From NCBI GenBank assembly GCA_965205865.1, contig CBDBHR010000024.1:64001-128000 (forward strand): 64,000 bases of DNA. Reading direction: 5' to 3'. The notes below the pieces were generated by a model, which saw only the letters and a list, made by a program, of their open reading frames with translations, was not told where the DNA came from and did no database searches. This document shows, in pieces, positions 1 through 64,000 of this stretch. The translations under genes were made by a program, and so were the position numbers. The stretch is from a bacterium (GTDB lineage: Bacteria > SAR324 > NAC60-12). How positions within the stretch are numbered: the first letter of the stretch is position 1; every line of letters begins with the position of its first letter.

Positions 1-520
1 GGTTATTGCGAATTTCTTGATAATAAAGACGCTCGGATACGTTTCCGGATTGTTCCGGCACCGTGTCGAGATGTTTCTCGAGGATAGAGAGTTTTTCTTC
101 TTTTTCAGGAAGGACGCGTTGTTTGAATGTGAGTTCTTTTCGAGATTCGATGACTTGAATACTTTTCAGAACCGGAAGATCTTCCAGAGTAAAATCAAAG
201 GCCACATGGATGACGCTATCCATCAGATGGGTATTTTGCGTCAAAATTTCAAAAGAATGCGCTGCTTCTAAGTTGACTTCCGCAATTTTTTTTGTCTGCA
301 CTTTAAAATAAGAAGAAGTGACTTCACAGAAAATTTTTTCCCTTTCGACAATATAAGCGTGCAACCGAGTTTTTTCACGCCGCAGTTGCAATTGGGCTTG
401 CCCGGCTTGCAAAAGATTTTTCAACGCGATGATATGCTTGTCTCTCAATTCTGTTTGTTCCAGTAAGCAGAATTGCCGCAGAAAGGGATAGAGTTCAACT
501 GGCGCGTATAGATTATTCAC
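1..520 (-). CDS. Partial CDS running off the left edge; hypothetical protein (weak resemblance to GlnD/GlnE-like N-terminal helices)
   Basis: Manual translation: GTG at 520 preceded by GAAGGAAG, open to base 1 (MNNLYAPVELYPFLRQF...HLMDSVIHVAFDF...). Absent from the ORF track because the stop is outside the window. Confidence 0.6.
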   Translation of the reverse strand, partial: MNNLYAPVELYPFLRQFCLLEQTELRDKHIIALKNLLQAGQAQLQLRREKTRLHAYIVEREKIFCEVTSSYFKVQTKKIAEVNLEAAHSFEILTQNTHLMDSVIHVAFDFTLEDLPVLKSIQVIESRKELTFKQRVLPEKEEKLSILEKHLDTVPEQSGNVSERLYYQEIRNN

Positions 521-727
521 CAAAAACTTCCTTCAAGGATGGTGGAATATAAATGCGGGATTTGGTAAAAACGAACATGAAAGCCACAAAATCAGAGGGA
601 AATTTCACCAAAAACCGACTGGAGATAAAATCGATTTTAACATATAATCATTCCAATAGAAATTGAATCGATGTTATTTGTCGGGAGCAGATCCCATCCC
701 ACTGGAAACTTATTTGAGGAGTGATTC

Positions 728-1417
728 ATGGTTGCAAAAGATTTGGATATTCATAGGGATTTGGAGGAAGGCGATTTGAGCCTGGACGATCCGGATATGA
801 GCGAATTGGATGATGTCACAAGCATTAAATTCGATTTTGACGAAGAGGAGGAACTTATTGAACTGCTGGAAGAAGAAGCCGTCGATGATGACGATGGAGT
901 CGATTTTACGATGAAAATTGCTATGAAAATGGAGGAATCGCCCTCTGAAATCACGTTTGATCAGACGGACTCAGACGATGTTAAAAACTTGCTGAATGAA
1001 AAAAAGCCGGATTTCTCTTCAAATAAAGACGGCGCTTTGACAGTCGGGCCGGATGAAAGCGAAAGCCAATCCGACGTCATGGGAAATGAAATTTCTTTGG
1101 ATACGGAAATAGGAGAAGTAGAGAGTGCCGAAGGCTTTCCGCAACCCCAATCCACAGAAGCAGGTTCTTTGGTTTCGGGAATGGGAAAAGAATTGCTTCT
1201 GAGCATTCAGCATGAATTGGTAGTGGAATTGGGACGAGTCCGCATGAGCGGCTTTGAAATCGCAGAATTGACTTATGGCAGCGTGGTTGAATTGGAAAAA
1301 ATTGCTGGTGATCCGGTGGATCTGGTCATGCAGGGAAAAGTGGTGGCTTATGGAGAAATCGTGCTGATCAATCACAAGAAATTAGGAATCCGTATTATTG
1401 GCATCAACCAGGACTGA
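728..1417 (+). CDS. fliN: FliN/FliM C-terminal (SpoA) domain protein with long acidic N-terminus
   Basis: C-terminal ELVVELGR...GSVVELEKIAGDPVDLVMQGKVVAYGEIV...LGIRI is the SpoA fold; GAGGAG RBS upstream. Confidence 0.75.
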   Translation: MVAKDLDIHRDLEEGDLSLDDPDMSELDDVTSIKFDFDEEEELIELLEEEAVDDDDGVDFTMKIAMKMEESPSEITFDQTDSDDVKNLLNEKKPDFSSNKDGALTVGPDESESQSDVMGNEISLDTEIGEVESAEGFPQPQSTEAGSLVSGMGKELLLSIQHELVVELGRVRMSGFEIAELTYGSVVELEKIAGDPVDLVMQGKVVAYGEIVLINHKKLGIRIIGINQD

Positions 1418-1434
1418 ATCGAAGGTCGAACCTC

Positions 1435-2382
1435 ATGACGGTTGAAATAAACGAGTCGATAGAACTATACGAATTCACTGGCGCCGAGTTGGAGATAGGA
1501 CGTTTCCCTTGGATGGATACTGTTCTGCAGCGTTGGGCGCATTTACTGGAATCAACGCTTTTTGAGCAATTGGGCGTGGCTCTTGAAATCGAAACGCCCC
1601 CGGTCGAATGGATGCGGTTTGAGCAATTTTATACAGGCATCACTCAGCGTCAACCGCTTTATATTTTTGATTCACAAACCCGAGGGCAAGGCATCATCGC
1701 AATCGGCAATAAATTCGCCCATGCCTGTCTGCATCAAAATGATGAAAATCGTCTACGCAATCTGCCTGACTCCTTTCCAAATCTCCACTCCGGAAATCAT
1801 AAAAAACTCCATCACATACTGCAATGCGCGCTGCAGGACTTTGAGAAAAGTTGGACCGGGATTGCGCAGTTCGAATTGACTTTGATTCGCATGACTTCCC
1901 ATCGCTTTCGAGCAAGAATCATGATGTCTCTTGAAAAATGCGTGATCGCCAAACTGGTGTTCCATGGACATGGCTTTTCTACGGATTTGACTTTGTGTTT
2001 CCCTTACTCGAGTCTGGATACGATCTTTCAAAAGTTGGCACGGAAAAAAGTCTTGCCCCCCCAATCAATGAATCACTATTATTCAGAACTACAGGAACAT
2101 TTCTATCAGAAACTCAAAGAGAAAAAATATGAAATGGTAGCCGAGTTCGGCACTGTGGAAGCGACTGCCCGGAAAACTATTCAACCAGGAAAGGTGTTGC
2201 CACTAAATTCCCGTGTGGACAATAAACTGATCCTCAAAATCAATGGCCAGCCCATCCTGATTGGTGATGTGGGACAAGTGGAAAATAATTATGCAGTAAG
2301 GATTTTTGGGAAATACGAAACAAAGGAAGAAACCAACAATCCTGCTCGCAAATTCACTACAATTCAATGGCCTGAAGCTTGA
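1435..2382 (+). CDS. fliM: Flagellar motor switch FliM-like protein (divergent)
   Basis: N-terminal ELYEF..GRFPWMDTV, LCFPYSSLD motif and C-terminal SpoA-like LKINGQPILIGDVGQVENNYAVRI. Confidence 0.7.
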   Translation: MTVEINESIELYEFTGAELEIGRFPWMDTVLQRWAHLLESTLFEQLGVALEIETPPVEWMRFEQFYTGITQRQPLYIFDSQTRGQGIIAIGNKFAHACLHQNDENRLRNLPDSFPNLHSGNHKKLHHILQCALQDFEKSWTGIAQFELTLIRMTSHRFRARIMMSLEKCVIAKLVFHGHGFSTDLTLCFPYSSLDTIFQKLARKKVLPPQSMNHYYSELQEHFYQKLKEKKYEMVAEFGTVEATARKTIQPGKVLPLNSRVDNKLILKINGQPILIGDVGQVENNYAVRIFGKYETKEETNNPARKFTTIQWPEA

Positions 2383-2452
2383 TAGCCTTTGACTCAACCG
2401 CCCTCCCCGGGAAGCGGTCGTCCAGGATTCATGTCGTCATCTTGCCGGATCT

Positions 2453-3313
2453 ATGCCTTTCACGATCCTTCATATTTCCGATCTTCATTTCCATGCCCTA
2501 CCCCGTGGTAGAAAAGAATGGGCTTCCAAGCGAGCTTTGGGAGCTGCCAATATGCTGTTGAGAAAGCGCTGGTTTTATCCTTTAGCACGGGCAGAAAAAC
2601 TCGTACGTACGCTGCAGGAGTACCAATGGGACCACCTCGTTATCAGTGGGGATGTGACAAACCTGGCCTTGGAGGAGGAATTTCAGACCGCATCTCGAGT
2701 GCTGAAACCCCTTTTGAAAGATCCCGAAAAAGTGACGATCGTTCCAGGAAACCATGACCGGTATGTGAAGGAAGTCGACCAATACGATCTTTTCCACCAG
2801 TATTTTGGCGCCTTTTTTGTCCGGCAGACCGGCATTAAAGCGCAACCTTTAACAGAAGACTGGCATTTGGTTGGATGGGACAGCACCCATCCGAATGACT
2901 GGCTCACCGCGTCTGGCACCGTAAAGCGCGAAACGCTATTGGCAACGGATGATTATATCCGGAATCAATCCAATCGTACGCGATTCATCCTGGTTAACCA
3001 CTATCCCCTCTGGTTTCCTGCGGGACACGCCATCAAGCCATCCCATGAACTCCACAACTTAGCCCACGTCCTGCATTGGGTGAAACAGCAATCACGGATT
3101 GCGGTATACCTACACGGACATGTCCATCACAACTGGTCTTATTGTATGCGGCGGCGTGACAGCAACCGTCAAAGCAGACCATTGTATCTGGTCAATTCGG
3201 CGTCATCAACTGCCAAACCGTCCCATTGGGATAGTACCAATTCTCGCCAATCCGCTTTCCACCGGATTCATCTGGCCGGTCCACAAATCGATATAGAAGC
3301 ATTGGATTTTTAG
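2453..3313 (+). CDS. Metallophosphoesterase (calcineurin-like, CpdA/Icc family)
   Basis: Motifs HISDLH, SGDVTN, PGNHD, HGHVH. Confidence 0.9.
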   Translation: MPFTILHISDLHFHALPRGRKEWASKRALGAANMLLRKRWFYPLARAEKLVRTLQEYQWDHLVISGDVTNLALEEEFQTASRVLKPLLKDPEKVTIVPGNHDRYVKEVDQYDLFHQYFGAFFVRQTGIKAQPLTEDWHLVGWDSTHPNDWLTASGTVKRETLLATDDYIRNQSNRTRFILVNHYPLWFPAGHAIKPSHELHNLAHVLHWVKQQSRIAVYLHGHVHHNWSYCMRRRDSNRQSRPLYLVNSASSTAKPSHWDSTNSRQSAFHRIHLAGPQIDIEALDF

Positions 3314-4371
3314 TATCTTTTGCCGAGCGAAGACGACGCGGGATCGTGTAGGAAACATCGTACTCGATGCTGTGGATTGATTTGAAAAAAAGGTGGTCGT
3401 TGCCGGACGCAACGCTCTTGCCGGAATGCGCACCTTTCATAAAACCGGCATCCTTCAGGCAAGTTGCCAAAAGTTGGTACATTACCGGGAATAGGCGTCA
3501 ACTTCCCAACCACTCCACCGTCCGTGCGCTTTTCCTGGGGACGGGATTGTTGCAAGGCTCGCGTGTAAGGATGAGCTGGTGACGCAAACAAACGTTCCGT
3601 GGGCGCCGATTCGACAATCTCACCCGCATACATGACCAAAATACGATCCACCAGATAACTCACCACGTCCAAATCGTGGGAAATGAAAAGCAAAGCCATT
3701 TGAGACTCAGTACGTAATTCTTTCAACTGTTGCAGGATTTGAGCTTGGATGGTGACATCCAGTGCCGTGGTGGGTTCATCGGCAATGAGTAGTTGGGGAT
3801 TGCAGGCCAGAGCCATGGCAATCATCACCCGTTGTCGCATACCTCCCGAGAGTTGATGGGGGTAGTTTTGCGCGCGTTGTTCCGGGGAGGGGATGCCAAC
3901 TTTTACCAACAACTCGATGATTGTTTGTGTTTCGCTCTTCCGGCGGCTTCGGTTCGCTGAATCGGCAATACTCCTCGATCGAGAATGTTCCCTCAGGATT
4001 TCGCGGATTTGATCTCCCACCCGCATGACTGGATTCAACGCAGTCATGGGTTCTTGAAAAATCATAGCAATTTCCCGGCTTCGAATTTTGCGCATTTGCT
4101 TATTTGTGAATGGAAGTAAATTTTTGCCATTCCAGCGAATTTCTCCCTCTATTTGCAGGAGGGGAGGCGTAGGAATCAACTGCAAAATGGCTAAGGCGGT
4201 CATCGATTTTCCACATCCAGATTCCCCCACGATGCCCAGGGCGGCTCCATCATCAAGAGAAAAAGAAATCTGATCCAGAACCTGGATTGGGGAGTTTTCG
4301 ACGGCAATCGTCCGCCGAAACGGTGAACCGGAAGAAAGATAAAGACTGAGATTGTGAATTTGCAGGCTCAT
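3310..4371 (-). CDS. Oligopeptide/dipeptide ABC transporter ATP-binding protein
   Basis: GESGCGKS Walker A, LSGGMRQR signature, [10 protein letters not shown]-terminal GCRF...RC cysteine domain. Confidence 0.95.
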
Positions 4372-5183
4372 GAATGGGTTTTTGGGTCAAAAAAGTCACG
4401 CAACGCGTCTCCCAATACATTGCAAAGCAACACCACCAGCATGATGGCCAATCCCGGAAAAATGGAAACGAAAGGCGCTTCGATCAGAACGTCCTTGCCT
4501 TCGGAGAGCATTGTTCCCCAGCTTGGAGTTCCGGGAGGCACTCCCAGTCCCAGGAAACTGAGACTGGATTCCGCAATTATAGCGCCTGCCAAGTTGAAAG
4601 TAGCTTGTACAATGACGGGTTGCATGATATTGGGCAGAATATGACGCGCCATCGTTTGTTTGTCAGAAATGCCGGAGGTCCGGGCAGCAAGGATAAAATC
4701 TTGCTCTCTCACAGAAAGCACTTGACCGCGGACTAACCTTGCATAACTGACCCATCCCTGGACGGTCAAGGCGATTATCACATTGTTCAAATTGGGACCC
4801 AGTACCGCTACAAGGGCTATAGCCAATAAAAGCCCCGGAAATGCGAGTAGAATATCGACGATGCGCATCAACAGGTTATCCAGCCATTTTCCGTAATATC
4901 CCGAGATCAACCCTATTGCCGTACCAAAAACTCCGGAAATGCAGATGACCCAAAATCCAACGTACAAGGAAATACGTCCTCCAAAGAGGAGACGGCTCAA
5001 AATGTCGCTCCCGTTTTGATCCTGACCCAGAGGATGTTCCCAGGAAGGAGGGCGCATTTGTTCACTGAGAGAAATGCTTTCCGGGTCATATGGGGCAATC
5101 CAGGGAGCCAGCAGGGCAGGAACCACAAATGCGAGGAGCAATGTCAAACTGAGCCAGAATATTCGGGGATTGCGCCACATCAT
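4368..5183 (-). CDS. Peptide ABC transporter permease (DppC/OppC-like)
   Basis: HPLGQDQNGSDILSRLLFGGRISL, HILPN, SLSFLGLG, GDALRDFFDP. Confidence 0.95.
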   Translation of the reverse strand: MMWRNPRIFWLSLTLLLAFVVPALLAPWIAPYDPESISLSEQMRPPSWEHPLGQDQNGSDILSRLLFGGRISLYVGFWVICISGVFGTAIGLISGYYGKWLDNLLMRIVDILLAFPGLLLAIALVAVLGPNLNNVIIALTVQGWVSYARLVRGQVLSVREQDFILAARTSGISDKQTMARHILPNIMQPVIVQATFNLAGAIIAESSLSFLGLGVPPGTPSWGTMLSEGKDVLIEAPFVSIFPGLAIMLVVLLCNVLGDALRDFFDPKTHS

Positions 5184-6100
5184 TGCAAACGGACCCTGGG
5201 ATCGATGAAAGCGTAGGAAAGATCAGTGAACAGATTGATCAAAACATAACTGCAGGCAATGAACATCACACATCCTTGCACCAGGGTGTAATCGCGGGTT
5301 TGAATCCCTTCAATGAGGAGCAAACCCAAACCAGGCCAATCGAAAATGTACTCTGTGATGATGGCTCCGGACAAGAGCACGCCCACTTGCAGTCCAATAA
5401 TCGTGATCACCGGAATGAGTGCGTTTCGGAATGCGTGCCGAAAAACAATTTGAAATTCGGAAATGCCTTTGGCAGTGGCGGTGCGAATATAGTCGGCTCC
5501 TAGAGTCTCGATCACTGAGGATCGCGTGATGCGGGATAGAATGGAAGCCAAGGCGGTGCCCAAGGTAATGGCAGGCAGGATTAAATGCAATAACGTTCCT
5601 CGTTCGTTGACTGGAAGCCAGTCCAGTTGAATGGCAAAGATCAAGATCAGCATTGGCCCCAACCAAAAATTAGGAATGGAAACGCCAAACAGTGAAAAAA
5701 GCATAGCAGTCGAGTCTATCCAGCTTCCCCGCTTAACCGCCGATATCAATCCCAAGGGAATGGCCAGCGCGATGGCGATAATCATTGCTCCGACCATCAA
5801 TTCAACAGTTGCGGGAAAACGTTCTAATATTGCGCTCAATACTGGTTCCCGGCTGTGAATGGAGTCACCCAAATTGCCGGTGAACAAGCCTTGCAGGTAG
5901 CTTGAATATTGTTTGTAGAGCGGCTGATTCAATCCCAACTGTTCGCGCAATTGCGCTTTATCTGTTGAAAACGCCGAGTCCCCCAACATCAATTCCACCG
6001 GATCTCCGGGGATGAGATGGATCAAAAAAAAGACAAGCGTGGTTACCCCTAATAGAACGGGAAAGAGCAGTAGTAAACGCCGGATGATAAAACTGATCAT
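5180..6100 (-). CDS. Peptide ABC transporter permease (DppB/OppB/NikB-like)
   Basis: Probable start MISFIIRRLL at 6100; IPGDP, PNFWLG, HAFRNALIP, DPRVR. Confidence 0.95.
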   Translation of the reverse strand: MISFIIRRLLLLFPVLLGVTTLVFFLIHLIPGDPVELMLGDSAFSTDKAQLREQLGLNQPLYKQYSSYLQGLFTGNLGDSIHSREPVLSAILERFPATVELMVGAMIIAIALAIPLGLISAVKRGSWIDSTAMLFSLFGVSIPNFWLGPMLILIFAIQLDWLPVNERGTLLHLILPAITLGTALASILSRITRSSVIETLGADYIRTATAKGISEFQIVFRHAFRNALIPVITIIGLQVGVLLSGAIITEYIFDWPGLGLLLIEGIQTRDYTLVQGCVMFIACSYVLINLFTDLSYAFIDPRVRLQ

Positions 6101-6411
6101 AGTCAACTCCGTTCGTCTTCGCTCACGCTTAGGAACAAACCTTAAATAACCTGTAATTCTTCCAATGGTGTGAGCAAAATTGGGGGACATGTACACCGCT
6201 GCGCATCCCAACTCTACTGTTTTATACCTGCTGTTACGTGTCCCCTAATTTTGCGTATCCATACTTCTAACTTATTTAAATTTCATTCCTTAAATACCTG
6301 GAGGAAAGAGGATCAACACCGGAAAGTGAGAGAATTCAAATATGATCCAGGGCACTGGAAGAAGCATTTTGACGAAGGGCCTCTCCGCATGCTTTGGTGT
6401 CACTCATCTAT

Positions 6412-7032
6412 TTATGGAATCCATGCCCACGGTGTCTTTTTCCGGTAATTGGTCTCAAAGGTGGTAATCAGACTTTCATACTGAAGGGTCCAGCCTATGT
6501 CGTCCATTCCCTTCAATAGACGCTCTTTAGTAAAGGGATCGATTTCAAAATCAAAATTCCGTCCGCAGGGGGTTGCCACCTGTTGTTGTTGCAGATCTAT
6601 CGTGAGTCGACATCCCTCATGCGCTTCTATTTCTTGGAAAAGCATTTCTACTTGAGCAGTGGGCAGTGCGACTGGAAGAATACCGTTTTTGAAGCAGTTG
6701 TTGTAAAAAATATCAGCAAAGCTGGGAGCGATGATGGAATGGAATCCATACTCCAACAAGGCCCAGGGCGCATGTTCGCGGCTGGAGCCACAACCGAAAT
6801 TTTCACGAGTGACAAGAATTTGGGCACCTTGATAGCGGGCATGATTGAGAGGAAAATCCTGGTTGGGTTGCCTCCCTCCATCGTCCAAATAGCGCCAATC
6901 ATGAAAGAGGTGCTGTCCAAATCCGGTACGTTCTATTTTTTTCAGGAATTGCTTGGGGATGATCTGATCGGTGTCCACGTCGATACGATCCAGTAATGCC
7001 GCCAGAGCAGTCAGGGTTGTAAAGGCTTGCAT
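6412..7032 (-). CDS. leuD: 3-isopropylmalate dehydratase small subunit
   Basis: [35 protein letters not shown]. Confidence 0.98.
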
Positions 7033-7235
7033 GGTTTAATTCCTTTTCATGAGGGAACGAAAATTAATTACCAGCCCCCTTTTTGTCGAATGGGGGAATG
7101 AGTTTTAATTGCAAATTTCCCTCCTGGAAGGGGTAGGGGCGGGTTTCTTGGCGAACATCTCAAATTTGACCGTCCCCTTCACTCCCCGGAAAGGATTCTT
7201 GCTACTAACGGGAGAAACGAGTTTCCAGTCGGACA

Positions 7236-8633
7236 CTACTCGAAAGAGCGAATGTCCGCGAAATGGCCGGTAACTGCGGCAGCTGCCGCCATCAGGGGGC
7301 TGACAAGGTGGGTTCTTCCACCTTTGCCCTGACGGCCTTCAAAGTTTCGATTGCTTGTCGAGGCGCACCGTTCCCCGGGTTTGAGTTGATCGTCATTCAT
7401 GGCCAAACACATAGAACATCCTGGCTGTCGCCACTCAAAACCGGCATTTTTAAAAATTATGTCCAATCCTTCCTCTTCCGCCTGTTGTTTGACATGACCA
7501 CTTCCCGGAACAATCATGGCATTGACGGTGGAGGCAACCATTTTGCCTTTGACAAATTGAGCAACTGCGCGCAGGTCTTCGATACGTGAGTTGGTGCAGG
7601 AGCCAATGAAAACCTGGTCAATCGTAATAGTATTGATTGGCGTGTTGGGCTGCAAGTCCATGTATTTCAAAGCCGATTCGATGGCTTTTCGGCGCTCCGG
7701 GTCTTCTATTTCGGCAGGGTTCGGGACTTTTCCATTGATATCCGTCACCATCCCCGGATTGGTGCCCCAGGTGACCTGAGGCAATATTTCCTCAGCCGTC
7801 ATCTCCACGACCGAATCAAAATGAGCATCTTTGTCAGAGAGAAGTTGTTGCCAGGATTCCACGGCCCTGACAAATTGGTCCCCCCGGGGAGCAAAGGGAC
7901 GTCCACGCAGATACTCGAATGTTTTTTCATCCGGCGCAACCAACCCGGCGCGCGCGCCCGCTTCAATAGTCATGTTGCAGAGCGTCATGCGAGCTTCCAT
8001 GGAGAGATGGCGAACTGTTTCTCCCGCATATTCAATCACGTAACCCGTTCCTCCCCGGGTACCGATTTTTCCGATCAGGGCTAGAATGATATCCTTGGAA
8101 GTGACGTTGTCACTCAGACCTCCATTGACCTGAACCAACATGGACTTGGCTTTTTTTTGCTGCAGGGTTTGTGTGGCCAGCACATGTTCCACTTCGGAAG
8201 TACCAATCCCAAAAGCCAAAGCCCCAAAAGCGCCATGGGTGGAAGTGTGCGAGTCTCCACACACGATGGTCAATCCCGGCAAGGTCAACCCTTGTTCCGG
8301 CATAACGACATGCACGATACCTTGTCTGACATCTCCTAAATCGAACAAGCTAATGCCAAAATCTTTGCAATTATGCCGCAGCGTTTCCACCTGTTTTGCA
8401 GAAATCGGATCTTGAATTGGCTTGTCCTGATCGATTGTCGGTACATTATGGTCTTGGACGGCAAAGGTGACTCGGGGGCGACGGACCTTCCGCTGGGCAA
8501 GCCGCAACCCCTCAAATGCCTGAGGTGAGGTCACTTCATGAACGAGATGCCGGTCAATATACAGAATGGCGTTTCCATTCTCTTCATGAACTACATGAGC
8601 ATCCCAAATTTTTTCAAACATGGTTTTTCTCAT
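7236..8633 (-). CDS. leuC: 3-isopropylmalate dehydratase large subunit
   Basis: [49 protein letters not shown]. Confidence 0.98.
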
Positions 8634-8859
8634 TTTTCTCTCTTCTCGGGTAATCGTGAAAGTTGGGTTGCATCTACAAAACGTCAGTGTATTTCAGGTT
8701 TCCGTGAGGAAGGGGGGACAATGACAAATAGAGATTTGTAATTAGCATTTATAATAAAATCAAAGTAATATTGTAGCCCATTCGAACAGGATTCTCAATG
8801 AAATAACTCGGGTAACCGGCCTGTTCATTGCTTCAGACTGGCAGGAAAATTTACGCAAG

Positions 8860-9642
8860 ATGAATAAAGTCATTGTTTCTTTTCTTATACTGGGTGGGCT
8901 CCCGGCATTGTATTGGATCTGGCTGTTTTACACTTCCAACCGCTATAAGCGCTCCAGCATCAAGCTGTTGGTTTTGCTTTTCTTGGGGGGGATGTTGTGC
9001 GGTCTACTGGCTTTGACTCTCAATCACATCATCGAAAAATACACGATATTTTGGTCAGGAGCCCAGGAAACTGTATTCCTGCTGAACATGTTCCCGCCGA
9101 TTCCGTTGTATCGTCTGGGATTTTGGCTGATGGTTGGTTTCAATGAGGAATTTGCAAAATTGGTCGTGCTTCTTCTTCTTGCCTATCCATCTCGGGATTT
9201 TCAAGAGCGATTTGACGGGGTGCTTTATGCAGCTGTAGTCGCCTTGGGATTTGCCACTATTGAAAATGCATTTTATATAAAGCAGTATGGCATGTCGATA
9301 TTGATCACCCGCACGTTGATCACACTCCCCACCCATATTTTCATGAGTGCTATCATGGGGTATTTTATGGCACAATCTCAATTTGCCCTCAAGCAGGCCT
9401 CCGGAAGGGAATTGATATATTGGCCTTCTATCCGACTTATTATACTAGGCTGGGCTATTGCGGCTCTCCTTCATGCCAGCTACGACAGCCTTCTTTCACT
9501 GAATTTGAATGAATTGGCATACGCTCAATTATTGATTATGGGGGCAGTGACGATTTACCTCAGACGTCGATGTCTTCAGCAATCCGAATTCGCCCCTTCC
9601 GTTGCAGGTAGCCCGGCAGCGGTGTCTCATAAGAACGGTTAG
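8860..9642 (+). CDS. PrsW-family intramembrane glutamic metalloprotease
   Basis: EEFAK, ALGFATIEN, H..MSAIMG and LLHASYD motifs in a multi-TM protein. Confidence 0.9.
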   Translation: MNKVIVSFLILGGLPALYWIWLFYTSNRYKRSSIKLLVLLFLGGMLCGLLALTLNHIIEKYTIFWSGAQETVFLLNMFPPIPLYRLGFWLMVGFNEEFAKLVVLLLLAYPSRDFQERFDGVLYAAVVALGFATIENAFYIKQYGMSILITRTLITLPTHIFMSAIMGYFMAQSQFALKQASGRELIYWPSIRLIILGWAIAALLHASYDSLLSLNLNELAYAQLLIMGAVTIYLRRRCLQQSEFAPSVAGSPAAVSHKNG

Positions 9643-9693
9643 GATCAAGATCATTTTCACCGGATCTCGAGATTTCTAAATTGGCGCGGATGC

Positions 9694-9804
9694 TCAAAAA
9701 TGATTGGAACCGTGGTTTTCCTTCCAATGTTCATCCAAGACAAACGCGACCACTCCTAATACGCAAGCACCTGCAGTAATGGCAAGAATTACCGACAATA
9801 CCAT
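9694..9804 (-). CDS. Small single-pass membrane protein (36 aa)
   Basis: ATG at 9804 with GGGAG upstream; MVLSVILAITAGACVLGVVAFVLDEHWKENHGSNHF. Confidence 0.4.
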   Translation of the reverse strand: MVLSVILAITAGACVLGVVAFVLDEHWKENHGSNHF

Positions 9805-9923
9805 CGAAAGTCTCCCGAATATTTTTTTTGAAATACGCCAAGCTCGATGTCCCTGAATTATGGACACGGTACCGGTCGAAATTTTCCGAATACTCAACAA
9901 TATCACGATGCCCCTCGGAGGGG

Positions 9924-11057
9924 CTAACGGGAAGTGCTATACTCTTTCAAGGTCTCCAGGGAAGCCATCAGGATATTGTGTAGTCGAGGACGGAATGTTT
10001 GCATTTCCGCCAGTTTTCTTTCACGCGAAATATGCACCCGGTTGGTCAAGGCAATGACAGCAATCCGGGACGGAATATTTATCCAGACCGAGGTTCCTGT
10101 GAATCCGGTATGTCCGATGCTTCCTGGAGGAAAAAGGCCCCCGCAACTCATATTCCCTCCGCTTTCTCTCTTCATATCCCATCCCAGACCTCGTGGGTCG
10201 ACATTTGGTGGATTGTGATTGTTTACCATGCTTCGCACCGATGAGGGGGATAGCACTCGCGCACCTTCCAGTTCACCTTCATTAAAAATCATTTGACAAA
10301 AGCGGTAGATTTCCAACGCCTGGGAAAAAAGCCCGGCATTGCCTCCTTCTTCTTCAAAAATGTAGCAGTTCTCATCATGCACGACTCCCCGTAATAGTTT
10401 GTTGCGGAAGGGACAATATTGAGTCGGGGCGATGCTGGCTTCCTCAATAATTCTCAGAGGTCTGAAACAAGTTGAATGCATTCGAAGTGGTTTAAAAATA
10501 TGAGTCTCGGTAAACCGAGCCAGACCCTGATGGGTCAGGCGATTAATGATTTCCCCCAATATGAGAAAGCCCAAGCAACTATAGACCATCTGCCGGCCAG
10601 GGAGACCTTCAAGAGGAATGGAGATAAGCTGTTGCCATGCGTCTTTTTTATTTGTGGCATCTTCGTAGAGATTTGCCCATGCCGGCAATCCCGAAGTATG
10701 GGTAAGCAAATGCCGAAGGGTGACGTTGCCTTTCTCTTCAGTTCCGAATTCCGGAATGAATGCCTCCACAGGATCATCCAGGTTCAGCAAGCCCTGCTCT
10801 TGTAGAATCATGATTGCAGTGGCAGTGGCGATTGGTTTGGTCATCGAGGCAATATCAAATATCGTGTTGAGGGGAAGAGTTGGCGCGTTTTTACCAATTT
10901 CCAACTTTCCCCAGGTCTGATGCAGGAAGATTTCTCCCTGTGCCGCAAATAAGAGCTCAATGCCGGGAAACACGCCTTCACGCAGTTGCTGCCGGATCAA
11001 ATCTTCCAGGTAATGATACCAGGTCCGCATGAAATCGACTTTGATGATATTGCCCAT
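9924..11057 (-). CDS. Serine hydrolase, beta-lactamase/AmpC-like family
   Basis: SMTK (SxxK), LLTHTSGL, YS, GHTGFTGT. Confidence 0.92.
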   Translation of the reverse strand: MGNIIKVDFMRTWYHYLEDLIRQQLREGVFPGIELLFAAQGEIFLHQTWGKLEIGKNAPTLPLNTIFDIASMTKPIATATAIMILQEQGLLNLDDPVEAFIPEFGTEEKGNVTLRHLLTHTSGLPAWANLYEDATNKKDAWQQLISIPLEGLPGRQMVYSCLGFLILGEIINRLTHQGLARFTETHIFKPLRMHSTCFRPLRIIEEASIAPTQYCPFRNKLLRGVVHDENCYIFEEEGGNAGLFSQALEIYRFCQMIFNEGELEGARVLSPSSVRSMVNNHNPPNVDPRGLGWDMKRESGGNMSCGGLFPPGSIGHTGFTGTSVWINIPSRIAVIALTNRVHISRERKLAEMQTFRPRLHNILMASLETLKEYSTSR

Positions 11058-11308
11058 GAGCAGGATTGGGATGGAAAAGACTGCGCAGGTGGAAGGGCTT
11101 CTTATTTATTGGAATAATCGAACTAATGCTACTAAATACAGGCATGTTTGTCATCTGAAAAGTCATTCTTTGATTGTCAATGATGGTGGAAAGTAATTCT
11201 TATTTCCATTGCGGTTTGTTCAATTCGATATATATGTGTTAATGTACTTAACCTTTCGTCGTCCTATTCTCGGGGAAGCGCTAATAATCAACTCAACTTG
11301 AAAATTTC

Positions 11309-12373
11309 ATGAAGGTCCGAGACGCCATTTTGAAATTGGGAAACTACGCCCCTCCCCTGGAAGGGCGCAATCCAAACGATTATCTCCTGTTGGATTTCAA
11401 TGAATCTCCCGTACCTCCTCCATTGCACGTGATTGATGCCTTGGTGGAATTTATTCAGGACAATCGTCTGCAAACGTATCCTTCATATGGAGTCTTTTTG
11501 GAGCAGTTGGCAGGATATGCTCAGGTACCGGCCAATCAGCTGATTTTAACGAATGGTTCGGACCAAGCCATCGATATAATTCTGCGGGCTCTTTTGAATG
11601 AAGGGGACGAAATGATTCTGGCCAAACCAGGATTTGCCATGTTTTTTCAAGTAGCCGGCACACTGGGAGTTCGGGTGGTTTCTCCGGAGTATCGATCTGA
11701 CATGAGTTTTCCTTATGAAGAAATTGCCGATGCCGTGACTCCGCAAACCCGCTTGATTGTAGTGATCAATCCCAATAATCCCACAGGGACCCTGGTGAGC
11801 GCGGAACAAATCCGAAAGTTGCTGGAGACTTTTCCTGAGATTGCAGTGCTGGTGGACGAGGCTTATTTCGAGTTCACCCGGCAGAGCAGTTCCAATCTTC
11901 TGACAGATCATGAAAACCTGATCATCACCCGCACTTTCTCAAAGGCCTTAGCCCTTCCCAGCCTCCGTCTGGGATATGCCATTGCGCGCAAATCTTTTAT
12001 CGAGCACCTTTATAAAATTCGCGGGCCTTATGATGTCAATATGATCGCACTGGTGGCGGCGCGTGCGCAGTTTGCTCATCCTCAACCCTGGCAGCGGATT
12101 GTCCGGGAAATCATCTGTGAGGCCAAACCCACTTTGGAACGCTTTTTTGAAGCGCGCGGAGTTGCTTATTTTAAAGGAGCCGCCAATTTCATGCTGGTGG
12201 CCCCTGACGACGTCGAAGGCGCTATTGACTATTTGAAAGCCCACAAAATTCTGGTGCGCCCCATGCGACCTCCCATTGCCCACACTTTTCGCATGAGTAT
12301 CGGGACCTCGTCACAGACCCGACAATTCATAGAGACCTTCACGGACTTCTTGAATAACCATCATTCCCACTAG
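11309..12373 (+). CDS. hisC: Histidinol-phosphate aminotransferase
   Basis: LDFNE, TNGSD, NPNNPTG, DEAY, RTFSKA..LRLGY. Confidence 0.9.
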   Translation: MKVRDAILKLGNYAPPLEGRNPNDYLLLDFNESPVPPPLHVIDALVEFIQDNRLQTYPSYGVFLEQLAGYAQVPANQLILTNGSDQAIDIILRALLNEGDEMILAKPGFAMFFQVAGTLGVRVVSPEYRSDMSFPYEEIADAVTPQTRLIVVINPNNPTGTLVSAEQIRKLLETFPEIAVLVDEAYFEFTRQSSSNLLTDHENLIITRTFSKALALPSLRLGYAIARKSFIEHLYKIRGPYDVNMIALVAARAQFAHPQPWQRIVREIICEAKPTLERFFEARGVAYFKGAANFMLVAPDDVEGAIDYLKAHKILVRPMRPPIAHTFRMSIGTSSQTRQFIETFTDFLNNHHSH

Positions 12374-12499
12374 AATTCTCCTTTCCTCGGGGGACATGAC
12401 ATACTGACCAGAGGCGAGGGGTGGGATATTTTGATCTTGTTTTTGGACCGGAGTCGTGTCAATTTGAAAGCTTTCCTACTTTACGGATATCCCTGTCAG

Positions 12500-12573
12500 G
12501 GCGACGTAGCCAAGCGGTTAGGCAGAGGTCTGCAAAACCTTGAACACCGGTTCGAATCCGGTCGTCGCCTCCA
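12500..12573 (+). tRNA. tRNA-Cys (GCA)
   Basis: Acceptor GGCGACG/CGTCGCC, anticodon loop CTGCAAA, GGTTCGAATCC T-arm, TCCA end. Confidence 0.97.
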
Positions 12574-12586
12574 CTCCATTGCAGAT

Positions 12587-12673
12587 GCCTGGGTGGCGAA
12601 ATTGGTAGACGCACAGGACTTAAAATCCTGCGGAGCTTGCTCCGTGCCGGTTCGATTCCGGCCCTAGGCACCA
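12587..12673 (+). tRNA. tRNA-Leu (TAA)
   Basis: GCCTGGG/CCTAGGC acceptor, CAGGA-CTTAAAA-TCCTG anticodon arm, long variable arm, CCA end. Confidence 0.97.
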
Positions 12674-12903
12674 TGTATGAGCCGATAGCTCTTGACACTC
12701 TGAAATACTCCGAAAAACTTGTTTGAGACACCCTCTGGTATTAAAGGGAGTCCCAAGCAATCAGAAATTTAAAAAAGAAAGGAGAAGGACAATTCCATTT
12801 GATGCCGTGCCGTTCTGGGAGAGCACTTACATTTTTAACACCTGGAACTCTGTAATTTTTCAGAAAGTAAAACCAAGCGAATATTGGGATTTAAGAGTAA
12901 ACT

Positions 12904-13890
12904 TCAGCCATGCATTTTCTTCATTCGTTCCTGCATGGCCCGCATCGCTTCGTCCGAACCATCATTGAAGGTGCCGAATAATTTATCCCAGGGAACTGCC
13001 GGGTTCCCGTAATTGCATTCGAAGTAGCGATGGTGCAGGTAGTGAAAGTAATTCCCCAATTTCATCTCAGACCTATTGACCTTGATTTTTTCGTATCCGC
13101 AGTGGCCCCAAGTCGGGCTCACTCCAGTATGCATCAAATGGAAACTCGCATGTATAGGATGCGACGGGATGATCCAATGGAGGAGTACTCCGGAAAAGTA
13201 GATCAGGTGTTCGATAGGATGCATCGAAAGTCCTGACCAAGGGCCGGTATTGGTGTTCTTGTGATGCAAATAGTGGGCTGACTTATAAAGCGGTTTCCAA
13301 TGTGTCAGTCGGTGAGCAAAATAGAAATGGTGCTGTCGGATATGCGGAATAGCCAGAAACAAGAGTACCATGTATAATGGAGAATCCAGCCATTCTATCG
13401 GGAAAAGGACATATTCATTGGCAAACATCCAGTATGTTATTGCCTCATATATTGTCCAGATTCCACAACCACTGACAATACCCCAAAACATATTGTCCCA
13501 GGTTTGGTCACCAAAAAGAAATTTGGAACTATTGGTTTCAGGCCATTTTGGATTGAATTTAAACCGGATTCCCTGGGCTTTTTGGATGTAAAGCCGAAAA
13601 TGCGCAATGCCGACTACCAAGACAAGGAGGGCGACGTTTCGAAAGTAAAGCGTGAGGACCCAGTCCAATTCAAAGGTCTGCATGCGCGCAAGGTCCGGGG
13701 TGAGGAAAAACCAAACAACAAGCCCTAGTCCAGCGTGAAAAAGGTTGACAGGAGCGAGCAAAAAGTTCTTCAACCATTTAAGTATAGTCAAAAATCGAGG
13801 TGGCCAGTCATACATAGTCCCGTTTGATTTGATCAGATTGGGCTTCCAATGATCCTGCATCCGACTATCGTTTAATGTTGTATCCGTCAT
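12904..13890 (-). CDS. Sterol desaturase / fatty-acid hydroxylase family protein
   Basis: His boxes HFYFAHRLTH, HYLHH, HP, HYLHHRYFECNYG. Confidence 0.9.
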   Translation of the reverse strand: MTDTTLNDSRMQDHWKPNLIKSNGTMYDWPPRFLTILKWLKNFLLAPVNLFHAGLGLVVWFFLTPDLARMQTFELDWVLTLYFRNVALLVLVVGIAHFRLYIQKAQGIRFKFNPKWPETNSSKFLFGDQTWDNMFWGIVSGCGIWTIYEAITYWMFANEYVLFPIEWLDSPLYMVLLFLAIPHIRQHHFYFAHRLTHWKPLYKSAHYLHHKNTNTGPWSGLSMHPIEHLIYFSGVLLHWIIPSHPIHASFHLMHTGVSPTWGHCGYEKIKVNRSEMKLGNYFHYLHHRYFECNYGNPAVPWDKLFGTFNDGSDEAMRAMQERMKKMHG

Positions 13891-14220
13891 GAAAATTCTC
13901 CTCTTAATTGGAAGTACCTTAAAACGTTATTATGGAAGTTCAGTCGCTATTTACTGACAAAAATTCGAAATATCCTTTTAACTGGAAACTACGATTATCA
14001 AAAACTTAACAACAATTTACATGATCTACAAGTGAATGAACACGATATTCAAAAAAAATCTCTTTGAAATTTATTTTAAAATCAAAATTGTGTTTTCAGA
14101 ACTTCTTTCCGGAATAATTATTATTATGCGCTTCTCTTTTCGGATTTGATGCTTCTCATTCTAAATGTATCTTCCTGGTAGCATACATTTTTTATACTTT
14201 TCACCATTCCAAGTATCACT

Positions 14221-15453
14221 TTGGCGACTGTATCCCTAAAAAAAATATCCATTCGGCATTTACTTTTTCCTTTCTATTTTCCCGCATTGGTAATGAGTGT
14301 CAGTCGCGGAATGGTTTTTCTCATTGTGCCACTCTATGCCCTTGATCTGGGGGCAAGAGCGGGTGGCGCCGGTTTTGTTTTCGCGCTCATAGGACTCGGT
14401 GTGTTGATATCCGATGTCCCAGCCGGATTCACGCTCAAGCGATTTGGCGAAAGGCGGTTGATGGTGATTGGGCTGGTGCTCATCGGGTTTGCAGGAATCG
14501 GAGCCGGATTGAGTCAATCTTTAAATTTGCTGGGGATGGCCACCTTTGTCTATGGAGTGGGAACCGGCGTCTGGTTTTTGGCACGCATAAACTATCTTAC
14601 GGAAAACATAGTCATTGGCCAAAGGGGACGCGCAATGGCGATGATGGGCGGCATTGAACGCATTGGAATGTTTGCCGGTCCTGCTGTAGGCGGTGTTATT
14701 AGCAAGTATTTTGGATTTCAAACGACTTTTTTGATCTCTGCCTTTATAATCGCTATCGAAATCGTATTCATTCTGGTTGTCCTGCCTGCTGATAAGAAAG
14801 GTTTTGCTATTGTTCAGCCTCGCAGAATTCTCTCCCTCATTCCAAATATGCTGGTAGAATACCGGCAGATCTTCCTCACTGCAGGTATGGTTTCCGTAAC
14901 TTTACAAATGGTCCGGGCAGGACGTCAATTGCTGCTTCCTCTGTGGGGAGAACATATCGGTTTGGATACCGCCGAAATTGGCTTCATCTATGGCTTATCC
15001 TTTGCGGTAGATATGTCTTTGTTTTATTTGGCGGGCACTATTATGGACCGCTTCGGCAGAAAATGGGCAGCTGCGCCTTGTCTCCTCATTTTATCTTCCA
15101 GTCTCATCCTGCTTCCCATGTCTCAGGATTTTATTTCATTACTGCTGGTGGGAATCTTGGCCGGCGTGGGCAATGGATGTGGCGCAGGGATTATCATGAC
15201 TTTGGGGGCTGATCTTTCTCCCCGCAAAAACCGCAGTGAATTTTTAGGAGTGTGGCGATTGATTGGAGACGCTGGTGGAACGGTCGGCCCTTTAATCATT
15301 GGGGGAATAAGTAAATTGTTTTTACTCGGTATTGCTTCGATCCTCACGGGAGGTATCGGTTTGATTGGAGCCGTTATACTGGTCTTTTATGTTCGCGAAA
15401 CAGCGGTCAAAGTAGAGAAAATATTTATTTCCGAAAAAGATCGTACAAAATGA
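14221..15453 (+). CDS. MFS transporter
   Basis: About 12 hydrophobic segments; KRFGER and GTIMDRFGRK MFS loops. Confidence 0.9.
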   Translation: MATVSLKKISIRHLLFPFYFPALVMSVSRGMVFLIVPLYALDLGARAGGAGFVFALIGLGVLISDVPAGFTLKRFGERRLMVIGLVLIGFAGIGAGLSQSLNLLGMATFVYGVGTGVWFLARINYLTENIVIGQRGRAMAMMGGIERIGMFAGPAVGGVISKYFGFQTTFLISAFIIAIEIVFILVVLPADKKGFAIVQPRRILSLIPNMLVEYRQIFLTAGMVSVTLQMVRAGRQLLLPLWGEHIGLDTAEIGFIYGLSFAVDMSLFYLAGTIMDRFGRKWAAAPCLLILSSSLILLPMSQDFISLLLVGILAGVGNGCGAGIIMTLGADLSPRKNRSEFLGVWRLIGDAGGTVGPLIIGGISKLFLLGIASILTGGIGLIGAVILVFYVRETAVKVEKIFISEKDRTK

Positions 15454-15599
15454 GTAAATCGTAATTCAGAACAGTAAGACCGTAGTACCCCTCCGGAAAT
15501 TGAAATGAAAAAAAAGATTGGATCCACTTCAACATTTTTCTCAATTTCCTCCCAAAAGGATTTTGAACTAGTAAAAGTTCTCGCGAATCCCTATTATTC

Positions 15600-15676
15600 T
15601 GGTGCGCCCAGGAGGAATCGAACCCCCAGCCTTCGGAACCGGAATCCGACGCTCTATCCGATTGAGCTATGAGCGC
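15600..15676 (-). tRNA. tRNA-Arg (CCG)
   Basis: Reverse complement GCGCTCATAGCTCAATCGGATAGAGCGTCGGATTCCGGTTCCGAAGG...GGTTCGATTCC...GGGCGCACCA. Confidence 0.97.
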
Positions 15677-15714
15677 ACTTCAATTTAAAGTAAATTTTTT
15701 CTCTCATGGCATCG

Positions 15715-17577
15715 TTATCGATCCAGATGAAATTGGGAAGCATCTTCCATAAAGCGATACATGCGGGGGAGCAACTCCAGAGGATTGTCCAACAACCCTT
15801 CCACCAACAAGACGTTGTTGAATAATTGTTCCACATACTCCTTTAAAAAAGGGGAATCCTTGTCCTTTTTCAGCAGGCGGGCCATGTTTTGAATGAGGGC
15901 GTGATTGGGATTGATTTCCAGATTCCTCTTGGAAATTTCAAAATCCTTGTTGACCGCTTTCATCATCTTCTCCATGTGGGAACTCATGCTGTCTTTCGGA
16001 TTGATCAAAGAACAAGGACTACCAACCAATCTTTTGGACTGGATTACATCAGCAACTCTGTCTCCCAACTGTGCTTTGATATATTCGATGATTGTTTTGG
16101 CTTCGTCTTTTGAAAACTCATCGTGGGTATTGTTTTTTTCTTCTACGTTGATATCAGCTTGAGAAATACTCTTGAGGGGCTTCCCCTGATACTCTCTCAA
16201 TTCCATCATAAGAAAATCATCAACATGGTCATACAGATAGAGCACTTCCAATCCATTTTCTTTAAAATATTCCAAATTGGGATTGTGCAGGATGGCATCC
16301 CGAGAAGGTCCGATAACGTAGTAAATTTCTTTTTGTTCCTCCCGTATTCGCTTTTGTACGTCTTCCAGCGAAGTAATTTCTTCGGCAGTTTCAAAAATCG
16401 AAGAATTGAAACGCAGTAATTCCACCAGCTTTTCACGGTTGCTATATTCCCCACTGACCCCTTCTTTGAGGAAAATGCCAAATCTTTTCCAAAATTGGTT
16501 GTATTTTTCCACATTGGATTCCGCCAGGTTCCGCAGTTCTTTCAAGAATCTTGAAACCAAGCTTTTTTTGATTTTCTCCAGCAAGGCATTATGATGAATG
16601 CTTTCCCGCGATACATTCAAAGGCAAATCTTCCGAATCCACGACCCCTCGCACAAAACGCAGGAAAGGCGGCAGCAGGTTTTTGTTTTCACTCTGAATGA
16701 AAACGCGTTGCGCATATAAGTTGATGCCCGTACTTTCCCGGGCGTAAAGCACTTCATTGCCCACTTCCTCGGGAATAAAAAGCAAAGCAAAATATTGAAT
16801 GGGCGCATCTATGGAAAGATGTTGGGAAAAAAAAGGAGCCCTATAATCATGGGAAAGCTGTTTATAAAACTCATCATAATCAGATTGTTCAATTTCGCTT
16901 TTGGCCAGAGTCCAAAGTGCTTTGACTCGATTTACGGTTTTGTCTTTCAGGATGACGGGAAAAGGAATGTAATCCGAATATTTTTTTATGATAGTCTCCA
17001 AACGAAAATCACTGCAAAATTCGTGTGCGTCGTCTTTCAGAAACACTTTGATCGTGGTGCCGCGATTGGACATTTCAAGAGGACGCAATTCGTATTGTCC
17101 GCTTCCCTGTGAACTCCATTGCCAGCCTTGTTCATCCTCGAGAAAGGAGCGGGTTTCCAAAACAACTTTTTTTGCAACCATGAATACTGAATAAAATCCC
17201 ACCCCAAACTGGCCAATCAAATTGTTTGCCTTGTCTTGATCCTCTTTGAGCGTCTTCAGAAACTGCAAAGTACCGGAACTGGCAATTTTTCCGATATTAT
17301 CTATGATTTCTTGACGTGTCATTCCAATACCGGTATCGGTGACGATCACCGTTTTTTCTTTGTCATCGAAGGAAATTTTAATTTCCAGTTCACAGTCTTT
17401 TTCCAAAACGTCTTCGGTGGTAAGAGCCATGAATTGCATTTTACTCAAGGCATCCGAGGCATTGGAAATCAATTCTCTCAGGAAAATTTCGCGTTCGGTG
17501 TATAAAGAATGCGCGAGAATATCGAGGATTTTTTGCATCTCCGCTTGATATTCGTGGACTTCCTTATTTTCGCTCAT
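15715..17577 (-). CDS. htpG: Molecular chaperone HtpG (Hsp90)
   Basis: EIFLRELISNASDA, DTGIGM, IGQFGVGFYS, DSEDLPLNVSRE, LEINPNH. Confidence 0.98.
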   Translation of the reverse strand: MSENKEVHEYQAEMQKILDILAHSLYTEREIFLRELISNASDALSKMQFMALTTEDVLEKDCELEIKISFDDKEKTVIVTDTGIGMTRQEIIDNIGKIASSGTLQFLKTLKEDQDKANNLIGQFGVGFYSVFMVAKKVVLETRSFLEDEQGWQWSSQGSGQYELRPLEMSNRGTTIKVFLKDDAHEFCSDFRLETIIKKYSDYIPFPVILKDKTVNRVKALWTLAKSEIEQSDYDEFYKQLSHDYRAPFFSQHLSIDAPIQYFALLFIPEEVGNEVLYARESTGINLYAQRVFIQSENKNLLPPFLRFVRGVVDSEDLPLNVSRESIHHNALLEKIKKSLVSRFLKELRNLAESNVEKYNQFWKRFGIFLKEGVSGEYSNREKLVELLRFNSSIFETAEEITSLEDVQKRIREEQKEIYYVIGPSRDAILHNPNLEYFKENGLEVLYLYDHVDDFLMMELREYQGKPLKSISQADINVEEKNNTHDEFSKDEAKTIIEYIKAQLGDRVADVIQSKRLVGSPCSLINPKDSMSSHMEKMMKAVNKDFEISKRNLEINPNHALIQNMARLLKKDKDSPFLKEYVEQLFNNVLLVEGLLDNPLELLPRMYRFMEDASQFHLDR

Positions 17578-17850
17578 AGGTTCAACTCCTTTTCAATGAT
17601 AATTTATGCAATGAACAACATATGTAAAATGGTGTATTTTGATGAAATTTTAAAACTCTTTTTCATGATCCTCCAGGTCAAGAAAGTCTTTCGACATGCG
17701 GGTCACACTCCAAGACAGAGCAGGAAGATCCGTATCAATTGTATCATGAGTCCAAGAACAGAACCCTGGCAATTGTTTGGGTAGTTTAATTATGAAGATA
17801 CTTCCCAAACTGGGGAATGAGAGAGCGGAAAGATTGCTATGAAACGCAGT

Positions 17851-18117
17851 TTATGCGAGTTTCTTGTTCACCGCCCGCATGAGGCGTGACTTTTTCCGGG
17901 CCGCTGTTTTAACATGTAAAACACCTTTGGATACAGCCTTGTCAATTGTTTTTTGGATACGACTGTATGCACTTTTTATTTGTTTCGCCTCGCCATCTTC
18001 CAGCAAGTCTATAAATTTCCTGATGGTCGATCGTAGATTTGCACGCAAGGGACGGTTACGCAGATTTTGTTTGGCTGTTTGACGAATGCGTTTCAACGCG
18101 GATTTATGATGTGCCAT
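17851..18117 (-). CDS. rpsT: 30S ribosomal protein S20
   Basis: MAHHKSALKRIRQ...IDKAVSKGVLH...AARKKSRL. Confidence 0.97.
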   Translation of the reverse strand: MAHHKSALKRIRQTAKQNLRNRPLRANLRSTIRKFIDLLEDGEAKQIKSAYSRIQKTIDKAVSKGVLHVKTAARKKSRLMRAVNKKLA

Positions 18118-18125
18118 TTTCTTTC

Positions 18126-18485
18126 CTATAAGGCGTTTATGAAATGTTCAACTCTTGGTGATCGATTGGGGAACAGTTGAATAGCAATTACATCAAAACG
18201 GGGTTGAAATTGGTACAAATGCTTTTCATGCATGTACCACAAACCGAGTTGACGCATTTTCTTTATTTTTCTGGCCGTGATAGAAACTGTTGGATGGAGG
18301 TCAGCGCTTCCACTCCGTGTTTTCACTTCACAAAAAATCAAATACTCCCCTGTACGGGCAACAATATCAATCTCTCCCACTTTGCAGTAAAAATTACGCT
18401 CTATGATGAGATAATTTAATTGCTGAAGGAAGGCGCAGGCGAGATCCTCGCCCAATTGTCCTGTCTGCCGACGTGTTTTCGTCAT
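18126..18485 (-). CDS. yraN: YraN family (UPF0102) endonuclease
   Basis: G..GEDLA, RNF..GEIDIVA, FCEVKTR, RFDVIAI; start MTKTRR at 18485. Confidence 0.92.
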   Translation of the reverse strand: MTKTRRQTGQLGEDLACAFLQQLNYLIIERNFYCKVGEIDIVARTGEYLIFCEVKTRSGSADLHPTVSITARKIKKMRQLGLWYMHEKHLYQFQPRFDVIAIQLFPNRSPRVEHFINAL

Positions 18486-19177
18486 GGAGACATTGTTCCA
18501 AATAAATGCAACTGCCGCTGCAGCTTTCGTGAGGGTGGCGATCCACAAAAACAGCGGAAAGTTCGGCGATGAATGGGACTGAGCCCATGGGTTTCAACCG
18601 CCTTTCTGTGTTGCAGGGTTGCATATCCTTTGTGCTGCCCGAATCCCCATTCAGGGTAGATTCGGCCAAATTCTGTCATGATCCGATCCCGAGTGACTTT
18701 TGCCAGAATGGAAGCCGCCGCAATACTGTACGACTTTTCATCTCCTTTGACGATTGTTTGTCCCTCAATGTCAACTGGCGGGTATTGGTTTCCGTCTGCC
18801 AGCACATAGTGGGGATGGACCTTCAATTCCTTGAGAACACGTTTCATTCCGAGCAGGGTTGCTTGTAAGATATTGATCTGATCTATCTTTTCCGGGGAGA
18901 TAGATACAATTCGATAGGCCATTGCTTCCTGACGAATGACATCAAACAAACGATCTCTTAACACTGCAGACAATTTTTTGGAATCATTCAAGGGATGATT
19001 GCAATCCCATTTTTCGCCTAAAATGACCGCTGCAATCACTACGGGCCCGGCAATCGGGCCCCGTCCTGCTTCATCCACACCGGCAACGTGTTGATATCCT
19101 CGCTTCCAAGCTTGTATTTCCAACTCAAGACTTGGGACGGTGCGTGATTTTTTCAGCAATTCTTGCCGCTTTTCCAC
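18482..19177 (-). CDS. rnhB: Ribonuclease HII
   Basis: [40 protein letters not shown]; exact start uncertain (overlaps rplS). Confidence 0.96.
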
Positions 19178-19493
19178 GAAGTTTTCTCAAGTAGTACAAT
19201 TTGGCGCGGCGCACTTTTCCCACTTTCAATACCTTGATACTTTCAATTCGTGGAGAATGCAACGGAAAAATACGTTCCACTCCAAATCCCTGGGTCATTT
19301 TTCGTACTGTGAACGTTGCTTTGTTGTTTTGATCCCCTCGATGCTTGCGGATTACTACCCCTTCAAAGGCTTGAACCCGTTCTTTTTCACCCTCGATGAT
19401 GCGATAATTGACACGCACCGTACAACCTGGTCGAAACTCAGGAAGGTTTTCACGCAATTGAGACTGTTCAACAATTTTCATCAATGGATTCAT
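19125..19493 (-). CDS. rplS: 50S ribosomal protein L19
   Basis: [36 protein letters not shown]. Confidence 0.98.
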
Positions 19494-19517
19494 AAGACGG
19501 TTCTCCTAATAAAGGGT

Positions 19518-20210
19518 TTATATATCATTCAATAAATCCGGCCTTTGTTTCCTGGTACGCATGTAGGCTTGTTCTTTACGCCAGTTTTCAATTTGCTGGT
19601 GGTTACCAGAGACCAGGATTTCCGGCACTCGTTCTTCGTCAAAGACACTGGGGCGAGTATATTGGGGGTATTCCAATAATCCATGGGCAAATGATTCCTC
19701 TTCAGAAGACTCGCAATTGCCTAATACATCCGGAACTAAGCGACTGATCACCTCGATCATCAACATGGCAATTACTTCTCCTCCCAGGCAGATAAAATCT
19801 CCTCCGGAAATTTCCTCATCGACATAGTGCCGAATGCGCTCATCAAATCCTTCATACCGACCGCAGACCAACAATAACACCTGATCCATCGTGCTCAACG
19901 TGCGGGCTTTTTCCTGATCAAAAGGCGTACCCTGGGGGGTGAGTAGGATTTTATAAGTACGGAGCTGTTGCTTTTTATAATAAGAGTCTCGGGCTGCCAG
20001 TGCCTGATAAATTGGTTCCACACGAAGCAACATACCCGCCCCTCCTCCATAGGGAGCGTCATCCACTTTCTGATGCTTGCCTAAACCGTGCTGGCGATAA
20101 TTGTACAAATCGACCCGGATGCGCCCTGTTTGAACTGCTCGGTTGATCAAGCTTTCCCTCAGAAATGAAGAAAATATTTCTGGAAACAGCGTCAAAACCC
20201 CAAACCGCAT
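19518..20210 (-). CDS. trmD: tRNA (guanine-N1)-methyltransferase
   Basis: VDDAPYGGGAGM, CGRYEGFDER, LEYPQYTRP. Confidence 0.98.
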   Translation of the reverse strand: MRFGVLTLFPEIFSSFLRESLINRAVQTGRIRVDLYNYRQHGLGKHQKVDDAPYGGGAGMLLRVEPIYQALAARDSYYKKQQLRTYKILLTPQGTPFDQEKARTLSTMDQVLLLVCGRYEGFDERIRHYVDEEISGGDFICLGGEVIAMLMIEVISRLVPDVLGNCESSEEESFAHGLLEYPQYTRPSVFDEERVPEILVSGNHQQIENWRKEQAYMRTRKQRPDLLNDI

Positions 20211-20222
20211 GACCAGTTCCTC

Positions 20223-20777
20223 TCAATCTATCAGACCCGGGATCGGATCAATTTGGATGAGTTTGCCAACAAGGTCCACTCTTTTAACAATATGGGGAAC
20301 AGCAGGAACCAAAAACTCCCGGGGTTCCCTGGCAACACAATAAACGTCGTTGGCCCCCGTTTGCAAAACACGGGACACTTCCCCTAAACTAGCGCCAGCC
20401 AAATCGACAACTCGGCATCCGATCAAATCATGAACAAAATATTCACCTGCATCTAAAGGTCGCAACTGAGAATCTTCCAGAAAAACCCGGTGTTTGCAAA
20501 ACAACTCTGCCTGATTGCGCTCGCCAATTTGGGCGAATCTGACAATCCAGTGATTTTTATGGAAGCGGATTTGTTCCACTTGGCAGGGCAGCAGCTTTTC
20601 TGCGTCTTCCATGAATAAGCGTTCGACCTCCAGGTAATATTGCGGAGTGTCGGTGTGCGGCTGAATTTTAAGTTCCCCTTGGATTCCGTGTACATTGACA
20701 ATCGTACCAATCCAAGTAAAGCCCTCATAATCCGGAGCATTTTGCGCTTTATGCCTCGGACGCTTCGGTTTGCGCAC
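20223..20777 (-). CDS. rimM: 16S rRNA processing protein RimM
   Basis: [28 protein letters not shown]; position between rpsP and trmD. Confidence 0.95.
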
Positions 20778-21009
20778 CTTCTACTTCTTTCATGAGTTTT
20801 TGAATACGCTCGGTTGGCTGCGCACCAACGGAAATCCAGTACTTGACCCGCTCCAGATCCATTGTCACCTTTTTCTCTTTAGTTAAGGGAGCATAAGATC
20901 CGATTCTCTCAATACGTCGTCCGTCGCGTTTGGCACGGGCGTCTGCAACAACAATGTGATAATAAGGTTTCTTTTTTGCTCCCTTTCGAGCCAAACGAAT
21001 TTTTACCAC
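20749..21009 (-). CDS. rpsP: 30S ribosomal protein S16
   Basis: [22 protein letters not shown]...[16 protein letters not shown]. Confidence 0.97.
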
Positions 21010-21037
21010 GGTATTCTCTTTCAATTAGGGTTTAAAA

Positions 21038-22378
21038 TTAACGAGGCATCAAATTTTGCATCATTTGCATTGCTTTACGGGGATTGTTTGTTTTGGACAA
21101 TTTATTCATCATTTTTCGCATTTGGGCAAATTGTTTGAGCAGCCGGTTCACCTCTCGCACATGGGCGCCGCTTCCCTTAGCAATTCTGGAACGGCGAGCG
21201 CCATTGATGATGTTATGGTTTTTACGCTCCTCTCGGGTCATGGAAGAGAGGATCGCGTCAGTACGGACCAACTGTTTTTCATCCAGATTGGCGTTTTTCA
21301 TCATCGAGCTATCCATCCCGGGCAACAAGCCCATTAAATCTTTGAGCGAACCCATCTGCTGCATCGCTTGCAACTGAGCCCGAAAATCTTCCAAGGTGAA
21401 TTCATTTTTTCTGATTTTGTTTTGCAGTGTCAAGGCCTCTCGTTCGCTGTATGTCGACTGGGCCTTTTCGATAAGGGAAACCATATCTCCCATTCCCAGA
21501 ATCCGCGAGGCAATTCGATCGGGGTGAAAAGGCTCCAAATTTTCTAAATTCTCACCGATTGTGATGAATTTGATTGGTTTTTGAGTGATCGCACGAATCG
21601 AAAGAGCCGCTCCACCGCGGGCATCGCCATCCATTTTAGTCAAAATGATGCCACTCACCGAAAGTCGGTCGTTGAAGGCTTTGGCCATGTTCACCGCATC
21701 TTGTCCCGTCATGGCATCTGCGACAAAAAATATTTCATGAGGAGCAATCGCCGCTTTCAAACGATCGAGTTCTTCCATCAAATCCTCGTCTATGTGTAAC
21801 CGTCCTGCCGTATCGATCAAAACATAGTCCGACCCGTGATTTTTTGCATCTGCAAGCCCGGCTCGGGCAATCTCTACCGGATCTTGTCGCGTAGTGGCAG
21901 GGTAATAAGGAAGTTCCAGTTTATCGGCCAAAACAATCAACTGCTCGATGGCAGCGGGGCGGTAAATATCTGCCGGAATCAGATAGGGATGATGTCCGTT
22001 GGCGTGACAGAATTTTGCCAGTTTTCCAATCGTCGAGGTTTTCCCGGAGCCCTGAAGCCCTATCAACATGATGATCGTAGGAGCCTCTTCAGCACTGGCC
22101 AATGAAACATTCCGCTCTCCCATCAGTATTGCCAATTCATCATTGACGATCTTTATGAATTGCTGCCCCGGGGTCAAACTGCCCTGGACCTCCTCACCAA
22201 CTGCGCGGGCCTGTACTGATTTCAAAAAAGCTTTAACCACCCTGAAATTGACGTCGGCCTCCAAGAGCGCCATTTTGACTTCGTTCAACGCAACCTGAAT
22301 GTTGCCGTCATTCAGCCGACCACGACCTTGTAGTTTGCGGAATGTCCCAGTTAATTTTTGTGATAGATTTTCAAACAT
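21038..22378 (-). CDS. ffh: Signal recognition particle protein
   Basis: LLEADV, GLQGSGKT, DTAGR, TKMDGDARGG, RILGMGD, Met-rich C-terminus. Confidence 0.98.
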   Translation of the reverse strand: MFENLSQKLTGTFRKLQGRGRLNDGNIQVALNEVKMALLEADVNFRVVKAFLKSVQARAVGEEVQGSLTPGQQFIKIVNDELAILMGERNVSLASAEEAPTIIMLIGLQGSGKTSTIGKLAKFCHANGHHPYLIPADIYRPAAIEQLIVLADKLELPYYPATTRQDPVEIARAGLADAKNHGSDYVLIDTAGRLHIDEDLMEELDRLKAAIAPHEIFFVADAMTGQDAVNMAKAFNDRLSVSGIILTKMDGDARGGAALSIRAITQKPIKFITIGENLENLEPFHPDRIASRILGMGDMVSLIEKAQSTYSEREALTLQNKIRKNEFTLEDFRAQLQAMQQMGSLKDLMGLLPGMDSSMMKNANLDEKQLVRTDAILSSMTREERKNHNIINGARRSRIAKGSGAHVREVNRLLKQFAQMRKMMNKLSKTNNPRKAMQMMQNLMPR

Positions 22379-22504
22379 TGTTGTTTTGACAGAGGATGAG
22401 TTGCAAAATCCAGTATCCTGGTTGACTTTGCAATAACTGTCAAGTTGTTTTTGTGAATCGGGCAGGCAATTGCTGCTGAAGCGAATGCGGACTGGAGAAG
22501 AGGG

Positions 22505-22954
22505 TTAACTGTCGGTGTTTGGTTTAATGACCAGGTTCAACCCCACATTCATTTCCTTAAGTCGGGCAATGACAGGAATGAGCGCGCTGTATTTGGCATT
22601 TTCGTCAGCTTCCACATCGACAAATACCGGACCATTTTTAGTGGCAGTCCACTCAAGGACAGTCTGTTGAAATTTGTCCCAATTTTGTCCGGAAAGCCCC
22701 TGGCCAATTTTTTCATCATTGGCATAAATCACACCACTGCGATCTATCAAGACCCTCATAGTCTTTTCCAAAGGAGCTCCGTCTTGTTGATAAGAATCTT
22801 GGGGCAAATCGATCTGAATCATCTGATTGATGATCGGAGCCGTGATCATAAAGATGACCAACAATACAAGGAGCACATCAACAAAGGGAGTGACATTGAT
22901 ATCACTCATTGCTTCATCTTCACCTCGAAATCCTGAAATCATGATACTACCCAT
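22505..22954 (-). CDS. tolR: ExbD/TolR family biopolymer transport protein
   Basis: INVTPFVDVLLVLLVIFMITAP. Confidence 0.9.
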   Translation of the reverse strand: MGSIMISGFRGEDEAMSDINVTPFVDVLLVLLVIFMITAPIINQMIQIDLPQDSYQQDGAPLEKTMRVLIDRSGVIYANDEKIGQGLSGQNWDKFQQTVLEWTATKNGPVFVDVEADENAKYSALIPVIARLKEMNVGLNLVIKPNTDS

Positions 22955-23652
22955 TCCATACGGTTACCCAATTCCAAAGAAAAATTTTGCATTAAATCGC
23001 TGGCCTGCCGCGATGAATGCCGGTAATAATTGTAAGCCATCAACGCGGGAATTGCCGCCAAGAGTCCGGCAGCAGTCGCCACCAAGGCTTCTGAAATTCC
23101 GGGAGCTACTACTGCGAGGCTGGTGACCCCGCTGACCCCGATACCCTGAAAGGCGTCGATGATACCTAAAACAGTTCCAAACAACCCGATAAAAGGTGCT
23201 GCACTGGAGATGCTTGCCAAAGGAGAAAGTCTTTGATTGAGCAGGGAATACTGCTGATTGATATTGAGATCAGAAATGCGAGTGAGCCGTTGATTTAAAC
23301 GGTCTAGAATCTCCTTGGAAGAACGGTATTTGGTCCGCTGATTCTTCACTTTTTCCCGAAAATTCACAATTTCCTGATACGAGGATTCAAAAATACGAGC
23401 TAAGGGAGAGAATCGAAATTGCAGTGCTGAATTGTTAATTTGTTCCAATTTGGATTCTTTGTGGAAAACCTCTAAAAATTTGTCATTTTCACTAGCAATT
23501 CGGCGAAATTGAAACCATTTGAGGAAAATGATAGCCCATGAAATTGAAGACATGAGCAGGAGAACGACCAGCACTAGGTGCGTGATCCAACTTCCCTGGA
23601 GGATCAAGCCAAATATTCCTTTTTCATCAAATAAGCCGACAATCGATTGCAT
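22939..23652 (-). CDS. tolQ: MotA/TolQ/ExbB proton channel protein
   Basis: APFIGLFGTVLGII, VAPGISEALVATAAGL..AIPA..AYN. Confidence 0.92.
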   Translation of the reverse strand: MQSIVGLFDEKGIFGLILQGSWITHLVLVVLLLMSSISWAIIFLKWFQFRRIASENDKFLEVFHKESKLEQINNSALQFRFSPLARIFESSYQEIVNFREKVKNQRTKYRSSKEILDRLNQRLTRISDLNINQQYSLLNQRLSPLASISSAAPFIGLFGTVLGIIDAFQGIGVSGVTSLAVVAPGISEALVATAAGLLAAIPALMAYNYYRHSSRQASDLMQNFSLELGNRMEWVVS

Positions 23653-23736
23653 GCTTGTTCAAAGATGATGTTCTGTGATGGAAAAGACTTCGCCACGCGT
23701 AAATGCATTGACAAAATATCCATGGTTCATGCAGGA

Positions 23737-26655
23737 TCAGAAGCGCGTAAAGACTACACGTCTATTTTTTCCATGACAATTTTCCTGAATGCAATCAGGC
23801 CGCTCCATTCGCTCTTCCCCAAAACTTATGATTGAAAATTGCTCGAAATCGGAACCCAAGGCAATTAAATAGTCCAATACCGAGTTGCCACGACGTTCTC
23901 CCAAAGCCAGATTGTATTCATTGGTTCCCCGATTGTCTGCGTGACCTTCCAACTGAATCTTGATATGCGGATTTTCTTGGATCCATTCGAAATTCGCTTT
24001 GATATCCTCTATGAATTGGGATTGGATTCTACTTTTATCGAATTCGAAATAAATGATGCGCAATTCGGGAATGGATTCTGAAGTAGATTCCGGTGGAGCT
24101 TCCACTAAAGGTTTGGCAAGCGCCGTTGGTTGCTGCTGTTCAACCATTGCTATTGCTTCTTCAGTGACTTGGACGACCTCTTCCGCATCCGCCTCCTGTG
24201 TTGATAAAGCCAAGGCATCCTCTCCAGCAACTCCTGCTTCTGATTCGCCCGGACCCATCTCAGAAGAAGCCACAGCATCTTCGCCGGAAATTCCTGCTTC
24301 TGATTCACTCGCTTCCATCTCGGAAGAAGCCACGGCATCTTCGCCGGAAATTCCTGCTTCTGATTCACTCGCTTCCATCTCGGAAGAAGCCACGGCATCT
24401 TCGCCGGAAATTCCTGCTTCTGATTCACCTGCTCCCATCTCAGAAGAAGCCACGGCATCTTCGCCAGCGCTGACACCCAATGCTGATTCGCTTAGACTTT
24501 CTTCAATCGAAGCTAGTTCTTCCTCACCAATGGCAATACCCGGTTTGGAGTCTTCGAGTTCCGTCTCTGTCGAAGCGAGGGCCTCCTCTCCTATGGCTAC
24601 TTCGGGCGTGGTGTCCGTTGAACCCACTTCGGTTGAAGCCAGTGCCTCCTCTCCTACGGCTACTCCGGGCGTGTCGTCCGTTGAAGCCACCTCGGTTGAA
24701 GCCAGTGCCTCCTCTCCTACGGCTACTCCGGGCGTGTCGTCCGTTGAAGCCACCTCGGTTGAAGCCAGTGTTTCCTCTCCTACGGCTACTCCGGGCGTGT
24801 CGTCCGTTGAAGCCACCTCGGTTGAAGCCAGTGTTTCCTCTCCTACGGCTACTCCGGGCGTGTCGTCCGTTGAAGCCACCTCGGTTGAAGCCAGTGTTTC
24901 CTCTCCTACGGCTACTCCGGGCGTGTCGTCCGTTGAAGCCACCTCGGTTGAAGCCAGTGTTTCCTCTCCTACGGCTACTCCAGGCGTGTCGTCTGTTGAA
25001 GCCACCTCGGTTGAAGCCAGTGTTTCCTCTCCTACGGCTACTCCGGGCGTGTCGTCCGTTGAAGCCACCTCGGTTGAAGCCAGTGTTTCCTCTCCTACGG
25101 CTACTCCGGGCGTGTCGTCCGTTGAAGCCACCTCGGTTGAAGCCAGTGTTTCCTCTCCTACGGCTACTCCAGGTGTGTCGTCCGTTGAAGCCACCTCGGT
25201 TGAAGCCAGTGTTTCCTCTCCTACGGCTACTCCGGGCGTGTCGTCCGTTGAAGCCAGTGTTTCCTTTCCTACGGCTACTCCGGGCGTGTCGTCCGTTGAA
25301 GCCACCTCGGTTGAAGCCAGTGTTTCCTTTCCTACGGCTACTCCGGGCGTGTCGTCCGTTGAAGCCACCTCGGTTGAAGCCAGTGTTTCCTTTCCTACGG
25401 CTACTCCGGGCGTGTCGTCCGTTGAAGCCACCTCGGTTGAAGCCAGTGTTTCCTCTCCTACGGCTACTCCGGGTGTGTCGTCCGTTGAAGCCACCTCGGT
25501 TGAAGCCAGTGTTTCCTCTTCTACAGCTTTTTCAGTCGAAGCCAAATCTTCAATACCGGTAAAGTCCATTGAGGGCTTCTTCGCACCCATTTCAGTGGTT
25601 GCCGGAGCATCTTCTCCAGAAGCAACACCAGGCATGGACTCTGACGACTCTATCTCAGTCGAAGCCATTGTATCCTTACCAACATCAATACCTGTCGCTG
25701 GGTCGGTTGGCTCCATCTCAGCCGAAGCCAGAGCATCTTCACCAACTGCTACGCCGGGTGTGGATTCGGTTGATTCCATCTCAGTGCTCCCCAGAGCATC
25801 CTCAGTAATGGCAACATCCGGTATCGTCTCCATTGTTTCCATCTCAGTGGAAGCTACGCCCTCTTCAGCGGCACCCGGTAAGGAATCTTTTAATCCTTTT
25901 TCTGTGGATACCAGAGCATTCTCACCAGCGGCAATACCCGACCCGGTATCTACGGTTATCCTTTCGGTTGAAGGCATAGAATCTTTTTCAGCAGTTTCCA
26001 CCGCGGAGTCTGCGGGTCCCGTCTCCGCAGAAGCCAAAGTATCCTCGTCAACAACCGGCAACGAATCTTCCCCCCCAATCTCAATCGATGCCAGTGAATC
26101 CTCGGCAACTGCAGCATCGGGAGCAGATTCCATTGCACCCACCTCAGTGGAAGCCAGAACGTTCTCATCAGCTCCGCCCGGCGCAGTGTCCATTGTATCC
26201 ACTTCAGTAGAAGCCAGAGTGTCGTCACCTACGGTAACTCCAGTGGCGGAGTCCATTGCTCCCACTTCAGTGGAAACCATAGTATCCTCTTCAGCAGCCC
26301 CTGGGACGGAGTCTTTTTTTGCCAACTCAGTGGCAGTCAAAGCATCCTCATCCGGAGTAGCGCCGGATTCAGTTGCGGCTGAGGTTGCCGAAGGTTCTTT
26401 GGCAGCCAGATCTGCTTCGCTCGAATCCATGGTTTCGCCGGCAACGCTTCCTTCTACCTTTGCCAATGAGGAGCTATCCGCAATATCTTGTTCCTTGCTC
26501 GTCATTTCAGTTGCCTCAGGCTGTATATGCTCTACGATTTCAGCTTCTTGCTCTGTTTTTGGAGAAATCAATTCCGTGATTGTGTCACATCCAATCATTG
26601 TCAGTGAGAGTCCCAACACACAAATTGAAAGTTTGATTTTCATATCGCACCTCAT
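23737..26655 (-). CDS. pal: Giant Pal/OmpA-family peptidoglycan-associated lipoprotein with long acidic tandem-repeat linker
   Basis: Signal peptide MKIKLSICVLGLSLTMIGC ending in Cys; C-terminal IYFEFDKS, EGHADNRGTNEYNLALGERR, SFGEE, NRRV. Confidence 0.85.
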   Translation of the reverse strand: MRCDMKIKLSICVLGLSLTMIGCDTITELISPKTEQEAEIVEHIQPEATEMTSKEQDIADSSSLAKVEGSVAGETMDSSEADLAAKEPSATSAATESGATPDEDALTATELAKKDSVPGAAEEDTMVSTEVGAMDSATGVTVGDDTLASTEVDTMDTAPGGADENVLASTEVGAMESAPDAAVAEDSLASIEIGGEDSLPVVDEDTLASAETGPADSAVETAEKDSMPSTERITVDTGSGIAAGENALVSTEKGLKDSLPGAAEEGVASTEMETMETIPDVAITEDALGSTEMESTESTPGVAVGEDALASAEMEPTDPATGIDVGKDTMASTEIESSESMPGVASGEDAPATTEMGAKKPSMDFTGIEDLASTEKAVEEETLASTEVASTDDTPGVAVGEETLASTEVASTDDTPGVAVGKETLASTEVASTDDTPGVAVGKETLASTEVASTDDTPGVAVGKETLASTDDTPGVAVGEETLASTEVASTDDTPGVAVGEETLASTEVASTDDTPGVAVGEETLASTEVASTDDTPGVAVGEETLASTEVASTDDTPGVAVGEETLASTEVASTDDTPGVAVGEETLASTEVASTDDTPGVAVGEETLASTEVASTDDTPGVAVGEETLASTEVASTDDTPGVAVGEEALASTEVASTDDTPGVAVGEEALASTEVGSTDTTPEVAIGEEALASTETELEDSKPGIAIGEEELASIEESLSESALGVSAGEDAVASSEMGAGESEAGISGEDAVASSEMEASESEAGISGEDAVASSEMEASESEAGISGEDAVASSEMGPGESEAGVAGEDALALSTQEADAEEVVQVTEEAIAMVEQQQPTALAKPLVEAPPESTSESIPELRIIYFEFDKSRIQSQFIEDIKANFEWIQENPHIKIQLEGHADNRGTNEYNLALGERRGNSVLDYLIALGSDFEQFSIISFGEERMERPDCIQENCHGKNRRVVFTRF
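24220..24465. repeat. About 4 tandem 60-bp units (SGEDAVASSEMEASESEAGI) inside the Pal-like gene
   Basis: Consecutive 60-nt lines are nearly identical (tgattcactcgcttccatctcggaagaagccacggcatcttcgccggaaattcctgcttc). Confidence 0.92.
24591..25520. repeat. About 15 tandem 63-bp units (EETLASTEVASTDDTPGVAVG), one shortened to 48 bp
   Basis: Near-identical unit gaagccagtgtttcctctcctacggctactccgggcgtgtcgtccgttgaagccacctcggtt. Confidence 0.95.
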
Positions 26656-26816
26656 TATTGATAATTTGTAATTCCCGTCTTTTTTTTCAGACGATTCTTT
26701 AACTACTATAAAAATTCCAAGGAGGGTAATAACAGATCCATGTTCAGACTATTCCTCCAGCGTAACAATAAGGTCATTCCCTACTTTTTTCATACAAAAT
26801 AAACTTTATTTATCGC

Positions 26817-28412
26817 ATGTCAAAAACAAAAACTGAAGATAAATCTTCTGAATTCGTCAAAAACAAAATCAAAAAGCCTTGGATGCCTCTCTGTATAATG
26901 ATTGCAACAGCCATCCTCTTAATAATTTGGATCGGGATTCGCTATACGGTCTCCCTTTCCCATCTCCATCTGGAATGGCTGGTGGTCGCCTCAGCAGGCT
27001 TAGCCAGCTGGTGCTGGTACCGTCATTTGAGATTTATTGCAGCTACTCTTCTCATAGGGGGAGCGTTTTTGGCTCATCAGTTGTTCATTACACTCCCACT
27101 CTGGCAACAAAAACTCGAAAATGCCAAGTCTGCTTCTCCCACTGTATGGGTCCGTGGACAAATTGTACAGGCCATCGAGGACGGAAAGGATGTCCGCGTC
27201 CATTTGGCTCCTGGAGAATTATTCTTTCAAGAGAAACATCAAGAGTTTTTTGAGATCTCGGTGCTGCTGTTATCGAAGAGCCGATCCATCAAATCCTTTT
27301 ACCATCGTCGTCCTATTCAATTCAGCGGTATTATTGCGAGAACCGACCTGCAAAACCAACGACTTACTGTTTCGTTGAAGCAAGTTCTTTACCATACGAG
27401 CTTTTTTCCTCCTCATTCGTGGTTTTATTTTGGACAAATCGTACACCAGCACCTGAGAAACCGGGCAGCTTTTTACCTGCCACCAGAAATTTTTTCCCTC
27501 TATTCTCCTTTGATTTTGGCAAAATTGGTTTCTCGTTCTGAATCCCATCAATTGTTCAGAGCTACAGGTTTGGCTCATCTTCTGGCCATCAGCGGGCTTC
27601 ATATCGGTTTATTATATTGGTTGGGGCTGACGTTTTTCAGACAAGTTGGCCGTTTTTCCCCGCGGATTTTGCTATCGATTCATTTTTTAGATTTTTGCCA
27701 ATTTCTGACCTTGGCAGGGTTATGGTTATATGTGGCATTGATAGCATTTCCTGTCCCCGCTCTGCGGGCGTTGGTCATGCTTACCATATTGGTCGTGATT
27801 CGCTGGCTGGGACAGTTGCAAGCCCCTTTGTATGCTCTTCTGAGCACAGCTTTTTTGTTCATATGTTGGCAATCCGCGATCATATACGACCTTTCCTTTC
27901 AGCTTTCATTTGTCGCCGTTCTTTATATAATTTTGATTTTACCTTTTTTAAGGAATACTTCAAGAGAGGTCTCCTACTGGCAGTTAGTGGGCATATACAT
28001 ATGGAATAGCGTTTGGGTCACTGCATCCGTTCTCGTTGGTATTTGGCCGATTCTAGTAACTCGTTTTCATCAGCTCTCTCTGGAAGTGTTTTGGTTGAAT
28101 ATCATCATGGTGCCCATGTTGGCATTTCTAATATTGCCGGTTTGTTTTACGGCTTTTTTCATCAGCCTCCTCCATTGGCAGGCATTGCCTTTCGGTTTCT
28201 GGGAAAAAGCTGCCTTTCAAGGAGTGGAGTGGGTTTTAAGATTATGGCTGGAAACTTTAAGCAGTGTTCATGACTGGGGAGGATGGGCAACTATTCACAT
28301 GGATTTGCATTGGAGTGGCTGGCAGTACGGATTATATTATCTCAGCACGATATTGCTGTATAGGGTGCTGCTATGGTTTGCGCGCTTGCGGTCAAAAGAA
28401 GGGACCCTATGA
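26817..28412 (+). CDS. comEC: ComEC/Rec2 competence membrane protein (no C-terminal MBL domain)
   Basis: TGLAHLLAISGLHIG, PALRA, SFQLSF. Confidence 0.9.
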   Translation: MSKTKTEDKSSEFVKNKIKKPWMPLCIMIATAILLIIWIGIRYTVSLSHLHLEWLVVASAGLASWCWYRHLRFIAATLLIGGAFLAHQLFITLPLWQQKLENAKSASPTVWVRGQIVQAIEDGKDVRVHLAPGELFFQEKHQEFFEISVLLLSKSRSIKSFYHRRPIQFSGIIARTDLQNQRLTVSLKQVLYHTSFFPPHSWFYFGQIVHQHLRNRAAFYLPPEIFSLYSPLILAKLVSRSESHQLFRATGLAHLLAISGLHIGLLYWLGLTFFRQVGRFSPRILLSIHFLDFCQFLTLAGLWLYVALIAFPVPALRALVMLTILVVIRWLGQLQAPLYALLSTAFLFICWQSAIIYDLSFQLSFVAVLYIILILPFLRNTSREVSYWQLVGIYIWNSVWVTASVLVGIWPILVTRFHQLSLEVFWLNIIMVPMLAFLILPVCFTAFFISLLHWQALPFGFWEKAAFQGVEWVLRLWLETLSSVHDWGGWATIHMDLHWSGWQYGLYYLSTILLYRVLLWFARLRSKEGTL

Positions 28413-28436
28413 ATTTGAACATCAGAAAAGAGAAGC

Positions 28437-29039
28437 ATGTATCGACTGTATGAGATGCCGGATTCGAGCAACTGTTACAAAGTTAGATTGACGCTGACTC
28501 AATTGGCTGAAGAATTTGAAAGAATTCATGTCGATATTCTCAATAAAGAATCCCGAACGCCGGATTTTCTGAAGAAAAATCCAAATGGCCGGATTCCGGT
28601 GCTGGAGTTACGGCAAGGGGTCTATCTGCCGGAGTCGAATGCTATTTTATGGTACCTGGCAGAAGGGACGGAACTGATGCCCAAAGATCAACTGGAACAG
28701 GTGAGGGCGCTACAATGGATGTTCTTTGAACAGTATAGCCATGAGCCGCATATTGCCACATCTCGTTTTTGGATCACAATCCTGCAGGCCGAGGCCGAAT
28801 TTCAAGAGGAACTGAAAAAAAGAAAGCCAGAGGGATACGCTGCATTGAATGTGATGGAATCTCATTTGTCCATTCATGACTTTTTTGTGGCAGGCCGCTA
28901 TTCTATCGCCGATATCGCTCTATATGCTTACACTCACGTGGCCCACGAAGGGGGATTTGATTTGAAGAGGTATCCTCGTATTAGAGATTGGTTACAACGA
29001 ATACAGGTCCAGCCACGCTATATTGCCATCGACGCGTGA
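28437..29039 (+). CDS. Glutathione S-transferase family protein
   Basis: SSNCYKV, NPNGRIPVL, ESNAIL, YSIADIALYAY. Confidence 0.95.
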   Translation: MYRLYEMPDSSNCYKVRLTLTQLAEEFERIHVDILNKESRTPDFLKKNPNGRIPVLELRQGVYLPESNAILWYLAEGTELMPKDQLEQVRALQWMFFEQYSHEPHIATSRFWITILQAEAEFQEELKKRKPEGYAALNVMESHLSIHDFFVAGRYSIADIALYAYTHVAHEGGFDLKRYPRIRDWLQRIQVQPRYIAIDA

Positions 29040-29146
29040 AAATAAGGGCAGCACCAAAAGGCCAAAGAAATCTGAAAAGGCGTAAAACAACCTTTGTTTA
29101 AAACTTGACAAATATTCATTTATGATAGTGCCTCGAGAAAGAAATT

Positions 29147-30454
29147 ATGCTCAAATTACTTGTAATCGCCGATGATCTGACAGAGGCCAACGAAGTGGCA
29201 GTACAGTTTGCCAAAAAAGGGATTGCCACATTGGTGGTTGCGGATTGGCAGCATGACTGGAAGGTCCATTCTGATGAATTCCAAGTAGTTGCCATAAATA
29301 CGGAATCACGTCATGTATCTGTAAAAGAAGCGCAGAAGCGTATGAACATTGTGTTGGACGTCGCCATTTGCTGGCAGATTCCTTATTGCTATAAAAAGAC
29401 AGATTCGACTCTGAGAGGCAACATTGCAGCGGAATTGGACATTTTGAGGAAGCGCCTAGGAGCAGGCAGGATTATGTTTATTCCAGCAAATCCTTCAATG
29501 GGACGAACAGTCGAAAAGGGAATGATTTTCGTGCAAGGAAAACCCTTGGCAGGGAGTGATTATGCAAAGGATCCTTTGGAACCTTGCCGGGAAAACAGTA
29601 TTATAAGGAAGTTCCGGCGCCAACTTGATGCTCCTTACCATCTGATAACCCGTGACATTTTAGAAAAACATCATACGGGTCGACAATATTCTTTTGCAGA
29701 TGAAGGGTGTTATGTATTCGATACTGGCAGCGAAGAGGAATTATTTCAGATAGGAAGATTGCTGTGTCGAGAGATGCAAATAAGAGTTCTGGCAGGCTCC
29801 GGTGGTTTTGCGACAGTTTTGCCCGTATTCATTGAATTTAAGAATAAGCCCACTCATTCACTGAAAAAGTCAAATCGACGACTTTTCATCAATGGCAGTT
29901 TGAATCCTGTTGCCCATCGACAAATTCAGTGGGCGCGTTCTCGATCGATTCCGGTTGGGATACTTGAAAAACTCGGATTCAATCGTGAAGAATGCAGATT
30001 GACAGACGATCATTACCCCTTGTCAAACTGGTTGCGGGAAGTCTACAAAAAAAATAAAATGGCCGTCTTAACGACTCCTTCTCCTGAGAAGTTGAGAGAT
30101 TCGTCTATTGCATTTCACGGTGAGGGTGTAAAGTGGAACGAGTATTTGGGATCACTCATTGCTTCACTTTTTCAAGATATCCAAATTGAAGTACTGGTGA
30201 TCTTTGGAGGTGATACGGCGTTTGCCGTTTTGAAGGCTTTACAACTGAAGCGCATAGAAGCTTTGAGTGAAATCGTACCAGGAGTGGCTCTTCTCAAATC
30301 GCTGAATAGCGTCAACAACCCCCTTTACTTAGTAACCAAGCCTGGCGGATTTGGTGAAGAGAACAGTATCGGGACAATTGAAAGTTTTTTTCAAGGAAAA
30401 TCAAATGAAGCCAATTGGGATCACCATGGGAGACGCCAACGGGGTCGGCCCTGA
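29147..30454 (+). CDS. Four-carbon acid sugar kinase (DUF1537/DtnK family)
   Basis: IADDLTEAN, NTESR, YKKTDSTLRGN, FGGDTA, TKPGGFG. Confidence 0.9.
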   Translation: MLKLLVIADDLTEANEVAVQFAKKGIATLVVADWQHDWKVHSDEFQVVAINTESRHVSVKEAQKRMNIVLDVAICWQIPYCYKKTDSTLRGNIAAELDILRKRLGAGRIMFIPANPSMGRTVEKGMIFVQGKPLAGSDYAKDPLEPCRENSIIRKFRRQLDAPYHLITRDILEKHHTGRQYSFADEGCYVFDTGSEEELFQIGRLLCREMQIRVLAGSGGFATVLPVFIEFKNKPTHSLKKSNRRLFINGSLNPVAHRQIQWARSRSIPVGILEKLGFNREECRLTDDHYPLSNWLREVYKKNKMAVLTTPSPEKLRDSSIAFHGEGVKWNEYLGSLIASLFQDIQIEVLVIFGGDTAFAVLKALQLKRIEALSEIVPGVALLKSLNSVNNPLYLVTKPGGFGEENSIGTIESFFQGKSNEANWDHHGRRQRGRP

Positions 30455-31373
30455 AATTGTCTTGAACGCATTCAGGAAAAATGAATTGCCAAAAGAGGTG
30501 TTGGTCATTGGCGATTATTCCATTTTGGAATACTGCAATCGTCGTTTGAAACTGAAGGTACCGTTGTGTCGCATACAATCGCCCGAACAAATTCAGCCTC
30601 ATTTTTTGAATATTTACGATCAAGGACTGCTAACCCCCGACGACTTGAAGATTGGTCGAATCTCTAAAGTCGTAGGAAGCGCCAGTCTTGCTTACGTCAG
30701 ACGAGCCACTCAAATGTGTCTCGATCAACAGTTACGGGCCTTGGCGACTTTGCCTGTCAATAAAGCTGCCATCCAATTGAGCGAACCCGATTTTTCCGGG
30801 CACACCGGATGTCTCGCCGATTGGTGTGGCATTTCCAATTACTCGATGATGTTGGTCTCGCAGGCCTTGATTGTCAGCCACCTTTCCACTCATGTATCTC
30901 TTAGAAAAGCCATTGAGTTGGTTAAAAAAAAGAAAATCCTGGAAGTGATCCAATTGACGCATGAAGCCCTCTTAAAACTGAGAAGGCAACAACGGATTGC
31001 GGTGGCCGGACTCAATCCCCACGCGGGAGAAGATGGAGCTTTTGGAGATGAAGAATTGGAGGAAATTATTCCCGCCATCGAGGCGGCGCGTGAACGGGGA
31101 TTTGAGATCACCGGACCCTTTCCCCCGGATACGATTTTTCGGGAAGCCAATATAAAATTCGACGCTATTGTTGCCATGTATCACGACCAGGGACATATTC
31201 CGGCAAAATTGATTGATTTTAAAGGTGCAATCAATGTGACCTTGGGACTCAATATCACGCGAACTTCGGTTGACCATGGTACCGCATATGACATTGCTTA
31301 TCAAAATCTTGCTTGGACCGAAAGCCTGCGAGATGCGGTGAAGTTGGCTATCCGCTTATCCGATGGAAACTAG
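30405..31373 (+). CDS. pdxA: PdxA-family 4-phospho-acid-sugar dehydrogenase (PdxA2-like)
   Basis: TMGDANGVGPE, PVNK, GHT, GLNPHAGE, PPDT, AMYHDQG, RTSVDHGTAYDIA. Confidence 0.92.
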   Translation: MKPIGITMGDANGVGPEIVLNAFRKNELPKEVLVIGDYSILEYCNRRLKLKVPLCRIQSPEQIQPHFLNIYDQGLLTPDDLKIGRISKVVGSASLAYVRRATQMCLDQQLRALATLPVNKAAIQLSEPDFSGHTGCLADWCGISNYSMMLVSQALIVSHLSTHVSLRKAIELVKKKKILEVIQLTHEALLKLRRQQRIAVAGLNPHAGEDGAFGDEELEEIIPAIEAARERGFEITGPFPPDTIFREANIKFDAIVAMYHDQGHIPAKLIDFKGAINVTLGLNITRTSVDHGTAYDIAYQNLAWTESLRDAVKLAIRLSDGN

Positions 31374-31616
31374 AAACTCCCGGACTCATTCCATAGATAT
31401 TTGATTAGCTTGAATATAAGACCGGGATTGGCCGGAGCGCATAGAAAACTTGCGGAATCTCCCGGAATGGGCGAATATCCTCTGCCAGTTCAAAAAGAAA
31501 TCCATGGACGGAGTTGTCCAATCGGATTAAAACTGCCCAAAAAAACCAAAAAAGCGGGTCATTGCCAAAGAGGTGGGATGGGCAACGTAATTTTTACCTT
31601 CAATAAGAGATGATTT

Positions 31617-32378
31617 ATGAATTCAGAAAAATTCACCTTGAGCCATTCGGATTTAATAGAATTAAAACGATGGAACACGCCCACGATTTATAATGGATGG
31701 GAAATGATCACCAAGTATGATCGTACCAAGGACGCTATCAATCTGGAAGAAACCAAGGATTTTATGCCACAAATGGGTCCGATGGTGGGTTATGCAGTGA
31801 CCTTGCAATTCAAGGCCGGTGATGGGCAGTACCAAGCGGCGAACCGTAATAATGTAATTCAATATCGCGAGTATATGGCCTCGCTTCCCGGTCCAAAAAT
31901 TGTGGTTGTGCAGGATTTGGACAAACCGGCAACGATCGGTTCATTTTGGGGAGAAGTAAATGCCAATATTCACCGTAGTTTAGGGTGCGTGGGTACCATC
32001 ACGGACGGCGCCATCCGGGATGTTGATGAAATGACCAATGCCGGATTCAAAGGAATCGCCCGCCGCTTGTGCGTTGGTCATGGTTTTAACGTTCCCGTCA
32101 ACTGGAATTGTGAGGTTCAAGTATTCGGACAAACGGTTCGCCCGGGTCAATTGATTCACGCGGACAAACATGGTTTTCTCGTCATCCCCGACGAAGATTT
32201 ACCTCGCATCCTGGAAGCGTCCCGTTTTATGGACAGCAATGAATGTAAAACTGTTATCTCTGCTGCCCGGACGACTGTCGGACTCTCCAAAGAAGAAATT
32301 TTACAAAATCTGGGAAATGCGGGACAGGCTTTCGGTCAGGCAGCGCGGGAAAAGCTACGGAGTTCCGGAGAATGGTAA
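31617..32378 (+). CDS. RraA/HMG-aldolase-like family protein
   Basis: MVGYAVT, FWGEVN, TDGAIRDVDE, PGQLIHADKHG. Confidence 0.85.
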   Translation: MNSEKFTLSHSDLIELKRWNTPTIYNGWEMITKYDRTKDAINLEETKDFMPQMGPMVGYAVTLQFKAGDGQYQAANRNNVIQYREYMASLPGPKIVVVQDLDKPATIGSFWGEVNANIHRSLGCVGTITDGAIRDVDEMTNAGFKGIARRLCVGHGFNVPVNWNCEVQVFGQTVRPGQLIHADKHGFLVIPDEDLPRILEASRFMDSNECKTVISAARTTVGLSKEEILQNLGNAGQAFGQAAREKLRSSGEW

Positions 32379-32458
32379 ATTCCCCGGTGCTTGCTTGATT
32401 CCAGGTTGTTTCAGAAATTCCTTCTTCCCTCTTTCTACAAATACAAGGAGACGTTTTT

Positions 32459-33631
32459 ATGAACTCAGACATGCGCCAGTGTTTTCCTCGAGATGCCAAT
32501 GGCGCTCTGTTACTTGGCAGAGTCTGGAAAGGCGGGCTTCAAGGCGGACCCTGTATAGTTATCGTCGAAGAAGACCAAGTTTTTGATATCAGCGCCTCCT
32601 TCCCTCTGATGGCCGAATTGCTCAACCAATCGGACCTCGACAATCGTCTGCTCCAAACAGGCAAAGAAAGCATGGGGGACGTCTATACGATTCTGGAAAA
32701 TAGCGACCCGAATGTACGCAATCCGGAACAACCTTATTTTCTGGCCCCGTGCGATTTGCAGACCATCAAAGCCTGCGGGGTGACTTTTGCAAATTCCATG
32801 CTGGAGCGTCTGGTAGAAGAGCAGGCGCAGGGAGATCCTGGCAAAGCCAAACAATTCAGGGACTCGCTGGAAAGTGAGCTGAATATGGACCTGGGCAAAA
32901 TCAAACCGGGGTCTCCGGAGGCGGAAAACGTCAAACAAACATTGCTCAAAAAAAATCTCTGGTCTCCTTATCTCGAAGTGGGAATCGGTCCGGATGCCGA
33001 GGTATTTTCCAAAGCCTCTCCCATGTCGGCTATTGGAACCGGCGAAACTTTAGGGATTCGTTCTGATTCCTCATGGAACAATCCGGAGCCGGAAATTGTC
33101 TTGGTTATCAATGCCTCCGGTAAGATCGTGGGCGCCACTCTGGGCAACGACGTGAATTTGCGGGATATCGAAGGACGCAGCGCTTTGTTGCTGGGAAAAG
33201 CCAAGGACAACAATGCCTCCTGTGTCATTGGCCCGTTTGTCCGGCTTTTCAATGATACTTTCTCTTTGCATGACGTGAGGGTGGCTGAAGTGACCGTGGA
33301 GGTGACAGGAGCGGAAGGGTTCACTATAAATGCGCAAAGTACTCTGACAAAGATCAGCAGAGATGTGGAAGACCTCGCAGCCCAGACTATCGGAAAACAT
33401 CATCAATACCCGGATGGACTGATGCTCTTCACCGGCACCTTATTTGCGCCTACTATGGACCGTGATCAGCCTGGTGAAGGATTCACCCACAAGATAGGGG
33501 ACGTCGTCAAAATTGCTTCTCCTCAATTGGGTTGCTTGCTCAATCGCGTTGCTTATTGTCATGACCTGCCTCGCTGGGAATTTGGAAGCATTGCGCTTTT
33601 TCGAAACTTGGCCAAACGCGGATTACTATAA
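32459..33631 (+). CDS. Fumarylacetoacetate hydrolase family protein (2-keto-3-deoxy acid dehydratase-like)
   Basis: KACGVTF, AEVFSK, WNNPEPE, GNDVNLRDIEGRSALLLGKAKDN, TGTLFAP. Confidence 0.88.
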   Translation: MNSDMRQCFPRDANGALLLGRVWKGGLQGGPCIVIVEEDQVFDISASFPLMAELLNQSDLDNRLLQTGKESMGDVYTILENSDPNVRNPEQPYFLAPCDLQTIKACGVTFANSMLERLVEEQAQGDPGKAKQFRDSLESELNMDLGKIKPGSPEAENVKQTLLKKNLWSPYLEVGIGPDAEVFSKASPMSAIGTGETLGIRSDSSWNNPEPEIVLVINASGKIVGATLGNDVNLRDIEGRSALLLGKAKDNNASCVIGPFVRLFNDTFSLHDVRVAEVTVEVTGAEGFTINAQSTLTKISRDVEDLAAQTIGKHHQYPDGLMLFTGTLFAPTMDRDQPGEGFTHKIGDVVKIASPQLGCLLNRVAYCHDLPRWEFGSIALFRNLAKRGLL

Positions 33632-33713
33632 AACGCTAGTCTTTTTCTCTTGGATTCCATCGATCCTCCTGAACTCGACTTCTCAGTACCCCCATGGAAA
33701 TTGCAAATCATTA

Positions 33714-34217
33714 TTAATCCATGCCAATGTGGTTCAGTGTTTCGTCTGTTGAATTGATTGTGAATGCCCTGCCAAACCCAACCACGTATTGCCCACTTTC
33801 GGGCCTCAATGCGAATAAATGAAAATCTGCTAATGTGCGTAATATCGCGACAACTTCTCCAAATTTTTCCTGCATCGCTTGCAGTTGAGATTCATAATTT
33901 TCGTCGTCCCGTTTTATTTCCTCGACACGACAGTTAAATACGATACGCTCTCGCGCAAAAAGGTTGCCGGATTCAGATTCCGCACGAATGAACAATACGG
34001 ATGCCTGCTGATTTTTCAGCAAATTCGCAGTATGGTGAGCCAATTCACTGACGTAAATATAAAATGTACCTTCCTGATCTCGCACATAGGGCGCATAGCT
34101 GATTTGAGGAAGACTGTCTGCAGATACGGTTGCCAGGATCAGGGTTTGCTGCGAAGAAATCAATTCATGATAAGCAGTTGTGATCTTTCTCGATTCTTCC
34201 TGGCTGACTTCACTCAT
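33714..34217 (-). CDS. HugZ/HutZ-like pyridoxamine-5'-phosphate oxidase family (heme utilization) protein
   Basis: LATV...P..SYAPY, YIYVSELAHHTANL, FARER, DFHLF, VVGFGRAF. Confidence 0.85.
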   Translation of the reverse strand: MSEVSQEESRKITTAYHELISSQQTLILATVSADSLPQISYAPYVRDQEGTFYIYVSELAHHTANLLKNQQASVLFIRAESESGNLFARERIVFNCRVEEIKRDDENYESQLQAMQEKFGEVVAILRTLADFHLFALRPESGQYVVGFGRAFTINSTDETLNHIGMD

Positions 34218-34616
34218 GAGATAGCCTTTTTCACCGTGCAGTTGAAAGCTCTGATTTAACACTCATGGAACAGGCGTATTTCTCCTCATTCCTCTTATCC
34301 GAAGACCGTTGGTCCCCACCATCCTGCCCTTTCTCTTCTCAAACGGATCTCACAAGCCATGCCGAAAATGGACCGCTGAAGATTTTTTCAGCTGACCTCC
34401 ATTGTTTCGCAATTTTCCTGATCCTGACTTGCCAAAAGAATTTTTTAATCTTCCGTATTTTTCCCAATAACTCCTTTTGCTTTATCCATATCATATAAGG
34501 AGCGGATTTTCCTGATTTATTGATTTATTGATTTTTTGTAACTATTTAGGTTTCTTTAGAGCCCCCCTTCGATTTAAGCACGGAATTTGCATAGCATAAA
34601 ATTCAGGAAGGATTTT

Positions 34617-36113
34617 ATGCTCTCGAAATTTCAAAAAAAATATATTAATTCCATTTCATCGACTTCCCTCCTTGAGGCTCTTCAAGAAGCCTGTCAACTC
34701 TTTGAAGAAGAACGGGACCAATGGAAGAAAGAGCGATTAAAACTCCTCGAACGTCTCGAAATGGAAAATAAGCGTATTGAAGCTCTCGAAACAGAAAATA
34801 AGCAACTTCGGGATCAGCTGGCTCTCAACAGCCAAAACTCAAGTAAACCTCCTTCCACCGATCAAAGTCGAAAGAACAAAAGCTTACGTAAAAGCAGGGG
34901 TCGCTCTCGCGGAGGTCAACCCGGTCATAAAGGCCATCATTTGGCTTTCAGTGAATCACCAGATCATGTGGAGCCTCATTTTGTCAACACCTGTGAAACC
35001 TGTGGAGAAGATTTATCCCAGGTGGCGGTTGAGGCCACGCATAAACGTCAGGTCTTTGATCTCCCTGCTCTCCAATTAGAGGTTACTGAACACCAAGTGG
35101 AACAAAAAAATTGTCCCTGCTGCCGGCATCTGAATCACTCGAGCTTTCCAGCAGGGATAGAGGCACCCACTCAATATGGTCCCCGGATCAAAGGCTTAGC
35201 GGTTTATCTCAATCAATATCAGTTTCTGCCCTTTGATCGATGCCAGCAATTCTTTGAGGATCTGTTCGGCCAGCCGCTCAATGCGGCCACGATTTATGCT
35301 AGCCTCCAGCAAGCCGCCCATAGGCTTTATCCTTTCCAACAACAAGTGGCTGAAGCTCTGATTCAAGCGGAGGTGGTTCATTTTGATGAAACCTCTTTGT
35401 TTGAAAACAAACAACGTCGCTGGCTTCATTCAGCCTCTACCGAAGAGCTGACCTTTTATTTTATCCACGACAAACGGGGTCAAGCCGGAATGGATGCTGC
35501 CGGTATCCTGCCTCAGTTTGAAAAGACAGCCATTCATGATCACTGGGAGAGCTACCAGCATTATGAGTGTGATCATGGCTTTTGCAATGCGCATCATTTA
35601 CGTGAACTCTCTCGGGCCTATCAACAAGAAAAGGCCTTGTGGGCTCAGGAGATGAGCGACTTACTGGTAGAGATCAAAGAGCAAGTAGACCAAGCCAAGT
35701 TCAAAGAACAATCTGCTTTGAGTCCAATCCAACTGGATCACTTCCGGCAACGCTATCGTGATATCACCCAAGAAGCCCTTGAGCTCTATCCTCCCCCTCC
35801 TCAAACAAAGAAACGAGGACGCCCCAAACAGAGCAAAGCCAAAAATTTACTCGATCGCTTGATCCTCTATGAAAAGGAAAGCTTGTTATTCATGGATGAC
35901 TTCCGGGTTCCTTTTGACAACAACCAAGCCGAGCGGGATGTGCGCATGGTTAAACTGAAACAAAAAATCTCCGGCGGCTTTCGAACGGCTGAAGGATCTC
36001 GGGCTTTTTGTATCATCCGGGGAGCCATTTCCACTACCAGAAAACAGGGGAAATCCATCCTCGAGTTGCTCACTCAGGCTTTGCATCCTTCACATGCTCC
36101 TCTTTGTTACTGA
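34617..36113 (+). CDS. IS66-family transposase
   Basis: NSQNSSKPPS, GGQPGHKG, CxxC zinc finger, HFDET, CNAHHLREL, PFDNNQAERDVRMVKLKQKISG. Confidence 0.95.
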   Translation: MLSKFQKKYINSISSTSLLEALQEACQLFEEERDQWKKERLKLLERLEMENKRIEALETENKQLRDQLALNSQNSSKPPSTDQSRKNKSLRKSRGRSRGGQPGHKGHHLAFSESPDHVEPHFVNTCETCGEDLSQVAVEATHKRQVFDLPALQLEVTEHQVEQKNCPCCRHLNHSSFPAGIEAPTQYGPRIKGLAVYLNQYQFLPFDRCQQFFEDLFGQPLNAATIYASLQQAAHRLYPFQQQVAEALIQAEVVHFDETSLFENKQRRWLHSASTEELTFYFIHDKRGQAGMDAAGILPQFEKTAIHDHWESYQHYECDHGFCNAHHLRELSRAYQQEKALWAQEMSDLLVEIKEQVDQAKFKEQSALSPIQLDHFRQRYRDITQEALELYPPPPQTKKRGRPKQSKAKNLLDRLILYEKESLLFMDDFRVPFDNNQAERDVRMVKLKQKISGGFRTAEGSRAFCIIRGAISTTRKQGKSILELLTQALHPSHAPLCY

Positions 36114-36121
36114 AACTCTCC

Positions 36122-36321
36122 TTTTTTTAAACGTTCCGCCCCCTGCGTGGCCAAAAGTATTCATAGCAAACGTAGCATCGTCAATGCGATTTTGTATGTC
36201 CTGAAAACGGCTTGTCAGTGGAGAATGCTTGGCCATGATTTACCTCCCTGGCAAAGCGTTTACGATCATTATCGCCGTTGGAAAAAACGATGGACTGTGG
36301 AGCGAACATTCGCTTTTTGGC
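36122..36321 (+). pseudogene. Internally deleted IS5-family transposase remnant
   Basis: [35 protein letters not shown] fused directly to the C-terminal KRWTVERTFA motif; similar to 40982-41293. Confidence 0.85.
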
Positions 36322-36675
36322 TCATGCCGAAGATGGACCGCAATATATTTTTTTATAGCTGACCTCCATTGTTGCGCAATTCTCCTGATCCAAACTTGCT
36401 ATAGGCTTTGCGCCGCGTAGTAGTGCTGAAATCGTGCCTTGTTGTTTCAGGGAAGGAGAGGACTTCCGCTCGTTTGATTCAAAATTAGCTGTGGGAGGGT
36501 TCCCGCTCGATCGAATGAACAATACCGTGAGAGGACTTGAAAACGATGGATTCTTCCCGAGAATCTTTTTTCAATGTTATTGAACTGAACGGCTTCTGAC
36601 TGTCCCCGGATTTGAGTAGATTTATTGATTTTTTGTTTTTTTTTGCGAATCCCGAATTTATTTTACATCAGGGGA

Positions 36676-36703
36676 TTGACATTACATTTTATTGTGTTAT
36701 AAT
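36676..36703 (+). promoter_or_regulatory. Consensus sigma70 promoter with extended -10
   Basis: TTGACA (36676) - 16 nt - TATAAT (36698), TG-n before the -10. Confidence 0.7.
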
Positions 36704-36913
36704 ATGTCTTCGTTAAGGTGTTTTTATGAAAGAAGAGGGTTTCCGATCGATTGAACAATATCGTGGGAGGACTTGAAAACGATTGATCTTCCTCGGAAAT
36801 CTTTTTTCAATGTTATTGAACTGAACGGCTTCTGACTGTCCCCGGATTTGAGTAGATTTATTGATTTTTTGTTTTTTTTTTTGCGAATCCCGAATTTATT
36901 TTACATCAGGGGA

Positions 36914-36937
36914 TTGACATTACTATTGTGTTATAAT
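36914..36937 (+). promoter_or_regulatory. Second promoter copy with shortened 12-nt spacer (extended -10 retained)
   Basis: TTGACA (36914) - 12 nt - TATAAT (36932). Confidence 0.5.
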
Positions 36938-37476
36938 ATGTCTTCGTTAAGGTGTTTTTATGAAAGAAGAGGGTTTCCGATCGATTGAACAATATCGTGG
37001 GAGGACTTGAAAACGATCGATCCTCTCCGGGAATCTTTTTTAACGATATTTAATAAACGGGTTTTTCAGAGACCTAAATAGTTACGATTTTTTTTGCGAA
37101 TTCCGCATTTATTTTACCTCAGGGGGTTGAAATTGCGTAGTAGTAGTAGTGCTAGTATCGTGCCTTATTGTATTAAGGAAGGAGATGATGCGCAAAAGAT
37201 TGATCCTCTCCAAAAATTTTTTTTAACCGCACCAGCTTATCGGTCATTTCTAATGAAAGAAGGCGTGATGAAAGGTAAAATCAAAAATATCCAATTTAGT
37301 TCACTTCTGAAAAAGGAGAAATGATGAAAGAAAAAATGAAAATGAATCAAAATCAAGTAACTTCTGCCAAAAGAGGACCTATGAAACGTCAAATGAAACA
37401 ATCCACAAAAAATGGGGACACGGAACAAGTCCATGTCCCCACATTTTGCCAAAATCAAAGCGAAAAAGGAGAAACC

Positions 37477-39282
37477 ATGAAAACAAACAAAACCAGAACA
37501 ATCCAAGCAATCCTGCTGGTCCTCATCCTGGGGGTGTTTGCCCTTTCGATGGGTCCGGCAGTCGTGACCGCGCAAGAAATGGTCAAAGACCCCGGTACCG
37601 GCGAGATGGTGACTGCGCCTGAATACGGGGGAACCCTGACCCTCGGCATCGCTAATGAACCAAAAAACATTGACAGCTGGTTGGGCCATCCTTCGACGAT
37701 GAGCTTCACTCCCGTTTTAGAGAAGCTCGGTATCCATGACTGGACAGCCGATAGGAGCGTTTTTCCTTTTGGTTACTTCTCCCCTGCACAATTTGTTAGA
37801 GGAGCGCTGATTGAAAGTTGGGAACAGCCTGACCCGGTGACATATGTCTTGCAGATCCGCAAGGACGTGCGCTGGCACGATAAGGCCCCGATGAACGCTC
37901 GAGCCTTGACGGCTCAAGATGTGGAGTGGAACTATCACCGTTATTTAGGTTTGGGCAGCGGCTTCAGCAAAGGCAGTCCCTTTCTGGCCCAGTGGGGCCC
38001 CCTGGATGATGCGGGGATCGTCTCCGTCGAGGCCACTGATCCATCCACGGTGGTTTTTAAGCTGGCGAAGCCAAACCCGAATGGTTTTACGATTATTTTT
38101 ATCGACAACAACTCTGCGATGATGAACGGCCCTGAGGTGATCCGGCAACACGGTGAGATCGTCAATGAAGAGAAAATCGAAGGCGTTCAAATCCTGACCG
38201 ATTGGCGGCACCTGGTGGGCACCGGCCCCTTTATGATGACGGACTGGAGCAAGGGAACCTCGCTCACCTATCAGAAGAATGCGGACTACTGGGCTCACGA
38301 TGAAAAGTACCCGCGGAACCGCTTGCCCTATGTGGATAGGGTGAAGATGTTGGTCCTGCCGGAGGAAGCCACCCGGCTGGCAGCCCTGCGCGCGGGGAGG
38401 CTCGATTACGTGGGCTGGGTTGGTTGGGCTACGATACAATCGATCGACCAGGTGGAAAACCTGAAAAAGACCAACCCCGACATCCAGCTGTGGGGCAAAG
38501 CAGTGTCCTCGGCCAGTTCGATTGCCTATAACAGCAGCAAACCCCCCTTTACCGACATCAGGGTGCGCCACGCGTTGCAGATGGCGCTGGATCTTGAGAC
38601 TATTAACAAGACCTACTGGAAGGGTTATGCCGATGTGACACCGATAGAGTATTTGGGCACAGGCGTGGTCGGGTATCAAAACCCCTATCAAGAGTGGCCC
38701 GAAGACCTCAAGCAGTACTATCAGTATGATCCGGAAGGGGCGAAAAAGCTCCTCGATCAGGCGGGCTATCCCGTGGGCACGGACGGTTGGCGATTCGAGA
38801 CCGACCTGCAGGTCCGCGATGTCTATGACGTGACCTTCTATGAAATTGCCGCAGAGTCCTTCAGAAAGATTGGGGTGAACGTCAAGATGCTGATAATGGA
38901 TACGACGACCTGGGTCAATCATATCAATAAACGGACTTATGGCATGACTACGCATTCTTCGGGGGCCGATAGGGCCCCTGCCGACATCCTCACCCATGGC
39001 CTCACAACCTCCACCTGGAGCCCTGCCTCCGTGTGGGACCCGTATTATGACTTCCTGGTGGATGCCTTTTTAGCCGGTACCACCGTTGAGGAGCAGCAGA
39101 GGGCCTCGAAAGTGGCATCGTTGTACTTTACCTATCAACACTATTTTCTGTGGGGTGGGAAAGCTCCGGCGTTTAGTGCGGTTCATCCCTGGGTCAAGGG
39201 CTACAACGGTGAACTTGACCTTGGAGGGCTTCAGCCGGGTGCGATCCTGGCTCGTCTCTGGATTGACCAGGATTTGAAGTAA
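37477..39282 (+). CDS. ABC transporter substrate-binding protein, family 5 (peptide/nickel)
   Basis: AGGAGA RBS then signal peptide MKTNKTRTIQAILLVLILG; YGGTL, GTGPF, PFTDIRVRHAL, YDPEGAKKLL. Confidence 0.92.
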   Translation: MKTNKTRTIQAILLVLILGVFALSMGPAVVTAQEMVKDPGTGEMVTAPEYGGTLTLGIANEPKNIDSWLGHPSTMSFTPVLEKLGIHDWTADRSVFPFGYFSPAQFVRGALIESWEQPDPVTYVLQIRKDVRWHDKAPMNARALTAQDVEWNYHRYLGLGSGFSKGSPFLAQWGPLDDAGIVSVEATDPSTVVFKLAKPNPNGFTIIFIDNNSAMMNGPEVIRQHGEIVNEEKIEGVQILTDWRHLVGTGPFMMTDWSKGTSLTYQKNADYWAHDEKYPRNRLPYVDRVKMLVLPEEATRLAALRAGRLDYVGWVGWATIQSIDQVENLKKTNPDIQLWGKAVSSASSIAYNSSKPPFTDIRVRHALQMALDLETINKTYWKGYADVTPIEYLGTGVVGYQNPYQEWPEDLKQYYQYDPEGAKKLLDQAGYPVGTDGWRFETDLQVRDVYDVTFYEIAAESFRKIGVNVKMLIMDTTTWVNHINKRTYGMTTHSSGADRAPADILTHGLTTSTWSPASVWDPYYDFLVDAFLAGTTVEEQQRASKVASLYFTYQHYFLWGGKAPAFSAVHPWVKGYNGELDLGGLQPGAILARLWIDQDLK

Positions 39283-39447
39283 TAAAGGCATCAGTCGCTG
39301 TCGCGACTTTGATATCAGTTCTCAGCTATCGGTTTTCAGTTAAAAAAACCTGAATTATCAATATGAATCAGAAGCTGATAGCTGACAGCTAAGGCTATCC
39401 GATTAAAATGGGACAAAATTATGTTTTTGACGATTTTTACTTCACCA

Positions 39448-39558
39448 TGTCATCCTCGCGCAGAGAGGCAGTTTGGCCACATTGTGGCCAAAAAAAACTG
39501 CCGAATGCGGGATCCAGGGTACCTTCCCCTGGATTCCTGATCGTAGTCAGGAATGACA
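39448..39558. repeat. Inverted pair of TGTCAT-tagged palindromic (REP-like) repeats
   Basis: TGTCATCCTCGCG...GCGGGATCCA followed by TGGATTCCTGATCGTAGTCAGGAATGACA; same end motifs as 53121 and 53466. Confidence 0.75.
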
Positions 39559-39627
39559 AAGTGTCCCGACTTAAGTGTGTAGCCATAGCTAAAGGCTATG
39601 TCGCGACAGCGACGAACTAGTACACTT

Positions 39628-40583
39628 ATGAGAGCATATATTATTCGCAGGGTGTTGCTGCTTATCCCCACCTTCTTTTTGTTGACCCTGCTGGTCTTCC
39701 TCTCGGTGCGCTTCCTGCCGGGCAACCTCTTGGACACGATGGCCGGGGAAGGGTTTGGGGTACAGAAGCCCACGGACCGTAAAGCGATTGAGCGGATGCT
39801 GGGATTGGACGTGCCGATCCATGCGCAGTATGGCCGCTGGTTGGGAGGTCTGTTGCTGCGCGGCACCCTGGGCCGCTCCATGATCGAGCAAATCCCGGTG
39901 GAGGAGAAGCTATTGGCTCATTTGCCGGTGACCCTCGAGTTGGGGATCCTGGCAATCCTCATCGGTCTCCTGATCGCGCTGCCCGTGGGCATCTATTCGG
40001 CACTGCGCCAGGATACGATCGGCGACTACGCCGGGCGCTCCTTCGCGATTATCGGCCTGGCTACGCCGGACTTCTGGCTGGCAACCATGCTCATTATCTA
40101 CCCGGCCGTCTGGTGGGCCTGGATGCCTCCGTTGGAACTGGTTCCTTTCTCCGAAGACCCCCTTGGGCATCTCGAGATGTTCCTCTTGCCCTGCCTGATT
40201 CTGGGGACGGGCCTGGCGGCCAGCACCATGCGCCTGACCCGTACCATGATGCTGGAGGTCCTGCGGCAAGACTATATCCGCACGCCTGGGCCAAGGGGCT
40301 CAAGGAGAAGATCATTGTCCTCAGACACGCCACTAAAAATGCCCTCATCCCGGTGATGACTCTGATTGGCCTGCAGTTGCCGATCCTGATCGGGGGCTCC
40401 GTGATCCTCGAGAACCTCTTTGCCCTGCCCGGCCTGGGGCGTGTCCTCCTGCTGGCCCTCCAAGAAAGAGACTACCCGGTCGTCTCCGGAGCCAACCTTT
40501 TGTTCGCCGCCCTGGTGATGGCCGGCAATCTCCTCATCGACCTGATTTATCCCTATTTGGACCCCCGGGTCCATTACAAATAA
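39628..40583 (+). pseudogene. Peptide ABC permease (DppB-like) with a 1-bp frameshift
   Basis: MRAYIIRR...RQDYIRT frame switches to AWAKGLKE...HATKNALIP...LDPRVHYK at about 40283-40284. Confidence 0.88.
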
Positions 40584-40599
40584 GCTCCGGTGTCAGGCT

Positions 40600-40918
40600 T
40601 GTCAGGGAACTGACGCTGGGCGTGTTTGCTGCGGTTATAACGCTATTCTGCTTGTTGACTGCCATTTTCCCGATTTATTGCCCCCTTATGGAATGAACGA
40701 GATTGGCGTGGTAGATAGGCTGACTTCCCCCCTGGAATGAATTCCCTGCCGGGCTCGGACCACTTGGGACGGGTCGTTTTCAGCCCTGTTATCCACGCTG
40801 ACCGCATCTCTGTCATTGCAGGTCTGGGCGCAACCACCATTGCTACTACAATCTCGACGCTGATTTGCGTGCTTTCCGCAAACGTCGGTGGTATACTCGA
40901 CACAGTGTTGCAGAGGTT
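40600..40918 (+). pseudogene. Degenerate DppC-like permease fragment
   Basis: LPGSDHLGRVVFSPVIHADRISVIAGLGA resembles the GTD.LGRD..SR..YG.RIS motif; cut off by an IS5 remnant. Confidence 0.65.
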
Positions 40919-40981
40919 TAGAATCCGCTTGGTAAATTAATTGCTTGTCTTTTAAATTTCCATTTTTTCAAAAGGAGACAG

Positions 40982-41293
40982 ATGTATTCAAGCGACTTAA
41001 GCGATCAAGAATGGTTTGAGATTGAACATTTTTTTAAACGTTCCGACCCCCGCGGGGCCATAAATATTCATGACAAACATACCATCGTCAATGCGATTTT
41101 GTATGTCGTGAAAACGGGTTGTCAGTGGAGAATGCTTCCTCATGATTTTCCTCCCTGGCAAACCGTTTACGACCATTACCGCCGATGGAGTCAAAGAGGG
41201 ATCTGGCAACAAGTTTGGGATTCCCAGAATGTCCGGGCTCGCCTGAAACAAGCCAGGAAGGACAGCCCCGGGCCTGACAGGCGGTTATCATAG
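40982..41293 (+). pseudogene. IS5-family transposase N-terminal fragment
   Basis: [43 protein letters not shown] half missing. Confidence 0.88.
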
Positions 41294-41433
41294 AGAGGGG
41301 AAAGCATGTCATGTTCGTGGCCTGCCAATTGAGAGAAAATTGGTTGCTCGTTCTTATGGATTCAAGGCATAATCAAGGCATGTTAAAATTTGTTTTAGAG
41401 CGATCCGCAAATGTATGAGAGGGAATACCGAGA

Positions 41434-41624
41434 ATGGAAGAAACAATTGAGGTTGATCCGGAAAAGCTGGCAGGTACTCCTTGTTTTAAAGGAACGCGGG
41501 TTCCCATAGAGAATCTATTTGATTACCTTGAAGAAGGTGAAATCGTAGAGGAATTTATTGAGGATTTCCCCCCAATTTCCCATCAGCGGAAGCTAAAGAA
41601 AGAGGAAATGCAGTCAAAGTTTAA
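41434..41624 (+). CDS. DUF433 family protein (putative antitoxin), C-terminus altered and hit by IS1595
   Basis: IEVDPEKLAGTPCFKGTRVPI..LFDYL..G.....F..DFP. Confidence 0.75.
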
Positions 41625-42678
41625 GGCTCTGTTTGCGTTTAGCATTGGTCACCCCAAAGCACAGTTGAGATAGGTCACCGGTGCGATTGAATTTCCCTGT
41701 TTTTCAAGGCATCGCCTCCATCCCAAGTAATTCGGGAGGTATTTTGTTGCAACCCCATTGAATCGACGCATCCAGCCTTTTAAACGGCTGTCATATGCGT
41801 TGACATTTTGAATGTGATAGACCTTGTTAATGACCCTGCTCTCATTGGAGGCGATCAGCCGGACATGCGCGATGTTCTCAGTGTCCGCGAATGCCCAATA
41901 AGATTTGTTCCCGTCCGTGCAAAGGACCGCATCCTGTGCCAAGACAGGCTTGAGCACTTTGGTGATCGAGACTTCGCTGAGGTCTTTCAGCACTTCGTCT
42001 GTCATCTCTCTGTGGCGGTCCCTTACGATCAGAACCGGGATTTGCTCCGCAGACAACCCCCGCTTCGTGGCTTTGCCGCCTCTTTTGCGAGCTGTGCGCC
42101 CCAGGTTCCGCGAACCTTTGAACGACTCCAGGAAGAAGGTCTCGTCGGCCTCGACTATCCCCTTGAGGCTGCTGTCCTTCTTGTCCCTCAACCCATGCAG
42201 GAAACGGTGACGCCACCGGAAACTGGTGGTGTTGTCGATCCCGCATTTTCTGGCCGCCTTGCGGACACTCAGGCCGTCAATCATCGCCTTGGAATACTCC
42301 AGCCACTTCTCCTTTTTCCGCAGGCGCGCCAAGGGAGTCCCAGTGGCTGCGTTGAAGGTCTTCAGGCAGCTTTTACAACGGTAGCGTTGCATCCCATTTG
42401 ATATTCCCCACCTTTGAAATTGAACATGCTTGCAATGAGGACAGTGCCCGCCACCGCTGATGCGCTTCTCAAGTGTCTCTGCGACTGCCTCGCCTTCATC
42501 CTTGACTCGCAAAACATCGGACAGCTTCCTTTTTTGTGCCGGACTCAACCCCTCAAGACGTGAAAGATATTGTTTGAATTCTGTATGATCCATCTCCTTC
42601 TCCTATAAAAAATTTAGCGGTTCAGGAGACAGTATGACAGATGCAAAAAATTTATCAATATTTATCACAAACAGAGCC
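41625..42678 (-). mobile_element. IS1595-family insertion sequence
   Basis: Ends GGCTCTGTTTG / CAAACAGAGCC with 8-bp target duplication AAGTTTAA (41617-41624, 42679-42686). Confidence 0.93.
41649..42593 (-). CDS. IS1595-family transposase
   Basis: CPHC and CKSC zinc ribbon, GIVEADETF, LCTDG, HIQNVN, FNGVATKYL. Confidence 0.95.
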   Translation of the reverse strand: MDHTEFKQYLSRLEGLSPAQKRKLSDVLRVKDEGEAVAETLEKRISGGGHCPHCKHVQFQRWGISNGMQRYRCKSCLKTFNAATGTPLARLRKKEKWLEYSKAMIDGLSVRKAARKCGIDNTTSFRWRHRFLHGLRDKKDSSLKGIVEADETFFLESFKGSRNLGRTARKRGGKATKRGLSAEQIPVLIVRDRHREMTDEVLKDLSEVSITKVLKPVLAQDAVLCTDGNKSYWAFADTENIAHVRLIASNESRVINKVYHIQNVNAYDSRLKGWMRRFNGVATKYLPNYLGWRRCLEKQGNSIAPVTYLNCALG

Positions 42679-42747
42679 AAGTTTAAAGGCCATTAATGTG
42701 ACAACACCGGATTCGGGGAATTTTCAGAAATTGCCATAGAATAAAGG

Positions 42748-43626
42748 TCACAGATTCCAACCCAGTGAAAACACGATGCTGAATATCAGCAGGAATTTAC
42801 CGGTTTCCGCCAGTGTTGTATTGAGAAGCGCACTTTCGGAATAGGTGAACACTGTTTTGATTGGGGGAACTGCAAAGGCCATAGTCAAGATAGCTGATAA
42901 TGCAAAGAGATGTGTTCCCGCGTATAAGTAGAGCAAGATTGGAATGCAAGCCGCCAGGATAAGCAAAATCAGGTATTCGAGTTGGGAAAAACGTTTGCCG
43001 AAACGCACGGCCAAGGTATATTTCCCGGCAGTTCGGTCTTGTTCCATATCCCGCAGATTGTTGACCACTAAAATAGCTGTCGAGATCAACCCTGGGGCCA
43101 AACCTGCAATTAATACGGATAAATCGAGGTTCAAGCCCTGCACGTAATAAGTGCCTGCTACCGCCACGGGTCCAAAGAAAACCAGGACAAAGAGGTCGGC
43201 AAATCCCGTGTAGGCAGTGGCAAAGGGAGTGGCGGTATAAAGCAGTCCTGCAAGGATGCAAATCAAGCCAGTCCAGAATGCCAGCCAGCCTCCACGCCAG
43301 ACCAGGAAAAGTCCAAAGAGAATAGCAAGTCCAAATACCAGTATGAATGCCCGGCGCATGGTTTCCGGCTTGACCAAGCCTGCCTGAGTGGCTCGCAAGG
43401 GGCCGACTCTTTCACTGGTATCCGCACCTTTGAGAAAATCGAAATAATCATTGGCAAAATTGGTGCCAATCTGAATCAAGACGGCCACTACGAGAGCGAC
43501 CAATGCGGATGGCCCATGCCAGAGACCATCTTCAAAAGCCATTGCGCTGCCGATTATCACCGGAGAAACAGAGGCCCACAACGTTTTGGGCCGAGACGCC
43601 AACCACCAAACCTGAACGGGTACCAT
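42748..43626 (-). CDS. menA: 1,4-dihydroxy-2-naphthoate polyprenyltransferase
   Basis: RPKTL, NFANDYFDFLKGAD, NNLRDMEQD..AGKYTLAVRFG. Confidence 0.95.
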   Translation of the reverse strand: MVPVQVWWLASRPKTLWASVSPVIIGSAMAFEDGLWHGPSALVALVVAVLIQIGTNFANDYFDFLKGADTSERVGPLRATQAGLVKPETMRRAFILVFGLAILFGLFLVWRGGWLAFWTGLICILAGLLYTATPFATAYTGFADLFVLVFFGPVAVAGTYYVQGLNLDLSVLIAGLAPGLISTAILVVNNLRDMEQDRTAGKYTLAVRFGKRFSQLEYLILLILAACIPILLYLYAGTHLFALSAILTMAFAVPPIKTVFTYSESALLNTTLAETGKFLLIFSIVFSLGWNL

Positions 43627-43736
43627 TTTTCCTTATGAAGGTTGTTAAGCGCCTCCCGCAAAAATCAAGTTCAAGAGAGTTTGCCAGGAATAGGGTATCG
43701 TCGCTGTCAATTTTTTGAAAACAGGAACTGCTCGGA

Positions 43737-44501
43737 TCAAACCAAAGCGAAGCGCACGCCACAAACCGTCACTTTGTCCTCATAAAGAGGGAATCCACGT
43801 TGTTTGGCTTGGGAGAGTACATAGTCTTTATTGACGACTTTCAGATCAATGCCGCCCAATCCCTCTCCTCTTCCATCGGTAGCTTCCACAAAGCGAATAC
43901 CGGCGTTTTCGAGAGGTAGTATTGGAATTCCGGAATGCTGAATTTGTAATGAAATTTGGGCAACTTCGCTCCAACGCCGTGCCAATTTGATAGGATTTTC
44001 GCTCTGCAGTTCCACCGCCTGGAAGTGGGAGATCACATTGGTACGTTTGGCAGCTCGCCAATTTTTTCCGGCAGGCCACCAGGGACCATCCGGTTGTTCA
44101 AAACCTTCATTCCAGTCGATCTCGAAAATCGCGGCTCCCGTATCCTGAGGATGCAACTGCATACCACGAAATCCCTCATAATCCATTTCGTGCGCGAGGC
44201 GGATTCCCAGGGCTTTGATATGCGCTTTTCGTGGCGGTAAGTCGTCACATTGGGTGATGACCATATATCCTCCATTGCCACCACGCCGTTTCAGGTAGCG
44301 TTCGGCTGCTGTATTTTCTTCAGTCGGGGCCACTATTTCCAGAAAAGAATTGCCTACCGGCAGGATGGTGTTTTCCAAGCCAAAAATTCCCACACCCGGG
44401 TCGACATGTCCGATTTCAAGGCCAAAAATCGCCTTGAGGTCTTCCACGACCGGATTGAGTTCGTAGGCCACCAAACAAATTTGACGAAGTCTTAGTTTCA
44501 T
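43737..44501 (-). CDS. VOC/glyoxalase-like family protein
   Basis: RLRQICLVA, FGLEN, FLEIVAP, GGNGGYMVI, QLHPQD. Confidence 0.75.
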   Translation of the reverse strand: MKLRLRQICLVAYELNPVVEDLKAIFGLEIGHVDPGVGIFGLENTILPVGNSFLEIVAPTEENTAAERYLKRRGGNGGYMVITQCDDLPPRKAHIKALGIRLAHEMDYEGFRGMQLHPQDTGAAIFEIDWNEGFEQPDGPWWPAGKNWRAAKRTNVISHFQAVELQSENPIKLARRWSEVAQISLQIQHSGIPILPLENAGIRFVEATDGRGEGLGGIDLKVVNKDYVLSQAKQRGFPLYEDKVTVCGVRFALV

Positions 44502-44570
44502 AGGACTATTCTCCAGTTCATGCCACTTCTGTTACTGCGCAAACCATTGGAAGCATAGGAATGCGAAAAC

Positions 44571-45056
44571 TCAATTTTGGGATGACTTGCATTCTTGAAC
44601 GACATCTATGTCGAGCAGTGGATTCAACTGCTCCTTGGAATCGAGGACAACTTTCGAGTCATCCGTAAAGACAATATCGATTTTATCGATCACAACGCAA
44701 ACCATTGAAGAGCGAAACCAATCTCCAAGCCACCAGACCCGGTTGTAACGGGCACCCTCTTTCTTATCCATCGGCACGTAGTTACCGCTCAGAATCAACT
44801 GCTTTTCCAAGAGCTTTCTTCCTTTTTTATTATAGATGGAAATGGAAAACCCCACTCTGTAGATTGTCTTCGGTCCGAGGTTGTACCAGAGAAGTTCAAC
44901 TGGGCTGACAAGGCGGGGCTCCAGGCTAATGCTACTGATAAAAATCGGTGCTCCTCTTTCTTGCGCCCGTTTCAGCGTTTCGGAAGTAAAAAAACCTGCG
45001 CACCCTGTTATGATCATCGTCAGTAATAAGATATGATACTTTCCTATTTGCCTCAT
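44571..45056 (-). CDS. Hypothetical lipoprotein
   Basis: GGAGGG RBS; MRQIGKYHILLLTMIITGC lipobox-like end. Confidence 0.6.
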   Translation of the reverse strand: MRQIGKYHILLLTMIITGCAGFFTSETLKRAQERGAPIFISSISLEPRLVSPVELLWYNLGPKTIYRVGFSISIYNKKGRKLLEKQLILSGNYVPMDKKEGARYNRVWWLGDWFRSSMVCVVIDKIDIVFTDDSKVVLDSKEQLNPLLDIDVVQECKSSQN

Positions 45057-45228
45057 CTTCCCTCCTGTAAAAGATTCATTCGCAAGCAAACCTTGAATTA
45101 AACATCCCTGCTAACAATCTTTTCTCCTTGAATGACCTTATCATAGCTCAACAGGGCGCCCCTCACAATGCAGAATATTAAAAACATGATTCTCATTGAT
45201 GAGCAAGATACTTTTTGGCGCCAATACC

Positions 45229-45522
45229 TCAACCCCGGTGTCGAATCGCAACTTGCGGCGCATCTCCCGGAATCGACTTGGGGCACCTTCCTTCAGTGGA
45301 AGTGAAGCGATTCAGCGCTGAAAGGTTTTTGCTCATGATTACTCTTATTTTATTCTTAGGGATCAAACCAAACATCCTTTCGATGATAAGCATCAGTCGA
45401 ATGTTTTGCGGATATTGGGCGAACAAAGCCAATCCGACACGACTTGTCAAGAGTTCACCGGTTGGCTGATTTGCATCAATTATTTGTTTCTTTTTATCCT
45501 GAACTGTTGTATCTTTTTCCAT
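45229..45522 (-). pseudogene. Transposase N-terminal remnant (IS1380-like)
   Basis: LTSRVGLALFAQY...IERMFG resembles the LTSRGGL N-terminal motif; no catalytic domain. Confidence 0.5.
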
Positions 45523-45720
45523 AAAGCTCTCTACCTGTCGGGTTGTATTGGACTTCGTCGTAAAATCAGTGTTGCTCATTGAAATATAACACATTTTTCC
45601 CTCGGTTGAGTGCTTTTTTTTGAATCGCTCAACTCAAGAGAATGTTTGTCAAAATCTCTTCTTGAAAATTTACTCAAATGTCCAAAGTCCAGTTAAAAAC
45701 TGTTTAGAAAGTTAAAAAGA

Positions 45721-47370
45721 ATGAATGGAATTGAATACATCGTAAAAATCTTAAAAGCCGAAGGGGTCGAATCGATGACCTGTTTCCCCGCAAACCCGTT
45801 GATTGAGGCGGCTGCCAAAGAGGAAATTCGACCAATCGCGTTTCGCCACGAACGCGGGGCAGTGATGGCCGCGGATGGCTTCAGTCGTACCAATGATCGA
45901 AAACGATTTGGGGTTGTCGCCATCCAGTCACAGGCGGGCGCGGAAAACTCTATGGGGGGAATAGCCCAGGCTTATGCCGACAATATCCCGATCCTGGTAT
46001 TGCCCGGGGGTATCTCTTTAAGCCAGATTGGGGTCCGTCCAAATTTCCCTGCAGCGCAAAATTACAAAGGATTGGTGAAGCAAGCGGAAGCTATCTATTC
46101 TCCGGATCAAGTGGGCAACGTCATGCGTCGGGCCTTTCATGCGCTGCGTAATGGCGTGCCCGGTCCGGTGGTCGTGGAGTTGACTGCGGATGTTTGCAAT
46201 CGTGAAGTCCCTGTCGACGCTCAGAATTACAAATCTCCCAAAGCTGCGCTCCAGGTCCCTTCCAGCAGTGATATAAAGGATGCGGTACAAGCCTTACTTG
46301 CGGCCAGGAAACCTGTTATTTGGGCGGGGGGAGGCGTCTTGCTCTCGGGCGCATCCGCCGAACTGAAAGAATTGGCAGAATTAACGGGAATCCCGGTATT
46401 TTGCACAATGCCAGGGAAATCAGCTTTCGACGAACGTCATCCATTGGCTTTGGGCGCTGGCTGTGGAACTACGACCTTGCCTGCCCACCAATGGCTTCGG
46501 GAAAGTGATGTCTTGATCGCCCTTGGTTCCAGTTTGACTCGCACTTCTTATGGTCAGCCAGTCCCTCCTGGAAAAATTCTCATTCAAAACACAAACAATC
46601 CTGATGATATCAACAAAGACGAATCCGTAGACATCGGATTGATCGGAGATACCCGCTTGACCCTTCTCTCCCTCATCGAGGAGTTCAAAGCACGAGAAAT
46701 GAAGCCCGATGCGGTCAAAGTGTCACAAATTCAGGCTCAAATCCAGGCTGTCAAGAAGGAGTGGATAAATAAATGGACCCCACACCTCACCTCCGAGGAA
46801 GAACCCCTCAATTATTACCGCATCATCCAAGAAATCGATCAAACGCTGGACAGGGAAAACAGCATTGTCACACACGATGCCGGTGCTCCTCGGGATTGCA
46901 TAGTGCCCTTTTATACGGCCACCACTCCTCATAGTTACATCGGTTGGGGCAAGACAACTCATCTGGGTTTTGGCATCCCGCTGATGATTGGCGCGAAGTT
47001 AGCCCATCCGGACAAGTTCTGTCTCAATATGATGGGCGATGGCGCCTTTGGCATGTCTGGTTTGGATATTGAGACATCAGTGCGCGCCCAGCTTCCCATT
47101 ACCACCGTACTCCTCAATAATAGCGCTATGGCGACTTATGCGGGATTAAAGGTTTTAGACACAGCGCGCGAGCGCTATGGAATCACTCACATGCAGGGGA
47201 ATTATGCCCAGCTTGCAGAAGGTATGGGTGCTGTCGGAATTCGGGTCTCCCATGTAGTGGAGATGGCACCCGCATTGCAGAAAGCCCAACGCTTGAACAA
47301 AGAGGGGCATACGGTCTTGATTGATGTACGCGCCAATGTCGAAGCGCGACGTTCTTTTTTCAAGAGTTGA
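45721..47370 (+). CDS. Thiamine pyrophosphate-requiring enzyme (acetolactate synthase-like)
   Basis: RHERGAVMAADG, PGPVVVE, GDGAFGM...LNN TPP motif. Confidence 0.92.
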   Translation: MNGIEYIVKILKAEGVESMTCFPANPLIEAAAKEEIRPIAFRHERGAVMAADGFSRTNDRKRFGVVAIQSQAGAENSMGGIAQAYADNIPILVLPGGISLSQIGVRPNFPAAQNYKGLVKQAEAIYSPDQVGNVMRRAFHALRNGVPGPVVVELTADVCNREVPVDAQNYKSPKAALQVPSSSDIKDAVQALLAARKPVIWAGGGVLLSGASAELKELAELTGIPVFCTMPGKSAFDERHPLALGAGCGTTTLPAHQWLRESDVLIALGSSLTRTSYGQPVPPGKILIQNTNNPDDINKDESVDIGLIGDTRLTLLSLIEEFKAREMKPDAVKVSQIQAQIQAVKKEWINKWTPHLTSEEEPLNYYRIIQEIDQTLDRENSIVTHDAGAPRDCIVPFYTATTPHSYIGWGKTTHLGFGIPLMIGAKLAHPDKFCLNMMGDGAFGMSGLDIETSVRAQLPITTVLLNNSAMATYAGLKVLDTARERYGITHMQGNYAQLAEGMGAVGIRVSHVVEMAPALQKAQRLNKEGHTVLIDVRANVEARRSFFKS

Positions 47371-47382
47371 TAAGGAAATGCC

Positions 47383-47922
47383 TCACTTGAGTTGATCCTG
47401 AAATTCCTTCTTGAGCTTTTTGACTTTGGGATTGATCACCATGAGGCAATAAGGCTGGTAGGGATTGTTACGAAAATAATTTTGATGATAGTCTTCTGCT
47501 TCATAAAAGGTGGTCAAGGGCGTGATTTCGGTGAAAAGGGGGTCGGGCCATAAACCGGCAGCCGCAGTTTCCTGTTTTGATTGTTCCGCAATCAATTTCT
47601 GTGTTTCATTATGATAAAAAATAGCAGAACGGTATTGAGTGCCGACATCGGGTCCCTGTCGGTTCAATGTGGTTGGGTCATGGGTACGCCAAAAAACATA
47701 TAGGATATCAGCAAACGAAATCACGTCAGGGTCAAAAGAAATTTGTGCGACTTCCGCATGACCCGTGGTTCCGGTGCAGATCTGAGTGTAGGTTGGATTT
47801 TCAGTCACACCGCCTGTATAGCCGGAAACCACGTGTCCCACGCCTTTCAAATTCTGATAAACCGCCTCCACGCACCAAAAACACCCTCCACCCAAAGTGG
47901 TTTTTTCCGGATTAGCAGACAT
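47383..47922 (-). CDS. msrA: Peptide-methionine (S)-S-oxide reductase
   Basis: GGGCFWC, GHAE, HDPTTLNRQG.DVGTQYRS, AEDYHQNY. Confidence 0.98.
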   Translation of the reverse strand: MSANPEKTTLGGGCFWCVEAVYQNLKGVGHVVSGYTGGVTENPTYTQICTGTTGHAEVAQISFDPDVISFADILYVFWRTHDPTTLNRQGPDVGTQYRSAIFYHNETQKLIAEQSKQETAAAGLWPDPLFTEITPLTTFYEAEDYHQNYFRNNPYQPYCLMVINPKVKKLKKEFQDQLK

Positions 47923-47961
47923 AATGATTCCTCATTGGTAATGTGTTTTTTATAGAAATTT

Positions 47962-49116
47962 TCATTTATACGAACGATGGAGCCAGTCTTTCATTCGTTT
48001 TACCGCCTCGAGGATCTCTTCAGTTTGCGCGCAAAAAGAGAAACGCACAGCTCGATGTCCACGGGAGGGATCGAAGTCGATTCCACTGGTGGTAGCAACT
48101 CCGGTTTCCCGCAGCAGATTGTTACAAAAGGTTTTGCTGTCGTTGGTCAGCTTTGAAATGTCCGCATAGATGTAAAACGCCCCATCCGCAGGAGCCAGAC
48201 CCATTCCCATTCCCGGTAATTCATTCAAAAGAATTTCCCGGTTTTTTGTATAACGCGCTACATGGCCCTCTAATTCTTCATGACAATCAAAGGCCGCCAA
48301 AGCGGCCCATTGGGAAAGCGTCTGGGGGGATATGAAAATATTCTGCGCCAGACATTCTATACTGCGTAGAATGTTATCCGGAACAATCATCCAGCCCAAT
48401 CGCCAACCCGTCATGGAAAAATACTTGGAGAAACTGTTGATAACAATTGCTTCTCCAGTATAGGACAATGCGGAAACTGCCGGGGTCCCATACGTGATAC
48501 CGTGGTAGATTTCATCGGAAATAAGACGAATTCCCTGGCTGCGACAATACTGGCAGAGCGCTTCCATTTCGGAATGTCCAATCATCGTCCCGGTTGGATT
48601 GGCAGGACTCGCGACCAAAAGCCCGTCGATTGGCTTTTCCAGTTGTTCGAGCAGAGCAGGTGTCGGCTGGAAGCGGGTTTCAGGTCCTGAGAGAATTTCT
48701 ACCGCTTCCAATCCCAAAGCGCTTATGAGTTTGCTATAGCATGCGTAGCCCGGAGAAACGAAGGCAACCCGGTCTCCCACGTCAAATGTCGCAAGGAAGG
48801 CAAGTAGAAATCCCCCCGAGGAACCGCAAGAGACAACTACACTGGCAGGCGAGAGATGCAGTGAATAACGATCTTGATAGTGGCGGGCAATTCGTTCACG
48901 GAGGGAGTCGATCCCCAATGCGACTGTGTAGCCAATTTTATCACGATCTAAAATGGATCTGGCGGCTGCCAGTACCTTCGCAGGGGCGGGGGTACTCGGT
49001 TGTCCTACTTCCATGTGAATGACGTCATCTCCCAACCTCTCACGTTCTGCAGCGGTCTGCATGACATCCATAACGATAAATGGTGAGATTCGACCGCGTT
49101 TTGACACTTTCAACAT
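47962..49116 (-). CDS. Class I/II PLP-dependent aminotransferase (AspC-like)
   Basis: SPANPTG, SDEIYHG, NSFSKYFSMTGWRLGW. Confidence 0.95.
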   Translation of the reverse strand: MLKVSKRGRISPFIVMDVMQTAAERERLGDDVIHMEVGQPSTPAPAKVLAAARSILDRDKIGYTVALGIDSLRERIARHYQDRYSLHLSPASVVVSCGSSGGFLLAFLATFDVGDRVAFVSPGYACYSKLISALGLEAVEILSGPETRFQPTPALLEQLEKPIDGLLVASPANPTGTMIGHSEMEALCQYCRSQGIRLISDEIYHGITYGTPAVSALSYTGEAIVINSFSKYFSMTGWRLGWMIVPDNILRSIECLAQNIFISPQTLSQWAALAAFDCHEELEGHVARYTKNREILLNELPGMGMGLAPADGAFYIYADISKLTNDSKTFCNNLLRETGVATTSGIDFDPSRGHRAVRFSFCAQTEEILEAVKRMKDWLHRSYK

Positions 49117-49307
49117 GTAGTATTTCCTACGGTGACAACGGTCCAAGTACTTTAGAAATTTGAAGAATCAGCCCTGATAAGCGATAGAGTATCTTTTTGG
49201 GAGAAAAGAGCAAGAGAGGAGTGACCTCGATAAGAAGGGTGGCACTGAAGACTCGAATAAACGTAACCCTTGAGGAAAAGAAAGTGCGTTTCCGCTTTGA
49301 AAACTGA

Positions 49308-49634
49308 TCAGTCCGCACGAATCCAGGAGACTTGTTCTTGCGGGACATGTTTATGAAGTGAATCTTCAGAAACATGAGATGCGGAAAACTCGCATTCTTC
49401 CCAATCCAGATTGATCACATCTGCAGCATCTACGCTGTCCATTTCCTCCAACAATTTGATTTTATTAGCCAGTTCGATGATTTGAATTCCCTGTTTTTTG
49501 CTAATCAGTCGCTGAGCATATACTTGATTACGCAGCCTTTGATTTTCCCTTATTTTGTCTTCTATCATTCTTTCCAGAATTTGTATCAAATTATGGATAA
49601 CATCATTCATCGAACCCATGTGTGGGTGCGTCAT
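49308..49634 (-). CDS. Hypothetical coiled-coil protein
   Basis: AAGGAGA RBS, 108-aa ORF with heptad character. Confidence 0.5.
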   Translation of the reverse strand: MTHPHMGSMNDVIHNLIQILERMIEDKIRENQRLRNQVYAQRLISKKQGIQIIELANKIKLLEEMDSVDAADVINLDWEECEFSASHVSEDSLHKHVPQEQVSWIRAD

Positions 49635-49811
49635 TGTCCGTCTCCTTTTGTTGTTTATGAAATGAGTTACAGCGCCTGAAACGATGGATGCAGAAACGAT
49701 GCCTAACTCGAATCTTGCCTGCCCGAAATCAAAAAAAGAAAGAAATCTCGAGAGGTGTTCGGGGAGTTAAATGCTAAATGTAATGGTTCGTTATTTCTCC
49801 GAAAGGAGATT

Positions 49812-50066
49812 ATAGCGCAACTTCACGGCAGCGCTAAACCAACCATAAAACAATGAGCCGAGGTTCGTCGTCTTCACAAAAAGGATGGTAGTCTAATTCG
49901 CTCTATGGCTGCAGAATTTCAAGTATCCAGGAAAATGATTCAAGAATGGATTCATCGAGAATCCCCTTTGGATAGAGTACTACCAGCCTCTCGTAGAAGA
50001 AGCGTGGTTGATGCGAGCTACCGCCAAGCGATTGTGAATCGCTATGAGTTTGGACTCGTTGTTTAG
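49812..50066 (+). pseudogene. IS481-like transposase N-terminal HTH remnant
   Basis: After AAGGAGA: (ATA)AQLHGSAKPTIKQ*AEVRR...IRSMAAEFQVSRKMIQEWIHR, with mutated start and in-frame stop. Confidence 0.55.
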
Positions 50067-50101
50067 ATCAATATCAACAATTTTAAAACACTACCAGATC
50101 C

Positions 50102-50213
50102 TTAACCAGGTGTCCAAACCATATTTCGAAGCTCACCGAATGTGCGAGGAAGTTTAGTCCAACTGTCACCACCATTTTTGGAGAGGAACAATTCTCCAAA
50201 ATTAGTGTAGCTA
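50102..50213 (-). pseudogene. C-terminal fragment of the IS-interrupted BNR-repeat gene
   Basis: Reads YTNFGELFLSKNGGDSWTKLPRTFGELRNMVWTPG* in frame with 52057-52937 once the IS is removed. Confidence 0.9.
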
Positions 50214-52056
50214 GATCCTAGCCGAAAAGGTATTTTAAGGTATTTTTTAGAATTATATCTTTAAACTTGAGGTTAAAAAGTGCCATAATTCATTGAAATA
50301 ACTGTGAATAACTTCAATATTAAGAATTATGGCACCCAAAATGAAACCATTCATTCGAGCAGAAAAACATCTTTTTTTAAGCGCTCCTGATACAGAATTT
50401 GAAAATTTCTTATCAGAACTTGATCAATTGTCTGAGCGAGAGCCGGAGATATTGGACAAAATTGAACAGGATTTGGAGAAATACGCAAGAAATAAAAAGA
50501 AAGAGCGTTTAGAGGATAAACGATGGCAGGAAGCCCGGAATCCATGGCTTCCTCATCTTCCCGTAGAAGATGAGGAATTGAAGCCGGAAGAACTGAGGCT
50601 GGAAATAGGGTGTCCTCGGATGTCGGCTTTTTTAGTCTACCTTTTTATGATGATTCGGGGATATTTAGGAAGTATCAAATCCCAAACGGCCCAAATATTT
50701 CTTTCAGAGTCAATCACACTGCATCTGCTTCTGCTCAACCGTGGATTGAAAATGCCGGGAGCGAGTACAATCCTTGATAATGTCAATGCTGTCAGCAACG
50801 AGAGCAGACAGTTTATTTTCGATGCTCAAATTCGAATGGTTCTCGATGAAGAGTTGGACGATTTTGATATTTTAAAACTGGATAGCACCTCTGTAAAAGG
50901 AAATACAGCTTGGCCTACTGATTCGTCGATATTGACTCGTCTCGTGGAGCGAAGCTACCATCGAGGGCGTTCCCTTGATACATTTGGAATCGCTGAGATC
51001 AGTGAAAGAAATTTTGATTTCCTCATCAAGGAGATGAATAAGCTCTCTAAGATGATGGCTTTTGAGACAGGTAAAAAGGACAGTAAAACGAAGCGAAAAA
51101 AACATTACAAAACCCTATTGAAGAAAGCTCAAAGCGCTCATGGGAAATTTTTAAAAGAAATGGCAAAGGTGGATATCCGTGCCCAAAAAGCTCTTCTCCC
51201 CCCTTCTCGGAAAACGCGTTTGATTCGCCTCATTGAAATGATGAATGAAGATATTTCTAATTTGCAACGGGTAATCATCTACTGTCATCAAAGAGTTTTT
51301 GAAGAAAAGAAGGTTCCTTCCACTGAGAAAGTATTGAGTCTTTCCGATCAGAGCTCGGCTTATATTCAAAAGGGAGATCGAGAAGCGCTTATCGGATATA
51401 AGCCTCAATTAGGAAGGAGCGGAAATGGTTTTATTTCCGTGTTAATTACTCCGGAGGGCAATGCTGCTGATTCAGGGCAACTCGACCCTGCCCTTGTTGA
51501 ACATTTGCGATGCACCATCACCATTCCCTCTGAAGTGAGCCTTGATGATGGATATGCCAATCAGGCGATCAGAGAAAAGTGGATGGGCAAAGGCGTTAAG
51601 GTTTTTAGTATTAGTGGGGCAAAGGGAAAAAAGATGACCCCGATTGAAGAATGGGAAAGTGAAATCTATTTGGAATCACGAAATGGAAGATCTGCTGCAG
51701 AGTCGTTGATGTTTCATCTTAAGCATCGTTTCCATTTCGGACAAGTTATGCGCAGAGGGATTGAAAACGTTCGGGCAGAGTTGCTGGAAAAAGCATTAAC
51801 CTATAATTTTTGCAAAATGATTGAGTTGAAAAAAAGACAACTCAAACAAGCGGCCTGAATATTCAATGGGGGAGTGTGAAATGTGAGCAGGGGCGAGGAA
51901 AGTATGTCCAAAAAAGATTTTTTCCCTATAAAAACTGTGCTGTGGGCGAATAAAAAACAAAAAAATCGTTTTCTCGTCATATTGAATCAAATAGAGAATC
52001 AAATAGAATCAAATTGGTTACATTTACTATTTTCGAAACCCTTTTCGGCTAGGGTC
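50214..52056 (+). mobile_element. IS element (IS5/ISNCY-like DDE) with 17-bp inverted repeats
   Basis: GATCCTAGCCGAAAAGG / CCTTTTCGGCTAGGGTC; duplicated TAGCTA at 50208-50213 and 52057-52062. Confidence 0.9.
50329..51858 (+). CDS. DDE transposase (IS5/ISNCY-like)
   Basis: LDSTSVKGNTAWPTDS, DDGY, RSAAESLMFHLK; inside inverted repeats. Confidence 0.85.
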   Translation: MAPKMKPFIRAEKHLFLSAPDTEFENFLSELDQLSEREPEILDKIEQDLEKYARNKKKERLEDKRWQEARNPWLPHLPVEDEELKPEELRLEIGCPRMSAFLVYLFMMIRGYLGSIKSQTAQIFLSESITLHLLLLNRGLKMPGASTILDNVNAVSNESRQFIFDAQIRMVLDEELDDFDILKLDSTSVKGNTAWPTDSSILTRLVERSYHRGRSLDTFGIAEISERNFDFLIKEMNKLSKMMAFETGKKDSKTKRKKHYKTLLKKAQSAHGKFLKEMAKVDIRAQKALLPPSRKTRLIRLIEMMNEDISNLQRVIIYCHQRVFEEKKVPSTEKVLSLSDQSSAYIQKGDREALIGYKPQLGRSGNGFISVLITPEGNAADSGQLDPALVEHLRCTITIPSEVSLDDGYANQAIREKWMGKGVKVFSISGAKGKKMTPIEEWESEIYLESRNGRSAAESLMFHLKHRFHFGQVMRRGIENVRAELLEKALTYNFCKMIELKKRQLKQAA

Positions 52057-52937
52057 TAGCTATAGATTCGATCAGGATCAGCGGGGTGAACCGCAAAATC
52101 CCAGACTGTAGAAAATGGTTCTACGGGAAAGGATAACTCTTCCCAGTTTTTACCGCCGTCTTCCGATCTGTAGGCTTGACCAGCAGACCCAGGAGGCCCG
52201 TCTCCACTTCCAAGAAAGAGTACCTCTGGTCTTCCTGGTTTTTGCTTCAAGCCCTTAATATATCCAAATTTCAATTTTTGCGTGAGGTTTTGAGGGACCC
52301 AGTTTTCTCCTTCCTCATTGAAAATGTTCAGGTCATTGTTACAAATAACCAAAACTTTTTTGTCATGTCCATTTTCAGGTATTATTCCCATACTGTGAAT
52401 GTCCGGTGATGAAATACCTTTCGTTAGATGTCTCCATGTCGCCCCGCAGTCGTCACTTCTGTACATACCGTCTATTTCGACGCCTGCCCAGACAGTAGAG
52501 GGTGAATCAGGATCGGCCATCAATGTCGTGACACGAGGGTGGTACATGTAATCACATTGTTCTGCCATCCCGACATTGAGACACTCCCAGGAATTTCCAC
52601 CATCAGTGGACCTGAACAACTCTCCGGGCCATGTACCCGCAAGAATTATTTTCGGGTTTTCAGGCAGGATGGCTTTTGACCAGATCTGACGGTCATCCAT
52701 CCCGCTTTCAAGGCGTATCCAATTTTCACCACAGTCTTCAGTACGGAAAAGACCATCGTTGGTTCCTGCATAAAGAACCCTGGGATCGTCAGGATGTACT
52801 AGCAGTGCGCGAACATCACAGTGAACGTTGAAGTTTTTGCCGTCACCCATATAAGTTTCCCAATTCACTCCCCCATTCTTACTCCGCCAAATACCATGGC
52901 CAATCGTTGCTAAAAATACTTTTGCATTGTTACTCAT
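52057..52937 (-). pseudogene. BNR/Asp-box beta-propeller (glycoside hydrolase/YCF48-like) protein, N-terminal part, interrupted by IS
   Basis: Repeated Asp-boxes RSKNGGVNW, RTEDCGENW, RSTDGGNSW, RSDDCGATW, RSEDGGKNW. Confidence 0.88.
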
Positions 52938-53120
52938 ACAAATTCTCCATAAAAATTAAGATATATTAAACCTGAATTATTCACTGATGTTACCGTGAAG
53001 AAAACAATCTGACCTACTGAAATTATATAGTTTGTTATTTTTATTCGTCCTCCGGAGTGAAAGCATAAGTTTTCATGAAGGTTACGTGCACGATCTTTGC
53101 AGTTATGCGTCTCATCGAGT

Positions 53121-53149
53121 TGTCATTCCTGGCGAAGACCAGGAATCCA
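53121..53149 (+). repeat. 29-bp palindromic REP-like repeat, left copy
   Basis: TGTCATTCCTGGCGAAGACCAGGAATCCA with internal stem ATTCCTGG/CCAGGAAT. Confidence 0.9.
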
Positions 53150-53171
53150 CTTTGCTAGCAATCCAGAGTGA

Positions 53172-53453
53172 CTAAAACGTTTCATATAAATCTATCCATT
53201 GAGGATTATTTTTCTCAATGAGTTCGATTTTCCAAGCTCGTTTCCATTTCTCGAGTTGTTTTTCTCTCCGGAGAGCAGCTGTTACCTCTGAAGCGGTCTC
53301 ATAGTATACCAATTGACGTACTTGGTATTTACTGGTAAATCCTTCTATGAGATTTTTTTATGTTCATAAACTCTTTTAAGAAGATCATTTGTCACTCAAA
53401 TATAGAGTACCATTTCTTTTACTTGCTAAGATATAAACGTAGTAGGTTTTCAT
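53172..53453 (-). pseudogene. GIY-YIG nuclease (UPF0213-like), frameshifted
   Basis: Manual translation MKTYYVYILASKRNGTLY / VTNDLLKRVYEHK / NLIEGFTSKYQVRQLVYYE...ALRREKQLEKWKRAWKIELIEKNNPQWIDLY with two frame breaks. Confidence 0.9.
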
Positions 53454-53465
53454 GATGGCGACTCC

Positions 53466-53494
53466 TGGATTCCTGGTCTTCGCCAGGAATGACA
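53466..53494 (-). repeat. 29-bp palindromic REP-like repeat, right copy
   Basis: TGGATTCCTGGTCTTCGCCAGGAATGACA, exact reverse complement of 53121-53149. Confidence 0.9.
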
Positions 53495-53936
53495 CACTTG
53501 TGGGGAAGCGTATTCATGGAAACCGCTGAATGCAAAAAATATACGCGTAACATGACTTATTCATCTTTTATATTGGGCTCAAATTCAATTCCTCGAGCTT
53601 TTACAGCATCCATAACTCCTTCAAAATTATTTTCTTTGATCTTCCATTCAACTCCTGAAATTTGTAATAGGTTCGAAACTTCAAGAAAGTGCGGCTCACT
53701 CCACCGCATTTGTGAGCGCTTCTTGGACTGCGAATTCCAAATTTGATCACCTCTTGCGGGTGGTCCCGGATCGGGAACCTGACCTCCGGGACTTCTTCCA
53801 GCAAGACGAGGGGGTTGATGAGCCCCGGGGCGGTTAGTTGGCCCTGCTTCATCTTACTCACTAACGCCACGATGATCGCGAAAACACTGGAAACGGCATT
53901 GGTGTTCAATAAATATTTCATGGAAGCCTGATGCTG

Positions 53937-54971
53937 TCAGAGTTTCGTCCAATCCAAGACCAGCAGCGGCTCCTCAAACTCCCGCCGCATGATGGCATGA
54001 TACAACTCGTTTGGGTTTTCGGGGGTTAGAGTGCGAACGACTCCTTCCAGGGGAATCTTACCCTGCTCCAACCATTTCAATGCGGTGGTAAAACCGGAAA
54101 AAATATCAAAGCGGGCATTGTTGTAGCGAGCATGCGGGTCTTCTACTAATTCCAGGGCCTGTGTATTCCCAGGAAATTCGTGGGAATACAGCGGTATTTC
54201 GTGTTCCCATCCGCTCCGCAATAAAACGATACGGTGAAATACGGCATGCAACACCTCTTGGGCATAAATATCGGAGAGGCGCCGCCAGGGGGTAGCAATC
54301 AGGACCACTTCCCCACGCATACGAACGACTTTGCAACCGTCGAGCACGGCTTGTTCATGCCCGGAGCAGTCGAGCACGAGAGCTACCTTGCCTGCGATGT
54401 TGGGATCGTTCAACGGCATTGTTTCGTAAGTCGGGGAGAGCCCTGTGGCAGCAGCCGTTTGCCGGCGACGAGCATCCGGTTCCACCACCGCCACTTGATA
54501 ACCGGAAATCCGAAACATATGGGCCGCTAAATATCCGACCGGACCAGTGCCACAGACGACCACCTGTTCACCGGGACGGGCAGCGGTCGTCATCAAAGTC
54601 GTCATGGGCACCCCCATCAGACGGGCGATTACGGCAGTTTCCGCACTCACGCCCTGAGGAACCGGCAGGGTCGCCCGGGCGTTGAGTTGCTGGGTGCTGC
54701 CGTGCCGGCCCATGCAGAAAAGCCGATCCCCCGGTTTGATCCCCTCGACCTCCGAACCACATGCTTCCACCTCGATTACTGCCGCATAACCCGGACGGAT
54801 TGGATATTTGATATTCTGAAGATCTCCCCTGAAAACGGCGGTCTCGGTCCCAAGACTAATGAGGGATGTCAGGGTACGCCCTCGCACATGGTGGTTTGGC
54901 AAGGGGGGATCTTCATAGGATTGCAACTCTGCCTGTTCTTTGGCAGTAAAAACAAAACCAACATTTGACAT
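53937..54971 (-). CDS. Zinc-binding/MDR-family alcohol dehydrogenase
   Basis: SLISLGTE, PGY, GDRLF, VCGTGPVG, LDCSG. Confidence 0.88.
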   Translation of the reverse strand: MSNVGFVFTAKEQAELQSYEDPPLPNHHVRGRTLTSLISLGTETAVFRGDLQNIKYPIRPGYAAVIEVEACGSEVEGIKPGDRLFCMGRHGSTQQLNARATLPVPQGVSAETAVIARLMGVPMTTLMTTAARPGEQVVVCGTGPVGYLAAHMFRISGYQVAVVEPDARRRQTAAATGLSPTYETMPLNDPNIAGKVALVLDCSGHEQAVLDGCKVVRMRGEVVLIATPWRRLSDIYAQEVLHAVFHRIVLLRSGWEHEIPLYSHEFPGNTQALELVEDPHARYNNARFDIFSGFTTALKWLEQGKIPLEGVVRTLTPENPNELYHAIMRREFEEPLLVLDWTKL

Positions 54972-55231
54972 AGTGGCCTCTTACATGGAAATAGCTGTTA
55001 CAGCTTTTTTTGTTCGTTCAATATTCCCCCAAGGGGGTAGATAATATCACAAGACGGACGACACCTGCACCTGCCATCTTCAGGCATGAATGGTCTTCTG
55101 TTATCAATGGGTCAACATTGACAAATCCTTTGACTTGATGCTGGTAGACCTGATGTTCACTTAAAAAAGGGTTGACTTTGTTCATGAAGATTTTCTTTTT
55201 TTTGTCTGTTTCTTGGTAATAGACCCAGATA

Positions 55232-56287
55232 TTAATCGAAATAAGGGTCAATTTTAACCCAGCTTTGTTTTGCGGCGCCTTGGTAAATTGCTTCCATTAC
55301 ATAGCTTCCATATGCGGCTTCTTTGACGCTTACAAGATGTTTGGGTTGGTTGCTGACAACTGCATCCAGAAACAGATCAAGGGGCAAGGGCAATGTATCG
55401 GGAAGATCGGTCCAAGGTTCCTTCCCTGAGGCGCCAGGAATACTTTCCATCAGCAGGTAAAGGTCGTCTTCTGAATCTGAAGTGTTTGCCGGCATACCTG
55501 GCAAGCACCTCATTTGGGCATGACCTTCGGTACCACTTATAATCAGCGACGTAGGTTGTAAAATATCTATCCAGCTTGCAGAGATGCTTGCCAGGGTGCC
55601 GTTGTTAAAACGGAGCAAGGCCTCGCCACACTCTTCACATCCGGGATACTTTTGAATCGGCTGCGTAAAGGTGGCCGTAACTGCTTCCAACTTTGCAAGA
55701 TCTTGCATGAACCAGAGCAAAAGGTCTAGTAAGTGAGTGCCAAGATCTCCAAATGCCCCCATTCCTGACAGAGTCAGGTCAGTCATCCAGAGCCAATCCG
55801 AATAAAATATGTCATTGAATATTGCAGTAGTCCCAAAATCCAGACGAATCCTACTGATTTTCCCAAACCGATTTTCACTCAGAAGTTGTTTTATGAATCG
55901 ATGAGGAGCAAGACCCCGCTTAAAGTATCCGGTTTGAAAAATCACTCCCGCTGATTCCAGAGCCTGTTTAATTTTCGTTGCATCAGACAAGCCAATTCCC
56001 AATGGTTTCTCAATGAAACAATGTTTTTTTGATTCTGCTATCCGCAGGGCCAGTGATTCATGTCGACTGGTCTGAGACAATACAACTACAGCATCTATAT
56101 CCGGAATTTTAAGAATTGAAGAAACTTCGGTCATCGACCTACAATGAAACTTACTGGCATACTTTTGCGCAATTGCAGGATCAGGATCCCAGACGGCTTC
56201 TACTTCCACATCGTGCCGATTCATCAACATATCTGAAAAACCAGGCGTGTGGATATGAGTTGAACCTAATAAAGCAATTTTTTTCAT
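55232..56287 (-). CDS. Gfo/Idh/MocA family oxidoreductase
   Basis: EKP motif, GAFGDLGTHLLD, GTEG. Confidence 0.9.
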   Translation of the reverse strand: MKKIALLGSTHIHTPGFSDMLMNRHDVEVEAVWDPDPAIAQKYASKFHCRSMTEVSSILKIPDIDAVVVLSQTSRHESLALRIAESKKHCFIEKPLGIGLSDATKIKQALESAGVIFQTGYFKRGLAPHRFIKQLLSENRFGKISRIRLDFGTTAIFNDIFYSDWLWMTDLTLSGMGAFGDLGTHLLDLLLWFMQDLAKLEAVTATFTQPIQKYPGCEECGEALLRFNNGTLASISASWIDILQPTSLIISGTEGHAQMRCLPGMPANTSDSEDDLYLLMESIPGASGKEPWTDLPDTLPLPLDLFLDAVVSNQPKHLVSVKEAAYGSYVMEAIYQGAAKQSWVKIDPYFD

Positions 56288-56394
56288 ATTTTAAAGTTTC
56301 TGTTAAGAATTATTTTAATCTTCTGATAAAAACATAATATTCGAAGCATTGGTGTTCGGGATTTAATTTATTAAATTCTTATCTCGAACTCGGG

Positions 56395-56721
56395 TTAGAC
56401 AGCTTTTTCCAGCATCTCTGTCGCCCACTGATTGATGCTTTTATCACTGACTTTAGCCGCTATCGCTACTGAGGCATGGAGTTTTGGTGAAATACGTAAT
56501 GTGAGCTTGCCCGAAAAAGGTTTTTGTGGAGCGCGTCCCAACTTCTTGCATGTTTCTAAATAATCATCCACTGCATCTTCAAATGCCATACGCAAATCAG
56601 CAACGGATTCTCCATGAAAACCTATAACATCGCGGATATTGGCAATATGACCAATAAAGCATTGATCCTCATGGCTATACTCAATTCGGGCTGTAAACTC
56701 TTTATAAGTCATAGTATTCAT
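56395..56721 (-). CDS. hicB: HicB family antitoxin
   Basis: MTYKEFTARIEYS, FHGESV, AVDDYL, FSGKLTLRI...SINQW. Confidence 0.93.
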   Translation of the reverse strand: MNTMTYKEFTARIEYSHEDQCFIGHIANIRDVIGFHGESVADLRMAFEDAVDDYLETCKKLGRAPQKPFSGKLTLRISPKLHASVAIAAKVSDKSINQWATEMLEKAV

Positions 56722-56972
56722 ATTTTTTCTCCTGCTTGCTCTAAAAAACTGCGAGCATCGCGAACTTGATATGGCTCAGCTTCTTTATGGGGATGAGGAC
56801 GATGAAAAGTGGCTACAATGTCATTCAATTCAAATCTTACCCTCGATCCTCTTCCCTCGATAGTTTGGGCTCCAAGAGCAATAAATAATGCCTCGATGCG
56901 AGACCATTCTAAAGTATTGGGGGTTGGATCGCTAAAGATGGTAGTCGAGGTTTTGAGATGTTTATTGTTCAT
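56718..56972 (-). CDS. hicA: HicA family toxin
   Basis: W..IEALF.ALG, EGRGSRV, FHRPHP; overlaps hicB by 4 nt. Confidence 0.9.
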   Translation of the reverse strand: MNNKHLKTSTTIFSDPTPNTLEWSRIEALFIALGAQTIEGRGSRVRFELNDIVATFHRPHPHKEAEPYQVRDARSFLEQAGEKI

Positions 56973-57359
56973 AATGAGAATGACATCATAATATGCCGCC
57001 ACTTACAAGTCTATTGTAATGGATGCCGAACGCGGAAATAACCGGACCGCTTTACACATAAATCGAAAAAAATTCTTATATCAAAAATGCCTCTGAATCG
57101 AAGCAAAACGCTCTATGTCAAGGCTCCGGATTATTGATTTGCCTGTGCCCGGCCTGGGCGGTACGCAAAACTTTACTATCTTCGCCCGCCTCCGGATCGA
57201 CCAGGAGCTGAAGAAGGAGATGGGGCATTAGACCATTCTTCCAAACCAGCCCTTTGAGAGGTTTTCAGGCCGGCGGGCGGTGCCTTTATAACACCCGCCG
57301 TTTCTTGATATACATAATATCTTCGAGATGGAGGGCTCCTTCGGCGCCCTCTATCTTTC

Positions 57360-57550
57360 TCAAATTCGGGAGTCAGCGTCTCCCGATTATCTGACAACGT
57401 GAGGGTAATTATTTTCCCCAGGTCCAGGATGCTCTCTCAAAGTGGGAGCGATCCTCAGGAGTTAATCAAGAATCTTTCTTTCAGTCATTTTGCGGAACTG
57501 ATTGCCATTGAGGATGATACAAAACGAGCATTTTACGAATGAATGCTATT
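57360..57550 (+). pseudogene. YhcG/DUF1016 (PD-(D/E)XK nuclease-associated) fragment
   Basis: QIRESASP and LSFSHFAELIAIEDDTKRAFYE followed by a stop. Confidence 0.6.
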
Positions 57551-57735
57551 GTTCGACCTCACTTTAATTCAATCTTGCAAGTATACCGCAGAAGTTTCAA
57601 ATGCCTCCTCGGGTGTTCCCTGAAAACTACCATTGTTGAAAAAACGGGGCTCATACTTTTCAAGACCGTATGTGTAAAAAGCCATCGACCAACGATTTTG
57701 ATCTTCTACTTTTGGTCGAACCATTGATTATCCGG

Positions 57736-57860
57736 CTAATGTATAAGTTGATCGTATTCTGTATGCGTACCGGTCCAAAACCAGATTCGCCCTTCTTCCT
57801 TTTCTACTGCCTCAGTTCGATACTTTCCGCAGGCGTGGCATCGGAGAGAGAAATTCGGTT
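57736..57860 (-). pseudogene. ParE/HigB-like toxin C-terminal remnant
   Basis: YRTEAVEKEEGRIWFWTGTHTEYDQLI resembles the WFWIG.H.EYD ending. Confidence 0.55.
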
Positions 57861-57959
57861 GTCTTCTGAGTGCTTCTGAAAAGGGTTGAGTTTGGGGAAA
57901 TGCTACTCTATAATTTGGCTTGATCAATTGGCCTTTCTTTACACGCTTTTCCCGTAGAG

Positions 57960-58718
57960 ATGTCTATGCTGGCTCCTCATAAACACCCAGTTTATTATCC
58001 CGAATCCGATGGTAAACCGATGGCTGAAACCGATGTGCATCGCAACTTGATCATCAAAATGGTGGATTTGTTGCAAGAAGCCTATCCGGAGGCTTATGTT
58101 TCCGGAAATATCTGTTTGTACTATGAAGAAGGCAATCCCAAAAAGATGATTTCCCCGGATGCGCTCCTGTGCAGTTCCCAACCCCCCGGTGAAAAACGCG
58201 TCTATTTAGCCTGGGAGGAGGAGGCTCCCTTGGATTTGGTGATGGAGTTCAGTTCTCGCTCCACCCATCGGGAAGACCATCATAAAAAGAAACGGATTTA
58301 TGAACATCTCCTCAAAGTGCCCTATTATGTCATTTTCAATCCCCATGTCGTCTATTTGAATGTTTTTGCCTTGGAAGCCGGTGAGTACCGTCTTCTGGAG
58401 ACCGATGAACACGGCTGTTTCCTGTTGGAGACCTTAGACCTTCAGGTGGCCATTGAACACTCCAATTCCCTGAGATTGTTTGATGGGAAAGGTCGACCGG
58501 TTTTGACGAGGGCGGAGAGAGAAGCCAAACGAGCCGATCAAGAAGCCAAACGAGCCGATCAAGAAGCCAAACGAGCCGATCAAGAAGCCAAACGAGCCGA
58601 ACAGGCGATTATCGAAAAAGAGGAGGAAAAAAGTCAAAAGGAAGGGGCCTTGGCGGAACAGAAACGACTGCGGGTCTTGCTCAAATCCGCAGGGATTGAT
58701 CCGGATACGGAACATTAA
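57960..58718 (+). CDS. Uma2 (DUF820) family endonuclease with coiled-coil repeat tail
   Basis: YPESDGKPMAET..H, SPD, PLDLVMEFSS.ST..ED, KK.IY, V.YY..FNP. Confidence 0.9.
   Translation: MSMLAPHKHPVYYPESDGKPMAETDVHRNLIIKMVDLLQEAYPEAYVSGNICLYYEEGNPKKMISPDALLCSSQPPGEKRVYLAWEEEAPLDLVMEFSSRSTHREDHHKKKRIYEHLLKVPYYVIFNPHVVYLNVFALEAGEYRLLETDEHGCFLLETLDLQVAIEHSNSLRLFDGKGRPVLTRAEREAKRADQEAKRADQEAKRADQEAKRAEQAIIEKEEEKSQKEGALAEQKRLRVLLKSAGIDPDTEH
58521..58601. repeat. About 4 tandem 21-bp units (EAKRADQ)
   Basis: gaagccaaacgagccgatcaa x3 plus a partial copy. Confidence 0.92.
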
Positions 58719-59499
58719 CCCTACCAATGTCAGGGCATCAACCATACTACGTAAATGTAGCAAGATGCTCAACATAATACTGCCAATACCGCTCAACAAA
58801 ATATGATCGAATAGAGATGGAAATGAAGAAAAAACAAAACAGCGAGATCCTGCGCTTGAAAAAACAAATTCTTCCGGAGCGTGGGAAACGGCAAAAAACG
58901 CAATCACTTCCCCAGCCGCAAGCAGTCGACCCCCATTAAAAATCTGCTCAACGATCTTTCTCAATCAGTTTCGAGATGAAAGTTCAGCCCGGTTTCCAGA
59001 TTGAACCGTGTTTGGACAAAACAACATATGGAGGGCTTTGCTGAGTTTTAGAGCTTGATATAACCGGAACAATCCGTTTACTGTACAAAAGCGTTTCGGG
59101 CAATTCAATAAAGCAATACCAAAAAAGCGAAACCTGGCTCCGGAGCCGGACCACAAGACATAGTTGAAAATCGCGGTGTTGCTGAAGAAGAGGACAAAAT
59201 CTATTTTCCAGGCTGGCGAGACCAATTTCATGAAAACAAAAGCTTTACCTGGCTGTGAAGCAAATAACAGTTGCTCTGAAAAAACATAAGCAGTTGCCGG
59301 ACGGACAATCCTACTGAAACAAAGAGGTTTGGTCTGCCAGAATAAAAATCGCCTATCACAATAGCGTCGACCCCGGCAGCATAAAGCTGCCTTTCACGCG
59401 AAACGTTGGCTCTATGGTACGAGTAAATCGAAATAAACTGGCTATGACTTCATTTGTAATGGGCGTAGCGGCACATACAAAGGGGAATTCGGACCAGGA

Positions 59500-60129
59500 A
59501 TGACTAACGACAAATACTGCATGTCTTTTACAACGGGCGGTCTGTTTCACCATGAGTCGCTGAATCTGGCAGTGCTCTATCTGGACATCGAGGACTGGAA
59601 TACCGTACGACAAAAGGTCATGGCTGAAAACCTTTTGCAGGCCCGGACACTGAACACCTCGAGGCGAGTTTGTCGCGAAATTATTTCCCGTCTGAAAACC
59701 CTCGACGCCGGTGAACTGGACTTGCTCGTGGCAAGCAATCCCCGGGAGCAGGGTTACCTCTTATGGCTCGCCGTCTGTCGTCGGTACAGGTTTATCGCTG
59801 ATTTCGCCGTCGAAGTCATGCGAGAGCGTTTCATCACTTTGAAAACCGATTTAAATTACGCGGACTTCGATGCTTTTTTCAACCGGAAATCGGAGTGGTA
59901 TGCTGAATTGGACCAACTCCGGTCAACAACCAGAAACAAGCTGCGGCAGGTGCTGTTCAAAATGCTCCGCGAAGCAGATCTCCTGACGGCAAACAACATG
60001 ATTAAGGCGACCATGCTCAGCCCCGGGCTTGTGGAGGTGATATCTCATGGCAACCGCCGGGATGTTTTTTTCTTCCCTGCTTTTGAATCGGCCTTTGTCT
60101 CGAACAAGAACAGGAAAATGGCAGAATGA
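59500..60129 (+). CDS. brxA: BREX protein BrxA (DUF1819)
   Basis: YCMSFTTGGL, NLLQART, LLWLAVCRRY, KLRQVLFKMLREA; first gene of A-B-C order. Confidence 0.9.
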   Translation: MTNDKYCMSFTTGGLFHHESLNLAVLYLDIEDWNTVRQKVMAENLLQARTLNTSRRVCREIISRLKTLDAGELDLLVASNPREQGYLLWLAVCRRYRFIADFAVEVMRERFITLKTDLNYADFDAFFNRKSEWYAELDQLRSTTRNKLRQVLFKMLREADLLTANNMIKATMLSPGLVEVISHGNRRDVFFFPAFESAFVSNKNRKMAE

Positions 60130-60737
60130 AAACAGACATTGCAACAATGTCGCTGGCGGATAGGTTCGAGCATCTTTTCATTGTGATCTCATCACTGCGC
60201 TTTCGTCGGAAGCAAGGTCTCGGTAACGAAGTGCCGTTCTTCATTTGTCCCTTCAAACCGCAAGAGGCGGTTGAAATGGAGCGAAGCCAGCGCATTTTGA
60301 TCAACCGCTTGGAAAAAGCCGGTGTGTCAATCCTGGCGATCAACCTGTACAATCTTTCCATAAAAATCCTGCGAGACCGAGGTATTTGGGAACAGATTCT
60401 TGAAATGGAAAAAACAGTTTCCAAGGAGCAGTTCAAAGAGTTGCTGCAGGGTGTACTGGACCCGGAAGCACATCTTATACCGGCCATCGCGGACAAATTG
60501 GCAAGCACTGATTTCGAAGTTCTTTTTCTTTCCGGCGTTGGCGAAGCGTACCCCTGCATTCGCTCCCACAACGTATTGAGTAACCTGCAGAGTACTGCGA
60601 AAGAGAAACCGACCATCTTGTTTTTCCCGGGCGCCTATACTTACTCCAGGGAATCGGGAGCCTCGCTCGACATCTTCGGACGACTTCACGAAGACAGGTA
60701 TTACCGGGCGTTCAATATCTTTCACTGCGAAGTATAA
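60126..60737 (+). CDS. brxB: BREX protein BrxB (DUF1788)
   Basis: GLGNEVPFFIC, GVGEAYP.IRSH.VL.NL, FFPG.Y, YYRAFN. Confidence 0.92.
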   Translation: MKTDIATMSLADRFEHLFIVISSLRFRRKQGLGNEVPFFICPFKPQEAVEMERSQRILINRLEKAGVSILAINLYNLSIKILRDRGIWEQILEMEKTVSKEQFKELLQGVLDPEAHLIPAIADKLASTDFEVLFLSGVGEAYPCIRSHNVLSNLQSTAKEKPTILFFPGAYTYSRESGASLDIFGRLHEDRYYRAFNIFHCEV

Positions 60738-60748
60738 ACAAGGAAAAC

Positions 60749-63028
60749 GTGATGACTCTCAAGACCATTTTCAATAAGCCGGTTGACCGTCCGATAGAAG
60801 GGGTCATCAAGGCCGATGATGCGGCGAGCCTGCATCTTGAAGTGGAAGAATACGTACTCACTAACGAAGTGGCAAAGTGTCTGGAAGCCTTTCTGCATGC
60901 CTACAACAATTATGCAGGGGCCAATGGCGTCTGGATATCCGGCTTTTTCGGTTCCGGCAAGTCGTATCTGCTGAAGATGTTGGCGCTGCTGCTGGAAAAC
61001 CGCCAGATCGACGGCGTCGCGGCATTCGACCTGTTCCTGCCCAAATGTGCTGATAACGAATTTCTTCGAGCCGATCTCGAGCGGGCAGTCGGCATCCCCG
61101 CCAAGAGTATTCTGTTCAATATCGATCAAAAAGCCGACATTATCAGCAAAACCCAGATCGACGCCTTGCTTGCTGTTTTCGTCAAGGTCTTTGACGATAT
61201 ATGCGGCTACTATGGTAAGCAGGGACACATCGCTCAGTTCGAACGAGACCTGGAAAGCCGGGGACTCTATACAGGGTTCAAGACCAACTACGAATCCATC
61301 GCGGGACGGACCTGGCAGGAAGGTCGCGAACAGGGGCTGCTGGAAACCGGCAATATTGCCAAAGCCTATGCGCAAACAACCGGTGACAACGAAACTCCAG
61401 CCATGGGCATACTCGAAAAGTACCGCAGTGAGTACCGGGTCTCCATCGAAGACTTTGCAGAGCAGGCGCATGCCTATATCGAAAAGCAGTCACCCGATTT
61501 CCGTCTGAATTTTTTTGTCGACGAGGTGGGCCAGTACATCGCCGGAAACGTCAAGCTCATGACCAATATGCAGACCATTGCCGAGAGTCTGGCCACCCGC
61601 TGCCGAGGCCGCGCCTGGGTCATGGTGACCGCTCAGGAGGATATGGAAATGGTCGTGGGTGATATGGGCAAACAGCAGGGTAACGACTTTTCCAAGATCC
61701 AGGCCCGGTTTGCCAACCGCATGAAATTGACCAGCGCTGATGTGGCGGAAGTGATTCAAGAACGCCTGCTGAAGAAGAATGATGCTGCTGAAGGACCACT
61801 GTCAGAAATCCATAAAACCCAAACGAACAACTTCAAGACCCTGTTCGACTTTGCGGATGGCTCCCAGACCTATCGCAACTTCCGGGACCAGGATCATTTT
61901 ATCCGGTTTTATCCGTTCATTCCTTATCAATTCTCGCTGTTCCAGTCTGCCATTCAGAACCTGTCGCTGCACGAAGCTTTCGAGGGTAAACACAGTTCCG
62001 TGGGTGAACGCTCCATGCTGGGCGTATTCCAGCAGGTTACCATTCAGATCTGCGACCATGAAATTGGCCAACTCGCCACCTTTGACCTGATGTTCGAGGG
62101 TATTCGGACTGCGCTGAAATCCGGCATTCAGCGGGCTATCATCCAGGCCGAAAACCATCTCGACAATCCCTTTGCTCTGCGTCTGCTGAAAACGTTGTTT
62201 CTGGTCAAATACGTGAAGGAGTTCAAAGCGACGCTCCGTAACCTTCGCATCCTGATGCTGGACGGCTTTGACCAGGATATTCCCAGTCTGAGCGAACAGG
62301 TTCAGGAGGCGCTTAATCTGCTGGAACAACAGACCTGTATACAGCGTAACGGTGATTCCTACGACTATCTCACCAACGAAGAGAAATACGTCGAGCAAGA
62401 GATCAAAAACACCGAGGTGGAAAATGCTGTTGTTGCTGACGAACTGGCAGAAATCGTATTCGACCATGTAATCAAACACAAAAAAATCCGTTGCGAAGGC
62501 CCGCCATACAACGGGCAGGATTATCACTATTCAAGGAAACTCGATGACCGTCTGCTTGGACGGGAACAGGAGCTTGCCATCCACGTTGTCAGCCCCTTCA
62601 ATGAGAATATCGATAACGAGCATAATTTACGGATGCATAGTCTGGGAAGGAATGAGTTGTTGGTGTTGATGCCGCCTGATGACCGTCTGGTGCGCGACCT
62701 ACTGACGTACAAGAGGACCGAGAAGTACATCCAACAGAATATTTCTATTACTCAGCAAGATACAGTCAAACGTATCCTGAGCCACAAGGGATTCTATAAT
62801 CGGCAACGCCATGGAGAGTTGCAGCAGCAGGTAAGCAATCTTCTGAGAAGTGCCGGATTGTTTGTGGCTGGCAGCAAAGTGGACATCGGCAACGGGGATG
62901 CGCAAACCCGTATCATTGACGGCTTTCAAGATCTCGTCACACGGGCCTACCCGAACCTGCAGATGCTACGCGGCATTGCCTACGTTGAAGATGATATCGA
63001 TAAATACATGACTTTCGGATATTTATAA
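60749..63028 (+). pseudogene. brxC: BREX P-loop ATPase BrxC, truncated by a transposase insertion
   Basis: RPIEGVIKAD, WISGFFGSGKS, VDEVGQY, TAQE, YPFIPYQF; ends abruptly in AT-rich sequence next to a convergent transposase. Confidence 0.88.
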
Positions 63029-63040
63029 ATAAATTAGTGT

Positions 63041-64000
63041 TTATCCAATACAACTGAATTGCATTACCTTCCCATGTGGTTCCTGGATTTTCAGTGCATT
63101 TAACTTTTCGATTGCGCGATGCAGGTGCTTCATCATGATGGGATCCTGCGGATTGGACTGCAAGGTGATATTTCTGATCTCATCTGTTTCTTCGATAGTG
63201 GCAGACAGATGCAGAAGGCGATGAACGAGTCCGACTAAACTCAATGGTTCGCCACCGAGAAAGTTACGAATGAAGTAGGCATAAAGGTGGACCAGACTTG
63301 CTCGAAAGTACATGAGAATCTGATCCAACTCGACATCGACAGCATAATCAGTGTCTTTGCCTTGAAGGCGAAGCCACTCCCGTTGCATCTTCGAGAGCTT
63401 CTTGAATTCTTTTTGGTGGGCTTGTTCAATAGCCTTGATTGCTCTTTCATGACGCCTGATCTCCTGAGCACAACCTTGAAAGTCAGCGCGAATGGCAGGA
63501 GGTACGACCCGTTTCCCCTTGAGCAGTTTCGTTTTTGCGCGAAGCCGTCTCTCTTTCGGAATCAGTTTTACCATGGTCTTTTCATGAACGTGACGCTCTT
63601 CAATCGCAGCTTTGAGTTGCTCGTTGAGAGCGTTTATTTGCTGTGCCAGTTTTTCTTGTTTTTCGCGCTGGCGGGGATTGGCTACCTTTTTTCTGCCATA
63701 TCCCGCAACACGGCTTAGAGAGACCGTCGCCTTCTCATAGCGGTAAGTCAGCTCCTGAGAGGGCCATCGACGAAAATAGGAAAAGACGATCTCGCTCGCA
63801 TCCACGGTGGCCTTAGGAAGGCTGGTCAGCAAAACCGTTTTGCGTCCGTGATCCCACTCGATTATGATCGCGCGCGTGGCGATGAGATAACCCTTTTCTT
63901 GCGAGTCCTCAAGCTCGATCTCGAGATCTCTCAACGTCGCCTTACCGTAGCGATAGCGCATTGGGTAACTGCGACTGCGCACACGACGATCGTTCCATTG
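63041..64000 (-). mobile_element. DDE-type transposase, 5' part beyond window
   Basis: VLLTSL...EIVFSYFRRWPSQELTYR (Y..RW..E motif), coiled-coil insert, codon style break relative to brxC. Confidence 0.75.

Follow-up and report, generated by a model that had tools for sequence, protein, structure and literature searches.

The window analysed here, meaning the whole 64,000-nt stretch of DNA, carries an insertion sequence at positions 34538-37085, upstream of a gene encoding a family-5 solute-binding protein (SBP) of 653 aa (37321-39282, + strand; PF00496, 2.2e-71). Inverted-repeat comparison within the window placed the left terminal inverted repeat at 34538-34564 (+; GTAACTATTTAGG...) and the functional right one at 37059-37085 (+; ...CAGAGACCTAAATAGTTAC). 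The repeats are 27 nt long and imperfect (81% complementary), their first letters are GTAAC, and the element is flanked by a perfect 8-bp target-site duplication, GATTTTTT, at 34530-34537 and 37086-37093 (both +). A single transposase ORF of 508 aa reads from a TTG (34587-36113, +; an ATG is found at 34618) and matches the Pfam families DDE_Tnp_IS66 (PF03050, E 2.6e-46, residues 196-472), zf-IS66 (PF13005) and DUF6444 (PF20042). This transposase belongs to a cluster at 98% identity, and its relatives at about 50% number in the thousands. Only 49 bp separate the left end (34538) from the ORF start (34587), which leaves no room for tnpA/tnpB, and besides the transposase and a fragment of an IS5 element no family-matched ORF of at least 60 aa was found in the element. 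It is a full-length IS66-family insertion sequence of the single-ORF (ISBst12) type, with the traits of that group present (IS66 catalytic domain, one ORF, imperfect GTAA terminal repeats, 8-bp duplication); a typical, non-defining trait of the group, a right end near the transposase stop, is missing in the window copy. The distance from the stop to the right end is 972 bp, all of it non-coding cargo, and the initial annotation, which had described an element with terminal inverted repeats, an 8-bp duplication and a right repeat about 970 bp past the stop, is confirmed.

The cargo begins with a fragment of an IS5-family transposase gene (36122-36322, +; PF13340) with an internal deletion, in which a DUF4096 N-terminus is joined to C-terminal codons (PF13340, 5.2e-17 for the ORF 36147-36362); the same fragment is present within the sister-species copies (L025-L028). 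What follows belongs to a module of about 235 bp, which consists of a T-rich upstream tract (T), a strong predicted sigma-70-type promoter, a hairpin leader and an IS66 right end or a relic of one. Repeat comparison identified the second cargo part (36323-36618, +) as a deletion variant of this module, with a segment resembling the left flank of the element (36323-36399), one resembling the right flank (36417-36462), leader sub-repeats and a terminal relic, RE', at about 36573-36618. Cargo module 1 (36619-36854, +) comprises T (36619-36685), a sigma-70-type promoter, a leader and an RE' relic; its predicted promoter (36676-36703) is composed of TTGACA, 16 nt, the TG of an extended -10 and TATAAT, with 12/12 hexamer matches. 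Cargo module 2 (36855-37058, +) comprises T (36855-36923), the same hexamers as module 1 (36914-36919 and 36932-36937) with a spacer of just 12 nt, and a leader. At every internal module boundary a right-end-like relic is followed by T. The subterminal part of RE' can be aligned with the true right end, the last ~20 nt being divergent, and GATTTATTG comes next in 43 of the 46 copies from which its consensus was drawn; a short-form relic (...GTTCAGAGTATAGTTAC) stands immediately 5' of T. The uniformity of RE' over these 46 copies could indicate a native sequence rather than a decayed end. An Rfam scan of 34000-37800 with E up to 1 gave no match, and folding z-scores of the element leader (36934-37085; -1.05) and of the native leader (37160-37330; 0.04) lent no support to a stable structure. 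A candidate 16-codon leader ORF in module 2 was dropped, as its frame is not preserved in other module variants.

The insertion point lies within the T-tract of a resident module, whose -35 hexamer follows 43 bp further downstream (37086-37126 plus two). The left half of the split tract, made of GATTTATT repeats, occupies 34514-34537 (+) and ends with the left copy of GATTTTTT (8 nt, 34530-34537). On the other side, the remainder of the resident module (37094-37230, +), which has no IS right end, contains T, promoter-like hexamers belonging to the SBP gene itself (TTGAAA at 37127-37132, a (GTA)n spacer of 20 nt, TAGTAT at 37153-37158) and a piece of leader with a hairpin and a T-run. By repeat comparison, a left-flank segment (34358-34432, +) matches cargo 36323-36399, where its counterpart comes after the IS5-family fragment (84% for 34358-34388 against 36323-36353, 88% for 34383-34432 against 36350-36399). 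The same segment, followed by spacer, T and leader, was also found at C17:50938, C30:662995, C30:713167 and C30:1342489, and in the window it forms part of an IS-less resident module context in front of the SBP gene. The right flank is likewise represented in the cargo (37143-37188 against 36417-36462, 83%), and the landing site (37080-37136) has two copies inside the element (36629-36685 and 36867-36923, 81%), its GATTTATTGATTTTTT portion being repeated at 36619 and 36855. When the two internal T copies were compared with an 81-nt empty site reconstructed from the flanking sequence, 64 and 66 positions matched. Both the paired internal matches to the landing site and the diverged copies of the two flanks, which the initial annotation had pointed out, were borne out, the latter at 83-88%.

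This likeness between cargo and flanks is far above chance, and the pieces involved are repeat families with dozens of genomic copies. The T family alone has 79 copies of at least 65% identity to the empty site in this genome, and its modules stand mostly right upstream of SBP_bac_5 genes. Agreement with the empty site is 67-70 of 81 positions for six unlinked T copies and 66 for a further nine, as compared with 66 and 64 for the element's own. The cargo resembles the landing site because both are paralogues in one repeat family, not because the cargo is a homing guide; the suggestion that the element had captured a paralogue of its target was essentially right, since target and cargo both belong to the 79-copy module family. 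In run X2, from another sample, a contig passes directly from 34529 to 37086, 8 letters being compatible with either side, and so represents the empty site, this evidence being a single contig with 92% likeness and a shorter side of 38 nt. The empty-site contig speaks for the window copy, a nested insertion, being recent. No orthologous empty site was found in the sister species, where the left-flank genes align (80%) only up to window position 34247, and where the intergenic region and the SBP gene of the window locus have no orthologue.

Transposase relatives were compared in the genomes of the sister species and then in relatives at about 50% identity or less. Six copies in this genome (1856, 1962, 1966, 2548, 2583 and 3645 bp) share the same left and right ends and have 8-bp duplications, and the sister species, G001, has four copies with such duplications (2066-2069 bp). 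In all copies with duplications in the two genomes, the outer right end is the end that was used, and this comparison of copies shows the whole unit, from the left end to the outer right end, to be mobile. Across this genome we counted 30 left and 65 right ends; one short non-autonomous copy retains both (152 bp, G000 C30:39107-39258), and several copies are internally deleted (420-1794 bp). Within the genus the passenger between the transposase stop and the functional right end measures 390 to about 2,070 bp and is non-coding, with the dead IS5 fragment and one to three modules. The copy C30:650660-648078 has a second right end 135 bp away, possibly the visible next step of capture. Outside the genus, 40 loci were examined, and 23 of them had duplications; in 21 of these 23 the right end lies 4-8 bp past the stop (length 1524-1669 bp), and the cargo is therefore an acquisition of this lineage.

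The targets of the sister copies vary. Seven of the ten copies with clean 8-bp duplications and similar cargo lie at sites unrelated to T, with the duplications AAATTGCT, CTCAATTT and GGTATTTT in this genome and TTCTGGAG, CAAGAAAA, TCCCAGAC and TCTGGATG in G001. Family sequence amounts to 64.6 kb of the 4.74-Mb genome (1.4%); it received three of the six insertions in this genome and none of the four in G001. The three lie at different positions: the T-tract in the window copy, a leader at C30:650660 and the inside of another right end at C29:145148.

The right ends are closely associated with SBP genes. The SBP_bac_5 family is hugely expanded (about 165 loci in the genome), and 31 of the 59 outermost right ends have an SBP coding start on the same strand no more than 450 bp downstream, for which simple arithmetic gives a chance expectation of about 0.8%. 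A Shine-Dalgarno-like motif and an ORF start 15-50 nt away were found at 24 of the 59, against 135 of 5000 random positions. Seen from the genes, the right-end motif stands upstream of 30 of 117 SBP loci, about a quarter, and the module-bearing genes are scattered on the SBP tree (25 changes, shuffled mean 27.8), their proteins having a median identity of 46%. Left-end or transposase remnants are retained at 15 of the 31 SBP-proximal right ends. Where elements with both ends lie upstream of SBP genes, the duplication is missing in 8 of 10; recombination, adjacent deletion or inversion, rather than simple insertion, shaped most of the IS-SBP junctions. In four close pairs of SBP paralogues, one filled and one empty, likeness ended near the coding start and no insertion boundary was seen. 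SBP genes with quite different promoters have the leader hairpin and the CCGGGAATCTTTT motif in common.

The modules are putative active promoters; two at the window copy, the terminal one (12-nt spacer) and the resident one (20-nt spacer), may both be inactive. In the RNA-library run X17, a single contig extends from the right end to within the ribosome-binding region of an SBP paralogue. X17 contigs have a word depth of 146-719 in the interval 36651-37174, as against 10-27 in the transposase gene, which is a hint only, since the depth of contigs is no measure for ranking the parts of a gene and RNA contigs reveal neither starts nor strand. In three other runs the corresponding ratios are roughly 1.5-5. 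The X17 contigs do not cover 33900-34161 and 37175-37800, and for these parts they are uninformative.

We consider it probable that an active IS66 element captured promoter modules and now moves them, so that the likeness of cargo and target reflects paralogy and involves no guide. A guide encoded by the element, in which a transcript of the cargo T would pair with a genomic site and direct insertion there, could draw only on the likeness of the T copies to the window landing site (64 and 66 of 81) and on the cargo being likely transcribed. Against it, copies with similar cargo were found at unrelated sites regardless of that cargo, and the three others lie at different family positions; moreover, the target is matched more closely by the six unlinked T copies than by those inside the element. 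These two observations refute the RNA-guided homing put forward in the initial annotation. In addition, T lies upstream of the -10 of the module promoter and is hence largely untranscribed from it, the Rfam scan was empty, and the only protein encoded is a DDE IS66 transposase, beside which the Pfam matches include no RNA-binding or nuclease partner. IS110/IS621 elements, which have a DEDD recombinase and a structured bridge RNA with loops that co-vary with both target and donor, likewise contain a non-coding segment that looks like the target, but here we find a DDE IS66 transposase, 8-bp duplications, unrelated targets and no co-variation, and the Pfam matches of the one intact ORF are IS66 domains only, with no DEDD recombinase, TnpB or Cas partner. 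A guide is thus hardly credible. Equally improbable is an assembly artefact, in which a dispersed repeat was collapsed or mis-joined into a false element with cargo: high-copy repeats do make up the region, and its borders are where short-read contigs from other samples end, but the duplication is perfect and the ORF intact, three more copies on other contigs show this order of cargo parts with 94-98% identity, the same architecture occurs in the one-contig genome of the sister species, and another sample supplied the empty-site contig.

The two other explanations concern the origin of the modules and the choice of targets. The modules could have been born from the insertion sequence instead of being captured, the ones upstream of SBP genes being decayed right halves and the window copy lying in the wreck of an older sister. 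This would account for the remnants at the 15 SBP-proximal right ends, for the likeness between modules stopping exactly at the right-end tip, for modules being much more similar than the SBP genes behind them, and for the order of pieces in the left flank (34358-34537), which is that of the interior of the deletion derivative C17:51450-50938. We nevertheless find it quite unlikely, as 21 of the 23 relatives outside the genus lack any 3' region, so that the module must have come from elsewhere; the leader hairpin with CCGGGAATCTTTT behind differing promoters suggests a motif native to SBP upstream regions, and modules without an IS right end exist, including the right flank in the window. Self-targeting at the level of DNA, with a transposase or transpososome that prefers DNA of its own family (the subterminal right end, the T-rich module) and a cargo that grows as a by-product without any RNA, would suit the three of six duplicated insertions that fell within 1.4% of this genome. 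A right end with a second copy of its last 44-45 nt is found in five places here and in one in G001, the junction letters of these tandem ends differ, as fits repeated hits at one right-end spot, and where right ends or relics border on the T-tract, four different spacings occur (in the window copy, in the short-form relic, at C25:50840 and in RE'). It resembles the insertion of IS30 and IS911 beside or into their own ends, known as IR targeting, in that copies are nested in sister right ends and right ends occur in tandem; it differs in that most insertions lie elsewhere, with no proven sequence-specific hot spot. All four insertions in G001 and three of six here are outside family sequence, however, and the three nested ones hit three different positions of the module. 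Survivorship would give the same picture, insertions being harmless in repeats upstream of promoters and lost in genes; if about a tenth of the genome tolerates insertion, which is a rough estimate, three of ten would be unremarkable, and the tandem 44-nt ends may be simple duplications. Self-targeting seems to us rather unlikely as the explanation. It is compatible with capture of the modules, and both can hold. The self-stacking or safe-site insertion considered in the initial annotation survives as a possible DNA-level bias in this genome, where half of the insertions are in-family, and does not extend to the sister species, with none of four.

Capture of the promoter modules probably proceeded, to judge from the anatomy of the copies, through a more distant right end, as in ISEcp1. 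An ancestral element would have inserted beside an SBP promoter module, and a right end farther downstream would then have been used in place of the near one (right-end skipping); with cutting at the left end and the outer right end, all DNA between them would move and an 8-bp duplication would be made, so that the module is captured. Repetition of this step would add further modules. The enlarged element and its decayed right halves would subsequently bring an outward-reading promoter before other SBP genes, a direction of module spread that we infer. The window copy itself would have arrived recently, in a T-tract whose module was already in place, and with no guide involved. The three in-family insertions of six in this genome hint at a target bias, which this reading does not need. 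A bolder version, which we regard as doubtful, sees the element as a self-extending plug-in promoter: its right end, a pile of strong promoter/leader cassettes, would be set again and again 20-45 bp before the start codons of an SBP family of more than 100 members, aided by a DNA-level preference for its own module and right-end sequences, and would wire an entire uptake regulon and re-tune it by nesting and altered spacers.

The nearest described elements share parts of this picture. For ISDge4 of Deinococcus geothermalis (ISBst12 group), insertion produced an 8-bp direct repeat, CCTCGATG, and copy-and-paste transposition was inferred from retained donor copies (PMC12898284). The group characters given there, namely a single DDE ORF with IS66 domains, imperfect GTAAC/GTGAC ends and an 8-bp repeat, are shared by the window element (PMC12898284). 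Ordinary members of the group are about 1.5-1.7 kb long and end 4-8 bp past the stop, in contrast to the passenger of 390 to about 2,070 bp in this lineage. For ISEcp1 (IS1380 family), PMC12589106 describes the use of a distant right end, by which downstream flanking DNA is taken up, and the provision of -35/-10 hexamers that read into the downstream gene. Its units are alike in having variable lengths and one common left end, as do the 1856-3645 bp forms here, each with a duplication. ISEcp1 differs, as described there, by its IS1380 transposase and 5-bp duplication (here IS66 domains and 8 bp) and by capturing genes with degenerate IRR-like ends, whereas the present element has true, pre-seeded right-end copies and a promoter/leader module, and end skipping is deduced. 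In PMC8024623, elements of the type of ISGka1 (Geobacillus kaustophilus) activate neighbouring genes from internal or hybrid promoters. ISGka1 likewise has an outward promoter near the IS end before a gene start (PMC8024623); that case concerns one selected locus, whereas here a captured, repeated cassette stands before members of a single gene family, as seen at 31 of the 59 right ends. A limited search of the IS66/ISBst12 literature returned no description of passenger capture in the IS66 family, though such descriptions may exist.

The window element is ordinary in kind and an unusual variant for IS66. A false lead is removed, in that there is no guide in this DDE IS66 element, and the case that remains is that of an IS66-family element that grew a passenger of promoter cassettes and still transposes with it. 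If the right ends drive SBP genes, promoter turnover in this genome of symbiont type would have one of its main sources in mobile DNA.

The element at window 34538-37085 is real, and the initial annotation had delimited it correctly: it has inverted ends of 27 nt (81% complementary, starting with GTAAC) and the 8-bp duplication GATTTTTT at both borders (34530-34537 and 37086-37093). Its single intact ORF (34587-36113) contains the domains DDE_Tnp_IS66, zf-IS66 and DUF6444 and lies only 49 bp from the left end, which makes it a single-ORF (ISBst12-type) IS66 member. Its domains, lone ORF, ends starting with GTAA and duplication of 8 bp all place the element in the ISBst12 group of the IS66 family, with ISDge4 (PMC12898284) as the member compared. 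The right end is located 972 bp past the transposase stop, close to the ~970 bp estimated earlier, and this long passenger region departs from the IS66 norm. We examined 40 loci of transposase relatives, of which 33 showed paired TIRs and 25 an 8-bp duplication. Among the 23 relatives with a duplication from outside the genus (42-52% protein identity; cyanobacteria, Chloroflexi and others; element length 1524-1669 bp), the right end was found 4-8 bp past the stop in 21 and 86 and 99 bp past it in the other two; in two sister-species copies of the same survey the distance was 473 bp. Judged by sequence comparison, the cargo is thus a lineage-specific gain.

The cargo consists of an internally deleted IS5-family transposase fragment (36122-36322; DUF4096, 5.2e-17), a deletion variant of a promoter/leader module (36323-36618), and two tandem modules of ~235 bp each (36619-36854 and 36855-37085). 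Repeat comparison recovered both internal copies of the landing-site sequence, as well as the left-flank and right-flank copies previously noticed in the cargo. Each module has four parts: the landing-site sequence T (a T-rich tract, then GCGAATCCCG...TTGACA), a -10 hexamer, a leader with short hairpins, and a 3' piece, which is the true right end in the last module and a right-end-like relic, RE', in the inner ones. The first tandem module contains a perfect match to a sigma-70-type promoter (36676-36703; 12/12, with TG). We also observed a ~36-nt sub-repeat, GGGTTCCCGATCGATTGAACAATATCGTGGGAGG, present in one to four copies per module leader (e.g. window 36733-36770 and 36967-37004, and C25:248889-249200 and C30:672715-673017 elsewhere in G000, the genome holding the window); it includes an imperfect palindrome, CGAT..ATTG/CAAT.ATCG, and may function as an operator or at the RNA level.

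The initial annotation had offered RNA-guided homing as one of several readings. Probes of 80 nt detected 30 left and 65 right ends across G000; matching these ends to each other gave eight complete or nearly complete copies, which were checked for duplications. Six had 8-bp duplications (GATTTTTT in the window, AAATTGCT, GTTGTGTT, CTCAATTT, GGTATTTT and ATGATATT) and two had none. The target bore no likeness to T in three of the six; the other three lay in family sequence, at three different places (T-tract, leader, and inside another right end). In the sister species G001, whose flanking genes are ~80% identical to those of G000 at the nucleotide level, the element occurs as a 2066-2069 bp form whose cargo includes the IS5 fragment and a single module, and four of the seven end pairs examined had clean duplications at unrelated sites (TTCTGGAG, CAAGAAAA, TCCCAGAC and TCTGGATG). 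The T family comprises 79 G000 copies that are at least 65% identical to the 81-nt empty site as computed; the T copies inside the element matched it at 66/81 and 64/81, whereas six unlinked copies matched at 67-70 of 81 and nine were tied at 66. The proposed comparison of cargo with flanks across copies revealed no co-variation of cargo and target. Guided homing is therefore refuted, since sister copies occupy unrelated targets and unlinked T copies match the empty site better.

A preference of the element for its own sequences at the DNA level is possible, as three of ten insertions fall in family sequence, which makes up 1.4% of the genome, and tandem 44-45-nt right ends occur at five places in G000 and one in G001; survivorship can explain this picture as well. 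At these places (C17:3026/3070, C25:132618/132662, C29:55423/55468, C29:143249/143293 and C30:1259513/1259557 in G000; L027 in G001) the terminal 44-45 nt of the right end are repeated once more immediately after it. For C29:145148-143293, the duplication ATGATATT proves an insertion inside another right end; the remaining cases may reflect either small tandem duplications or repeated hits at one spot. Some right ends are truncated to their final ~37 nt (C28:512294 and C26:195386 in G000, the right flank of L012 in G001) and adjoin a different dispersed repeat (...GATGACATA.ACACTAGGATACTC...GTCGAACTCAGGTTA), which is probably a further mobile element inserting into the IS66 right end.

Several other derivatives were noted. 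In a 152-bp MITE of this IS66 lineage (C30:39107-39258), the left end and ~50 nt of adjoining subterminal sequence are joined to the final stretch of the leader and the right end; a similar copy is found at C30:405885-405981. The 314-aa ORF with a zinc-finger-like N-terminus at window 41649-42593 (- strand), putatively IS1595/ISXO2-like, is also inserted, at C30:82850-83900 in G000, in the cargo of a 3645-bp IS66 copy that still has its 8-bp duplication. The left-end flank at C23:1030 is the reverse complement of the right flank of the copy at C24:53058, suggesting an inversion or a contig join across two IS copies.

The copies with duplications show that the transposase uses the left end together with the outermost right end, so that the passenger travels with the element. 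At every inner module boundary a right-end-like relic is immediately followed by T. RE' occurs in 46 copies, with GATTTATTG next in 43, and aligns to the true right end except for the last ~20 nt; the short form of the element has ...GTTCAGAGTATAGTTAC ahead of T, and one copy now lies 135 bp before a second right end. From this anatomy, the passenger probably grew through capture via a more distant right end. ISEcp1 transposition units are described as using more distant right ends and also bringing an outward promoter (PMC12589106); the element would work like such units, and like IS elements with outward promoters (PMC8024623), yet it belongs to neither family.

The window copy reads toward a gene at 37321 for a solute-binding protein (SBP) and has landed within a resident module, in the T-tract that precedes the module's own hexamers (TTGAAA at 37127-37132, then TAGTAT after a spacer of 20 nt). 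In a sequencing run of another sample (X2), one contig runs from 34529 straight to 37086, the 8 letters at the join fitting either side (92% likeness, shorter side 38 nt); this suggests that another population has an empty allele and hence that the insertion is recent. The -35/-10 spacers of T modules are (GTT)n or (GTA)n triplets, 14, 17 and 20 nt corresponding to n of 2, 3 and 4; among 72 G000 anchors these lengths occurred in 16, 8 and 8, respectively. The spacer is 12-16 nt in IS-type modules, and the window SBP promoter (37127-37158) has the 20-nt form. By its sequence, the triplet number looks like a device that sets, or switches, promoter strength. In an RNA library (run X17), one contig links the right end to the ribosome-binding region of a paralogous SBP gene; these contigs carry no strand or start information, and DNA was possibly present in the library.

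The expansion of SBP_bac_5-like genes in G000 is confirmed, with ~165 loci in 4.7 Mb, 117 of them at least 1400 bp long (window 37321-39282 being one), and a median pairwise identity of 46%. For 30 of the 117, the T motif was found no more than 700 bp upstream, and the right-end motif likewise for 30. With the inner end of six tandem or nested pairs set aside, 59 outermost right ends remained; 31 had an SBP coding start within 450 bp downstream on the same strand, and 24 had an SD-like motif and ORF start 15-50 nt away, as compared with 135 of 5000 random positions. Left-end or transposase remnants are kept in 15 of the 31 SBP-proximal ends, the left end in 10. The duplication is absent in eight of these 10, so recombination or adjacent rearrangement shaped most such IS-SBP junctions. 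On a FastTree tree of 100 intact SBP segments (17 loci with stops excluded), the 33 module-bearing genes were unclustered (25 changes, compared with a mean of 27.8 over 500 shuffles, 72 of which gave values as low), and their median protein identity was 46%; the modules are therefore far more recent than the genes they precede, with many gains or losses. Very close SBP paralogue pairs share coding sequence and have wholly different upstream regions, as if coding cassettes had been exchanged between expression sites. Many SBP ORFs open with a common stretch, M..KKFLAP..GL.VADVVSAAK... (e.g. downstream of C25:258916, C27:116915 and C29:532729), whose DNA is a G/C-rich palindromic piece (ggcccg...gggctgaccgtggcag), at times twice in a row; this stretch may represent a dispersed repeat that is translated.

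Repeated promoters of other types stand before further SBP genes and have a hairpin and CCGGGAATCTTTT in common, and modules lacking an IS end exist, the window's right flank included; both observations suggest that this type of leader is native to the DNA upstream of SBP genes. T, leader and right-end modules also precede SBP genes in G001, and one junction is identical in both species (right end, then GCAAAATTTAAGTAAA...ATG). As a nested IS that has taken up passenger DNA and bears an outward promoter, the element is of a known kind, in a form that is unusual, and well preserved, for IS66.
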